A stretch of 64,000 bases of DNA from Diplonema japonicum. Lineage: Eukaryota; Protista; Euglenozoa: Diplonemea. The translations under genes were made by a program, and so were the position numbers. The DNA is taken from positions 372,001 to 436,000 of the forward strand of contig OZ025707.1 of the NCBI GenBank assembly GCA_964019335.1. The letters run 5' to 3'. Each line of letters starts with the position of its first letter. Within the stretch, counting starts at the first letter, position 1. Positions 1-64,000 of the stretch are shown piece after piece. The notes under the pieces were generated by a model. It ran no database searches and was not told the DNA's origin. It saw nothing but the letters and a program-made list of their open reading frames with translations.

Positions 1-3000
1 CAAGGACAGGTGTTCAAGAAGGCACAGCACTACCTGAGGATAACACTACAGACGGAGGCGGAAAGTTACAAGAAGGACATGGAGGGGTTGATTGACAAGA
101 TGGAGAAGCTTCTGGAGCTCCGCAAGGTGGTTACCAGCAAGGAAGCTGTGCGGCACGTTGACGGGATACTGAAAGAGGCGCAGAAGGCAGTGAAGGTGTA
201 CGCAAGGAACCTTGAGGGGATGAACGCGATAGCTGGGGCGACCCTGCTGCTCACGACAAGCATCTCCGAAAGGGTGACAGGGATCGACAAGCAGCTTCAG
301 GACATGAAGAAGGAGGTGAGCGACATCCACAAATACCTCCAGCTGCACAGGAAGCTGAAGGAGAACATCAGCCTCCTGCAACAAGCTCGTGTGGAGTCTT
401 GCAGCAGCGACCTCCATGGGTGTGAGAGGTACTCGTTCATGCAGGTTGAGAAGGATGTCCCCAAGAATAGTGACGACAACCTTGAAAGGAAAGAGAATAC
501 CCATGTCACAGAAGGTGCTAGAACAATTGCTCAGGCCGACACGAAAGCACGAACGTCTCACCACACTTCCGTTAGCTCCACTAAAGGATTTAAAAAAAAA
601 AAAGAAAAAGGTTTCAACCCCTTGGAATTTGCAACCCACTTGTTGAAGCCCTGCTCTGCCGGGAGGAGCATTATATTCGAGGGCTGTTGTTGGGGTACGG
701 AGTTCCTGTCACTGGTGGAGAAGGAGCTATGGAGCACCTACACCTATGACGATACTCAAAGCCTTCTCCCTATTCACGTGTTCCTGCGAAAGATGAAGAA
801 TCCGACGACACGCCTTGTGGAAGAGGCCCTGGAGGAGCAGCATGGGTTCACGCCGAGGAATGTGGAACGGCTTCAGGAGAAGACGAGGGCAAAGAAGGCA
901 CACCTGGCACTGATACTCGTGGGGTACTCGTTCCTCGACAAGGAGTTCCTTTTGGATTCCATGAGAGAGAAGAGCAAGCTGAGTGAGTGGGGTGACCCCA
1001 TCATCTTGGTGGAAGCAGACACCACCATCCTGGAGTACACTGCGGACAAGCTTCAGGGTGAGGGAAATTTAAAGGAAGCCTTTGAAGTGTACAGAATGAA
1101 GGAAATGAAGGACGAGGCCATCCAGAACATAATCGGCAGAGAGGAGGCTTCCATCGGGGCAGTGCTGAAGTGCGCTCTGCATTACAGAAGGTTCTCTACA
1201 TTCATTGAAGTGAAAGAAGAACAGCACATGACATTCCGCATGCTTCGTGCCTTCATTCGTACCATTTGCAATGAAAAATGGGGGTTGTATTATCGCTGGA
1301 TTGACAAGAAATGGCAAAAGCGTCCTTATTCAACCATACTCACAACATACCCCAGTTCTGACAAAAGTACGCTTCTGATGAAAACGATGTTGACTCAGAT
1401 GGTACCAAAAACTACGAGCGAAGTGGAGGAAAAGGCATCACACAAGGATGTGATGTGCGGGTGGGTGAAGTATATCATGGAAAAGGTTCAAACCGACGGG
1501 GTGTTCACTATCCTTGATGATCTGCATACTGGCATGATGGATGAAGATGAAGATGCACGGTCCGTCTACCATCTAACCAAAGAGATGAACATGGCCTTCT
1601 TGAGGACCTGCCTTGAGGAGTACCTCCGGCTGCCGTTGAGGTCGCTGAGTACAAAGCACCCCTCCATCACCGACAAGGAACTCGTGAAGCTTCTGATGGA
1701 CTACAACTCGCGCCTCGCACTTGACATGACACGGGACCACGCGAGGCAGGCACCTTATGAGAACAGGTGTCGTGGCTTTCTGAGGGCACAGCACACAGGA
1801 GGGCACGATGTCGGCAAGCTGGACCAGCAGATGGTGCGGGACCTGTTTGCGGCCTCTCCGGTGGAGGTCTCGAGGGACCAAGACGGGAAGAAACAGGAGA
1901 GGGTGTACAGCTTCAGCTCCGAGTGGCTGCAGGAGATCTTCACCGCCATTGCTGTCCACGACAAGCTGATGAGGTTCCCTCTGAACCGTATCTGTACGAA
2001 GTTCTTTGTGAGTGTCTTTTCTCACACCTATGACCCCAACTATGAAACAACCGACGAGCACAGCAGATGGGCACACTTCAGGAAGCAGAAAGACCTGATG
2101 GTGAGGAAGGTCAGAGAGGCAAATCCTGATTTCACCAAGGAGAAGGCCTCCAAGTATCTGGTTCTGGCGTGCAAGGCGGCGTGCGCTAGGAAGGCAACAT
2201 GGGACGTGCTGATGGAAGATCTGATGAACTACCCTGGTGTGCTGAGGAACTACTTGGCGAAGATGGTGTTGAAGAAGAAAAGTTTAAACTCTGAGGATAA
2301 GCTGCTGATCTGGTTCAGGGACACACTGCTCTCGCTGGTGGAGCTGTCGAAGCTGCCGTGGTGCGATGTTCCTGCCGCCGTGGCGATCACGATCCTGTCG
2401 GCTGCGAACGAAAGCTTTGCTGGGATGGACTTCAGAGGGATCCGAATACCGGGGGCGTCCCTTGAAGACAGCACCTTTGACAGGACAGACACTGATGGTG
2501 TGGAGATGAAAGGAATCATTCGGACCTACCTGCACGGCAAGGACAAAATCAAAAGTTCCCTGAGGAAGGGCCTCCTTTCATTTGCGGCCTTCACTGATGA
2601 CAAGGGCAAGGATACTGTTGCAGAGGTGTATGCGGACAAGGTGTTGTTCAGTGGGAAAGAAGTAAAACTGCCGGAAAAGATTATGGACCTACCGAAGAAT
2701 CCGAAGATCCTGAGCAAGATAGTGCAGAAGGGGAAACACTGTGTTCTTGTCGTTGCTTACGAAGTGGACGGGGTTGTGACAATCGCTGAGTGTCAACAGG
2801 AAGAGGTTTCTGTGGAGGTGGTGAGCACGCCGATGGAACTTATGTTCATTGCAGACGACAGTAAAGTGTGGTGTGTGAATCGAGGTGAAGGGGGAATCGT
2901 GAGGGACGCAAAGGCAACGACAGGGGCTCAAGTTGGAGAGGAAGGGGGGAAGGAGCATAAAGTTCAATGCGAACCTGTGTTAGTGAATAAAAAAAGTGAT

Positions 3001-4386
3001 GAAAAAGTGAGGATGGAGTTAGCACAAGTTGTGGAGGGGCTCACACCAGTTGGGGTGGACAGGTTCCTCACTTTGAACAGGAGTGCAGATGGACTGTCGT
3101 GGGAGTGCATTGTGTACAGTGTAAAAAAGACAAAAATGGACAAGGAAAACTATCGCTTCCCGATCCCCGCAAGCAAAGAAGAAGGACCACTGCGACATGT
3201 GGTGTGTGGCGACACGCTGCTCGTGCTGGGAGGGGACAAGGACAGCAACTGGCTGCTGAAGGAGGACAAGGCAGTGCGTCTGTACACAAAGAGCTTTTTT
3301 GACGAAAAGGAGCGAAAGAGGTTGAAACTTCTCAATGTTTACGCTTCTGCGGCGCGTACGTACTACCACCTTGAGGGCGACTTGTTGGTGGAAATGGAGC
3401 CCCCAAAGGGGGAGTTAGTACTGGGTGGCCCTGTGTTTGAGATAGCTATCTCGGGTAAAGGCAAGGTTGGGACGTTGGTGCGGTGTGGGGACACCAAGAT
3501 AGATGTTGTAACGTACTGCAAGGGGAGGAACACTGTGAGCCGTCTCAAGGAGCCGGTGGAGATGAGCTTGGCTGAGATCAAGTGGGACAACCATCAAAAA
3601 GTGTTCAAGGTGAGGTCTGACAAAAAAGAACAAGAAGAAGAAAAATGGTATAGAGCAGAAGAACTAGGCCCTGAGATGATAGTGTTGGTGAAAACAAGCC
3701 CGTCGGGAAATGATGATGTAGACCCCCCTGCTGTCCTGTCCTGTCCGGATCAAGAATACAAAGAGAGAACCCAGACCTGCGATCAGCTGGTGTACGAGGA
3801 CACCAACCCCCCTGCAGATGATGTTGCCACCATACGTAACGGTCCACACCAGGCATGGATAGAGAGGCCGCCACAGCAGCAGCAGCAGGCACTCGTGGTG
3901 AAGACAGGTGACGTGACGAAAGTTCTTCTGAAGGCAGACTTTATAAACACAGTTCAGTTACTTTACGACAACCTTGTCGCCGTTGTTGGCGGGAACGTGT
4001 ACTTCTGGGGCTGGAAGTGCAGCATCAATGCTCAGTACGGTTACACACCAGCAGGGTCCACAGGTGAGTGGTACGTGAACAAGCAGCTCACTGATACCAA
4101 CATCGTGAAGGTCGCAGCACCATGTCATGTATGCATTGCAATCAGAAATGAGAACAACACCTATTCAGGAGGAGGTATAGGAAGGTCCAAAACCAATGGC
4201 CGATACCGGGGGGGGCGTGGCGGGGATGATTGTATGAATTCTTTGTTTAAAAAAAAACAAAGACTTTGTATCAAAAAGAAAAAAGAAAAAAAGGATCTGA
4301 GGACCGGTAACCAAAGGGGAAAAAGAAAAGAAATAAAAGAAAAGCCAAAAAAGAAAAAAAAAAGCGAAAAAAAAAGGTCACCGTAA
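1..4386 (+). CDS. Large NACHT-like / pentapeptide-repeat / beta-rich C-terminal protein (NLR-like architecture, degenerate P-loop); 5' end outside window, true 3' end uncertain
   Basis: 1458-aa ORF open from the window edge. Ordered motifs IIFEG...ELWSTY, LPIHVFL..MKNPT, LALILVGY, YSFSSEWLQEIF and AVAITILSAANESFAGMDFRGIRIPGASLEDSTFDRTD recall NACHT-pentapeptide-WD40 proteins of Mortierella/Mycoavidus type. The tail after ~4170 is A-rich and probably intron or UTR. Confidence 0.7.
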   Translation, partial: QGQVFKKAQHYLRITLQTEAESYKKDMEGLIDKMEKLLELRKVVTSKEAVRHVDGILKEAQKAVKVYARNLEGMNAIAGATLLLTTSISERVTGIDKQLQDMKKEVSDIHKYLQLHRKLKENISLLQQARVESCSSDLHGCERYSFMQVEKDVPKNSDDNLERKENTHVTEGARTIAQADTKARTSHHTSVSSTKGFKKKKEKGFNPLEFATHLLKPCSAGRSIIFEGCCWGTEFLSLVEKELWSTYTYDDTQSLLPIHVFLRKMKNPTTRLVEEALEEQHGFTPRNVERLQEKTRAKKAHLALILVGYSFLDKEFLLDSMREKSKLSEWGDPIILVEADTTILEYTADKLQGEGNLKEAFEVYRMKEMKDEAIQNIIGREEASIGAVLKCALHYRRFSTFIEVKEEQHMTFRMLRAFIRTICNEKWGLYYRWIDKKWQKRPYSTILTTYPSSDKSTLLMKTMLTQMVPKTTSEVEEKASHKDVMCGWVKYIMEKVQTDGVFTILDDLHTGMMDEDEDARSVYHLTKEMNMAFLRTCLEEYLRLPLRSLSTKHPSITDKELVKLLMDYNSRLALDMTRDHARQAPYENRCRGFLRAQHTGGHDVGKLDQQMVRDLFAASPVEVSRDQDGKKQERVYSFSSEWLQEIFTAIAVHDKLMRFPLNRICTKFFVSVFSHTYDPNYETTDEHSRWAHFRKQKDLMVRKVREANPDFTKEKASKYLVLACKAACARKATWDVLMEDLMNYPGVLRNYLAKMVLKKKSLNSEDKLLIWFRDTLLSLVELSKLPWCDVPAAVAITILSAANESFAGMDFRGIRIPGASLEDSTFDRTDTDGVEMKGIIRTYLHGKDKIKSSLRKGLLSFAAFTDDKGKDTVAEVYADKVLFSGKEVKLPEKIMDLPKNPKILSKIVQKGKHCVLVVAYEVDGVVTIAECQQEEVSVEVVSTPMELMFIADDSKVWCVNRGEGGIVRDAKATTGAQVGEEGGKEHKVQCEPVLVNKKSDEKVRMELAQVVEGLTPVGVDRFLTLNRSADGLSWECIVYSVKKTKMDKENYRFPIPASKEEGPLRHVVCGDTLLVLGGDKDSNWLLKEDKAVRLYTKSFFDEKERKRLKLLNVYASAARTYYHLEGDLLVEMEPPKGELVLGGPVFEIAISGKGKVGTLVRCGDTKIDVVTYCKGRNTVSRLKEPVEMSLAEIKWDNHQKVFKVRSDKKEQEEEKWYRAEELGPEMIVLVKTSPSGNDDVDPPAVLSCPDQEYKERTQTCDQLVYEDTNPPADDVATIRNGPHQAWIERPPQQQQQALVVKTGDVTKVLLKADFINTVQLLYDNLVAVVGGNVYFWGWKCSINAQYGYTPAGSTGEWYVNKQLTDTNIVKVAAPCHVCIAIRNENNTYSGGGIGRSKTNGRYRGGRGGDDCMNSLFKKKQRLCIKKKKEKKDLRTGNQRGKRKEIKEKPKKKKKSEKKRSP

Positions 4387-4433
4387 GATAAAATGTCCGG
4401 ACCGCCGAAACATCCGGTGATTTTTTCTTTCGG

Positions 4434-4471
4434 ACCAACGATTCTAAAGCTACAGTTTCTGTACTTTATTG
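4434..4471 (+). other. Genomic copy of the spliced-leader exon (38 of the expected 39 nt)
   Basis: ACCAACGATTCTAAAGCTACAGTTTCTGTACTTTATTG. The 3' half CAGTTTCTGTACTTTATTG is the conserved kinetoplastid/diplonemid SL end, and the 5' part resembles the diplonemid (A)ACCAACGATT start. Confidence 0.9.
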
Positions 4472-4493
4472 CTACAGTTTCTGTACTTTATTG
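4472..4493 (+). repeat. Relic (5'-truncated) second SL copy
   Basis: CTACAGTTTCTGTACTTTATTG is an exact tandem copy of 4450-4471 and begins immediately after the first AG of the SL. Confidence 0.9.
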
Positions 4494-4686
4494 GTGTCCG
4501 ACCGTGCCAATAAAGTTTCACTCAGCAACGGTTTGAAAAGAAAATACAAATATTGAAAGTTGAAGCGCGACACAGATCAGCAACGTAAAGGAGAAGAGAA
4601 GAGAAGAGAAGAAAAATCAAGTCATATCAGATCATATCAGATCACAGCAAACACATTGACAATCTAAGCTACCGCGTCAGTCTAAG

Positions 4687-7631
4687 ATGGACGTTCACAA
4701 AGCTTTGAAGGGGTACGGGATGACAGCCCGCGGGAAGGGGTACGGGATTGGAAACGGAAACTCCTTCACGGAGCTGCTCCCAGCACGCCAGGGAGGGGCC
4801 ACCGCCGCGGACCCGGTTACCATCCAAGCCACCGCCCGCGCACTGAAGACCGACATCCACCTGATTACGGCCGACGGCGGCGCCCTCGTCTCCCCTATCG
4901 TGGGAGAGTCCAAGTCCAAGAAGCAGCCCATCCACGTCGGGCTCCAGTGGCACCCCTCCCTCCTGTTGCACGGGAGCTCCTCCATCACCTCCGTGCACGG
5001 CTTCTGCACGCAGGTCGTCGTGTCCACGATCCAGTCGCAGTACGGGTCCGCCACGCACTCCGTGCGGGTCGTTGCCGTGCACTTCTTCTCCACGCAACCC
5101 CCGGAGCTCACGAGCACGGACCCGATGCACGCGGGCTCGCTCGTCGTCCCCCACTCGCACGGTAGCCGAACACCCCCTTGGATGTGCTCCCCGTCGCCAC
5201 GCTGCTCCACTCCCCGTTCGGGGAGAAGTAGGCGTTTCCGTTCGGACTCGACGGCTCCCCGCTCATCCAGTTGTCGTAGCTGCTCACAGGATTCCCGGTC
5301 TCGGGTCCGGTGCTCCAGGTCCACGCCCCGTTCGCCCCGGTCGCACCCATCCAACCCTCCGCTCCGATCTTCCCGCGCGCCACCGCCGTCTCCGCGGCTG
5401 TGTTCACCGTCAGGAGGTACCCGGTCGTCCCGAGGAAGGTCTTCCCCGCGCACGCCTGCTTCGCGTCCTCCCACGTGCATCCGGCCGCCGAGGCGCCGCC
5501 CGCCACCTGGCAAGCGTAGTAGCAGTAGTAGTGGCCCGTCCTCCCGTCGAACACCCCTTCCCCGTAGTTCCAGGTGATGCTCCTCGCTTCATCCTAACTT
5601 AAAACCATTTCAGTCGCCTTCCCAGCCGAAGAGCTCGTCCTGAAGGAGACCTTGCTGAGGGCTGCCGCGAACTCCGTGAGGTCCCTGTCCTGGCCGTCCA
5701 TCGGGGTCAACACGATCGACCCCGTTGCCGCCGACCACTCCGTCTTCATCCCGAGGGCCGGGCACTCCGCGCACTCCAGCGTGTCCTTCCCCTTCACGTA
5801 GTCCTCGCTGTTGATGCTCACGGAGGCGCCGGGCATACCTCAACGCCACGGAGCCGTTCAACGTGAACGTGCTGAAGAAAGCTATGCAGCAGTTCATGCC
5901 ACGGGTCGGGATTCCAACCTCAGACGGAGAGGCGAAGGCATGGAGGGGACCGAACAGCAAGCCACCACGGAAGGAACCGCAGGCAAAGAAATGCTGGCTC
6001 CTCGAGCAGGGACAGTTCGACCTACCTTTCATAGAGTGGGAAGAGCTGGTGGCAGGAAAAGATGGCATAGCCATCGCGACCGAGGTCAACGTGGCAGAAA
6101 AGATGACCTGGGACGGGAACAAGGCAGTCCTCCTCAAACGCAACGGCAAGGGACGATACGAACACGACGTCGTGCTCAAGGCGGCTGGAGAGTACTCGAA
6201 CAGGACAATGTTCTTGCACGTACTGAGCGGAAAGATCTCGCGCTCTCAAAAAAATAAAACCACGGTGGGTATTGACCTGGCCGCGATGTAGGAGAGGGTG
6301 ACCTCCGAACCCCGGAAGCTGATCCAGGAGATGCTGGGCTGTAGGACGATCCACAGGATTGACAAGTACGTGGATGGACCGGCGCCCCAAGGGTTGACGT
6401 GCTCGTCACGATCGCAACCGAGAACCGCCGCCACCTCGTAGGTGCATCCGGGAAGATGGGGATCTTCGTCAAGCCGAAAGACGTGGAGAAGTCCCCTGTC
6501 GCCTGGCTCCCGAAGGAGATCACTCTGGAAGAGGCACTCGAGCTGGCGGAGACTGAGAAGCAGGGGTTAGCGCTGCGCGAATCCGACGGCCGTCTCGAGG
6601 TGAGAACATCGGAGGAGAGGAAAACCACGCTCCTCGACAAGATTATATTAGGCGAGGAGGAGCGACAACGCGGGCAGCATGGGGAGCCCAGGTGGCGTTT
6701 GTCGGGACTGTACGGGCAGTGCGGAGCCGAACACGTTGAGGCGATACTCGAGGCGATTAAGTGGGAGGCCGTCCCACTACACGGCGGATGGTGCAACAGC
6801 ATGAGGTGCTGGTACATCCGAGGGGGCGAACCCCCAACCACGTCACTGAAGATCACGTCCCCAACTGGGCGGGTCCTCAACTGCAGGATAGCTCCCGACG
6901 TTAGAAACCCACCCGCCAAAAAGACACCGCCAGCTCAGTCCTGGGGAAGGCCGAAAACGGGGACCACAAACAACGCGGGCAAGTCGTACCTCGGAGCAGT
7001 GACGGGGTCCTCTCAACCACAAACCACCAGCTTCAGGAAAGAAGGTTGCCCCTGCGGGTAAAGCCGCCCCACCGAAGTCCGGTAAGTCGCCCACAACATC
7101 GAAGAAAGCCGATCCCCCGGCCTTTGAGGACCGCCTCACAGCAATCGAGAACGCACTTCGTAAACTTGCAGGGGAACCGGTCAGCGACGTCAAGCCACCG
7201 GCTGAGGTGGTCAGTCTACGGAGGGAGAACGCGGAGCTACGGGAGGAGGTCCGGCAGATGCACATCCAGATGGCCGCGCTCACCGAGCAAATTAAGAGAC
7301 TCACGGAAGCGACGCTCGCGAAGCCTGGCCCCGGGAACCAGGCCCCGATGATGCACCCTGCTGCCGGGGAGGAGATGATGGACGACTCCGAAGATGACTT
7401 GGGTCCCCAACTGACGATGACACCGACATCGACTTGGACGAGGGCCCCGCCGACATTGACGACTGCCTGGGCAAGGGCATCTGCCACGTCTACAACGGGA
7501 CATATCAATGCTGGAAGGGTGTATGCCACTACTGCGGCGGGAACATCACAAAGAACAACCCAGCACAGACCTGCATATTACCAGACTGCAAAAGGGTAAA
7601 ATTCCGCGGGTGCGAACAATGCGAACAATGA
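4687..7631 (+). pseudogene. Retroelement ORF1 (interrupted, frameshifted), with OTU-like N-terminus and Cys-rich C-terminus
   Basis: Segments 4687-4940, 5835-6291, 6399-7061, 7207-7430 and 7434-7631. Ends in CHYCGG...CILPDCKRVKFRGCEQCEQ. Lies between the SL and the APE domain. Confidence 0.65.
4941..5834 (-). pseudogene. Captured, inverted fragment of a C-type lectin-domain / Cys-rich surface protein gene
   Basis: Minus-strand frames give GHYY...TWEDAKQACA...GYLLTVNTAAE...WMGA...WTWSTGPETG...YDNWMSGEP (C-type lectin motifs) plus Cys-rich repeats. Contains a stop and frameshifts, is more GC-rich than the flanks, and has no gene start or end. Confidence 0.8.
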
Positions 7632-7779
7632 CTCCATGAGGGCTCCCCCCAAACCCACCCCCCAAACCCATTCCCTCCGCCCCGTTCCCATCCTTCCAAA
7701 TACAATCCGATACGCTTATCTGACATAAAATTTGAACGTCTCACCGAACAGGGTATCGAACCCCCCCCGGACCAGAGCC

Positions 7780-8583
7780 AGAACACGAGAAATTCACCAT
7801 TTTCACACACAACGGCTCATCACTTAACAACAGGCTGAGCGAGTACTCCACCGTCCTCCCGGACGCATTCTGCATCCAGGAGACAGCCCTCACGGCTCAG
7901 ACGCAGCTGGAAATCGAACACGTGCTGAGAGACGATGACTGGGGCAAACGATACGCCAGATTCTGGAGCAAGCCACAGCCAGGCAGGGAGTCCAGTGGTG
8001 TCACATCTCTGACGATAGCGAAACGGGGTGGTCTAGGAACCCTGGTGAAAAAACCACGTACGGCGGTGCGCGAAACGAATGGGCACAAGGACAGGTGGTC
8101 ACACGTGAATAAAGACTCACTCGATGGAAGCAAACGGTGGCTTCACCTGATCAACGTCTACTGCCACTCGGGCCAGGACCAAGCCAAGACGAGCTTCTCC
8201 ACTACATCCTTTGCCGTCTTAAGTTCGAACTGGGAGACGTGCCTGTGGCCGTGGTGGGCGATTTCAACACGGACGAAGTACGATCCCCCACGTTAAGGAA
8301 AGCTATACAGACAGACTGGGTAGACGCCGCTGCGTTCTGTGCAAGAAGGGATGGTGTACAGGCGGAGGACACGTTCGTTAGGACCAACTGCAGCACGAGG
8401 ATTGACAGGGTCCTGCTGAATAACATCGCGGCCCAAGGTCTCGAACATTGCGGAGTAAGCGATATGATCACCGGGTCGGACCACCGATGCTTGTCGGTGA
8501 CACTCAACATCCCAGCGTTTCGTCAAGAAGTCCTGAGGTACACCATCCCACAGGAGATACCGAAGACCAAGAAGGGTAACTGA
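7780..8583 (+). pseudogene. Retroelement ORF2: apurinic-like endonuclease domain (frameshifted)
   Basis: Motifs THNG, FCIQET, LINVY, VVGDFN, TRIDRVL and SDH in order. Confidence 0.9.
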
Positions 8584-9770
8584 TGCAGAAGTCGAGGTAC
8601 CGGGAGTTCACAGCAGCACAGGAGCCCACTGAAGCTTTCTCGGAGATATCAGACCTCGCAGAGGAGTACCTATTACATGGGTACAAGGAGCCGACGCGCG
8701 GCGTGTACACCGGGAGAGGCAAAGTACGGGAGCCTACGAAATCGGAGCTAAGTGCGAGGTCGGCGGAGTCGGCGGTCGGAGCGGCATCGAACAGACAACA
8801 AAGACTAGAAAAGCTGAAGCACAAGATCCGCAGTGCGAAACAGCAAATGCTAAGGCTTTATGAAAACGGACACTGCGGTCCGCTGCCGGTAGAGTTACGG
8901 AACGTCCTCAGAAATATTGCGACTCTAGGAGAAGAACTGAAGGTTGACAACTGCCAGGTGGACGCGACAGGGGGTATCGACAGCATCAGGGAGGAGCTGG
9001 ACATAGCAGAGGACTTCGCCCAGGGAATGCTATCAGCTACTCCAATACCGCAAGAGAATGCAGACGAAGGCCTACGAACGCTCAGTCCGTGCTGACTTTG
9101 GGAAAGAACGCAAGCACATCACAGCCTGGGTCAGAGACCGCCCAAACCAGAGAACGGACGTAGTTGAGGCAGCAGACGGAGGGGTGACGGCGAACCTACA
9201 GGAAATGGACAAGGTGATGCGGAACGCGTGGTCGGGCGTCTTCTGTGCGCGAACACCCGAGGAAGAGCCACAGTATGAGCGGTTTGCACAACGTTACGGG
9301 GACCTGATCAAGAAAGCCCCAATGGCACGGACTCCCATCACAGCAGAACAGCAGAGGGAAGTGATCAGGAAGAAGCCGGAGAAAGGAGCATGTGGCGTGG
9401 ACGGTTGGCGGATGAGTGAACTGAAGCGTCTCCCAACGAGCATCCTGAAGGCTTTCGCAGACCTCTTCAACCTGATCGAGGAAACAGGCCAGTGGCCGAG
9501 ACAGATCACGACAGCCCTGGTGTCCCTGATTCCGAAGGGTGAGGGGTCAGCACCACTGAATCATCGTCCCATCACAGTGACCAGCACCATCTACCGCTTG
9601 TGGGCGTGTACGAGCTGAAGGGTGTCCTTGACTGGCAAGAACGCTGGATCACGCCGAGACAGCACGGGTTTCGACCCAAACACAGTACGACAACTGCCCT
9701 CATGGAGTTATGTACCAAGCTGGAACTTGCTCTGGTGGAAGGAGAACCGCTGGAAGGACTAGCCCTAGAC
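8583..9770 (+). pseudogene. Retroelement ORF2: linker and N-terminal half of reverse transcriptase, truncated at GLALD
   Basis: GACGVDGW, LFNLIEETGQWP, LIPK, RPITVTSTIYRLWA, QHGFRP and LEGLALD. No QG or YxDD motif follows. Confidence 0.92.
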
Positions 9771-10279
9771 GCAGATGTGAACAAGGCAGAAGTGTACGGT
9801 GCTACCCCGTGTTTCGTAGCGGCTCAAAACGGCCACACCGACTCATTGCGCATCCTCATCACGGAAGGAAAGGCAGATCCGAATCGCGCCACGAATGACG
9901 GTGCTACCCCGTGTTTCATGGGTGCTCATAATGGACACGCTGACGCACTACGTATCCTTATCACGGAGGGAAAGGCAGATGTGAACAAGGCCGAAATCGA
10001 CGGTGCTACCCCGTGTTTCGTAGCGGCTCAAAACGGCCACACCGACTCATTGCACATCCTCATCACGGAAGGAAAGCAGATACGAATCGCGCCACAAATG
10101 ACGGTGCTACCCCATGTTTCATAGCTGCCGAAAAGGGAAAAGCCGATGCGTTACGTATCCTCATCACGGAAGGAAAGGCAGATGTGAACAAGGCCAACAA
10201 AAACGGTATTACCCCGTTTAGCAGAGCGGCTAGTAACGAACACACCGACGCATTGCACATCCTCGAAAAGCTGATGTGA
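9771..10279 (+). pseudogene. Captured 3' fragment of an ankyrin-repeat gene (about 5 repeats, one frameshift near 10075, own stop codon)
   Basis: Repeated ADVNKA...GATPCFVAAQNGHTDSLRILITEGK units, fused in frame to RT at 9770/9771 and followed by AT-richer UTR-like sequence to ~10530. Confidence 0.92.
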
Positions 10280-10559
10280 AGAGGCTCTCAGCGACGGTGA
10301 CGTGACACAAAACAGCAACACAGAATAAGGCGAGAGTTGTAGATATTTCCCCCCCGTGACGGGTTATAGATGTTGTCCTGTGTCCGGCGTATGAACAGCA
10401 TCGATGGCGTGAGGAACAGATAATAACGTGTACCATAGTTTTTCTTTTCTTTGCTGCTAAAGCAGACCCAGCCAACGTAGTGTCATAGTCATAGCCCTTT
10501 TTTTCCCTTTGCCTCAATCATTTATTCCGATCAGACCGGCTGTTGCAAAAAGGAATTGA

Positions 10560-11558
10560 TCCACGGAATGGAAGCGGGTGCATGTCCGTCCACGAACGCC
10601 TGGTGGAGGAAGCTAGTCACGGAGACCGCTGATATCGTACAGACTGCGGCGGATCATCAGCGGTGCAGTGTTCACGGTACACCCTCGAGTGTGGGGGAAG
10701 CAATTGGATGAACGTGAGGGTGTGGAAAGCTCGTCTCTTGCGTGCGACGTCTGCGACCATCGATGCCAGACGACGACAGAAGTCACGGAGCACGCCCTAT
10801 GGGAATGTGCACCAGCGAGAGCTGCCCTGACAAACGAGGGATATGGCGGGATGACGCGAAGTGACCTACCTGCAGTGACCGCCCTCCACGGGATCATTCC
10901 AAGGGGCGCAACGGGGGCTGCGAAGCAACAGGCGGCAGTCGTGCAACGATACCTGTTGGATGTCGTGTCAAGACGAGACGCCAGAGCGGCTGAACGGAGC
11001 ACCAGAATCCTCACCACCAACCCGTGGGATGAGATCACATCGGGGAAGCAGCACACTGTGCCCACAGTGGAGCTGTTGAAATCGAACGGAGCGTCGGGAA
11101 AGGTCCTAATGTTCTACATAAAGAGCGTCCTCAGGTGGCTGAAAAGCCTAAGATGGTACGCAGGCAGGAAGTTGACGTCCGTCACGACGATGGAGCTCGC
11201 AGTAGACTATGCAGGCCACCCGACAGTCCTTGGCTGGACCCTCGACGACCAGGACTGGCTCACAGAGAAGGCTGGAAGGATGCGATACATCTTAGGACGT
11301 ATTCAGAAGTGCACAGCAAAGAGTGGGAAGAATGCTTTCCCCGCCAACGCAAAGACAAGGGTACACACCCTTCGACATCTTGGGGGCCCGACGACACACG
11401 GCTACGACAGGAGACCACTCTTCTCCTCGAGCCAAACCGCCCCCTACCTAGCACGACTCCAAGCAATGTTTCTCGCCCAGATGCCGTCCATCTCATCGCG
11501 ACAAACAGCCACCGCAGGCCCCAGACAGCAACCGCAGAACGGTGACCGATTAGTGTGA
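10560..11558 (+). pseudogene. Retroelement ORF2 C-terminal region with zinc knuckle
   Basis: LRRIISGAVFT...CDVC...TEHALWEC, typical of the C-terminal CCHC region of non-LTR ORF2. Confidence 0.8.
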
Positions 11559-12530
11559 ATTTCTCCCTGAACGGTGAGCACCCACCCGCACACCGAAATT
11601 TATCAAATTTATTCCTAAAGATGTGAGAATAGTATTTACTTTGCCGAAGGACTATCCATGAGGATGATAATCTTGGGAGTAGAAAAAAAGTCGACAATTG
11701 ACCCTTTTTTTTTTTTTTTTTTTTGCCAGAAGCTCCACGTCCTTTAATAGTTTAACAAAAAAAGGGAAAGAAAACACGTTTTATCTTTCCTTCGAATCTC
11801 AGCCTGCACTCCTCTATTGGAGGTGCAAAAATCCTTTTTTTTTTCTTGGTGTCTTCGGGCCTGATTCTCGGGTGTATACTTGTATTTTCTTTTTGTCTTT
11901 GTAGTTTTTTTCTTTTTTTTTCTCGCATTTCTCTTTCTCTTTTAGTGTAAAGAAAGAAAAACCTAATACATTATAATTCTAACGGGGGAAAAAAAAAAAA
12001 AAAGTGTAAAAGTGCTTAAGCAACAAGCATGAACTGATGATCCCTCCCACGAGAGGGAGGGATCAATCTATGACAAGACTGGCACTCCTTCTCATCAAAT
12101 TGCGAACTGGAAAACAAAAAAAAGAGAAGAAAAAAGGAGAAGAAGAAGAAGAAAAACCATGAATCTTAATCCTCAAGCATCTGCTTGTCCTCTTCTCCAC
12201 CTCTCACTGCTCTCTCATAAAAAGAACGAGAGAAACCTTCTAACTCTACCTGCTTCTTTAACAAGAAAAAGAAGGAAAGGAGGAGATCCCACCTTCTCCT
12301 TGGGTGTGCTCCCTCTTTTCTTGCTTTTGAGAGCTATTTTCTTGTAATTCTTGAGGGGGGGGAAAAGAGTGGGCTGTACACATCATAGCCAACATAAGAA
12401 AAAAGAAAAGAACACTGTGAAGCAAAAAATGCCGGACGGACAAACTCCCGGACGGCGCGATTAAAACCCGGCCATTTCTCCGTCAAGCATTTTTTTTTTG
12501 TTTTACAGTAGCTATTTTTTTTGTCCATGT

Positions 12531-12576
<46 letters not shown>

Positions 12577-12686
12577 CTCCAGCCAATTTTATTTATTCTC
12601 GAACACACGCCCTTTCATTTTTTTTTTCATTCTTGACAGGGAAAAAAGGAAGGAAAAAAAAAGAAGAAGAAGAAAAGAAAAAAAAT

Positions 12687-13707
12687 ATGTCGAAGAGAAA
12701 AGAGGAGGAATACGCCGACATGGAGGAAAAGCTCAAGAAATCTGAGGCTATCATAGAGAAGCTGAAGCAGTGTCTTCTGCAGTGCAAAGATATTGCCATC
12801 CAACACCCTGACGGACCTGAGAACATACCTGATGAGACATGGGACACGCTGCCGGACGACTTGAAAAAGATAGCAACAGACGCAATAAGCGCAGTAAGGG
12901 AGGCCTGCACGACCGAGAAGCCACCTCCAGAGGAGGAGGAGGAAGAGAGGCAAGAACCAACATCGGAAGTCCCGATAGCACCCCACCTTACGCGATCCAC
13001 CCAAACAGGTTAAAGGTACTCATGAGGTGAATGAAACATATCTGAACCGCATCAAGGAGAACATGAAGTTCGCCTACATAGAGATGAATGGGGACAAGCA
13101 TGAGGTTTGCGGATACCGGAACTACCATGAACACCTGCATACCGTGGTGGAGGGCAGCCTGACACCGGCGCAAAAGGGTTTTTGTGGACGACTTTTGGAG
13201 ATTCAAAAAGCAGTGGCGAGTGATGGGGTGGGGGACAAGGTCAAAATCTCAAATGAGATGCACGCCAAGCACACCCGAAGTATGGTCTATGCAGCAGTGT
13301 TTTGCGATAAAGATGAAGGTAAAGACCACACTGCCGTTTACGTAGGGGAGTCGGGGGACAATGGTTCCACGCGATGGGGCCTTAGCGGCGGCCACCTGTC
13401 AGGCGCACGCGACCTTGTCAACTCAGAAATCATGAGGAAAAACAAGTCCCCCATCCACGTAGCGCTCCTGAACTACCCCCCCGAGAACATCTACATCTTC
13501 GTTGTGGACAGGCTCGTTACACATGAGGATGCTTGGATCGAGTGTATTGGTAAGCTGGCCGATGAAGGCCACAATATTGATAAGCTGAATGGTATGAACG
13601 GGAAGAAGCCGAAAGACGAGACAAAAGCAAAAGAGGTTCTGGAGGATGTCGAGAAACGGGTCGCTGACGTTTTGTCATCAACCTCAACGCACGGTGGAGC
13701 ATCCTAA
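12687..13707 (+). CDS. Coiled-coil plus GIY-YIG-like nuclease-domain protein, split by a +1 frameshift at about 12979-13010
   Basis: ATG after a polypyrimidine/AG/poly-A leader. The second frame is open from 12979 and contains MVYAAVF...AVYVGESG...TRWG...H, a GIY-YIG-like pattern. Confidence 0.5.
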
Positions 13708-14471
13708 GGTAGGCAGCGACCCCGAATCTACTATCATAGTGATTTCTTTTTTTGTTTTTATAAATGCCCCCCCCCCTCCCTCTGTCTGAAACGTTTAGCT
13801 CCCTTTGAAGCTCACACAGTGTCTCATTTTATTTGTCCTTGCAGGAGCGCCAATGGTTTTTTTTTTTGTCGTCTTAACAAATATTTATCTTCAAAGAATG
13901 ACTTTATATAACTATGTGCAACTTGTGCAGAGCAAAGGACCTACGCAGCTTTTTTTTAAAATTTTTTTGAAGGGAGATAAGTAGAGACATGGGGACGTTC
14001 CAAAACAGGAACCTCCTTTATCTCATCTTTTTTTTTTTTTGCTCGTGCGAAGCAACTAAGGTATTTAGTCATAAAGAAATATTGCGTTTGTCTTTTTTTT
14101 TTTTTTTTTTTTTTTTTCTTTTTTTATTATTGTCATTGTTGTTCAGTGAGCATCCACATTTGCAATTTTATCGAGTTTTTTCTCTCTAGCCAAATTTTTA
14201 ATCTCTAACACAAGACCTATCTTTCTTTGGACTTCTCGTAACTTTTTTTACACTGTTTTCTTTTTTTTTTTTTTGTTTGAACAAGAAAAAAAACAAATAT
14301 ATTGGGTAATGAATTGTTATTGCTAAAGAGTAGTGGTAGCATTGTTGGGCTTATCCTACTACAGGTTAACCCCCGACTGTGCACAAACAACAATCAAACG
14401 ACTTTTTATCTCAACGCGTTCTCTTTCTTTTCCTCTCTAACCCACAGATGAACGCGAGCTTTTTTTTTTTT

Positions 14472-14513
14472 AGGCGATCCTGTCACATACTGCAGGTTCC
14501 CTTCAAATACATC
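14472..14513 (-). repeat. 42-bp dispersed repeat, family B copy 1
   Basis: AGGCGATCCTGTCACATACTGCAGGTTCCCTTCAAATACATC; one mismatch to 16778-16819; both copies sit in poly-T. Confidence 0.9.
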
Positions 14514-14524
14514 TTTTTTTTTTT

Positions 14525-14657
14525 GCAAGAACGAAACTAAACAAATGTTGTATTCCCACTTGCAATATTATTTCAGTGACCTGTCTAAGCAAAACGTGTT
14601 TACGGGTTTACATTTTTCCAAGTTTTACCCCGGCACGTACACAACGGCCAGTTCCTC
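14525..14657 (-). repeat. Short SINE-like dispersed repeat, family C copy 1
   Basis: Shared ends GCAAGAACG and TTTTACCC(C)GGCACGTAC...GGCCAGTTCCTC with 25555-25605 and 35808-35920. Confidence 0.85.
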
Positions 14658-14974
14658 TTTTTTTTTTTTTTTTCCCCCTCTTTTTCTTTTTAGTATCTCG
14701 AAGCCGGGTGTGCTCGGTTGCGTTCGCTGCCCCAAGAGCAACAGAGGAAACAGCAGCACACAGCCGAGCACGCATGCAAGGGAAGGAGGTCATTCCTTCT
14801 TCGCCTTCCTTGCGCTCCTTCGCGATTCATTCTACGGAGAAGCTCACGCCCCTCGCGTTTTCCCCCCCCTGTAGACCAGACAGCCTGGTGTGTCAGTGCT
14901 GCCTTTATCCTTCTTCACCTGTTTTTTTTAAATACTTTTTTCGCTTTTTATTCTACTTGCAATATCATTTCAGC

Positions 14975-15310
14975 TGCCTCCGCCAGCGTTACTCGTAGCA
15001 GCATCCCGTACCCTGAGGCGCGAAGCAGGTTCTCAGCTTGTTCCGGCTTCGCCCTCACCGTCACCTCACACGTCCATGTCCCCGGATGGTTCCCCACATG
15101 TATGATAGGTGCAGCTCTACCTTGCGTTTCGCAGCTCGCGCCGCCCACCACCGGGTCCACCATCTGTCCCCAGACCCCTATACCGCTGATAGCACTAGTG
15201 TCCGCTGCTTTGCAGTTGCCGATGGCCCGGTCTCTTCCGTCGGACTTGCGACGGGCACTTTTCGCGTGCGTCCACACCGGGTCCACTATCTGCCTCAGAC
15301 CTCCTCCGGA
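14975..15310 (-). mobile_element. Possible degenerate fragment of another LINE ORF1
   Basis: Minus-strand EVTVRAKPEQAENLLRASGYGMLLRV resembles LVTIATENRRHLVGASGKMGIFVK of the element ORF1 at ~6400; a GC-rich island in a spacer. Confidence 0.3.
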
Positions 15311-15395
15311 GGTACAAGAAGCACAAGAAAAAAAAAAAAACAAGAAAAAAAAAGAAAACAAAAAAAAAAAAGCGATACCACGTGAGGGGGAGAAA

Positions 15396-16706
15396 ATGCC
15401 GAATGAATCAACAAAGACATCATCAAGCATCCTGTCCAAGGACCCCCCGCTTAGATACAAGCTCGTGTCGGGGTGGGGCGGCGGCCAGGCAGACGGCATC
15501 TACGAACTAGCAGCGGACAAGGTCAACGGAGCCCACGCGTGGAAAAGAAAAAAGGGAACCGACCACATGGCCATCTACTACATGGGCGAGAAATGGGGCA
15601 TAGGGTACTGGGACGAAATCCAAGAAGGCAGCTGCCTGATGATCGGGTCCCGTATAAGGGAGAACATGTACCCACACCGCACAGGCGCGTGGTCATGCCT
15701 TAACCAAGAATCCGAAATCTGGGAAAACATAAATATCGACCTGAAGAAGATCCGAACAGAGTCCAACATGGGTGAGGAGCAGCGAAGGGATGCTCGATTC
15801 GCGCCGTTCCCGTACACGGGGGACCACCTTGCCACAGGGTACATCCTGTCGGGCCCTAGACGGCTTCGATGGAAGCCTGTAGACGATTCTCCTTACATAG
15901 ATAAATACCTCCCTGCAGACACCGAGCTGTTCATTATGGAACGCAATGCTAAATTTTACCGTGTGAGACCTCAGAACATCAAGCTGGAAGGGTACCTTCG
16001 GACCTGCCATGTTAAGATTGTAGAGGACACCGTGTTCGCTCCTGAGACAGCTGTTCCAAACAACCCACCTCCAAAACACGTGAACCCTTACTATATACAA
16101 ATCGACGGTGCTATCGAAGAACGTCCTCCTTTGAAGCCCGGGTTTCAGTTTGAACGTACGAGCCGCGCAGTACGCGTAGAAGGACTAGGAGAAGCAAGTA
16201 CGGAACCGGTTCTTGTTGGAGGTGGTTCTGGTGTTGGTCTTAATGAGGCTGTTTTGCATGTACGGTCCGGTATCGAACCTGTGGACGGGATGTACAGAAA
16301 GACTTCGAAGGGACGTGTTATGTGGCAGCAGGCGTCCTCCGGGCGACATTGTATCATCAGCAGCTGTGATGGTTACTGGGTGTTGGTGAGGTCGGAGGAT
16401 CTCAGGCGTTACGCGAACCCCCCTGGTATCATTACGTCTTCAGAGGTGCATAACAATGAGCCGCCGTCGAGTTGTGGGTCTTGGGCCACTCCTGGGCCTG
16501 CGAATAACTGGCTTGCTGATGCTTCTATTTACGTTGGGGTTTCACCCGTGCAGCCGCCCCAGCCCCCGCCGCCGCCTCGCGAGCACACTGAGCACGCGCC
16601 CATCATCATCTCAAACAGTCCCCAGAGGGGGGAGCCCGTGGACTACACCGCGTCGTACTTTGGATCGCGCGACTACAAGGAATCCGATTACGAGGAGATA
16701 CATTGA
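15396..16706 (+). CDS. Hypothetical protein with two copies of a Gly/Trp-rich module flanking an SH3b-like domain
   Basis: ATG after an A-rich leader. DGIY...NG...W module repeated as DGMY...W; RLRWKP...LPADTELFIME...FYRV...EGYL is SH3b-like. Confidence 0.7.
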   Translation: MPNESTKTSSSILSKDPPLRYKLVSGWGGGQADGIYELAADKVNGAHAWKRKKGTDHMAIYYMGEKWGIGYWDEIQEGSCLMIGSRIRENMYPHRTGAWSCLNQESEIWENINIDLKKIRTESNMGEEQRRDARFAPFPYTGDHLATGYILSGPRRLRWKPVDDSPYIDKYLPADTELFIMERNAKFYRVRPQNIKLEGYLRTCHVKIVEDTVFAPETAVPNNPPPKHVNPYYIQIDGAIEERPPLKPGFQFERTSRAVRVEGLGEASTEPVLVGGGSGVGLNEAVLHVRSGIEPVDGMYRKTSKGRVMWQQASSGRHCIISSCDGYWVLVRSEDLRRYANPPGIITSSEVHNNEPPSSCGSWATPGPANNWLADASIYVGVSPVQPPQPPPPPREHTEHAPIIISNSPQRGEPVDYTASYFGSRDYKESDYEEIH

Positions 16707-16744
16707 AATGTTTGTTTAGATAGATATAAAAGTTTTGTTGTACG

Positions 16745-16777
<33 letters not shown>

Positions 16778-16779
<2 letters not shown>

Positions 16780-16819
16780 GCGATCCTGTCACATACTGCA
16801 GGTTCCCTTCAAAGACATC
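16778..16819 (-). repeat. 42-bp dispersed repeat, family B copy 2
   Basis: Near-identical to 14472-14513; preceded by ~30 T. Confidence 0.9.
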
Positions 16820-17110
16820 TTTTTTTTGTGTTGTTTTCTATTCTTTTTTTTGATTTTTTACGTCCCTAGCGCCGTCTTTGAGCTTTCTCTGTGAACCGCT
16901 GCATTTTCACGTTGAAGACCCTTAGTACCTTGACTGAGGATTTATGTCTAGGCGGCTGTAGGAGAGGTAACACAGTGTTGTCATCTTGTTCGTGTGGTGC
17001 GACAGGCGCTATGTGAAATCGACCTGGTTCAACTCGACTTCCGTGAGGTTGGGTGGCGGGCGGTGTTACAAGAAAAAAAAGAGAGCAAAAAAAAAAAAAA
17101 AAAAAAAAAA

Positions 17111-17881
17111 ATGTCGATCCGACAAGTGGTGTCGAGGGCTCTCACGAGAAGCCGTTTGGCGAGCAGTATCACCGCAGCAAAGAGGACGGTGATAGCGATG
17201 GACGGCGTGGACGACAGCGATAGACAGTGGTGGGAGTGGCACATACCCACAAGGCAGCACAAAGGAGGGAAGACAACTGTCCTCTACCTGGACGGTGTGG
17301 GGAAATTTACGTGGAAAATGCTAATCGAGAAGGAAATCTTCACCATAGATGATCTAGCGAAGGCCTCAGACGATATGATATTCGACCTCGAGAGGGCAGG
17401 GTGCCTCCACGTTAATGTGGCAAAAGAGCACGCTAAGGTCTTCATGAAAACCATGGGTGAAAGGGAACGAGAGCTGCAGATGCAGCAAACCAGCTGGGAC
17501 AAGGAAGTCGAACGGCTTTTGGAAGAGCGGGAAAAGATAGCCGAGGCGAACCGGGTTAAATGGGAGAAATCAAACCAGAACTACTCTGAGGTTTTTTTTT
17601 TTCAAAAAAAAAAAAAGAAAAAAAAGAACGAAAAAGAAATCGTATCTCACACACACACAGCTCCGCAAAGCAGCGATGGATGAACAACGGGAACAAGTTA
17701 AACTCGCTGTCGAAGCCCACGATTTCGGACCCGGAAAACTCCGGCATCAAGAGTCTAGATTCCAACAAGAAATGGGCAGTGAGGTATTTTTTTTTTTTTT
17801 TCACAAAAAAGGAAGAAATCCCCTCAGATTGACGCAGAAGTGGTTGATGACGAGCCCCACCAGGGAAACCCTTTTAAATAG
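17111..17881 (+). CDS. Putative mitochondrial protein with helix-hairpin-helix-like motif and coiled coil (exons 17111-17590, 17661-17783, 17828-17881)
   Basis: Arg/Ser/Ala-rich presequence-like N-terminus and LDGVGKFTWKMLIEKEIFTIDDLAKA; GT-AG introns restore one continuous frame. Confidence 0.7.
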
Positions 17882-18012
17882 ACAGGAGAAAGGTGAGGGG
17901 GGGGGGGGGGGGGGGGAATCAGGCAGTGTGTTATTATTCCTCGTTTTTCTTTTTTTTTTTTTAACAATTCTTTATAAAAAAAAAGAGAAATGCACGGGAA
18001 AACAAAAAAACA

Positions 18013-19275
18013 ATGCAACAACCGGTAGTAGTAGTCGACATCGGGGGCCACTCGGCGAAGGTTGGAATCGCAGGAAACGAGCTCCCAGACGTGAAATGCG
18101 CGAGCAGCTACGGGGTGGCACACAACGGCACCGCAAAATACGGATTATCAGGCCTAGAAACGGGAATAAGGGTAGGGTGCCCGTATGAACCGGAAGGCAG
18201 TGACATCGGCGAAGTGGGCGACTGGAACGGGTGGTGCGGTGTGCTAGCCCACTGCATCCGCACAATGGGCCTAGAAGAAGAACACCTGGACAGAATCGTC
18301 GTGATCGAAAGAGGTTGGGCACAGCCAGCGACATTACTAAACTGCGCGGAGTCCATCTTCACACACCTCCCTTTCTCCTCTGTCACCTTCCTGCGCACAC
18401 CCTCCGCAGTTTCCATCCACCTCGCAAAGCAACACGTCATGGTGGTGGAGTCCGGCCACACCACAACTTCCGCATCTCCTGTCATGCAACACCGTACTTT
18501 ACAAAACGCAGTTGTCCGATCGCCTTACAGCGGTAAACATCTTTCATACGATGTGGGAAGCATGGTACAGGTCAAGGGCCACACGTGCCGACCGAGGTTT
18601 AATTACGAACGGTGCCGAAGGGCCGACGGTACGATCCGCACAGAGGAGACGTCGGGAAAACGTGCCGTGCAGTACTCAAAGCTGCAGTTCTGGAAGGACG
18701 AAATGCACAGGGAGATCAAAGAGGTCGTGTTGCGGGTGGATCTGAAATACATGAGCGATAACAGAACAAACTACAACCTCCCCGACGGGACCGTGCTGGA
18801 GATGCGGGACGAACCCGGGATTATCGCGTCCGCTATGTTCAACGAGAACCCGAACGAGGAGCTGGACCTCACGAAGGTAGGGCAGGTCATTCCTCTGCAC
18901 CGCGAGACAACTGGTCTCTTCGTGCACAGCCCGAAATACTGCATCTCCGACATGGTGATGCGCGCCTCGCGTTGCGTCGACGACCTGACCCGCACAATCC
19001 TCATCAATGGTAACATTGTCGCCACAGGCGGTACCACCACCATACCCAACTTCACGGAACGGCTTGAGACTGACATCTACCGTCAGATGGAGAAGTACGG
19101 CGTTTCGATACCTCAGGCGAAACGGACATGCGTGGCAATGTCCGACAGCGAAAAAATATTCGCGCCATGGAGCGGCGCCTCCATATTCGGATCGTGGGGC
19201 CCATCACAGGACACGGCCATCACCAAAACAACCTGGGAGGAGACAGGGTACAGTACAATAGTTGACGCGTGGTAG
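18013..19275 (+). CDS. Divergent actin-related protein (possibly nuclear Arp4-like)
   Basis: VVVDIGGHSAKVGIAG, VVESGHTTTSASPV, YNLPDGTVL, NIVATGGTTTIPNFTERL and PWSGASIFGS. Confidence 0.9.
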   Translation: MQQPVVVVDIGGHSAKVGIAGNELPDVKCASSYGVAHNGTAKYGLSGLETGIRVGCPYEPEGSDIGEVGDWNGWCGVLAHCIRTMGLEEEHLDRIVVIERGWAQPATLLNCAESIFTHLPFSSVTFLRTPSAVSIHLAKQHVMVVESGHTTTSASPVMQHRTLQNAVVRSPYSGKHLSYDVGSMVQVKGHTCRPRFNYERCRRADGTIRTEETSGKRAVQYSKLQFWKDEMHREIKEVVLRVDLKYMSDNRTNYNLPDGTVLEMRDEPGIIASAMFNENPNEELDLTKVGQVIPLHRETTGLFVHSPKYCISDMVMRASRCVDDLTRTILINGNIVATGGTTTIPNFTERLETDIYRQMEKYGVSIPQAKRTCVAMSDSEKIFAPWSGASIFGSWGPSQDTAITKTTWEETGYSTIVDAW

Positions 19276-19309
19276 ATTTTTTTTTTCTTCTATTTTTTTT
19301 TTTTTTTTT

Positions 19310-19352
19310 TGAACGGTGAGCACCCACCCGCACACCGAAATTTATCAAATTT
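19310..19352 (+). repeat. 43-bp solo copy of the LINE 3' terminus
   Basis: TGAACGGTGAGCACCCACCCGCACACCGAAATTTATCAAATTT, identical to 11568-11610. Confidence 0.92.
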
Positions 19353-19407
19353 CTACCAAATTTCTTTTGTGTACTCTGCTTTCTACACCGCCATTATCCA
19401 GGGCCCC

Positions 19408-20671
19408 ATGGACGATTACCCCAGCGATGCCATGACCAGCCCCCCACCCGACATGGGAGCTCTGGGAATGATGACACCACAGGACAGAACGGTGGAAGAG
19501 GAACCGGAACCAGAGGCCGGCCTCGAGGAGCTGATAAGCGATGATCTAGAACAGGACAATGTAGAGGAGAGGCTGGCCGCGCTTCACACGGAGATCGGCG
19601 AGGCAGTGACGCAGCAGGACTTTGCAAGGGCATGGAGGCTGCAGAAAGAGGTGGAAATGACGGAACAACTGAAAATAAAGCTGTCCGCATTCGACGATAA
19701 AATCGCTGCCGCAATACGCGGTATGCACGAGGCAGCAAGCTCCCAACGGTACATAGAGGCAGAGCAATTCAAAGAAGAGATCGAGGCTGTTAAGGCTCAC
19801 AAACGCGAGGTCACAAGCGTTGAAACGCAGATTGCGAAATTGGAGATCCAATCGCTGGTTCACGCGACAAACCCTGACGGGGGACTGCAAGCTGCATTGG
19901 GGGTCAAGTCGCAAATCGAAGGCTTAAGCAAACGACGGGAAGTGATACTGGAAAAAGAAGCCAAGCTCGCTGCCGCGCGTGCGAACCTTCGACATGCCGT
20001 GTCCATGAAGGAGTACGCCAGGGCGGAGACGTTGAAAAACGAGCTCTCCGCATTAAAGGGCTCCGAGCTTGTCGCTCCACCTCCCAACAGTTTGGCGAGC
20101 AACACCAACGTCCCGCAAAATCCTGATTCGTTCAGCCCTGTTTTCTCCCAGCCAAGCCAGCAGCCCGTCCCCCCCGCACCCCATGTAGCCACACGGTCGG
20201 ACGATGTAGTTACAAATCTTGCCACTTTGATCTGGCAGACTTCTCAAAAAGACGAGCAAAACCCTTTTTTGCCGCAACAAACCGGCGATAACAGGGAGGA
20301 GCACATGCGGTTCAAAAGGAGGCTGTTGAACTTCTACCAAAAATATAACCCTTCGAAGTTGCCGTCTGTCACTTCCTGTTTAGAGGTACTATTGGAAACA
20401 AAAAAAAAAAAAGGAAAAAAAATCTCAGGAGTACAAAGGGCACGAGGAACGGCTCTTCGCTGCGCTAATCGAGAAATACGGTCCCGAGCCTCCGGATTGT
20501 ATGTTGGTTGGGGGATTAAAAAAAAAAGAAAAATGTTTTTTTTTTTTTTTTCGCGTAGTGATGTCGCTTCCGCTTCCACCTGGATGGCGTCTTGTCGAAA
20601 GCTCCTCTGGTGACGTCTTCTACATCCATTCTTCTGGTAAGAAGCAGTGGGAACGGCCTCCTTACTCGTGA
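19408..20671 (+). CDS. UVR-like coiled-coil repeat protein with C-terminal WW domain (exons 19408-20385, 20429-20498, 20559-20671)
   Basis: Repeats AVTQQDFARAWRLQKEV, AASSQRYIEAEQFKEEI and AVSMKEYARAETLKNEL. Splicing yields FYQKYNPSKL...EYKGHEERLFAALIEKYGPEP and LPPGWRLVESSSGDVFYIHSSGKKQWERP. Confidence 0.8.
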
Positions 20672-20802
20672 AAAGAAAGATGAATTTTGAAAGCTCCCCT
20701 CCCCAATAGATGTTTCCCCCCCCTCCCCCGTTCTCCCCCCTCCTTGTTGTAGAAGAAAAAAGTTCCCACGGTTCCCCCCTTTTTTTATCGTTCTTCTGTT
20801 TG

Positions 20803-20841
<39 letters not shown>

Positions 20842-20878
20842 ATAAAAAATATTTTAAAAAAAAAGGCCACCACATGTG

Positions 20879-23385
20879 ATGAGTAGCCATGTGAAGCAGA
20901 TATGGGCGATTGTGGGTTTTATCATGTGTTTGGGTGCAGAGGGGCTTTCCACAGCAACCCAAACGCTGACCTTAACAGTTCCAACAGAGACGGGAACCCT
21001 TACCTATACGGTGCCAACGGCGACTGAGTCTGGCTCTGCCACGGTCTCTCTCACAGTGCCGACTGCCACTGTGACGGACTCTGCGAGTGTTTCTTCCAGC
21101 GTCTCTCTGACGATGCCAACGGACACGGCTACACTGCCTACACCTAGTGAGACGTTAACTATGAGTCCTTCAAAGACAAAGAGCCTTACTGGGACGGTCA
21201 CTGCCACAGCGTCTCGTTCAGTTTCACTGACTCACGTGAGTGAGTCGGTCTCGTTGTCGGTAAGCATCACTCCCAGCAACAGCATTTCACCTTCTCCGAC
21301 GTCTTCGCTTAGCAAGACGGCAAGCCTCTCGCTATCCCCCACAGTGTCGTGGACCATCCCCACCCCTACCGCTTCTTATTCTCAGACGCCTTCGCTTTCC
21401 CGCACCTCGACTGTGTCCCTTTCCCGCACCTCAACTATGTCCCTTTCCCTGTCTCGTAGTGTTTTAACGACGCCCACCCCGAGCTTATCTTGGACGTTGT
21501 CCCCTTCAGCTACTGTGTCTTTGACAATCCCGACACGGACCTTGTCCTTGTCGGCTTCACTGTCAGCCACTCGCAGTTCCACTGTTGAGGTGACGATTGT
21601 GGTTCATAGGAGTAAGAGGGTATTGATGACGTTTGACACGGTATGAGGCAAGACAAAAAGAAAGAAGAAAAAAAGAAAAAAAAAATAGACCATCGACACC
21701 TTCAACATCGCCTCTGTGGTGGCGAAGATTCGCACGGCGCTGATCGTCGACAGCAACGTGGACGTCGTGGTGTACAACATAAGAGAGGTGTGTGGAACGA
21801 GAAAAAAAAACAAAAAAAGAAAAAAAAAAAAAAAAACAGGGTTCTGTTTTGGTAGACCTCGCCTTCGAAACCTCTAGTAACAGCAAGGCGAGGGTGGACC
21901 AGCTTGCCGATACGTTGGTGCAGTCTGGGAACGATCCCAGTTCCGCGCTCCGCAACGCAGAGCCGACCTTGCAGAGCACGCAGTTTGTCGGTGAAACATC
22001 TGGTGGCGGTGACGACGGGTTGTCCGAAGGCGAAATCGCTGCTATCATAGTGTCGGCCATCCTCATCGTGGTTGTCATCCTCATCACCGTGTGGCTGCTG
22101 TGCTTCAGAAAGTCCCACCGTGGTGACGGAAGGGAACCCGCACCCGCAGAACGTGCTGGCAGCCCTGCAGAAATGTACGCATCAGACAACGGCTTCCCTG
22201 AAATAAAAGCCGCCCTCGAACGAGAGTACGGTTCGGTGGAGATCGCTGCGGAAAACGCGTACATCGAAGCTGGCACGACACACGACAGGATCCAAGTGGA
22301 TGGTGTCAAGACCATTCTCGAAACAGCTGGTGTGGGCGATCGTTGCAACCACCTCCTTGCGGCATTGGTCATTGTCGATGGTGAAGTCCAGAAATCAGAT
22401 CTGATCAAAACCTTAGGTGGGAACGCTGTTCAACGGGGTTCTGATGAGAACGCACACCTCGAGCTTCTTCGCGGTGTGTTCACACGGGCAGGCGGCGGGC
22501 TCGGTGTTGTTCAAACTTCGCAGTTAACAATCGCGTTGAAACAAGATCCCATGGTGCTGTGGACGTCAACCCCGCAAGGCGACCGACACTGGGGGCAGCC
22601 TGTGATGACCGACATAGCCAACCGCCCGCACAGCTCCGAGATATCCTGGGACGAGTTCAGAACAATGTGCTTGGCGGCGCTGAACGCAGCACACGACACG
22701 AAGCCAAACGCAGTATGGAAAAAACAAAAACAAAAAAAAACCCTTTCATCCCCACACAGAACCCGCTGAGAAACGTTGTCCTGACAGAGGAGACAGCGTT
22801 AGAATTCGAAGAAGGAGACACTGTGGAGGCTCTGTACCATGGGTCATGGTTCGACGCGGTAGTACTGGAGAGGAAAAGGGCTTCTGAAGACCTACCCTCA
22901 GGGGGGTACGTCGTCATGTGGGTGGAGGACGAATCGCGAACTCTCGTGAGGGTATTTTTTTTTTTTTTTTTTTTTTTTTCCAAAAAAAAATTTTTTTTTT
23001 TTAAAAACAGAGAGAGGAAGTTCGTGCCAGGGAAACAGCGCCATCACGACCGGCATCATCAGCACAAGCTCCTTTGCCCGAGTTTTCTGCGGACGAGCCT
23101 GTCACAGTTTTCTGGAACGATGGGTGGTACAGTGGGAAGATAGCCGGACCACCTACTTCAAGAGGCACGTATACCGTTCAATGGCCCGATGAGACTGTTA
23201 CTGACGATGTTGAGACTACAGCAATTCGGCACTTAACGACCCCCATCGAGATCACTTGCGGGTCATGCAAAGCGAGCATTGAGGGGCAGCCTGATACAAT
23301 TGCCACCTGTCCGAAATGCCAGGAGGCGGCATCCTTTGTGCCTGCTGATCTGCAAACTCCTCCTCAGATTGACTTGCAAAGGTAA
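20879..23385 (+). CDS. Type-I membrane protein: signal peptide, Ser/Thr mucin-like stalk, TM helix, cytoplasmic Tudor-like domains and CxxC-CxxC ribbon (exons 20879-21640, 21689-21787, 21840-22712, 22760-22951, 23011-23385)
   Basis: Hydrophobic N-terminus, TM segment IAAIIVSAILIVVVILITVWLLCF, FEEGDTVEALYHGSWFDAVV, VTVFWNDGWYSGKI and CGSC...CPKC. All four GT-AG introns keep frame. Confidence 0.8.
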
Positions 23386-23522
23386 CAAAAATTAAAAGAA
23401 ATAAAATGGAAAAGGGGCAAAACCGAACGAATAGAAAGAAATAATCTTCTCTGAAAATAACCTTTTTTCTTCTTCTTTTTTTTTTTTTTTTTGTTCCGTC
23501 CCAGACAATAGAAAGGAGTGGC

Positions 23523-23562
<40 letters not shown>

Positions 23563-24043
23563 GAGGGGGAGTATGTCACAACACTGACTTTTTAAAAAAA
23601 AGAAAAAGAAGAAAAAAAAAAAAAGAAACGAGGGTCTGAAAATGACTTTAAAAAATTGTCTTTTTTTTTTTATATTGATGTGTTGGCCTATGTCCTGCTT
23701 TTTTCTTTTAACTGTGGAAACAAAGAGAAAAAGAACGAACGAAAAAAAAAAGAGTCCCCCTCCTCTCCCCCCCTTTAGTAGTAACTGTAGCACCCTATTT
23801 TACACACACAACGTGACCCCCCCACTTTTTTCTTCTTTTTTTTGTTCCTTTCGTCATATATACCTTATTATTGGGTACCCTTTCATTTTCGTTGTTGTTG
23901 TGATTGTATTCTTTTTTTGACGCTTTTTTTTTTTTATATAAGACAAGAAGAAAAGAAAATTCCCCCAAACAGAAGGGGCGCTGGTGGGAGGTAAAGTGGA
24001 GAGGGGAGGGGGGGAGGTGGAAAAAAGAAAACGAAAAAAGAAA

Positions 24044-25459
24044 ATGCATGTAAACATTGCATTAGAGCTATATGGAAGCAAACAAAACCTAGAGTTCTCA
24101 TTCCCAGAGGGTGTTGGGCTACAAGACCTTAAAGCAGTAGTAAGCGAAGCCTTCCAGATAGAGTCCACAGTCCAACGCCCACCAGGCACACAAACACAAG
24201 CCGTCGTAGTAGAAGACCTGGAGCTGTATGACCCCGCTAACCGAAGATGGGTAAGAATAGACGAGCGCAGTATATCTCAAATCGGAAGCGGCTCGCAACT
24301 GTACGTGTTTCAGCCGAACAGTATAGACGATCAGGGAAGGATCCCTCCAGCACGGCCAGCACCTTTAATCACACGGAAGAACATCCTGCCTGAGGTTGAC
24401 GTCATTCCTGCGATATCCCCCCAGAAGCCGAAAATACCAGCACCTTCCACTCCTGTTGGTGCGGTAACAAGGGCGTACCCTCGTACTCTATCGCCTGATC
24501 CCGAGCCGAAGACCGAGCACCACTACCACCACCACCATCATCATCACCATCATCATGATCAGCAGTCGCTTGACAATGTGGAGCAGACGACGGAGCCACC
24601 CAGGTCGGCAACACGGTATTCGCCAGAACCGGTGCAGCGTCATCAAAAAATGCAGCCCCCGTTCAAACCTGTCAGGGTGGTGCTTGTCTTTGGTGTTTCG
24701 CATGGTACGTTGGGCGAAGCGGCTGTTCAATGGCTTGCCAATGCGGCCGCCGACCCTTCCTGTCAACACCGTTACACCATCCTCGCGTGTGGGCGGAACG
24801 AGCAGGTTCTTAAGGAATTCAAGACTCAGATGCAGGCCGTGCACTTCTACTCGATCGATGTGCTCGACGGCACCGGGCTGGAGCACTTCGCGAACAAGGT
24901 GTACCAGCAGCACGGGCCACCACATCTGATCCTCAACGCTGTCGGACAGTCTCTTCCGCCTGTTATGTTCGAAAAGATGTCTGTTTCCGACTTCGATCTA
25001 GTGCTTGACACAATGGTTAAGGGGGCCGCCAATATCTGCCGTGCCTTTGTTGGGATGATGGCCTCCTCTCCGCCAGGTGAGGGGTACGAGGGTGTTGTTG
25101 TGAACTTCTCTTCCAACTGGGGGCGGACCGCCATTGACGGCCACTCTGCACTCTGCACTGCCAAATGGGCAGTCGAAGGCCTTTCCAAATCCATCGCACA
25201 GGAGCTTCCACCTCATGTTGCCGTGATCCCCTGCAACCCTGGAGCAGTGAACACAACAGGTCTCAAGACGCTCGTTGGCCCCGACAGGGCAACAGATGCG
25301 CCGTCCCCTGCCGACTGGGCGGCCGTCGCCCTTCCTTTTCTTCTGTCCCTCTCGCCGAAGGACAACGGCCGATCGCTGACCTGCCCCGGTGCGCCCACCC
25401 ACCATTATGACAATGCTCTGCAGACTACAAAGCCTATGTGGGCATTGGGGTTCCATTAG
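24044..25459 (+). CDS. BILBO1 N-terminal-like domain fused via a His-tract linker to a short-chain dehydrogenase/reductase domain
   Basis: N-terminus LYGSKQNLEFSFP...AFQIE...RP...YD...W...QLYVFQP...IPPA follows the trypanosome BILBO1_N pattern. The SDR part has FGVSHGTLG, LILNAVG, VNFSSNWGR and NPGAVNT. Confidence 0.85.
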   Translation: MHVNIALELYGSKQNLEFSFPEGVGLQDLKAVVSEAFQIESTVQRPPGTQTQAVVVEDLELYDPANRRWVRIDERSISQIGSGSQLYVFQPNSIDDQGRIPPARPAPLITRKNILPEVDVIPAISPQKPKIPAPSTPVGAVTRAYPRTLSPDPEPKTEHHYHHHHHHHHHHDQQSLDNVEQTTEPPRSATRYSPEPVQRHQKMQPPFKPVRVVLVFGVSHGTLGEAAVQWLANAAADPSCQHRYTILACGRNEQVLKEFKTQMQAVHFYSIDVLDGTGLEHFANKVYQQHGPPHLILNAVGQSLPPVMFEKMSVSDFDLVLDTMVKGAANICRAFVGMMASSPPGEGYEGVVVNFSSNWGRTAIDGHSALCTAKWAVEGLSKSIAQELPPHVAVIPCNPGAVNTTGLKTLVGPDRATDAPSPADWAAVALPFLLSLSPKDNGRSLTCPGAPTHHYDNALQTTKPMWALGFH

Positions 25460-25554
25460 AGAGATGCCCTTCCCCTTTTTTTGATAGATTTTATTTCCCC
25501 CCCCCCCCACGCCTGTAGATTTTTTCTTCTCTTTTTTTCTTTCCTTTTATTATT

Positions 25555-25605
25555 GCAAGAACGGGGTTTTTTACCCGGCGCGTACAAACAATGGGCCAGT
25601 TCCTC
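25555..25605 (-). repeat. Short SINE-like dispersed repeat, family C copy 2 (internally deleted)
   Basis: GCAAGAACG...TTTTACCCGGCGCGTACAAACAATGGGCCAGTTCCTC. Confidence 0.8.
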
Positions 25606-25736
25606 TTTCCATTTCTTGTTTTTTTCCCCACCACTGCTGTTTGTTTTTTTTCCTTTTATATATATATTTTTTTTAAAAAAAAGGTTTTTATTTCCTTTTT
25701 GCTTTTTCAATTTCACACAGGAGACGGGGAGAGAAT

Positions 25737-27602
25737 ATGAAAAACTGGCGGCCACCGGGAGGGCCGAAGAAGGAAGTAAACCCGTCCAGCAAGCAAGGAC
25801 ACGGAAGCCCTGTGTGGGTGGTCACGGAGGACATGCGCAAGGTGCAAACCGAAGAGATAACGAAAAGGTGGAAGAGCTGGAAGAAGGAGTGGGACAGGAG
25901 GGTGGGCCTATTGGAGGAGAGGTACGAGTCGGAGAAACGAGTCTTGGGCAACGAAGGGCTGGCGAACAACGCGAGCATACTGTTGCTGGCGGAGTGCGTG
26001 GTGAGGGCACAAGGCGTCATGGACGAGGCAAACGAGGAAAGAGAACACATACAGCAGAATTTCTTTTTGGAACTCTGCTCGTTAGACAGGCGGCCACCAG
26101 CAAAGGGCACGGACCCTGACGATATAAAAGATCAAAAACCAACACCAGTAAATCTCCCTGCCCTCTCAGACGACCAACTCTTATCTGTCGCATCTGTCCT
26201 GCAAGTATCCTCGAAAGCAAATCCCCAAAAAGAAAAAGAAATAGGAGGGGTTTCCCGCGCGCACCTGAACAAAATCTACTCTTGGATCAACAGCTCCTAC
26301 AACGACAAACCGGGGACGATTTTGGACGAGCTCCTCACAAATTTAAGCTCCCCCCCGGAGGTCTCAAAGATCCTGAAGCTCCAAATCATCTCCCTCACCG
26401 CAGCCCGTTTATGGGACACAAAACGGCAATACTACAAGGGCAAGTCTCGGATCGAACTGCTGGTCATGCTTCTGTACACAATGGCGGGTCCTGATATTGA
26501 TAAATTGATGGCGTTCCAGCCTGTTCCCGACTATGACACACAGCCCGAAGAATGGCAGGCGTACGTAAAGGAGAAAACCCCTTTGAGGAATAAACCGATT
26601 TTCGCGGAGATTAACTGGGCGATCCGAACGGCCCCGCTCGACAATGAAAGCGCGGAGCAGTACGTGGTGATGCGGAGGTGGTTGAAATTCATCGTTGTCC
26701 TGACAAATGTATCGTCAAAACCATATGTGGCTGGCCCAGACCTTGCACGCGGGCTTGCCGGGCTTCCTCTTGATCTTGTGGACGACTATAAGAATCTTCA
26801 CAAGGGCTCGGTTTTCAGATGGGGCGCGCCTTCCAGTTGTGCGTTCGACCCTTCCATCAGCAAGGCGTACATTTCCGGCGACGCCGCTAACGCGACCAAA
26901 ACCAGCAGCACTACAAAAGGGATCTTGTTCATGGTGCGCAAGGTGGAGCAAGGCGTTCCTTTGCAGCAGATCTCAAAGTACCCTAAAGAGGCGGAGCTTC
27001 TTCTCCCGCCAATGTCCGAGTTCACCATTGACAGTGTGTCTGATGACCACCCGCAGTATCTTACAGTAACGTGTTACTTCCGTGGTGGGGTCGTTGATAG
27101 AGACGCAGCGATATTGAAGGATATCAAGGTGGAATGCACGGAGGACTCGAAAAGGCTTGTGAGCTTGGCGAAGGAAGCGCCTGTTCTTCCAGATGGTGTT
27201 GCTGGTGCCAAGCAGCAGACGCTCCACCATCACACCGGCTGTAGTTTCATCAGAATGCGCTGGCCCACAGGCGCCATTGAGCTCGGTGAAAATGCGGTTG
27301 AGAAACGACGGAAAACCTTCCCTCCTGTGTCGCCCCGTCTCATGCGCCCTACAGCGTCGCTTCAAAAGAAGAGGGTGGAGAAGAAGAAGAAGGTGGAGAC
27401 GTGTGAGGAGTTGAAGCCGAAGGTTCTTTTTTGCAGTGCGCCTGCGAGGCAGGTCCACGGGTGTTCCCCCTCGCTCCTCACACCAACCGCCGCCTCACGT
27501 GAAAGGATCACCGCTACAAGGTTGGCGCTGCGTGCGTCGCGCAACGAAGCTGTGCAGGAAGCCAGCCGCACCCCTTCGAAACAACGGTTCACGGTCTTGT
27601 AG
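25737..27602 (+). CDS. Protein with a mono-ADP-ribosyltransferase (R-S-E clade, ART-like) domain
   Basis: LARGL (R), WGAPSSCA (S-x-S-like) and ISKYPKEAELLLPP (E-x-E); N-terminal coiled coil, no signal peptide. Confidence 0.8.
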   Translation: MKNWRPPGGPKKEVNPSSKQGHGSPVWVVTEDMRKVQTEEITKRWKSWKKEWDRRVGLLEERYESEKRVLGNEGLANNASILLLAECVVRAQGVMDEANEEREHIQQNFFLELCSLDRRPPAKGTDPDDIKDQKPTPVNLPALSDDQLLSVASVLQVSSKANPQKEKEIGGVSRAHLNKIYSWINSSYNDKPGTILDELLTNLSSPPEVSKILKLQIISLTAARLWDTKRQYYKGKSRIELLVMLLYTMAGPDIDKLMAFQPVPDYDTQPEEWQAYVKEKTPLRNKPIFAEINWAIRTAPLDNESAEQYVVMRRWLKFIVVLTNVSSKPYVAGPDLARGLAGLPLDLVDDYKNLHKGSVFRWGAPSSCAFDPSISKAYISGDAANATKTSSTTKGILFMVRKVEQGVPLQQISKYPKEAELLLPPMSEFTIDSVSDDHPQYLTVTCYFRGGVVDRDAAILKDIKVECTEDSKRLVSLAKEAPVLPDGVAGAKQQTLHHHTGCSFIRMRWPTGAIELGENAVEKRRKTFPPVSPRLMRPTASLQKKRVEKKKKVETCEELKPKVLFCSAPARQVHGCSPSLLTPTAASRERITATRLALRASRNEAVQEASRTPSKQRFTVL

Positions 27603-27843
27603 TGAGGTAGTTTTTTTTTTTTTTTTTCATTTTTTGTTTGTTTCTTTTTCTTTTTCAAATGTTGTACCCCCTATCCCTCCCCTCTCCCCCCCCCCTTTTT
27701 TTCTGTTGAAAATTATTGTAATATTGTGCAAAAAAAAGTAAGAGGGGGGGGGGGGGGGGAATGGGTCTTGTCTCTCTTTTGTTCGTTTGTATTCCATTTC
27801 TTTAAAAAAGAAAAAAAATACAAATTTTGCAAATTCACTTTAA

Positions 27844-29613
27844 CCATCTACCAACGAGCGTCTTTACAGAGACGATTTGAAAAAGAATCTTTTGCGCAAA
27901 GGGCTTTCAATGCAATACAGCCCGGACACTTCTCGCATCCGGGGTCCTGCGCGGAAAATATGAAAAATATAAACTAAATGCTGCCCTAACTTTGCAAGAA
28001 AATGAAAAAATAAAAAAAAACGCCAGCCCAAATTTACCCTTAAAAATCACTTCAAAAAAGGGCACCCAGAAAGAGGCCGGAAGAGGACATTATGAGTGAT
28101 GGCAGCACTGATGGCTCATCCCTATTATGCAATTTTGATACGAACAGTGATTCTGATTCGAATTCGACCGATTCCGAGTCACAGCGGCAAAGCCGGAGCA
28201 GTTGGAAGGCATCCGGTTTCGTGAAGATCGGAATCCTTGTGGACCCTGTTTTGACATCAGAGGCTCAACGCCATACCATATATTCTCCCAAATGCTCGTC
28301 CCAAACGTTATTCGGGTCATAACTTCGAACAATGTGGCAAATGCGGCTAAAAAAGGTGTTTCCCTGGATCTCGATGCTGCTTCTCTGCATACCTTCCTAG
28401 GTGCCCTTTTGTCGATGGACTTGGATATCAAGCCAGATTATTCTGACTACTGGCGCACTGGCTCCACGCCTCTCAACCACACCCCTGGGTACGCCACCGT
28501 CATGTCAAGAGACCGCTTTTTGAATATTCTGGGAAATCTGTGTTTCCACAGCGAAACAAACAAGCGTGCTGACTTCTACCTATCGCGAAGGCCTCCCGGA
28601 GATCACGGATGCCCCAAAGAAGCGAGGCTGCAAGCCCAAGGACGCGCACCCTGTGGGGACACCCAGTTCCACCAGCACGTGAGCATCCTTTGCACCACAA
28701 CGTGGCATGACATCAAGCTTGTGCGCTTTCTGTCGACGTTGGATGTTCTGGTGAAGTCAAATTTGGCGTGTCGGCCAAAAGAGAATGAAAGCCGGAGGCC
28801 CTCCAGAAAGGACATCCCGCTCCCCACCAAGTGCATATTTACAACTCTGCAATGGGCGGAACCGACGCTGGGTGACGCTGTGACAAAACGCCATAAACGC
28901 ACCCTTATGACTTCGAAGTGGCCCCTGAAAGTATTTTCGTACTTGTTAGATAGATCTCTGGCAAATGCCCGGCTTGTTTAGAAAGAAGCATTGCCCCCAA
29001 CACCCTGAGTATGAACGACAGTGGATTCACGCCTTTCAAAGAGGCAGTCATTGAAGGGCTACTAGGGAGGCTGCCCAAACAACAGCTAAAGTCAACTACA
29101 GAGCAGGCTGCCCCAATACCATGCCCCGAAACACAGAACGAGTGCCCTGAGGCCCCAATGCGACGCGACAGTACCTTCTGGGACCATTTCCCCGCAACGT
29201 GCGGTGCAAGCATTGCAAGTCGAAAAGACCCCTATTTCAGTGTTCAGCCTGCTTGGTACAACCTTGCGTGACTCCGGGCTTCAAAGACTACCACCTTGCC
29301 GGGGACCCCCCAGAAACCCCTCTCGGGGTCAAAAAAGAAGTCCCCCAGCCCTGGGGCACGTACGAACCGCGTCAAAAAGGCCTTAAATAGCTTTTATAGA
29401 ATTTTACAGTCGATTTTTTTTGACTTGTTTTTTGTACCCCCTCTCGAGCACTTCGGGAACGATATTTTTGGGGGTGGGCCCTGCTGTGGGCACCCTCTCT
29501 CTAGAATTGGGACATCTGGAGGCATTTCCGGGGGCATATAGCCTAGAATAGTTTTTTTTTGAAGTTTTGAAAATTTACCCCCTGGTGGGCAAAAATGGTC
29601 CGTTGGTAGATGG
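27844..29613 (+). mobile_element. piggyBac-family DNA transposon, internally deleted
   Basis: Perfect 13-bp TIRs CCATCTACCAACG (27844-27856) and CGTTGGTAGATGG (29601-29613), each flanked by TTAA, with transposase remnants inside. Confidence 0.95.
28092..29390 (+). pseudogene. piggyBac transposase pseudogene
   Basis: DYW...MSRDRFLNIL, WHDIKLVRFLST, YNSAMGG(T)D, KWPLKVFSYLLD and C-terminal CKHC...CSAC...C...YH. Multiple frameshifts; the first two catalytic Asp segments are missing. Confidence 0.9.
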
Positions 29614-29660
29614 TTAAAAAAAAGGGGGAAGAGGTGGGGAAAAAAAAAAGAAAAAAGAAA

Positions 29661-30182
29661 ATGCCCCCGTTACACGATTTCTATGAAGTGCTTGGTGTGA
29701 ACCCCACCTCGAACACAGCTGTGATAAAAAAGGCGTATAGAGAGAAAGTGCTGCGCTGCCACCCTGACAAGGGGGTTATAGGGTGCAGGAAGGAGTTTGA
29801 TAAGGTTCAAAGTGCGTACGAGGTGCTGGGTGACACAGTGCTGAGAAGCCGCTACGACGGCGAAAGAAAGATTGAAAAACAAAAATCGGAGGCAAAAAGT
29901 ACGAGGAAGCGTCCCCTAGAGGAGGTAGGAAGGCACCAATGCGTCAACATCAAGCAAGCCAGGCTGGAGGCAGAACGACAAAATCTCAGCAGGGAGCGCG
30001 AGCTTGTCGCACTTCGAGAAGCTCTTCGCCAAGAGGCCATCTCTTACTACACCGAACTCACCGCTCTGAAAACAAAGGTCGAGGTGAAGCAGTCCAACTA
30101 CATCAAGGTCCTCGAAAGGCGTCGAATGCTAGCAAACTTGACCCTTAAGACTGTTGGCGCTGCGTTTTTGAGGGCGGCTTGA
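29661..30182 (+). CDS. DnaJ (J-domain) protein with C-terminal coiled coil
   Basis: DFYEVLGV...IKKAYR...CHPDK...AYEVLGD...RSRYD. Confidence 0.92.
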   Translation: MPPLHDFYEVLGVNPTSNTAVIKKAYREKVLRCHPDKGVIGCRKEFDKVQSAYEVLGDTVLRSRYDGERKIEKQKSEAKSTRKRPLEEVGRHQCVNIKQARLEAERQNLSRERELVALREALRQEAISYYTELTALKTKVEVKQSNYIKVLERRRMLANLTLKTVGAAFLRAA

Positions 30183-30273
30183 TTTTTTTTTTTTTTTTAT
30201 AAACTTCCCATAACTTTTAAAAAAGATTATTTGGGGGCGTCTCACAAAGACTTCCTTTAACTCATATATATTA

Positions 30274-30876
30274 TTTTATTTCACTCTTCAGAAATTACTT
30301 CACGCACTGGGGGGCCCATTACTTCACGCTAAATCTCATTACTTCACGGTGAAATAATGGCCTGTTTTCCGTGAAGTAATAGGGGGTTTCCGTTAAATAA
30401 TATGCCTCGGTAGGTCAATTTTTGCCTCGGTTCGGTTCCCAGTGGGGCTACTTTTTCCTCTCAGTTTGCTATTTCCCCCCTGGTTCAGCTCAATTGGCCA
30501 ACTTTTGCCTCGGCTCAGTTCCAAGTTGGACTACTTTTTCCTCCCAATTTGCCCACTTTTGGCTAGGCCTTGTTCCCAGTTTCTGTGGGTAACTCTTCTG
30601 TGGGTAAGGGTAACTTAGTCAGCTTACCCAAGCTCCCCAAAAGACTTCAAAATACCGAAGCAGCAGAAAAAAAGGAGCCAGCGGCCGCGCTAGGTTTGAG
30701 AAGGCCTGATTAGAGATGGTGACAGTGGCAATGCCAGCGACAGCGGCAGCTCTTAGTCAACAAAAGGAGGAAAAACAACTTGTATTGTAACCTTTGTAAC
30801 CCCTCTCTTGTTGTACCCCTTGTCACCCTGTTGTGCCCCTCGTGGTGAAGTAATTTCAGAGTGTCGTGAAATAAAA
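30274..30876. mobile_element. MITE-like non-coding element with imperfect terminal inverted repeats
   Basis: Left TTTTATTTCAC..GAAATTACTTCAC versus right GTGAAGTAATTTC..GTGAAATAAAA; subterminal ATTACTTCACG three times plus an inverted copy; internal ~55-bp direct repeats near 30416 and 30499. Confidence 0.65.
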
Positions 30877-30880
30877 CCAC

Positions 30881-31009
30881 TTACCTACCGCCAAGTAATG
30901 CTTTACCGACCTCTCGGTTCCGCAATTTATCATCTCGGGCCCTGCGGGCCCTCGACGGTAAAATGCGGAACCTCGAGGTAACGGTAAAGTCATTACTTGT
31001 TGGCAGTAA
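30881..31009. repeat. Long imperfect palindrome / hairpin
   Basis: Nested pairs CAAGTAATG/CATTACTTG, CTTTACCG/CGGTAAAG, ACCTC/GAGGT, GGTTCCGCA/TGCGGAACC and GGGCCC-TGC-GGGCCC. Confidence 0.9.
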
Positions 31010-31099
31010 ATAGCTATTTCTTGTGAGTTTCAATCGAGCCACACGACCGATGAAAGAAAAGCTTCATTTACCATTCTCCCCTCTCATTCGGATTGCTAT

Positions 31100-31133
<34 letters not shown>

Positions 31134-31375
31134 TTACACTCCAGCCTTTTTTTTTCTTCTTGGACTGGGAAAGAAAAACCAATATTTACCATTCCCCCCC
31201 CCCCCCCCCTTCCCCATATTAAACTTTTTTCATATTTTTTTTTTAAAGAAAGAATTTGTGTGGTCACCAGAAAAACACTGGCCTCCTTTTATCTCATTTA
31301 CATTACATTTTAAAAATATTATTTCTTCGGCTCCGAAAAAAAAAAAGAAAAAAAAAAGAAAAGAAAAAGAAAAAG

Positions 31376-32497
31376 ATGCCAGTACCGAAAACGATGAAAG
31401 TGCTGACGAAGGACAAGGACGTGGTGGGTTACGAAATGGCGGAGGTAGAGGTACCCGCACCCGGGGATCATCAGACGCTCGTAAAGATAACGAAGGTTGG
31501 TGTCTGCGGGTCTGACATCCCCCTGCACGACTGGACCGACGTCGGGAAGAGCATTGCGACGCTCCCCTTCACCCCCGGCCACGAGGCAGTGGGCGTAGTA
31601 GTACAAATCGGCGCTGGTGTGCAACCTATGCACGACCTCACCCCGGGCGACAGGGTGGGCGTGGAAAACCACTACTACTGTGAAAAATGCCACCAATGCA
31701 GGCACGGCCAACCCCACATCTGCTCCTTCATGGGCCAGCTTGGACACGGAAAGCTCGGACACGGCCCCGGCATGGACGCGACCATAGCAAAACAAGGCGG
31801 CTGCGCCGAGTATGCGCTTGTCCCGACAAAAATGCTGTACAAATTGAAATACGATATCACTGATGTGCAGGCTTGCCTTTTAGAACCAATGGGCGTAGCA
31901 CACAATGGATGCGAAGCCGCAGAGGTCACAAAGGGCGATGATGTCCTCATCACAGGATGTGGGGCAATCGGCCTTCTCGCTGTTCAAATCTGCAAGGCGA
32001 TGGGCGCCAGCAAGATCATCATCGCAGACATCGACGAGAAAAAGCTGCAGATGGGCATCCGCTTCGGTGCCGACATTGCCATCAACACCTTGAAGCAGGA
32101 CTTGAAAACAGAAGTCATGAACCACACTGAAGGGTTTGGTGTGGGGCATCTTGTGGAATGCAGTGGAGCGGGGCCTATCGTTGACACTTGTTTCGAGTCT
32201 GTTCGAAAGGGTGGGAACATGTGTCTCCTCGGTCTTCCTAAGAAACCTATCCGTCCTCAAGAGCCCGGGAAGGACTTCCTCTTCAGGTGCCGAACGATCC
32301 GTTCCGTGCACGGGAGAAAGATCTTCCACACGTGGGAGCAGTGTGAGAAGCTCATCGCTACGGGAGCCTGCCAGCCCGAGCTCATTGTCACCCACGATTT
32401 CCCGTTGTCGAGCTACCAGGAGGCGTTTGGCGCCCTCCTTGGTGGCAAGGGCATTAAGATCCTTATGACTCCTGAGACGAGCTCTCCTAAGCTTTAA
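31376..32497 (+). CDS. tdh: Zn-dependent medium-chain dehydrogenase, L-threonine 3-dehydrogenase-like
   Basis: GVCGSD, PGHEAVG, CEKCHQC...HIC, LEPMGVA, ITGCGAIG, HGRKIFHTW and IVTHDFPL. Confidence 0.8.
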   Translation: MPVPKTMKVLTKDKDVVGYEMAEVEVPAPGDHQTLVKITKVGVCGSDIPLHDWTDVGKSIATLPFTPGHEAVGVVVQIGAGVQPMHDLTPGDRVGVENHYYCEKCHQCRHGQPHICSFMGQLGHGKLGHGPGMDATIAKQGGCAEYALVPTKMLYKLKYDITDVQACLLEPMGVAHNGCEAAEVTKGDDVLITGCGAIGLLAVQICKAMGASKIIIADIDEKKLQMGIRFGADIAINTLKQDLKTEVMNHTEGFGVGHLVECSGAGPIVDTCFESVRKGGNMCLLGLPKKPIRPQEPGKDFLFRCRTIRSVHGRKIFHTWEQCEKLIATGACQPELIVTHDFPLSSYQEAFGALLGGKGIKILMTPETSSPKL

Positions 32498-33040
32498 AAA
32501 AGGGAAAGAAAAAAAAACATAATTCTGTTACCATTGGATGACCCCTTGATGCATCGTGGCACAGAGGGAGGGAGGGAATTTTTTCACCGACTTTTTTTTT
32601 TTTTTTTTTTTGATAGGATGGGACATCATAAGGTAGGCACTGCCCAACCGCTCCGATGGTGGTGGTGGGGGGAGGGGGGAGGGAGTAGCTCACCATCTTC
32701 GGTTTCTGTTCATGGCAAGTCTTTTTTTTTTTTTTTTTTTTTTTGCCTTCTACCCTTTCCCTCTTTTTCTTGTTCTTTTTTTCTTGGCCCATTACGCACC
32801 CCCCCCGCCCCAAGGAAAAAAAAAAATAAAACGAGCTTTTTTCATATCATCAAACAATACTCAAAAAAAAAAAAGAGAAAGAGGAGGTTTGTCACAATAT
32901 GTCGCCTTATCCCCCCTCCCCCTCCCCCTCCCCCTCCCCCTCCCCCCAAACACGAACATAACAAAACATTACAACTACACAGGCGGAGTGAAGTGGGGCG
33001 GGGCGGGCCCCTGAGGGAATCTTTTTTTTTTTAATTTCCA

Positions 33041-35712
33041 ATGTCGAGGCAGAGAAGTCAAGAATGGTCAGGCAGCAGCATGTCCAATGTGTTTGGCAGT
33101 GGACTGATTTACAAAAGCGTTGTGCCGTCTTCAACGACCTCAAGGAGGAGAGCGCAGAGCGCGGGGACGAGGCTGAAGAACGAAAGGGTAGCCGGCGCAA
33201 CGGAGGGAAGGCCCAGCGTAACAAGAGGCGGGACACCTTCAAAGCGAACGACCACCACGACCACCTCAACCGCCGCCCCTACGGGGCACAGAAGCAGGTC
33301 CGTGCCGTCCCGCCAAGCCCCCGAGACAGGCACCCCTAAGTCACGAAAAATCGCCTCATCGCCAACTCTTAAGAAGCGTCCTCGGCCTGCTACATCACCT
33401 CGCGTCGCCCGTCCTTCAACCTCGTCGGCATCCACTGCCGTGCACCCACAGCCAACGTCTTCAGAGTGGCGGCACCATCGTACCGCAACAGGAAAGGTAT
33501 ACTACTGGAACACTCGTACCCGTGAGACGAAGTGGACTCTTCCCAGCCCGTTAAGAAACGCACGGCAAAAGTCGAAAGAAGAACTGTCGTACATCGCGAA
33601 GAAGGTGTCCGACGCCACGCCACGGATGCACACAGCAGCAACGAAGATCCAGGGGCTCGTGAGAATGCGGCAGGCAAAGCTTGAGGTGAAAAGGAGGAAG
33701 CAGGAGAAGGCGAAGAAACCTGCGGGCCCCCGCCCCGTGCAACCAACTTCGCAGCAATTCGGGCGGAGCATGAGCAGGGCGCCAAGCTCTCCTAAGTACG
33801 GCCGCACGCAGAGCCAGGACCTCCCCCGAAAAGGTATCTCGCAAACGTCAAGCAATTTCTCTCGAACCACCACCACGCCTACAAAGGCAACGTCAAAAGC
33901 AGGACCACTGTCGCCCAGAGCGTCAGGGACAGGGGGATTCACCCGTTCGCTGACGAAGAAGAACTCCGGCCCGCTAGCATCGACAACGCAACCAAGGGGA
34001 TCGTCCCCCGCACCTGGGGGGAGGGAAAAAGAACGTTTCAGGAGAAGCAACACGCACAGCCACCCCCCACCGCCAGCAGGGACAACGTCGTCAGGAAAAC
34101 TACCAAGCCCCAAGGCTGCAGCGCATCTTTCAAGAGAAACAACATACACCCGAAGATCAACAAGCCAAGGAGCAAGGGCAGCGTCTGTTGGAAGCAAAGC
34201 AAGACGTGCTCCGTCAGTACCGGCGACACCTACAAGAGCGACGTCCGCCACAAGGAGGCGCACGACAAACTCGAGCAGTTTGACGAAACCGTCGAAACCG
34301 GTTCTAAAAACACCCACAACGCTGGACGACCCGAAGTACCAAGAAGGGGGGTACCTCAGTGTTGCAGAAGGCCACACGTTGTACAACAGGTACGAGCTGC
34401 TCCTGTTGCTGGGCACAGGGCAGTCTGCAACGGTATGGTTGGCAGCCGACACGGAATCGGGAAGCCAGCACCAATACGTGGCCATCAAGATCACAAGATG
34501 CTCCGAAACGGTGCGCTGCTCGTCTCTTCACGAGGTGGCGCTTCTGTACTACATCGCAAACAAGTCTACAGTGCGCATGCAGGGAAATGAGACAGGATCG
34601 GCGCTACTCATCAACCACTTTGAGCACAAAGGCAAGTGGGGCAAGCATGTCTGCATGGTGTTCGAGGTCTTGGGGCCTACCCTAGACGTTCTGATGTCGA
34701 AGACAAACTTCCAGGGGCTGGGGGACATGGCTCTCATCGCCGACATCACTATCAGTATCCTGCTCGGGCTGGACGAGCTGGCCGCGGTATTTTATCCAAA
34801 AAAGAAAAATAATAATAACAAATAAAAGATGAACGTTGTCCACACCGATTTGAAGCCGGAGAACATTATGTTCAGCAGGCCCTCTGTGTCTGCGAGGAAG
34901 GCGGTTGCCAAGTACGTGAACTCAATGGCGGACACTAGTCATATCACCGAGGTATGAAGGGGGAAAAAAAAAAAGAAAAAAAAAAAATATTATGCAGTCT
35001 TCCGATGACGAGCGTCAGGTGAAGATATCTGACTTCGGGCTGTCGTACCTTCTCCGCCCGAAGAACGACAAGCATTTGAGCGGGGAGCCTCTCTCGGAGG
35101 CGGACCTCCAGTTGATCTTCGCTTCAAATTACACGAAGGTGTGGAGGGGGGGGGAAAAAAAAAAGAATCCAGGGCGCAGTGATCCAGACCAGGGAATACC
35201 GTGCTCCGGAGATCATTCTCGGAACCGATTTTTGCACCAAAACAGATATTTGGTCGCTAGCTTGTATTGTGTATGAGCTGCTGACAGGGCAGTTTTTGTT
35301 CGACCCCAAGACTCTGGACCACGTGACAGATGAGCAAACGATGGATAATGAACACCTCTCTGAGATGATACAGACTATGGGGGAGCCGGGAAGTGACATT
35401 ACAGGTGGCGGTGGGGTTTATGTTGGATCTTTTTTCGACACGGACTCGGGTGAGTTTCTTCACAACCACATATCTCCTCGTCCGGACCTGCGGGAGTCTA
35501 TTCGGGACGGCATTCCTTCGTCAGTTGAAAACCCCGATGAAATCACCGACCTCATCACGGATTTCATTACTTCTTCGTTGACCTGGGACCCCCTTAAACG
35601 GCCCACAGCGTCTGACTTACTCAACCACCCTTGGTTAGCATCTCGATTTGAGGCTTTGTACCCAAATCGGCGGCCGAGTATAGAACCAACTTTCAAATGG
35701 TCTCGGGCATGA
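33041..35712 (+). CDS. SRPK-like (CMGC) protein kinase with N-terminal WW domain, IQ motif and basic low-complexity region (exons 33041-34786, 34829-34951, 34998-35138, 35173-35712)
   Basis: Y..GGY..V, LGTGQSATVWLA, VAIK, HVCMVFEVLG, VVHTDLKPEN, KISDFG, IQTREYRAPE and DIWSLAC; three GT-AG introns join the exons in frame. Confidence 0.93.
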
Positions 35713-35747
35713 AGAAAAAAAGAATTTTTTTTTTTTTTTGAAGTGTT

Positions 35748-35798
<51 letters not shown>

Positions 35799-35807
35799 TT
35801 TTTTTTT

Positions 35808-35920
35808 GCAAGAACGAGTCTTTGACTTGTCTAAACAAAAGGGGAACGTTGGCAACGTGTTTCGGGTTGACAAACTTCTCCAGGTTTTACCCGGCACGTA
35901 CAAACAACGGCCAGTTCCTC
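35808..35920 (-). repeat. Short SINE-like dispersed repeat, family C copy 3
   Basis: Same termini as copies 1 and 2; preceded by a very long poly-T (poly-A tail on the minus strand). Confidence 0.85.
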
Positions 35921-37304
35921 TTTTTTTGTTCTCCCCCTTCTGTATGTTGTAAATGAAAGAAAAAAGAAGTTTTTTTATTGCCTTTATTTCCCCCCCCCCC
36001 CCATTTCTCTGCCCCGATTTTTTCCTTAGAAGAAAAAAAGAATTTTTTTTGAAAAGAAAAAAAGTAAAGATTAAAATGTCTGGCAGGAAAGGTTTCTGGT
36101 TGCGTTGCGGGAGGGGGGGGGGGGGGGGGGGGGGGATGTGAAGAGATTAAGATTTTTTTTTGTAACTTTCCCCCGTTTTTTTTTTCTTTTTGCGAACACA
36201 CACAAAAGAAAAGATTCTTTCCTCCTTTTATTTTTTTTCTTTCTTCTCTTGTTGTGCCTTTTTTTCTTGTTCTTTTTTTTTTTTTTCTTTTCTTTTAGCT
36301 GCTGTTAACGCCCACATTTATTTTCCTTTCAGGATTGTATATATGAACGAAAAACAGAGGCAAAGGGTTTAAGTGGGTTTTCTTTTTTTTTTTAATTTCA
36401 AATAACAAGAAGAGAGAGCCAAGAAAAAAGAAAAAAAAGGGGAAATGAAAGAGGAAAAAAAAAAAAGAAGGGAACAAAAAAAAAAAGAAAAACAGTTCAT
36501 TTTTTTTTCATGGTTTCAATTTTTTATTCTTTTCTGTTGGTGGGTCCAACAATTTTTGCTCCCCCTCCCCCCTTTCATCAAAGGTGAATATATATATTTT
36601 TTTTGTACAGTTTCTTTTTTTTTTTTTCCCCTAAGCATTTAGTTTAAGAAGTTTTAACCTTTCTTTTTTCTTTTCACTGGCAGTAGACTTTCTAAATAGT
36701 GATTGAAAACTAAACAAAAGATGTTTTTTTTTTTTTTTTTTTTTTTTTTAGTAAGGGAGTGAGGGGGGGGGAGTGCGATGGTAGGAAAATAGGACCCCCC
36801 CCCCCCACCTCCCTCCCCCACCCTTTTTTTTTGACCTCTTTTCTCATAAGTAAGAATATGTTGCGGATGAGTCGAAAAAGGAGGAAAGAAAAAAGAGAAA
36901 AAGAAAAGAAGATGGAAAGCGTCGAAAAAAAAGATAAAAAAGGAAATCTTCCCCTCCCCCCCCACCCCTCCTTTTTTTTTAACCCACTCACCCCACCCCT
37001 GTTAAAAAAAGAAATTATCGTTCCCCTCTCCTTCCCACCCCTTTTTTTTCTTTTTTTCTTTTCTTTGTAACCAAAAAAAAAAAGCTAAGTTATACTTCCC
37101 CCCTTCTTTTTTTTTTTTACCTTCTCTTGTCGTCTTTATTGTTATTTATTCTTTTTATTTTTATTTTTTTATTTTTTTATTTTTTTTTTACTTATACTCC
37201 TTTTCTTCACAACAAAAAAAAAAAATATTGATGACCCTAAAAAAAATGATCACTTTTAAAATCACCCCTATTTCAGATTATGTTCCGATAAAAAAAAAAA
37301 AAAA

Positions 37305-40300
37305 ATGACAGATGTTCTTACAAAACTGCACCACCACCATGGTGTGGGTTTTAAGAAATGTGTGGAGAGCGCCCTGACTGGGGGCAGCGCAGCTTCGTGT
37401 GGATCGCTGGGCAATGCTGTAAGGAACTGTGACAAGAAGGTACCGGGCATGGGGCACAAGAATGCAGGGTTGGGTAGTGCTGCCCACTCTTCAGGTCTGC
37501 ACCAGGCGGCTGCCCCAGCAGGAGTCTCGGGCTTTCGATCGTGTGTAACACATGTACTTAGGGAGAACCCTGCAACATGCCACTCTCTTTCTACTGCGGT
37601 ACACCACTGTGACCACCCGCACGGGGCTGGACGGGGAAGAGGCCGGGGAGTTGCAACAACCCCCCACCACAACACACCCCTCCACCATGGAAGGGGGCTC
37701 ATAACTACCTCTCACCACCACCATAAGGTGCTGCCCACTGCATCGCCTCATGTCCACAAGCACAACCACACCCATAAGGCAATAGAGGCACCCGCCAAGC
37801 ACAGTGATATCGGAAAGCATGGCAAACAGCCATCACCTGCCGTAGCTTCCCACAAGGTGGCACATGACCGTGCTGGGAAGCGGGACGCGAAGCATAATAT
37901 GCCACACGCTGAGAAACAAGCTTCTGTCGCCCATGAGGCAGGCAAGCATCATCATGGGGAAGGAGCTTCACACGCTGAGGCGATCACAGCTGGTCATGTG
38001 AAACACAAGGTGGAGCACAAGGCAGCAGAGCAAGCACCCACAAGCAAGCACGACAGTAAGAGTACCACCCATGGAGCAGCTCATGAGCATCACGCATCAG
38101 CCAAGCACAGTGAGACTGTCAGCAAGCATGCAACTAGTAAGCAGTCAGCCACTGAGGCACCGACAGCAGCATCCCATTCCAAGCATGCTGAAGCCCGTAA
38201 GACGGCACACGAGCATGCCACGCAGGCAACTGAAGCAAAGCACACCCATGAGCATCATGCTGGGAAGCAAGCATCTGTGGCCCACAAAGAAGCGGCAAGC
38301 AAGCATCATGAGAAGGCTTCACACTCTGAGGCACCATCCCACAAGGAGGCAGCGAGCACAGTGGCAAGCCATGCTAAGCACAAGGCGGCCGAACATGGAG
38401 AGCAAGCATCCACAAGCAAGCACGACAGTAAGAGTACCACCCATGCTGGGAAGCAAGCATCAGCCAAGCACAGCGAGACTGTCAGCAAGCATGCAACTAA
38501 GCAGTCATCACCCACTCACAACACCAAGCATGCTGAAGCTTCCAACAACCATGCTGGGAAACAGGCAACTGAGGCGAAGCACACCCATGCTGGGAAGCAG
38601 GAATCAGCAAGCAAGCACCATGAGAAGAAAGCTTCACATGCTGAGGCACCATCCCACAAGGAAGCAGCGAGCACAGTGGCAAGCCATGCTAAACACAAGA
38701 CAGAGCACAAGGCGGCTGAGCATGGAGAACAGGCATCCGCAAGCAAGCATGAAACTAGTAAGGCCACCCATGGGACAGGTCATGAGCATCATGCTGGGAA
38801 GCAAGCATCAGCCAAACACAGTGAGACTGTCAGCAAGCATGCATCTGATAAACAATCATCACCCACTGAAGCATCGACACACAACACCAAGCATGCTGAA
38901 GCTGCTCAGAAAACAACAAATGGGAAACAAGCAACAAGCAAGCATGAAGTGAAACACGAGCATCACGCTGGGAAGCAAGCATCTGTGGCTCACCAAGAAT
39001 CGGCAAGCAAGCATCATGAGAACAAAGCTTCACACTCTGAGGCACCATCCCACAAGGAAGCACACCATGCTAAAGGAGCCGAGCACAAGGCGGCCGAACA
39101 TGGAGAGCAGGCATCCACAAGCAAGCATGAAACTAGTAAGGGGACCACCCATGGAACGGCTCATGAGCATCACGCTGGGAAGCAAGCATCTGTGGCTCAC
39201 CAAGAAGCGGCAAGCAAACACCATGAGAAGAAAGCTTCACACCCTGAGGCACCATCCCACAAGGAAGCAACGAGCACAGCGGCAAGCCATGCTAAACACA
39301 AGACAGAGCACAAGGCGGCCGAACATGGATCCGAAAGCAAGCAAGAAGCCAGTAAGAACACCACCCATGGAACAGCTCATGAACATCATGCTGGGAAGCA
39401 AGCATCAGCCAAGCACAATGAGACTGTCAGCAAGCACACAAAGGGAAAGCAGTCGTCCACAGAAGCATCTCATGCCAAGCATGGTGAAGCTTCCCACAAA
39501 GCGGTACATGCCGAGAAGCAAGCAACAAGCAAGCATGAGGCGAGGAACACCCCCGAGCATCATGCTGGGAAGCAAGCGTCTGTGGCTCACCAGGAAGCTG
39601 TAAGCCATGTTAAACACAAGGCCGAACATGAGAAGGCACCTGCAAACAACAGTAACAGTAAAAGTATCACGCATGAGCATCACGCTGGGAAGCAAGCATC
39701 AGCCAAGCACAGTGAGACTGTCAGCAAGCATGCAACTGGTAAGCAGTCAGCCACTGAGGCACCGACAGCAGCATCCCATTCCAAGCATGCTGAAGCCCAT
39801 AAGCATTCTGAGAAGCAGGCAACTGAGGCGAAGCACACCCATGAGCATCATGCTGGGAAGCAAGCATCTGTGGCCCACCAGGAAGCGTCGAGCAAGCATC
39901 AAGAGAAGAAACCATCGCACGCTGAAGCACCATCCCATAAGGAGACAGCGAGCACAGTGGCAAGCCATGCTAAGCACAAGGCAGCTGAACATGGAGAGCA
40001 GGCATCCACAAGCAAGCACGACAGTAAGAGTACCACCCATGAACATCACGCTGGGAAGCAAGCATCAGCCAAGCACAGTGAGACTGTTAGCAAGCATGCA
40101 ACTGGTAAGCAATCATCACCCACTGAAGCATCCCATACCAACCATGCTAGGAAACAGGCAACTGAGGCGAAGCACACCCATGCTGGGAAACAGGAATCGG
40201 CAAGCAAGCACCATGAGAAGAAGGTTTCACATGCTGAGGCACCATCCCACAAGGAGGAAGCAAGCACCTCTGCCGGTCATGTTAAACACAAGGCAGAACA

Positions 40301-43300
40301 CAAGGCGGCCGAATCTGGAGAACAGGCAGGCAAGCAAGGTAAGAATACCTCCGATCATGCTGGAAAACAGGCATCAGCAAAACACAGCGAGACTGTGAGC
40401 AAGCATGCAACGGGAAAGTCCTCACCCACTGATGCGTCGACACACAACAAGCATGCTGAAGCTTCTAGCAAGACGGCCAAGGCAACAAATGACCAAACCA
40501 GCACAAAGCATACCAACGAGCATCATGCAGGGAAGCAGGCATCTGTTGCACACCAAGAGTCGGCGAAAAAGCATCAAGAGCACACAACAGGGAAGCAGGT
40601 CGAAGTCACTGCAGACACGCAGACCGACAAGGGACACCCTGCCGACAAGCCAGAGCAAAAGGCTGCAATTCACAAGGGGAAGACACCAACTGCGACAGAT
40701 ACTACTGCCCTTGAGACACACCAGAAGACAAAGCCTACATCTGGTGACAAACACAGCGTAGCGCATGAAGCATCCACGCAGGCACATGTACACAGTGAGG
40801 TAGGTTCCAAGACTACTCAACACACAAGCAAGCATGAGACGAAGCACGTTCAGTCTGAGAATCACGCTGGGAAGCAAGCATCTGTTGCTCACCAAGAAGC
40901 CGCGAGCAAACACCTTGAGAAGAAGGGTTCGCACGAAGCACCGCTCAAGGAAGCGGCGAGCACAGCAAGCCATGCTAAACACAAGACTGCCGAACATGGA
41001 CAATCCGCAAGCACAGGTGCCACCCATGGAGCAGCTCATGAGCATCACGCTGGGAAGCAAACATCAGCCAAACACAGTGAGACTGTCAGCAAGCATGCAA
41101 CTGGTAAGCAGTCAGCCACTGAGGCACCGACAGCTGTGGCCCACAAAGAAGCGGCGAGCAAACACCATGAGAAGGCTTCACACTCTGAGGCACCATCCCA
41201 CAAGGAGGCAGCGAGTACAGTGGCAAGCCATGCTAAGCACAAGGCGGCCGAACATGGAGAGCAAGCATCCACAAGCAAGCACGACAGTAAGAGTACCACC
41301 CATGCTGGGAAGCAAGCATCAGCCAAGCACAGCGAGACTGTCAGCAAGCATGCAACTAAGCAGTCATCACCCACTCACAACACCAAGCATGCTGAAGCTT
41401 CCAACAACCATGCTGGGAAACAGGCAACTGAGGCGAAGCACACCCATGCTGGGAAGCAGGAGTCGACAAGCAAGCACCATGAGAAGAAAGCTTCACATGC
41501 TGAGGCAGCAGCGAGCACAGTGGCAAGCCATGCTAAACACAAGACAGAGCACAAGGCGGCTGAGCATGGAGAACAGGCATCCGCAAGCAAGCATGAAACT
41601 AGTAAGGGGGCCACCCATGAGCATCATGCTGGGAAGGAAGCATCAGCCAAGCACAGTGAGACTGTCAGCAAGCATGCATCTGATAAACAATCATCACCCA
41701 CTGAAGCATCGACACACAACACCAAGCATGTTGAAGCTACTCAGAAAACAAAAGACCATTCTGGGAAACAAGCAACAAGCAAGCATGAAGTGAAACACGA
41801 GCATCACGCTGGGAAGCAAGCATCTGTGGCCCACCAAGAATCGGTAAGCAAGCATCATGAGAAGAAAGCTTCACACTCTGAGGCACCATCCCACAAGGAA
41901 GCACACCATGCTAAAGGAGCCGAGCACAAGGCGGAACAAGCATCCACAAGCAAGCATGAAACTAATAAGGGGGCCGCCCATGGGACAGGTCATGAGCATC
42001 ATGCTGGGAAGCAAGCATCAGCCAAACACAGTGAGACTGTCAGCAAACACGCTGGTAAACAATCATCACCCACTGAAGCATCGACACACAACACCAAGCA
42101 TGCTGAAGCTGCTCACAAGGCATCACACGACCATTCCGGGAAGCAAGCAACAAGCAAGCATGAAGTGAAACCCGAGCATCACGCTGGGAAGCAAGCATCT
42201 GTGGCTCACCACGAGAAGAAAGTTTCACACCCTGAGGCATCATCCCACAAGGAGGAAGCAAGCAAGGAAGTTCATGCTAAACACAAGGCGGCCGAACATG
42301 GAGAGCAGGCACCCGCAAGCAAGCATGAAACTAGTAAGAGTACCACCCATGGAACAGCTCATGAGCATCATGCTGGGAAGCAAGCATCAGCCAAGCACAG
42401 TGAGACTGTCAGCAAACATGCAACTGGTAAGCAATCATTACACGCGACCCACAGCACCAAGCATGCCGAAGTCTCTCAGAAGGCAACTGAGAAGCAAGCA
42501 ACAAGCAAGCATGAAGTGAAACACGAGCATCACGCTGGGAAGCAAGCATCTGTCTCTCACCAAGAATCGGCAAGCAAGCATCATGAGAAGAAAGCTTCAC
42601 ACTCTGAGGCACCATCCCACAAGGGGGAATCCAACACTGCAGCTGGCCATGCTAAGCACAAGGTAGAGCACAACAAGACAGTCGAAGATAAGAGTACCAC
42701 CCATGCAACGGCTCACGAGCATCACGCTGGGAAGCAAGCATCGGTCAAGCACAGTGAGACTGTAAACAAGCATGAGGCGAAGCACACAGAGAAGGCTGCT
42801 TCTCATGAAGCTGCTGTCGCACATCAGAAACACGACGAGACCAAGCATGCTTCGGGGTCGTCTCAGAACGCACAACACAACAAGGCGCATGACCACCACG
42901 CAGACAAGCAGACGACCGTTGCACACGACCACCATGCTGAGCACAAGACCGCCAAGGGAAAAGAACATGAGGCCAACAGCAGTGGCATGCAGGCTTCCCT
43001 TAAACATAGAGAGCAGAGCGCGAAACACAACCACACATACACAGCGCCTAAGGAAGAGCAGGGCCACGCCCATAAAGTATCCAAGCACAGTGTGGTTCCC
43101 GAAGTGAAGCAAGCGCACAAACAGCACAAAGTCGTCCGAAAAGCTGAACAGCTAGAGTCCGAGCTGAATGCAGCAAGGCGGGATGAGGCGAAGAGCGAGT
43201 TTACGGAAGGTGATAAAAGGGCGGAAGCGAAGAAGATAGACAGGCAGCTGCACAAGGAGGCGAAAGCAATCCACGCACAGAGCCATGTAGGGGACGCCAG

Positions 43301-43867
43301 CATGCTTGTCAAGAAGCTTGATGAAGTGAAGAATATGAAGCTTGCAGAACCACCAAAGGCGCACCACCACCACCACCACCACCACGATGTTAAACACTTC
43401 AGCAACATGCACAGTAAGCTAAAACAAGCAACACAAGTGCTACCAGATGCAGCCCTTGGGGTGCCCAACCTAGACACAGACCTCCCTGCTGTGGACTTGA
43501 ACACGGACCTCAAGGCTTCATTGCCAAATGTCCAGGGGCAGCTCCCGCACCACAACCACCATGTGAATGTGCATGTGCCGCATGGTGAGATGCCAGGCCT
43601 TCAGATGCACCTGAAGGACCAACACATCATTAAGGTATGTTGCTCCCTCCCGGAAAATAACCTTATTCTTAGGGCCTGAAGACTGAGGTCGCACACCTCA
43701 GCCATGCCAATGAGGGTCTTGGTGACAGGTTGGACGTGCTGCAGGAGGAGAATGAGAGGCTGAACGAGAAGGTATTTTTTTTTTTTAAAAGAAAACACAC
43801 ACGCACACAGCTTGAGAAGAATTGCGACGCCACGACGGCGAGCGTTTTCAAATCATGTGCTACGTGA
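37305..43867 (+). CDS. Very large His/Ala/Lys/Ser-rich repetitive protein with C-terminal coiled coil (exons 37305-43634, 43673-43771, 43811-43867)
   Basis: Open frame of 2110 codons built from HAGKQAS, KHSETVSKH and EAPSHKE modules; two in-frame GT-AG introns at the 3' end. Confidence 0.85.
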
Positions 43868-44067
43868 ACGTGATGAAAAAAAAAAAAAGAAAAAAGCGGG
43901 GCCGAGGAGGGCGTCCAAACGTTTTTTTTTTTCTTTATCGTCCTCTTTTTTTTTTTTTTTTATTATTACACCCATTTCTTTTTTTTTTTTTGTTTACACC
44001 TTACCCCCTCCCACTAGTTAAGAGTGGTGGACACGCACGTCGGGAAAATATTTTTTTTAAAAAAAAG

Positions 44068-44105
<38 letters not shown>

Positions 44106-44177
44106 CTTGCTTCTTTTTTTACGTTTTCTTTAAAAAGAAAAAGGGAGGGGAGGGGGAAGAAAAAAGAAAAAAAAAAG

Positions 44178-44710
44178 ATGACAGCCGCGAAAATTGTGAT
44201 TATCGGCGACGGGGCAGTGGGCAAGACGAGTCTACTGTGGAGGTGGGCAAAGAAGGAATTTAAGCCGGAACACGAGCCCACCGTTTTCGAGAACTACAGC
44301 ACAGCCGTTCCTGTCTCTGGAGCGCATGGAGAACGGCAGCTGAAGCTTACTTTGTGGGACACGGGTGGCCAGGAACCTTTTGACAAGCTCAGGCAGCTGA
44401 GTTACCCGGGTACGGATATCTACCTAGTGTGCTTTTCGCTGAATAACCGCGCTTCTTATGAAAACGTTAAAACAACTTGGATCCCTGAGATCAAGAGTCA
44501 CATAAACCCCGCAAAAACAAAAATTATTCTGGTTGGGACCAAGCTTGACCTTAGAGACGGTGACACCTCTGTCGTTGAAGAGGAGGGCAAACAACTCAAG
44601 GAAGATATCAATGCGCAAGTGTACATCGAGTGTTCTGCCAAAACTGAGCACAACGTTAAAAAGGTCTTTGATGAGGCGGTGAGGGCTTATCTTAAGGTGT
44701 GAGAAAACGG

Positions 44711-44747
<37 letters not shown>

Positions 44748-44814
44748 GCCGACGCCCGCTCCCCAGCAAAGCAGCTCGTCTGGCAGCAAATCCGACAGGT
44801 GCGCCATTTTGTAG
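44178..44814 (+). CDS. Rho-family small GTPase (exons 44178-44696, 44749-44814)
   Basis: GDGAVGKT, PTVFENY, LWDTGGQE, LSYPGTD, GTKLDLR and ECSAK; splicing gives a C-terminal CAIL CAAX box. Confidence 0.95.
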
Positions 44815-46241
44815 GTAGGACAAATAAAACAAACCCCCCCCCCCCCCCCCCCCCACAACCAGATTTTTTATATTTTGCCACATCCCCCCACCCACATTTC
44901 TCTGGCCTTGTCCCCCCCCCCAAAAAATTAATATTTGGAAAGGAAGAAAAAAAATGGAATGGATTTTTTGTTGAAAAAAAAAAAGAAAAAAGGAAAAAAA
45001 AAGGAAAAAAAAGAGAGGGAAAAGAAAGTGAGAGGTGATAGATAAGTAGAGATGATAGGAGTGAGGGAGGGGGGGGGGAGGGGGTGTTTTTCTAAAATCA
45101 GGAAACCTCCCACCTCATGTTTTTTTTTTATTTTATCTTTTGTGCGATATTTGATCCATTCTTTGAGAGAGAAATACGGAGGGAGAGGGGGATGCTTTGC
45201 TTGCCTTTTTTCTTTTTTCTTTTTTTCTTCTTTTTTATACTCTTTCCCCAATTTTACTTCCCCCCTCCTTTTTTTCCCCCGCCCAAAAACAGAATGAAAG
45301 AGGAAACAAAAAAAGAAGAAAGAAAACAGAAACCAATTGCAGGGGGGGAAAAAAAAAGAAAAAAAAATAATAATGAAGAAGTACCGAGTGTTATAGTTTT
45401 TATAGGTGGACTTGATCTACCCCACCTTTTTTTTTTTTTTTTTTTTTTTTTTCCCTTTTTTTTTTTCTTTTCCGTGTTCCTTTGTTCCTTGTAGGCTTTT
45501 GGCATGTTTTTTTTTTTGCCCGCCTCCCCCCCTTCCCTCATCGTGCCCCATCCCTAACGAAGCGGAAAGAGGAATGTGAAATGAGTATTTACCCACCCAC
45601 CCCACTTTTCTTTCCCTTTTTTTTTGGTATCTTATTTCTTCTCTTTTTTTTTTTCAAAAAGAAAAAAAAAGAGGCTGAGAAAAGGGAGAGGACACACAAA
45701 CACGCAAAAGAACACTTTTGATGTGATTTGGGTTTGATCATCCACTAAAAGCCTCCTTTTAACCAGAGTCGATGCCTGAAACCCCCCCCCCCCCCCCTCA
45801 GAGGGGGAAATAAAAAGAGAGGAAAAATATGTAAAAAGAAAATATATTATTGTTCCCCCCCCCCTTTTCTATCTTTCCGCACCACCACCCTCATATCTCT
45901 TCCCCTCCCATTTCTCTACTCCTTGCCTTTCGTTTACTTTTTTTTTCTCTTTCTTCTCGCGCATTCCCCCGTCTTTCTTTTTTTTTTTTATCTTTCTTCT
46001 TCCTATTATTACTTTTTTTTTTATTATCTTTTTCTCTTTTTTTTTATTCTCATATTTGAAAATCGAAATAACAACAACAAACAACAAAAAAAAAAAAAAG
46101 GAGAACAGTTTTCTTCCCCCCCTTTTTTTTTCTTGAACTCTCTTATCCCCCTGACCTTATTTTCCTAATTACTCCGGAGAGAGAGAAAAGAAAAAAAAAA
46201 AAAGAAAAGAAAAAAAAAAAGAAAACGACGGAAAGTAAAAA

Positions 46242-49200
46242 ATGTCTGACTGGAGCAGCGGATGGGGCAACTCGCATCATTACTACTACAAGCCTGATGT
46301 GGAGAAACTCCCAGGGATTGCAAGAAAGGCTGTGGAGCACCTCAATGCCATAACATCAGGCAAGACAGTCAGCGAGCGTCTTGCGCGAGAATCTTGTTCT
46401 TTTTTATTCTCGGATTTAGAAGATGAAGTTGGCCGGCACGGGATGGAACGAATTACATCGGGCGGGTACTACAGTGGGTACAAGGAACCGAATGATGGTT
46501 TTTACCCTTGCCTTATCTCTATCACAAACGCGTTGCGTAAAGCAGCGGAGGCAAAAACCTTCCACCAAGATGGTGGTTACCGTGCCATCGCCGCCATAGC
46601 CGCAACTCACGAAACAATACAAAACCTAATGGTCAAGCCCACCGAGGGCAAGGCGAACCAGGTGAAGCAAGGTGACACCATCTACACTAACCTCTTAAAG
46701 ACGGAAAACCTCTGCACCGCCGCAATCTTGGAGCTCAGCCACACTGAGCCTCCCGCGTCTGCCTGGTCCGAACTTGAATCCTTAAAACACCGCTCAGGAT
46801 ACGTGAACCACTGGGACTCGGTCCCCGTTACCGTTTTGAAAAAGTGGTCAGCGAAGATGCCCTACGGAAAGCAAGGAGCGGTTGCTTTCAAACGGGTCCT
46901 TGAAATGCGTTCGTGCTTGAAGGGAAAGGTTCAGAAATGGGAAACTGTTCTCTCCGAGCTGGTCAGCGATGCGAAGGACTCCAGGAGGTGTGCGGAGATC
47001 CTCCTGTGGATCGCACAGGACTCCACTAAGTGCAACAAGTACACACCGAAAACCATTTCACCCGACTCCACCACCATCGGGCAGATTTTGCGAAAATGCG
47101 CCGACGGTGTCCCCCCCGACATGGTGTGGTCCTTCATCAACGATCCAAACCTCGCGCTCAAAGCGTCTGAAGAAGCTCTCGCCGCTTCGCAACCAGGCTA
47201 TGAGCTCGAGGGAAAGTGGGTCTACGGCGGTTCCAGCTACACCATCGAGAGACGTGACGGTGCGCTGATCTGGAACGAGAAAGTTTACAGCCATCTGTTA
47301 GAAGGCGAAATTAAGACCTCGAACACTGCAGGACAGCCGCGCCTGCCGCCCTCATTCCCTGCAAGATGGTCCGCGGGGCTCAACAACGGCGGTGCGATAT
47401 TTATCCGCGCGCTTGGCGAGCACGCGTTGGAATCTGTCTACAAGGATGACGCAGAATCGCTCGCTTCCGGTGTGAAAACAATCGCCACCCGTTCTGCCGA
47501 CTCTGGAAGGGACACTGTCATTGGGTATTGTTCAAAGCTGCTGCAGACTACGCTTGCGTCACCACCGACTCCTGAAGTCGTCACCAACTGTCAGAAAGCG
47601 TTCCAGCAGCTCCCCCAGCTCGCCAGCGGGTTGCTGAAACATCTTGAAGACCGGTTTACGTTACGGCACTGCCACGCCACCACGGCTGTCAGAGTGCTCC
47701 AGACCCTCCCCGGCGACGCGAACGCCATTATCGGCCCCAACGGCTTCCTCAAAAAACAGTCGAACAAGAAACCGTCTCAGAACCTCATCGCGGTGGTGCT
47801 GGAGGTTCTCGAGAGCCAGTGGCCCCTCGCCTCGCAGGACGCGATCACCATCATCAAGAACGTGGCGATGCACGAACACCACAGCAGCGATCCAGCTGCG
47901 GTCCTTCTGTGCTTATCTTCCGTTGCGCGGACGGATTTCGACGGGACGTGGGACTGGCTGCGCGGCTACAAGGAAAAGGATTACTTCAACGCCTTTGAGA
48001 TCTGTGGCCACCACGTGAGATGCACGCATCCCGAGCTCGCCTCTGCCTCCGTCGTTGACGTCGATTACTTCGCCGATTCCATCGAGTTCCGTCTCATCAT
48101 CCGGGCCGGTGCGTCAGACCACGTTGGAGGTGCCGGGGCACCCACCGCGAACACCGCTGAGCTCGCACAGGATCAGAACATCGGTGCGGGCGACCGTGTC
48201 AGGGTGCGTGACCACGCCGCAAGCGACTGGAAGCTCGGCATTGTGACAGAAGCTCCAGACGCGGCTAACCCAAACACGGAGGTCAAGGTCAGAAGCGACG
48301 GATGGCAGACGGCGTACACTTGGAACTTCATCGAAAAGGTGCTTGCGCCGCCCCCATCAGAGGCAGCGAGCCACGGCACCAACGGCAGCTGGAGTACAAG
48401 CGTAAGGGTGAAGCTGACACGCTATCCGCAAGTTGTGGCCGGCTCGTGGAAGACGTCCTATGGCGACGACAACGAGTGTGAATTCAAACCGCGGGTGATC
48501 CCCCCTCCCTCGCGTGGCTACGTGGCCGGCGACACAGGTTTCGAGACACTTGCCCCCGCCTTGCAAGAGTGGGTGGCAAGGTGGGACCCTCGAGGGTGCG
48601 GATCTAGACTGTACCCCTGTGCCACGGACTTTGTCGAGCAGGTAGTGAATGGCGACGTGATGGAGCGTGACAGGCTTCTTCCCAGGATGTGGGAATGGGT
48701 GGTCAGAAAGGTGATGGCACACCACTTCCGTTTCATGGCAGACCTCGACGCTTGGGTGTTTGGCGGCAGCGACGGTTTGCAAACATGCAAGGGTTCTCGA
48801 AAAGAAGCCGCACAGGTCCTGCTCGAGCAGTATTTCCTTGTACGGAAAATCGAATGGCACACCGCGCCGATCAACTTGGAAAAGGCGAAGCCCATTGCAG
48901 GGATTTACAAAGGTGCAGACGTTTTCTTCGCAGACGCGAGTGCTGCGCAGACCGAGTTGCAGGAGAAGATCAATTCCAGGAACGTGTCTCGATCGCAAGT
49001 GCTTGAGTTTGAGAGACACCGTGCTATCCTTGATGCTAACAAGATAGAACTGACCTCCAACGTGATCCTAGAGGATATCGGGAAGGAGCTCAGAGGCGTG
49101 GAGCATACATCGGCTATGTTGCGTGAGCTGGTCGACAGGTGGGGTGTGAACGGTGCTGATGACTTGCTTGCTCAGCTTGAGGACACTGTGAGACAAAGAG

Positions 49201-52200
49201 ATCTGACCCCGCTGTGCTTGATCGAGCAGCTGCATAAGGAAGTGTGTGTGAAGCTTGGCGCTGTCCTGCAGCTCCCTGACGCAGCTACGTCTCCGCTTCT
49301 CCGTGCGCACTTCCTGCAGAAGACGGGTGGCAAGACCCACGCTGACGATTTCCCTAAGAAGTTTAACCTTGTGCTAAAGGACATCGCCACCATGACCATC
49401 TCCACACCGTGTGTCAACGCGGTGGCGGACCTCGACCCCCCGGAGGGCAACTACGCTGAAGGTCGTCGTGATCAAGAACAACGGCTTCTTACATCCCTCG
49501 GTGTGCAGCCCGACGTCATCGAGGCACTTCTCTACGGTGCCCTGCCGCTTCGACTTGCTGTCCATGGGCTGGGCGCCTTCAGGAGGCTGGCCATCAACCC
49601 GCCGTCCAGTGGGCTCAAGCTGCACGACTGCTTTTTCGACGACAATCAGGACAGCTTGCTGCTGCACTTGAACGCCGATAAAGTAAAGCTCTCGGACTGT
49701 TCCGAGACGCTGAAAAAGCTGCGCGACGTGTCTGCTGGCTGCAGAGCTAACGTGCTGAGACTCATCGCAGCGGTGCTGCAGTGCGGTGCGCTTGTTGACT
49801 TCGTCAGGAGGCACCCAGAGACGCAGGACACTGGGCTTGCAAACGTGCTGGCCAACGCGAGGGACAAACAGCACGCCGATTTCCAGACTTTCTTGGAAGC
49901 CTGCACGTACATCAACCCTTTTGTCGCAGCCTCGGCTTTGCACGCAGAAATGGTGGACAAGCAGGAGCAGGGAGACGACGAAGACAGCGTACTCCTACGT
50001 CCGAAGATGATGTGCAGCAAGTTCTTCGCCTCTCTGTCTGACGCCTTTGCAGGCGGCGAGGAGGGTGCTAACATGAACATGCTGGAGGAGATGCTTTTGA
50101 CCACATCAGAGAAGGACAAACTCGAAGCCTTGGAACAATTGGTGGCAAGTAAAACCACGACCACAGATGCCCTCGTTGTTCAGTGCAACACGCTTGTGGA
50201 CAGCATGATCGAAATCGTGCTGCCTCCCACCGGAACCCCGACGCTTGTCTGCAAACCGCAGGAAGCAGCCCTCATGATCCTTGGGCAATACAAGGACGTC
50301 ATCTACAGAGCAACGCTGCAGAGGATCAGCGACCCATCCCTTGATACGTTCGTTACGCAATCGAAGGAGGTGCTGCGTGCCTACCTTGGCGCTTGCTCTT
50401 TGTTCGACGAAGGGCATCTTGAGTTCCGAGGTCGCACCCTCTCCTTCAAGCACAGCGAGGCTAACAGAGTGCATACCTTGTTGCAGTCCCTCCGTGGGCA
50501 GTGGGTTCTTTCGTCGCTTGCCAAAGAAAGGGGAGCTGACTCTCTGCTTGCCGGCTCCATCAAGGTGCACCCCGTCCTAGGTGCGCTGTCCTCCGCAGAG
50601 CTCGTGAGGCTTGCTTTGCTGCTGCGCAGCGCGAAGCCGTTGTCTGCTTCCATCGGCAGTGCGTTCCTTGATGCCCTGAAACCAGGTAGGAAGTTGACAA
50701 TTAAGAAGGGGGAGCAAGTGGTGCGCGATGAGGTGCTGATGACGGAGTCCGTTAGGCAGTGCATTCCTGTTGCCTGCGCGTTGGAAATGCAAGCGCCTGA
50801 GTTCGTGAAGGAGGCGCAGCACAAGGAGAAGATCATGTGGGGTTGCAAGCACGAGACCATAGAACTTGCAGAAGACGACGCACGCGCCACACGTAAAAAT
50901 GTTGCCTTCGCAACGGCACCAATGTGTGTGTCGCCTAACACGGGAAGGTCGGGGTACCATGAGTGGAACATTGAGATTCTGTGCGGTCCTACTGCGAACT
51001 CGCACATCGGGGTGTGTTCGCCATCCATCGACCTCAGCGGGGGCGCTGAGTGCTACGAACAGCGCTGGACCCTCACCAACGAGGGGACTATGTGGGGCGC
51101 TAACAAGAAGCAGGGCAGCAGGCTGGGCGGGTACACCACAGGCGACGTCATCACGCTGCATTTGGACGCCGACGCGTGCACTCTGCACTTCTCAGTGAAC
51201 GGAGAGAAGAAGACACAAGGCATCAGCAACGTGAAGCTTCCTGTGAGCCCTTGCGGGTGCCTCAGCAACCCTGGCATGTCCATCAGGATCACGAGACCTA
51301 TTGACCGCGAAGCTAAGAATAACATCAGCATCAGCGGCAGCAACAGTCTTATCGACGGGGTCTACACACCAGCGCTGTCTGCGTACTACAGACATGACGG
51401 GGCTGTGCTGTGCTCTGCAGGGAACGGGTGGGCTGTGTACGAGTCTGACAAGTACAAGGCTAGGCGCTTGCTCGCGAGTGTGGAGTCCCACAACGGAAGT
51501 ATTTTGCCACACGAAATGGGCGACTGGAGAGAAGTCGACACTGATGGGAACCTGAAGCTCCAATCCAGTTCCGATGTTGAAGTAGGCTTGGGCACCACCC
51601 ATGAAGACGAGTGGATCGCACCCACTTTGAAGGAACAGGAGGTGAAGTTCGACAACGGCGGTGCCCCGATCAAGTTGAAACCAGACGACGAAACACCCGA
51701 GCCTGAAGCATCCCCTGCACCTGCGCCCGCCCCTGCTCCTGATTCTGCCCCCGCTCCTGCTTCCGCAGAGGACCTCCCCACTGCTACATCAGAGGAGCTC
51801 CCCTGGATGAGTGACTTGTTCACAGATGAGCATCGTACCAATTCCGAGCTGGGTGTGACTTTTGCCGTTGTGAAGGACGCATTTGTGGTGCAAACTGTGA
51901 CCAACTACCTGCTGGGGGCTGACTTCGGGCTTCTTCCTGACATGCGCATCTTGTCTGTGAACCACGGCCCGAGGCAAGGCAGGACGGGCACTCCGGGGCA
52001 GCTCCTTGAGAGGCTCCAGAGTGCCTGCGAGTCGGGTTCTGTGTTCACTACCAACACGCGCTCTGCGGCTGCGTGGGACTACGTGTCCGACGACATGCAG
52101 TGCAGCGGGACATCTGTCACGAAGTCTGAGGTACAGAACAGCACCTTGGAAAAGTTGAAGCTGTTCACACCGCAGAAGAAGGAGACGCACTCCCTCGCAT

Positions 52201-55200
52201 TCTCGCCCACCGTCGTCACGGAGTGGAAAATCAAGATAACAGGCGACGTCTATGGCGCAAGGGTCGGTGCTGCTACTGCAGACTTCGACGTGAGTAAAAA
52301 CATCGGAGCACAACCCAATGCCAAGAACGCATGGTGGCTGCACCGAAACGGACGCATGTATCACGGAAACACGCACATCAAGAATACAGGCGGGCAAGCC
52401 TTCAAGCGAGGCGACGTGATCTCGGTGAGGTACGGCAGCGGGAAGTTGGAGTTTGCCGTCAATGACAACTGGCTGCCGTGTAGCATCTCCAACATCCCTG
52501 CTATGGTACACCCCGTTGTCTACCTCCCTAGCAAGACAGCTTCTGCGTGTTTGGCTGTGGAAAAGTCGAAGCCCAAAGTAAGGGCGCTGTTCTGGACGAG
52601 GAAAGCAGATGGCATCACCTTCGAAGATGACAACAAAACGTGCTTCCGCTCGGGGGCAAGCCCATGCTGCGCTTTTGGCGAGCAGTTCCAAGGCGGCAGA
52701 AAGTCTTTTGAGTTCAGCATCTCTGACACATGCGCCTCATCGCTGTTCGGTGTGCTGTCCGCCACGGCACCTGTCGACCGCATGTTCCCTGGTGGCGAAA
52801 CGTGGGGTGTGGCAATCAGACCCAACGTTGGCGAGCTATTCTTCAGCGGCGGTGAGAAGGTGTGGGGGCCTAACGACAGTCTCAAGTTCGGCGCAAACGA
52901 CAGGATCAGGATCACCGTTGACTACGAGGAACAGAACTTCGCTATCTACAAAAACGGGACTAAGGTTGTGGATGCGGAAGATTTGGATGAGGAGGTCAGC
53001 TTTGAAGGACCTCTCGCGCCTTGTGCGATGTTTGGTGATTCCGGGATAAAGTGCAAGCTCTACTCCGTTATGCACCCCGGGCAGCTGGCCTCGCCGGCAC
53101 CGCAGCCGGAGTTCAAGATTGGTGACGTGGTTACTATCAACGCGGACCCTGAGAACGCCAGCGCCCTGAACTCCAGCCAGGGATGGGTCGAAGAGATGGA
53201 CTCTACGTGCGGCAGACAGGGGACCATCGACCGCATCAAAAACAACTCGTACACCGTGTCATTCTCGGGAGGCGGGAGGTTCCACTACTCTCTGGCCAAC
53301 ATCCACAAATCAGGCGGCGGTGCTGCAAAAACCGAGACCAACGACGCTGCGAAGGTGGTTCACATCAAAGCTGTGCAGGCATCAGGGAATTACGTGAAGA
53401 AGACACTGTCGTACGTAAGAGAAGACCGCAACGTGCAGCTATTCTACTGGAACAAGAGGTGGTACGTGGCTGACATGAACGACACACCCTTGCTGTGGTC
53501 CGAGGAGTGCGAGCCCGAGCGTCTGGGAACCAGTGCTATGCTCTGGACAGAGATAAACAAGAAGATATCCGACTACCCACAGCACATCCGTGTCGACGCA
53601 GGTACAGCATCAGGTGTCTACGCACACGACGGTACAAAGAACGGGCGCGGCACGTGGGTCAACCCTTTCAACGGGATGCAACTTATCTATACCGAATACA
53701 ACTCCTGGGCCATCATGCAGGGTACAAACGCACTGGTCGCCTCTGTGGGTGACGGTTCCATGCAACCCAACCCTGCCTGTGTCACAAAGTGGCAGGTTGG
53801 CACTGCTGAGGGCTGGCAGGAGGACAACTTCATCGTTGTGGAGGAAGTGTCTGAGGGCTCTTCCATGATCGAGTCGGGCAACAATTTCTACACCCCGCAT
53901 GAGCTGGGCAGCACTGACGGAACACCGACCACCTTCGGAACGAAGAAAGAGTACAAGGCGGTCATCAACCTGTCGATGGACGTGCGCTCTGCCGATCAGA
54001 TGGTGACGTCAGAAACCGATCCAATGACCAACGACGAGCTGGCAGGGTGGCACATTGTGCACAGCACAACCGGCGCTTGCCCCAGGGGACCTTCCATGAG
54101 GTACGCCCTCTCTGAGATCGCAGTGACGCAGGGCCCCATGATCAACTGGGAGCAGTGGCATGATGACGAAGGTGCACAGACGTCTGTGATGGTGTCGGCA
54201 AAGGAGATGCTCGCACGCATTGCGCAATTCCTTGATAGGCTCCGAACGTTGGGCACTGATGCAAGGGACATCCTTAACCTGGACAGAAGAGGCCAGGACC
54301 GCTACGGCCCTCTGTCTGAGCGCACTGTCGAAGGCAGCGTAGTGGATGTTTCTAGGCTCAGCAACGCGGACAAGCGTGCATTCGGGCTGGCGCTCTTTAC
54401 GGCAGAAGGTTTAAAGCCGCACCATGTGCTTGACTGCACACCCCTTACACCGCCTGAGGACATTCACAACTTTATTGTTCGGTTCAGGGGCATTAAGAAG
54501 GGCAGGCTGCTTGTCAACAACCTGCAGGTCCTCTCGCCTGACGCGCAAGCAGAGGTGCGTCAAGCGGCGCGTGAAGATAATGAACACAAAGAGCTCATTG
54601 CCGTCATCACCGAAGGTGCTGGTGTCGACGAGTCTGTTGAGCAGCTGGACACTAGATGCTGTGACATGCAGTGGAAGAAGTGGGCGCACGCCAGGGCAGT
54701 CAAGCTTCGTAAGTTCGAAACAGTGACATACTACCACCAGGCGGAGGGTGAGGGCAAGTCATTCGCCATTGAGAAGAACCACGTGGAGCCGCACCGTGCG
54801 AGCAACTCTAACGCACCTGTTGTGAGGCTGGACCTGAACTATGCGTCCACAGCGCAGTCTGTGTCTGAGTATCTTCTCGCACCCCTGCGTGCCGACGCAG
54901 GTCTTCTCATTGTAAACATCGCTCACGACACGCCACTGAATATTGCCAACAGCATCCTTGACAGCTTGGTGTTCTTCGGGAAGCTGGCATCGCCTTCGGG
55001 ACTGGCCGTGATTGTGCCCATCAACGGCTGGCACCTTGTAGTTGAGTTGCAGTCGCCAACATCGTCCTTCGCCGCCTCAGGGGGCGTGGCCCCGGAGATC
55101 AACTGCACGCAGTTCAACATCTTGGCCATCGACGGCGTCGCACAGAAGGGGACGTTGCTGCCCTTCAGGATCGGCGAGATCGCGAACGCCGACGAAGCAC

Positions 55201-58200
55201 TCGGTTTCTTAGAAAAGCACACTGAGGGACTGAAGGACGTTCCTCGCGAAGAGCAGCTGCGCATGATATGCCGTGGGACACCCCCTCCTGACATTCAGGC
55301 AACTGGTATCACGTGGAGTTCGGACACAACTGTTCCCGCAGAGGAGTCGAAGAGGAGGAACGAGTTGGACAGTATGCACATCTCCGCTAGGGCCATGGCG
55401 CGTGTTGCACGTTTGATCGCTTTGCGATTCACAAAGTTTGCAAGCACGTTCGCGTACACAGACAACGAGGGCGCTGGCGTGAAGGAAGTGCGTGCTCTGG
55501 TCGCTGAGTGCTTGCGGTACGCGGCGCATCAGTACCTGTTCCCCGACGTCCCCAACATCTTCCATCTGAGAGTCAGCGACGACCCTGTCCCCACCATGAT
55601 GGTGCTTGCTGGTACCGTTCCGCCGCCTATCGAAAAAGCACGTTCTGCAGTTAGAGGCGCTCTGGAGACCTTTATGCGGGGTCTTTACGGCGGGAATGCT
55701 CATGCAGGTGCAGGAGGGCCTTCTGTTGACCTCGTGGATTTAGAGGACAGGCCTTTGTACTCCCTGGTGGAGGTGCTTGCGACAGAGATGCACGTCAGCG
55801 AGAAGGAGACGTCGTCGCTGCTAACAGAAAAAGGTTACGTGCTCATCCCTGATTTCTTGCAGAAGATGGTGCAGCTGAGCGAGCACATCGAGCTGCATGA
55901 CACCTCCATCTTGCAGGGGCCGTCCGGTACTGGGAAGAGCTTCTGTGTTTCGCTGCTGGCGGACCTTGAACAACAGTCGCGCAGGCACGGGTTCAGTGGC
56001 ATCGACACGGCGTTGATTGAGTGCATCAGAGGACATGAAATGAGAGAGTGCTTCCCCGAGGGACGGAGCGATCAGGTAGGCGACATCTCCAACGTGCTTT
56101 GGGACGCTGTGAACAGGGAGGACTACCAGAATGTGTTCGACGTGATTGATTCTATCTGCGACAGGACTCCTGCTGTGGCAACGCGTGCGTTGGACACAAT
56201 CAGGAAGGCTCTCTTGGATCTCGTAGGACCCATGCTGGTGGATCCCAAGCTTCACCCTGAAGTGACGCAGAAGATGTACGAGTCGGACGGCATCATGATG
56301 GCCTGCATGACGCTGCAGAGCGGCACTGAAGGCGATGAGCCGCAGGAAGCCGTGAAGCGTTTGAAAACTTGCATCACCGAAGTCGTGCACTCTCTGAGCA
56401 GGATCGGAAGGGCTTACATGACACAGAACGCGGTTGGCTGTGTGCAAGCTGCCATTGAGAACGAGGTGTACCCCAGCATCGTTGACGACGAGAGGTTGCT
56501 GAAGTCCCTGAAGCGTGACCATGTGAGGCACGCACTGCTGGCATGGGCACGCGATGTACCCGCCAAGTGCGGAGAGCGCACGCACGACGTTGTAAAGGTG
56601 CTTGTTAAACACGTCAAAGCGCTGCTTGCGAGGAACCGCCTTCTGCGCCCGTCGCAAAAGCTCCTCAACATGATCGAGTCGCAGAGCAATCTGACGCAGC
56701 AAGACACGTCAATCATGGAGATGGTGGAGCTGCTGTTGGACTCGAAGAAGGCAACAAACTTCAAGAGCGTGTTGATGAGCTTCGACATGACACCTCAGGA
56801 TCTGTTTGAAGAGCTGTCCCCCATCCTGCATAACGCTGTGGAGTGCCCCAGCGTGCGGTTCATCGTCTTCATCGACGAAATGAACGCCTCGAACATGATG
56901 GGGATGCTGAAGAGGATCATCATCGACAGGTCGTGGGACATGTGGGGGAGGGAGAGACCGCAGTCGGACGGCAAAATACCTGAGAACGTGTGTTTCACAT
57001 GTGCTGTGAACCCGCATAAGAAGGACAGCGCTTTGGAGGGAGGCGACGCCTCTGTCAGTGTGCAGGACTCGGAGCTTGGGTTCGATGTGCAAGCACTCCC
57101 CCCGGCGGCTAGGGCACACGTGATCCCTTGGAAGCAGCTGTCCGACGACCAACGTGACTTGTTCGCTGCGCGTAGACTGGGGAACAACAGGACTCTCTTT
57201 ACCAACCATGTGCCGCGCAACCACATCGACGCCCTTGCCGGCACTATGCTCGTTGCGCACAAGCACGTTCAGAACCACCTTGTTGCAAGCCGAAGCAGGA
57301 GTACCGTGTCACAACGTGACATCCACAGGACCATGAAGCTGTTTGATTTCTTCTTTGAAAGGAACCACGACTTCGTGACCGGCAGCGGGAGGCCGCCGAC
57401 CCAGGTTTGGCACAGGGCATTGAGCGCCATGATTGCGGCCGTCGCTGTTTCGTACTACTTCCGTCTGGTCCCTGAACAGCGAAAGCTTCTTGCAAAGGAG
57501 GTGACCGAGTACCTGTTCAACGCGCAAGCTACACAGTCCACCAATTCAGACCTTGACACCCCGTTCCACATCCCCGAGGAGCTGGAGTTTTCTGTTTGCG
57601 TGCAGCGTGCTGTGAACCTATACTGTGACCCTGACCACATGAAGCTCCCGGAAGCTGTGTTCCAGCATCAGGGTCTGATGGAGAACCTATTTGTGCAGCT
57701 GGTCTGCTTCCACCTGCGTCTCGGTGTGATCCTACACGGGGCGCCAGGGACTTCGAAGACGCTATCGAACAACATCATCAGAGACAACATGACGGGTAGG
57801 GGGGACTTCATGAACAAGTTCGCCCAGATATCTGAAGTGTGTCGCTACCAAGGGTCCAGCCAGAGCACGGCGGATGAGATCAAGCGAAAGTGCTTAGAGG
57901 CCTTGGAGTCACAGCAGCGCCACGACGCTGTGGGGCGAAAGAATAAGAGATCCCTACTGTTCGTAGACGAAGCCGGGTTGGTGGGATCCGGGGAAATGGC
58001 CAGGAAGTGGGGCCTGAAGGTTCTTCACTACTACTTGGAAGCCGGCCTTGCGGCAGTGCTCATGACAAACGACCCCTTAGACCCCGCCATCAGCAACAGG
58101 TGTGTTGAGGTATTCCTGTCGAAACCCTGTGAAGAAGAGCTTGCCGCCATCTGTTGCGGTATCTTGCACCCGAAGGGAATGAATGCGCTGAACGACGTGG

Positions 58201-61200
58201 CGAAGCAGGTGATCCCGGCATGTTGTGTGGCGTACGGGAAGCTGATGGAAGGCGGCAGCGGTGCGACGGCAGCGGAAAGGCGGTCACCAGCTGAGCTTAA
58301 ATGGTGGTTCGGTTTACGTGACTTGTTCCACTTGATGCGTTACTTGAGAAGGCAGCAGAGTGACCCTTCTGAGGTGAAGATCACAGCGGAGTCACTCATG
58401 CGAGGCCTGGAGAGGAACTTCAACGGGTTGCCGGAGCTGTTCGCAACGGTGGTGGACACGTTTGGAGATGCGCTGAGCGAGTGCGGGTTGAAGGAATACA
58501 GCGCAATAGGTTTGAGGAAGTTGGCAAGACGGAAACTCGAAGTAGTGAGCGACTCGCTGACGGACAACAACAGGGCATCGGAAGGCTCGGCGAGGAACTT
58601 GAACGACATGTGGGTGCGCTTCAAGCTCCTTGTCGACACGACAGCGGATGGGTCGCTGCTGGAGCTGCTGCATGGCACGCAGGTGCACGACTTCGATGGT
58701 GTGCAAGTCCTGTCGTTGTCATCGCTGTCTGCCGACGAGCTGATGCCTGTCACTGTCGTGAGCCAGATCGCTGCTGCCATGGAAACAGGCAAGACCGTGT
58801 GGCTGACCAACACTCGTGCCATCGACGGCTGCTTGTTTGACGTCTTCAACCAAAACTACCAATGCTGCACAAACGGCAGGAACCAAGTCCTGCACTTCGT
58901 CGCCCTGGCCATCGGTGCCACACTGGAGTACAAAAGGGTCCACAAAAACTTCCAAGCCATTGTTCACGTCACGCGCGCGGAGCTGTCACCCGACGTGCTA
59001 CCTGCGCCCTTCCTCAACAGGCTCGAGAAGTTCACTGTCGGAGTGGAGGACATTTTGGAGCATGCCATCCACCAGCTGCCCGACAAAGAGCGAAGGCTTG
59101 CTGCATGGGCCCGTGAGAAGTGCGGCAGGTTTGCCCGCTGCCTCTCCGTGACAGACAGGTGCCTATTCAGTGCCAAGCCGTCCGATACACTAGACAGTGT
59201 GGTCCTCGAAGCCATTGCGAAGGGCCGCATCGAGGAGCTGCCGTACGACACGAGGATCAGTGTGGACGAATCACTCTCAAGCTTCTTGTGGGGAACGAGC
59301 CACACTGGCAACGCGGCCTCGCTGTGGAGGAACAGAGCGCTTCACATGCTCCATCTCATGCGGCCTGAGGGCATGATGTTGGCCCAAAGGGTGCTGCAGA
59401 AGGCCCCTGCTTACGTGAGGTCGTTCTTCGTGTCACTGTCGCCGTGGAGCTTCAGGTCCTTCACAAAACACCTGAGTACCGTGTCGAAGGATAACACAGT
59501 GAACTGGAAGAGGACTGTAGTGTACTCTCCGGATAACGTCGACTTTGGAGCAGTGCTTCAGAGCGAGAAGTATGTGAAGCTAGTGAGTCTCGACGCAATG
59601 GCTAAGTCGGAGCGTGGTGCTGAGGACCTGCAAGAGGAGGTTTACAGATTCGTGGAAGACAAGAACCTTTCTGTGTTTGTCCTGATCATAAGCCCAGCAT
59701 TCCTTGGGCAGCCTATTGTGCGTGAGGTGCGCCACTTGCTAGAGTCCCCTCCAGAGAACACCGAGCTGGGCGGTGTCAAATCGGTTGTTCTCCTTCAGAC
59801 TTTCCGTCCTTCGGAGTTCGCAACAAGTTGCACACCCCTCTTCTCGACTGGTTGGGACCAGGAGTACATTGACGCTGCTGCCGACATCACAGGCTCCGAC
59901 CTGCTGAGGTACGTAGACTCCAACATCACCGGCATGAAACTGCCTACTGCAATGCCGACCTGGGCGGTCACAGAACAAGCTCTCTCTGAAGCTCTGGCAG
60001 AAGTTGATGCCGCGCAAGCCACCAGGCACGCAATGCCGCAGCTGAAAGACGATCTTGCAAACGATTTGTATGACCTCAGGCTTCCGTTTGTTCGCCGCCT
60101 TGACCTCACGAAGGAGCTCTTCAAGAGGTGCCCGGTGGTGCGCAGTACAATCGTTGAGCTCCATTGCAGGTACCTCCCAACCCCTGCACAGCTTGTTGGA
60201 ATGGCCCAAGAAGTGGTGGCAAGAGGGGGCGACCCTTCGCACAGTTTGGCAGCGATGCTCAAGGTCGAAGAGAACAAGATCCCTTGTCACTTGCTGGCCG
60301 TTGCCTTGAGACTGCTGCTCGACGACAGGAACGCAACTGCTTTGATGGCCGCCTCGCAGGAAACAGGTATTGTTCCTAAGGAGATCGACAAGCTCATGGC
60401 CAGGGCTTTGTCCCTTGCCATAGAGGGCATGACCTTCGATCAAGTACTCATGTTGAAGCCTTCTGAGCTGCCTCTTGTTATTGGACCTTCTGCACCAAGA
60501 CTGCCTGGTTCACTCGCGCTCGCGGAGCAGCTTTCGGTGGGTGCCACCGCCAACAACGTCGTCACGGAGGCGGAGAGGCTGCGCAACCTCCATGAAGACG
60601 GCCCTGTGGGCGAGCTTGTGAGGATCATCCACAGGAACGCGACGCTCGTTACAAACTTCTTCATTGACTGTCTCAGGAGCAGGATCCGCCATCCTGATGC
60701 AGAAGTGGAGGCTTCCGCCTTGGGATGGATTCTGCAATTGACACGTGCGAGGCACAGGCAGTGCTTGGGCAGCGCCCCAGAAACTGTGTGGAGCATCCGT
60801 GCCCTGTGCGCGGTAGAGGCGTCGATCATCGACAGCTATGTCTTGACTGTGCTGCCGCTGGCGCAGACCGATGCGCTGAAACATGTTGCCATGCTAGATG
60901 CTACCACAGCTGGGGCTGTAGTGGCACCTCATGCCCCGCCTCAGGTTTCACCGGAGGCCCTGTGCCCCCCACTTCTGATAGAGGCGCTGCGTGGCATGGC
61001 GAAGACTGGGCTCGGGCTGAACAGATGGACGACGGTGGTGGCGAGCATCCACCATAGGACGTCAAGCCAAAACAACTACCCTGAGATGCCATCATTGGTG
61101 ATCACAGCCAAGGCTTTGGTGGCCCACCCGGTCGGCGAAGTGCCTGCATCGGGTACCATCACAGCGTGGATGGCGTTCATCAACGCGAGCATTCAACAAA

Positions 61201-64000
61201 AGAGCAGGATAGCTCTGGAAGAGCTATGCAAAGCATTGGAAGCCACTCCGAAGGAGCTGGACGCAGTGTGGAGGGTTGCGCAGACGCTGTCGAACTACTA
61301 CAGCACAAGCAAGGATGCACACATTGCGGAGTGCATCGTGCGCCTGATGTATGTTGGCGACGTGAACAGGGCCATGTGTTGCAGGATCATGCACTCCCTG
61401 GTCCCGCAGGACTCTAATGGGGAACTCGCCGAGCTTTTCTTCAGATCAGCACGGAAGTACGACGCCGCAAACGACCAACCGGACGACGTCGTGGCGCGAG
61501 TTGTGAAAGAGGGTCTTGTTTACACACCTTCGGGGGACGCACAGAACGTTAACCTCACCATCTTCAAGTCGAAGGTGTACACCTCCATCTACGATGCAAT
61601 TGTCGATCACAGCAGTTCCACGCTGTTGAGAGAGCTTGCCGACAAGTGCGAGGCAAGATACGCAAGGGCACATTCCACGATCGCAGCACAGCTCTTCGAC
61701 TGCGTAGCGCGTGTCGCTGAGGAACGGATATTCTTGAAGTTGTTGGCCAGCTGTTTCGGCCCTGGGAACAGCGTTGGGAGCCAACTAGCAACCGGTTCTA
61801 TTGCAACTGTCGCCACGAGGCTCATGAAGCAGCCAGGGTGGAAGGCCCCTGAGAAGGGCGAAGATGCTGTGGGGCTCGACACGCGCTACAGTGACAACGT
61901 GTACGCGTTTTTGACGGAGCTGCGCAGGATCAAGGGCACGAAGGGGATGCTGGAGTTCCTGAAGGAACAGACCACGGGCGCCAACCTGGGATCCTCGTTG
62001 GTGTCCATCTGCGGCGAAGTGATGAAGTATTGCTGCGCCAACTCCGAGCCCCTTGCCACGCGCCCCTGCGACCTGCCCTTCGTGTTTACCGTGGACGACC
62101 CGCTGAACGAGCCGTTCATGAACATTCACAGGGCGCTGCTGATGTCCAATGAGCAGCACAATGTGCAAAAGGTCATCGACGAAGTGGGGAAACTGAAAGG
62201 AAAGATCAGCCCTGTCGAGATGCGGCTGCTCGTGTTCTTCACCGCTGGCCGGGAGTTCATGGGGAAGAGAGAGTCGCACAGCAAGGCTGCTGAACTTGCA
62301 AATTCAGAGCACATGGTTACTCTTCTGCAGCTGACTCCCAAGCAACAGCACTTGTTGCTGGTGTTGCTCGACCCGTGCAGCGTGACGAAGAACCTCACAG
62401 CGCCGTGTGGGATCTCCGACGAAGGCGGGTCGCTCAGGATGGGGAACAAAGACGGCTGGACAGAGATGATGGTCACTGTTATGGCAACAGCGGCAGCGCT
62501 GCCTGACTGCATGCTGCACACGCTTGGGTTGGACATCGAGACCATCAAGGATACTTACATATGCGGTGACAAAACCAGGTCACCAGCTTCGCCAGGTGGT
62601 GGTTACAAATTCGACTGTGTCACCCAGCTTGATGAAGAGGGCCAGCTGACGTCCTATGCACGTGGGCAGGAGATCATGAGCGTTGGTGCCTGCTACCTGT
62701 TGTGGATGGTCGAGTTCGGTGCGCTGGCGTGGCAGGCCGTCCTGTGGCCCGACACACATCAGCTCATGTGGGACAACATGTTCTCGGGAGACTTGAAGCA
62801 CAAGGTGCACGGTTACGAGAAAGACCTTTCCAGCCACCAGTTGCTCGTGGCCAACATGGCGCAGCGTTCCCAGACGTACTTCGTTCACTTGGGCATGCAC
62901 GTTGGGCTGACCATCGACGAGGGAAGCAGGCTGGTGGCCAACTTCTGCTACCAACTTGTCTTGGACTGGAGGGCCGCAGTTGCCATGGGTGTCGAGCCCA
63001 ACAGTCAAACCGCTGAGGGTGATGCTGCCCCCCACGAAGTAGTCGCCGAGAATCCCTTGCTGAGGAAAACGTACCCCAGCAGAGAAGATGCTGTGAAGGG
63101 TGAGCAGCATGTGGAAGCATGGTGGAAAGTGCTCACTTCTGGGAACAAACCGAAGCTTGCGCCTCCGAGTACTGAGCTGTGCAAGACACTGATTGAAGTG
63201 AGAGAGTGGGGCCTCACCAGAGAGCCAGCGGACCTGCCGAGCCACCACGAGGTGTTCTCCATGTTCCGCAGGCTGTCGCAGTCAACAGCACCCCTCTTGC
63301 TCATGGCGCTGAACGAGAACAAGCGACTGCAGATCCTCCCGAACCTGGTCAAGAACATAGTGTCCCTGATATCAAGGCTGCATATCGGGCTTTCTGGGAA
63401 GCTGCCGTTGAGCGAGGCGAACAGCCCTGTGAAGGAGTTGCTCAAGGAGTGCTACCCCCCTAACCAATGGGGGGTCGCACAGTCCCAGTGGGACGACCTG
63501 AGGATTCTGTGGAACAAGTACCTGAAGGACGTGGGGCCGATTGGATACCAGTGCGGTGAGAGGGGAGAGATCACGTTTGAGATCGAAGAGAACGCACCGC
63601 TTTCCTTGTTCCTGACATTGTCTGAGGTGGACAGCCCTATCCCACTCCACCAGAACATCATCGCAAACGCCCTGAACTCACTTACACGCATCTACAACGA
63701 CTGCCAAGAGGTGGCTGCAACGCACAGCAACATCGCCATTGCTGAAGTTGACCCCCTCCTCCTCAGCCCCACCAGGCCGGACATGACATTGCGAGCCCTT
63801 GGGGGACTTTCTCAGGTATGTGCCAAACATAAAAATGAACAAAAGAAAAATTTTTTTTTTGCGTATAGATCTGCCGAAGCTACTTCAAATGTCGTGAGGA
63901 TGGCGACATCTTGGTCGACTGGCCTGCCGTCGAGAAGGAGTTGTCGTTCGACAGCGGGATGCTGCTCCCCCGTCTGAGGGTGACGATTCCTCCTGTCTTC
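46242..64000 (+). CDS. Giant RNF213/mysterin-like AAA+ ATPase with three SPRY-like domains and a Mind-bomb-type SH3 repeat; intron 63816-63868; continues beyond the window
   Basis: GPSGTGKS, FIDEMN, GAPGTSKTLS, YQGSSQST, FVDEAGL...LKVLHYYLE, LDPAISNR, FGLRD, RNFNG, METGKTV, FNQNY and PFLNRLEK occur in the same order as in the RNF213 AAA core. Confidence 0.88.

What the first reader, a model, noticed from the sequence alone, without database searches (positions are those of the whole stretch)
4433..4493. Retroelement capped by a full SL plus a relic SL cut at the SL's internal AG: a self-supplied trans-splice acceptor
Seen: the element starts with a 38-nt SL exon followed directly by SL nucleotides that begin right after the SL's first AG (..CTAAAG|CTACAG..). 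Known: tandem relic SLs truncated at an internal AG mark repeated mRNA-to-cDNA recycling in dinoflagellates. Inferred: a parent copy already had a genomic SL, its AG served as trans-splice acceptor, a fresh SL was added, and the RNA was fully reverse-transcribed. Each full-length insertion would then bring its own acceptor and could be expressed without a promoter from any polycistronic unit. The G at 4433, where the first SL A is expected, could be a cap-derived or mis-read nucleotide.
Basis: partly seen in the sequence, partly recalled or inferred. Interest (0 to 1): 0.9.

Follow-up and report, generated by a model that had tools for sequence, protein, structure and literature searches.

The report
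Spliced-leader-headed retrotransposon with relic leader
A broken jumping gene in a diplonemid protist starts with the cell's own 39-base mRNA leader plus a clipped second leader that begins right after a splice-acceptor AG. This suggests an earlier DNA copy was transcribed, trans-spliced with a fresh leader and copied back into DNA, a pattern known for dinoflagellate genes but, as far as I could find, unreported for euglenozoan retrotransposons.

Summary
Window 4433-4471 is the organism's 39-nt spliced leader (SL), with G instead of A at nt 1. Window 4472-4493 is an exact copy of SL nt 18-39, starting right after the SL's first AG. This is not an SL RNA gene. The true SL genes, in tandem ~350-bp units beside 5S rRNA, have a different intron and different flanks.

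The SL heads a defective APE+RT LINE fragment (4433-9770). All 26 genomic copies of its 5' UTR are SL-headed, in unrelated, mostly T-rich flanks. About 200 copies from at least 8 element families are SL-headed genome-wide. Tandem SL relics are rare. There are seven 16-nt relics, across four families, all starting after the SL's second AG. The 22-nt relic in this window is the only one of its kind. All eight begin after one of the SL's only two AGs and end at the exon boundary, which fits trans-splicing onto a read-through transcript of an SL-bearing parent.

Relics mark only about 4% of copies. The normal SL-to-body junction has no AG, so the SL is mostly inherited as DNA, and the "self-supplied acceptor" is a side route. 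RNA and read-level tests could not be run. The scan had already flagged SL-headed LINEs elsewhere in this genome.

The parts
4421..4432 (+). T-rich 5' flank (pyrimidine run of 11, then g) directly upstream of the SL. It corresponds to the T-tract target site seen at other copies.
   Evidence: In 23 family-a copies the 25 nt upstream are 81% pyrimidine and 67% T, against 47% and 21% for the window as a whole.
4433..4471 (+). Full 39-nt spliced-leader exon copy with G instead of A at nt 1. Its only two AGs are at 4448-4449 and 4454-4455.
   Evidence: Identical at nt 2-39 to the exon of the tandem SL RNA genes on C59, C15, C51 and C4. Those genes lie beside a 5S rRNA gene.
4472..4493 (+). Relic SL, an exact copy of SL nt 18-39. 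It begins right after the first AG and ends at the exon's last base.
   Evidence: It is the only such case in the genome.
4494..4686 (+). 5' UTR of LINE family 'a', beginning GT. The segment 4485-4494 pairs with 4507-4516 as a 10-bp hairpin over the SL-end/GT junction.
   Evidence: 26 genomic copies, all preceded by the SL. Fold z-score -2.07.
4687..7600 (+). ORF1-like region of the element, interrupted at 4940-5827 by sequence absent from other copies. The interruption is a minus-strand C-type lectin fragment.
   Evidence: Alignment to 12 other copies. Pfam PF00059 on the minus strand.
7900..8583 (+). APE-type (EEP) endonuclease domain of ORF2, with broken frames in this copy.
   Evidence: Pfam PF03372. 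Intact 1428-aa ORF2 in sister copies.
9058..9770 (+). N-terminal part of the reverse transcriptase. Homology to the family ends at 9770.
   Evidence: RVT_1 is found in the intact sister copy L090.
9771..10528 (+). 3' end of an ankyrin-repeat gene (stop codon at 10278-10280) plus its 3' UTR, fused to the truncated element. It is not part of the element family.
   Evidence: Pfam Ank families, sequence. The nearest other genomic copy is only 84% identical.
10529..11607 (+). A separate 5'-truncated insertion of a different, very abundant T-tailed LINE family ('Y'). It is flanked by the 8-nt direct repeat TTTATTCC at 10521-10528 and 11608-11615.

Best explanation
Window 4433-9770 is a dead, 3'-truncated copy of an APE+RT non-LTR retrotransposon of a diplonemid. 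Like about 200 other copies from at least 8 families in this genome, its DNA begins with the host's spliced-leader exon. In these elements the SL is normally a DNA-inherited 5' module joined to a fixed first base (SL|GT...).

The extra 22-nt relic records one unusual generation, in these steps:
- A parent copy that already carried the genomic SL sat behind a T-rich (polypyrimidine) target site, in the sense orientation within a polycistronic unit.
- It was transcribed by read-through from upstream.
- The trans-spliceosome used the first AG downstream of that tract, which is SL nt 16-17, and attached a fresh SL.
- That capped RNA was reverse-transcribed to its 5' end and inserted here.

Shown: the sequence anatomy, the family-wide SL heads, the true SL gene, and the relic ends at an AG and at the exon boundary. 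Inferred: read-through transcription, the splicing event itself, and the origin of the G at nt 1 (misreading or skipping of a modified, capped first nucleotide).
For: (1) SL identity. Tandem ~350-bp SL RNA genes have the same exon, a GT intron, a T-run terminator and a neighbouring 5S rRNA gene.
(2) All 26 genomic copies of 4494-4700 are SL-headed, in unrelated flanks. The census gives 217 SL 3' ends, of which only about 9 are SL RNA genes or retro-copied SL RNA.
(3) A genome-wide search for tandem SL ends found 9 cases. Seven are the 16-nt relic starting after ACAG, in families a, b, c and d, and one is this 22-nt relic starting after AAAG. The SL has only these two AGs, and every relic ends exactly at the exon's last base. 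If break points were random, with 2 of 38 positions eligible, five independent events would have a probability of about 4e-7.
(4) Shifted junctions in two families also follow an AG. SL|TAACGG follows ...CTCAG and SL|GTAGAGCGG follows ...CCAG.
(5) Family-a copies sit right behind pyrimidine tracts, and no AG lies between the tract and SL nt 16-17.
(6) All large ORFs of the window are on the + strand, as is the element.
(7) Negative control. SL concatemers in cDNA-like environmental contigs break at SL nt 3, 6, 7, 8 or 19, never after an AG.
(8) The same 16-nt relic precedes RT-encoding ORFs in unrelated environmental contigs.
(9) Relic SLs cut at an internal AG are the accepted signature of mRNA-to-DNA recycling in dinoflagellates (PMC12014239, PMC5585692, PMC3942190).
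Against: - The 22-nt relic is a single case.
- Relics are rare, about 4% of SL-headed copies. If read-through plus splicing at the first AG were common, 22-nt relics should be common too.
- Some shifted SL junctions in other families follow TG, CG or GG rather than AG, so not every odd junction is a canonical splice.
- SL RNA arrays end at contig ends. A variant SL gene with a duplicated exon therefore cannot be excluded.
Confidence: 0.72

Rival explanations
1. The repeat is a post-insertion tandem duplication from replication slippage, or an assembly error, and has nothing to do with splicing.
For: The case is unique in the genome. The two units are identical, so the duplication is young. No read-level check was possible.
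Against: The unit's left end falls just after one of only two AGs, and its right end falls exactly (within 1 nt) at the SL exon boundary. The sister 16-nt relic shows the same two properties in four families. Microhomology at the ends is a single G.
Confidence: 0.08
2. The tandem is a reverse-transcriptase template switch or concatenation made during cDNA synthesis. The RT stopped inside the SL and jumped to another SL-bearing RNA or to a free SL exon.
For: LINE RTs are known to jump templates (established knowledge). SL concatemers do occur in cDNA-like contigs. Some shifted junctions are non-AG but all follow a G.
Against: A jump would have to land exactly at the last base of an SL exon inside another RNA. 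The concatemers seen in cDNA break at nt 3, 6, 7, 8 or 19, not after an AG. All eight genomic relics follow an AG.
Confidence: 0.07
3. A variant SL RNA gene encodes a longer leader with an internal 22-nt (or 16-nt) duplication, and that leader was simply trans-spliced onto the element RNA once.
For: SL RNA arrays are incompletely assembled and lie at contig ends. The 16-nt form appears in four families, as a shared donor would produce.
Against: None of the 217 SL ends followed by the SL RNA intron carries a duplication. This model leaves the AG and exon-end boundaries as coincidences.
Confidence: 0.05
4. This is a site-specific insertion into an SL RNA gene of the SLACS/CZAR/CRE type, with the 22-mer as a target-site duplication.
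For: The SL sequence sits at the element's boundary.
Against: - The upstream flank is the end of a 1458-aa ORF plus an A-rich tail and a T-rich stretch, not the SL promoter.
- No SL or intron sequence follows the element.
- The SL exon is complete, not split.
- 25 other copies carry the SL in unrelated flanks.
- The element encodes an APE endonuclease.
Confidence: 0.01

Closest known systems
Relic spliced leaders (DinoRL) of dinoflagellate retrogenes, or 'mRNA recycling' (Slamovits & Keeling 2008, as cited in PMC12014239; also PMC5585692, PMC3942190)
   Same: The SL is encoded in DNA at the 5' end of a retro-copied sequence. The relic is cut at an AG inside the SL and is followed by the rest of the SL. 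It is read as repeated rounds of trans-splicing, reverse transcription and insertion.
   Different: Here the cargo is the retrotransposon itself, not a host gene, and the host is a euglenozoan with a 39-nt kinetoplastid-type SL. Most copies carry a full, unclipped SL that appears to be inherited through DNA. Relics are the exception (about 4%), whereas they define dinoflagellate retrogenes. The polypyrimidine tract is supplied by the element's T-tract target preference.
SLACS / CZAR / CRE1-2 / LINS1, the SL-gene-specific retrotransposons of trypanosomatids
   Same: They are non-LTR elements physically joined to SL sequence in a trans-splicing euglenozoan.
   Different: Those elements insert at a fixed site inside the SL exon of SL RNA genes, split the exon, duplicate SL gene sequence and use a restriction-like endonuclease (from my own knowledge of the family). 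Here the SL is complete and heads the element at dispersed, non-SL-gene sites, and the endonuclease is APE-type.
Pr77 hallmark of L1Tc / ingi / NARTc / RIME / DIRE / SIDER (PMC1874656, PMC4748587, PMC8190864, PMC3185411)
   Same: It is a short 5' module shared across LINE families of a euglenozoan. It lets the element make translatable RNA in a genome almost without Pol II promoters. Pr77 binds the SL-gene factors TBP and SNAP50. In this genome the SL plus about 79 nt is shared between subfamilies that are only about 70-78% identical further on.
   Different: Pr77 transcripts are unspliced and Pr77 is not the SL. Here the module is the SL exon itself. No promoter activity was tested, and no HDV-like ribozyme was detected by Rfam in 3500-6000.
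Extra or altered 5' nucleotide of L1 copies and processed pseudogenes, attributed to reverse transcription of the cap (recalled from the literature, not checked here)
   Same: The first base of the retro-copy deviates from the template's first base. G is common at nt 1 in family b and in this copy.
   Different: Here G, C or T replaces A1 rather than being added in front of it. That would fit a hypermodified cap-4 first nucleotide better than simple cap copying. This is inference only.

Membership tests
Relic-SL retro-recycling (dinoflagellate type) | Complete or partial SL encoded in genomic DNA at the 5' end of a retro-copied unit | tested here: met
   4433-4493; 26 of 26 copies of the family are SL-headed.
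Relic-SL retro-recycling (dinoflagellate type) | Relic starts immediately 3' of an AG inside the SL and runs to the exon's last base | tested here: met
   The 22-nt relic follows AG at nt 16-17. Seven 16-nt relics follow AG at nt 22-23. No other break point occurs among gap-free tandems.
Relic-SL retro-recycling (dinoflagellate type) | Transcripts that carry a fresh SL joined to the relic | not testable with these tools
No listed run is on record as RNA.
SLACS/CZAR/CRE site-specific SL-gene retrotransposons | Insertion inside an SL RNA gene, with SL promoter upstream and the rest of the SL gene downstream | tested here: not met
   The flanks differ from the SL RNA gene unit, and copies are dispersed.
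SLACS/CZAR/CRE site-specific SL-gene retrotransposons | Restriction-enzyme-like endonuclease and no APE domain | tested here: not met
   PF03372 lies N-terminal to RVT_1 in intact ORF2 and in the window copy.
APE-type non-LTR retrotransposon (LINE) | ORF2 with an APE endonuclease followed by a reverse transcriptase | tested here: met
   L090 has PF03372 and PF00078, and sister copies have a 1428-aa open frame. The window copy keeps the APE and only the RT N-terminus.
APE-type non-LTR retrotransposon (LINE) | 5'-truncated copies and target-site duplications | tested here: met
   Truncated copies L073 and L076 are flanked by T tracts. An 8-nt direct repeat flanks the family-Y fragment in the window. 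No TSD could be defined for 4433-9770 because its 3' end is missing.
APE-type non-LTR retrotransposon (LINE) | Poly(A) or A-rich 3' tail | tested here: not met
   In 20 of 20 copies the 3' ends are ...ATCAA(A) followed by a T run of variable length. This was established for family Y. The 3' end of family a was not retrieved.
Pr77-like internal promoter module | 5' module that drives transcription from the element's first nucleotide | not testable with these tools
   Support is indirect only: a fixed SL|GT junction with no AG before it, and no SL-less copy.

The most novel reading that the evidence does not exclude
In this diplonemid, LINEs have taken the host spliced leader as a heritable, DNA-encoded 5' module. 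The module is the SL exon, the SL RNA's own GT splice-donor dinucleotide and a hairpin over that junction. In at least one abundant family it is combined with a T-run tail and T-tract targeting. The RNA would then start at SL nt 1 and be treated as 'already trans-spliced', with an SL-type cap and translation competence, needing neither a host promoter nor trans-splicing. Under this reading, relic SLs such as the one at 4472-4493 are fossils of the occasional alternative route, read-through followed by trans-splicing at the SL's own AG behind the T-tract.
Probability: 0.4. Interest if true: 0.85.

Novelty: new variant of a known kind. Interest (0 to 1): 0.62.

Why it matters
Euglenozoa transcribe genes polycistronically, and every mRNA needs the capped SL. 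How a retrotransposon gets a capped, translatable and full-length template in such a genome is known only for the trypanosomatid Pr77 elements. This locus, together with about 200 sister copies, shows that diplonemid LINE templates carry the SL. The relics give sequence-level evidence that a genomic SL can itself be re-spliced at its internal AGs, which is the dinoflagellate 'recycling' signature in a second, unrelated trans-splicing lineage. The data also pose a concrete, testable puzzle: how is the exact SL|GT head inherited without an acceptor AG? This bears on whether the SL sequence can direct its own transcription start or capping. Practically, SL heads and relics are useful markers for dating and tracing retrotransposition in diplonemid genomes, and they can mislead annotation of trans-splice sites.

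Tried and rejected
- Rfam scan of 3500-6000 at E<=10 gave no SL RNA, ribozyme or other credible RNA family.
- The idea that 4494 onward is the SL RNA intron was rejected. The true intron starts GTACCCAATC and shares only GT and a CAATAAA-type stem.
- The poly-T upstream of the SL as an antisense poly(A) tail was rejected. The ORFs are on the + strand, and 5'-truncated copies have the same T tracts on both sides.
Later genome-search runs returned no loci. The 3' end and TSDs of family a were therefore not obtained.
I could not test whether the related Diplonema papillatum LINEs (about 45% identity) are SL-headed.
- A tree or alignment of family b/d heads, meant to test whether relic copies form one clade, failed because these chromosome-end copies are too rearranged.
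- The environmental cDNA-like contigs with SL concatemers are not from this genome. They serve only as a rough control.
- Literature searches found no report of SL-headed retrotransposons in Euglenozoa. The D. papillatum genome paper does not mention them. The library is not exhaustive.

Full report
OBSERVATION. Window 4433-4471 reads as a 39-nt kinetoplastid/diplonemid-type spliced leader. Window 4472-4493 repeats its last 22 nt exactly. To decide what the real SL is, I searched the window's own assembly, G000, which has 62.5 Mb in 132 contigs. The window is C60:372001-436000. Tandem units of about 346-352 bp on C59, C15, C51 and C4 carry the same 39 nt, with A at nt 1. They share a conserved upstream region, an intron starting GTACCCAATC, and a T-run terminator. 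A 5S rRNA gene lies beside them. This linkage is usual for SL RNA genes and was reported for Diplonema papillatum (PMC10161547). These units are therefore the SL RNA genes, and 4433-4471 is their exon with G for A at nt 1. The exon contains only two AG dinucleotides, at nt 16-17 and nt 22-23. The relic starts at nt 18 and ends at nt 39.

WHAT IT HEADS. The sequence after the relic is not the SL RNA intron. It is the 5' UTR of a non-LTR retrotransposon. The window copy aligns with a dozen sister copies over 4471-4939 and 5828-9770. It has an EEP/APE endonuclease domain and the N-terminal part of a reverse transcriptase. Sister copies on C98, C24, C69, C85 and C102 keep an open 1428-aa ORF2 with PF03372 followed by PF00078. 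The closest named relatives of the RT are LINE ORF2s of Diplonema papillatum at about 45% identity. Unnamed transcriptome proteins reach 72-90% identity. The host is therefore a diplonemid other than D. papillatum.

The window copy is dead and composite:
- 4940-5827 is an insert absent from other copies. It carries a minus-strand C-type lectin fragment.
- Family homology stops at 9770, where the 3' end and 3' UTR of an ankyrin gene follow.
- 10529-11607 is a separate 5'-truncated insertion of another, very abundant and young LINE family ('Y', 99.5-99.9% identity between copies). It is flanked by an 8-nt direct repeat.

The finding's element is therefore 4433-9770, not a full-length insertion.

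(a) 'Tabulate what precedes each copy.' All 26 genomic matches to 4494-4700 were scored. Every one is preceded by the SL, in unrelated flanks. Twenty-four carry one SL, the C102 copy has SL plus a 16-nt relic, and this window has SL plus a 22-nt relic.
(b) 'Compare with the true SL RNA gene array.' The flanks and the intron differ, as described above.
(c) 'Map SL-containing RNA reads' and 'long reads.' Neither was possible. 

GENOME-WIDE PICTURE. The SL's 3' 19-mer occurs 217 times, against 0 for the reversed pattern. About nine of these are SL RNA genes or retro-copied whole SL RNAs. The rest head retroelement families, counted by eye from the 200 listed rows:
- family b (SL|GTCGTTCG...), about 67 copies;
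- family a (SL|GTGTCC...), about 25;
- family d (SL|GTCGTCTG...), about 23;
- family c (SL|GTATCG...), about 13;
- smaller families f, g, h and others.

An exact search for two SL ends within 30 nt of each other gave nine hits. Seven are SL plus TTTCTGTACTTTATTG, the 16-nt relic beginning after ACAG. They lie on C8, C12, C20, C58, C76, C83 and C102, in families a, b, c and d. One is this window's 22-nt relic. One is a pair of copies 5'-truncated inside the SL. Every gap-free relic thus starts after one of the two AGs and ends at the exon's last base. Counting the four families plus this case as five independent events, random break points would give this result with a probability of about (2/38)^5, or about 4e-7. 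For this case alone the figure is only about 5%, before also requiring the right end to coincide with the exon boundary.

Further support comes from copies whose SL is joined further inside the UTR, right after an AG of the parental sequence (...CTCAG|TAACGG and ...CCAG|GTAGA). These could also be cis-splices from the SL|GT donor. Only the relics require a fresh SL added in trans.

WHERE THE ACCEPTOR COMES FROM. Family-a copies sit directly behind pyrimidine tracts. The 25 nt upstream are on average 81% Y and 67% T, against 47% and 21% in the window. The median longest Y run is 11. There is no AG between the tract and SL nt 16-17. The same T tracts flank 5'-truncated copies and the 3' ends of family Y, which end in ...ATCAAA plus a T run rather than poly(A). 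The tract is therefore a target-site feature. In kinetoplastid-type trans-splicing, the first AG after a polypyrimidine tract is the usual acceptor (established knowledge). A typical family-a insertion therefore offers that signal, made half from the target and half from its own SL. The element is also in the sense orientation in a unit where all large ORFs are on the + strand.

If read-through plus splicing at the SL's AG were the normal way to make template RNA, relics should be common and should pile up. They mark 8 of about 200 copies, none is double, and the predicted favourite (the first AG) was used once. Conversely, the standard junction (SL|GT...) has no AG before it in any DNA copy, and no SL-less copy of family a exists in the assembly. 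Splicing of a read-through transcript therefore cannot regenerate that junction. The SL must usually pass from copy to copy through DNA, with template RNAs that begin at SL nt 1-2.

Several features hint that the head is a functional module rather than a passive scar:
- every major family has GT right after the SL, as the SL RNA gene does, while only 2 of 36 SL-bearing cDNA-like environmental contigs do (rough control from other organisms);
- families a and c have a 10-bp hairpin across the SL-end/GT junction;
- the SL is invariant between subfamilies whose adjacent UTR differs.

Precedents exist. Pr77 of trypanosomatid LINEs is an internal Pol II promoter that binds SL-gene factors (PMC1874656, PMC8190864). 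A promoter role has also been suggested for the DinoSL in retrocopies (PMC12014239). None of this was tested here.

THE G AT 4433. Nt 1 is the least faithful position of SL heads. In family a it is T or C, with A in 2 of 17 distinct copies. In family b it is G in 6 of 12. In retro-copied SL RNAs it is T. Because bona fide capped SL RNA shows the same defect when retro-copied, misreading or skipping of a modified first nucleotide is a reasonable inference. It remains an inference, and G could also be inherited from the parent.

RIVALS. Slippage or an assembly error, an RT template switch, and a variant SL gene with a duplicated exon each fail to explain why both ends of all eight relics fall where splicing predicts. 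None is excluded by direct evidence. Site-specific insertion into an SL gene (SLACS/CZAR/CRE type) is refuted by the flanks and by the APE domain.

BEYOND THIS GENOME. A scan of public metagenome contigs found the same 16-nt relic, preceded by 80-110 nt of other sequence, in front of RT-encoding ORFs (L157, L125) and a TRP-channel ORF (L096). Their organisms have a different SL 5' half. I did not verify whether those assemblies are DNA or cDNA. Contigs with SL concatemers broken at nt 3, 6, 7, 8 or 19 look like SL-primer or cDNA artefacts. They show what non-splicing tandems look like.

NOVELTY. Relic SLs cut at an internal AG are textbook for dinoflagellate retrogenes. I found no paper reporting SL-headed retrotransposons or SL relics in Euglenozoa in the searchable library, which is not exhaustive. 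This scan had already flagged and followed up SL-headed LINEs and a relic SL on other DNA of this same genome.

Noticed in passing
G000 C2:150557, C30:484555, C107:8900 (loci L021, L016, L011): Whole SL RNAs (exon plus intron) are retro-copied behind T tracts instead of the SL gene promoter. Nt 1 reads T. The T-tract-targeting LINE machinery apparently also mobilises SL RNA.
   Followed up: partly
window 10521-11615: A 5'-truncated copy of an abundant, very young LINE family (464 candidate 3' ends, 99.5-99.9% alike). Its 3' end is ...ATCAAA plus a T run instead of poly(A). Here it is flanked by the 8-nt direct repeat TTTATTCC, inside the 3' UTR of an ankyrin gene.
   Followed up: partly
genome-wide; window 4494-4495: All major SL-headed families start with GT right after the SL, the same dinucleotide as the SL RNA gene's splice donor. 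Only 2 of 36 SL-bearing environmental cDNA-like contigs do.
   Followed up: partly
L048 (C63:1-2481) and heads of families b, d, h near many contig ends: A long (CCCGCAAA)n run at a contig end is probably the telomere repeat. SL-headed elements of families b, d and h abut such repeats, and many lie within 10 kb of contig ends. On C24, family-d heads recur every ~10.6 kb (7162, 17821, 28480, 39063).
   Followed up: no
L157, L125, L096, L149, L197 (public metagenome contigs): The same 16-nt relic (TTTCTGTACTTTATTG after ...ACAGTTTCTGTACTTTATTG) occurs in other, unidentified euglenozoans. In two cases it lies in front of RVT_1-encoding ORFs, one of them with a UCH domain, and once in front of a TRP-channel ORF.
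   Followed up: partly
Ga00739xx contigs among L092-L211: Contig ends carry 2-5 tandem SL pieces broken at SL nt 3, 6, 7, 8 or 19, never after an AG. These look like SL-primer or cDNA concatemers. The contigs are not from this genome.
   Followed up: partly
L017 (C17:633353): SL plus 12 nt (GTAGGGAAGGCT) plus at least 39 A. This is a tiny trans-spliced, polyadenylated RNA copied into DNA. Shorter versions, SL|GGAAGGCT, join after the AG of GTAG (C20:670776, C51:128002, C52:245870).
   Followed up: no
L025 (C101:338771-338851), L022 (C108): Two complete SLs are separated by 4-6 nt (SL+CCCT+SL and SL+GTCGTT+SL from nt 3). These may be splicing to an AG in the upstream flank, or nested events.
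   Followed up: no
window 4940-5827 and 9771-10280: Host gene fragments sit inside or fused to the element: a minus-strand C-type lectin piece within ORF1, and the 3' end of an ankyrin-repeat gene joined in frame where the RT core should be.
   Followed up: partly
window 10-4386: A 1458-aa open frame with no Pfam match ends in an A-rich stretch just upstream of the element, on the same strand. It is probably the upstream gene of the polycistronic unit.
   Followed up: no
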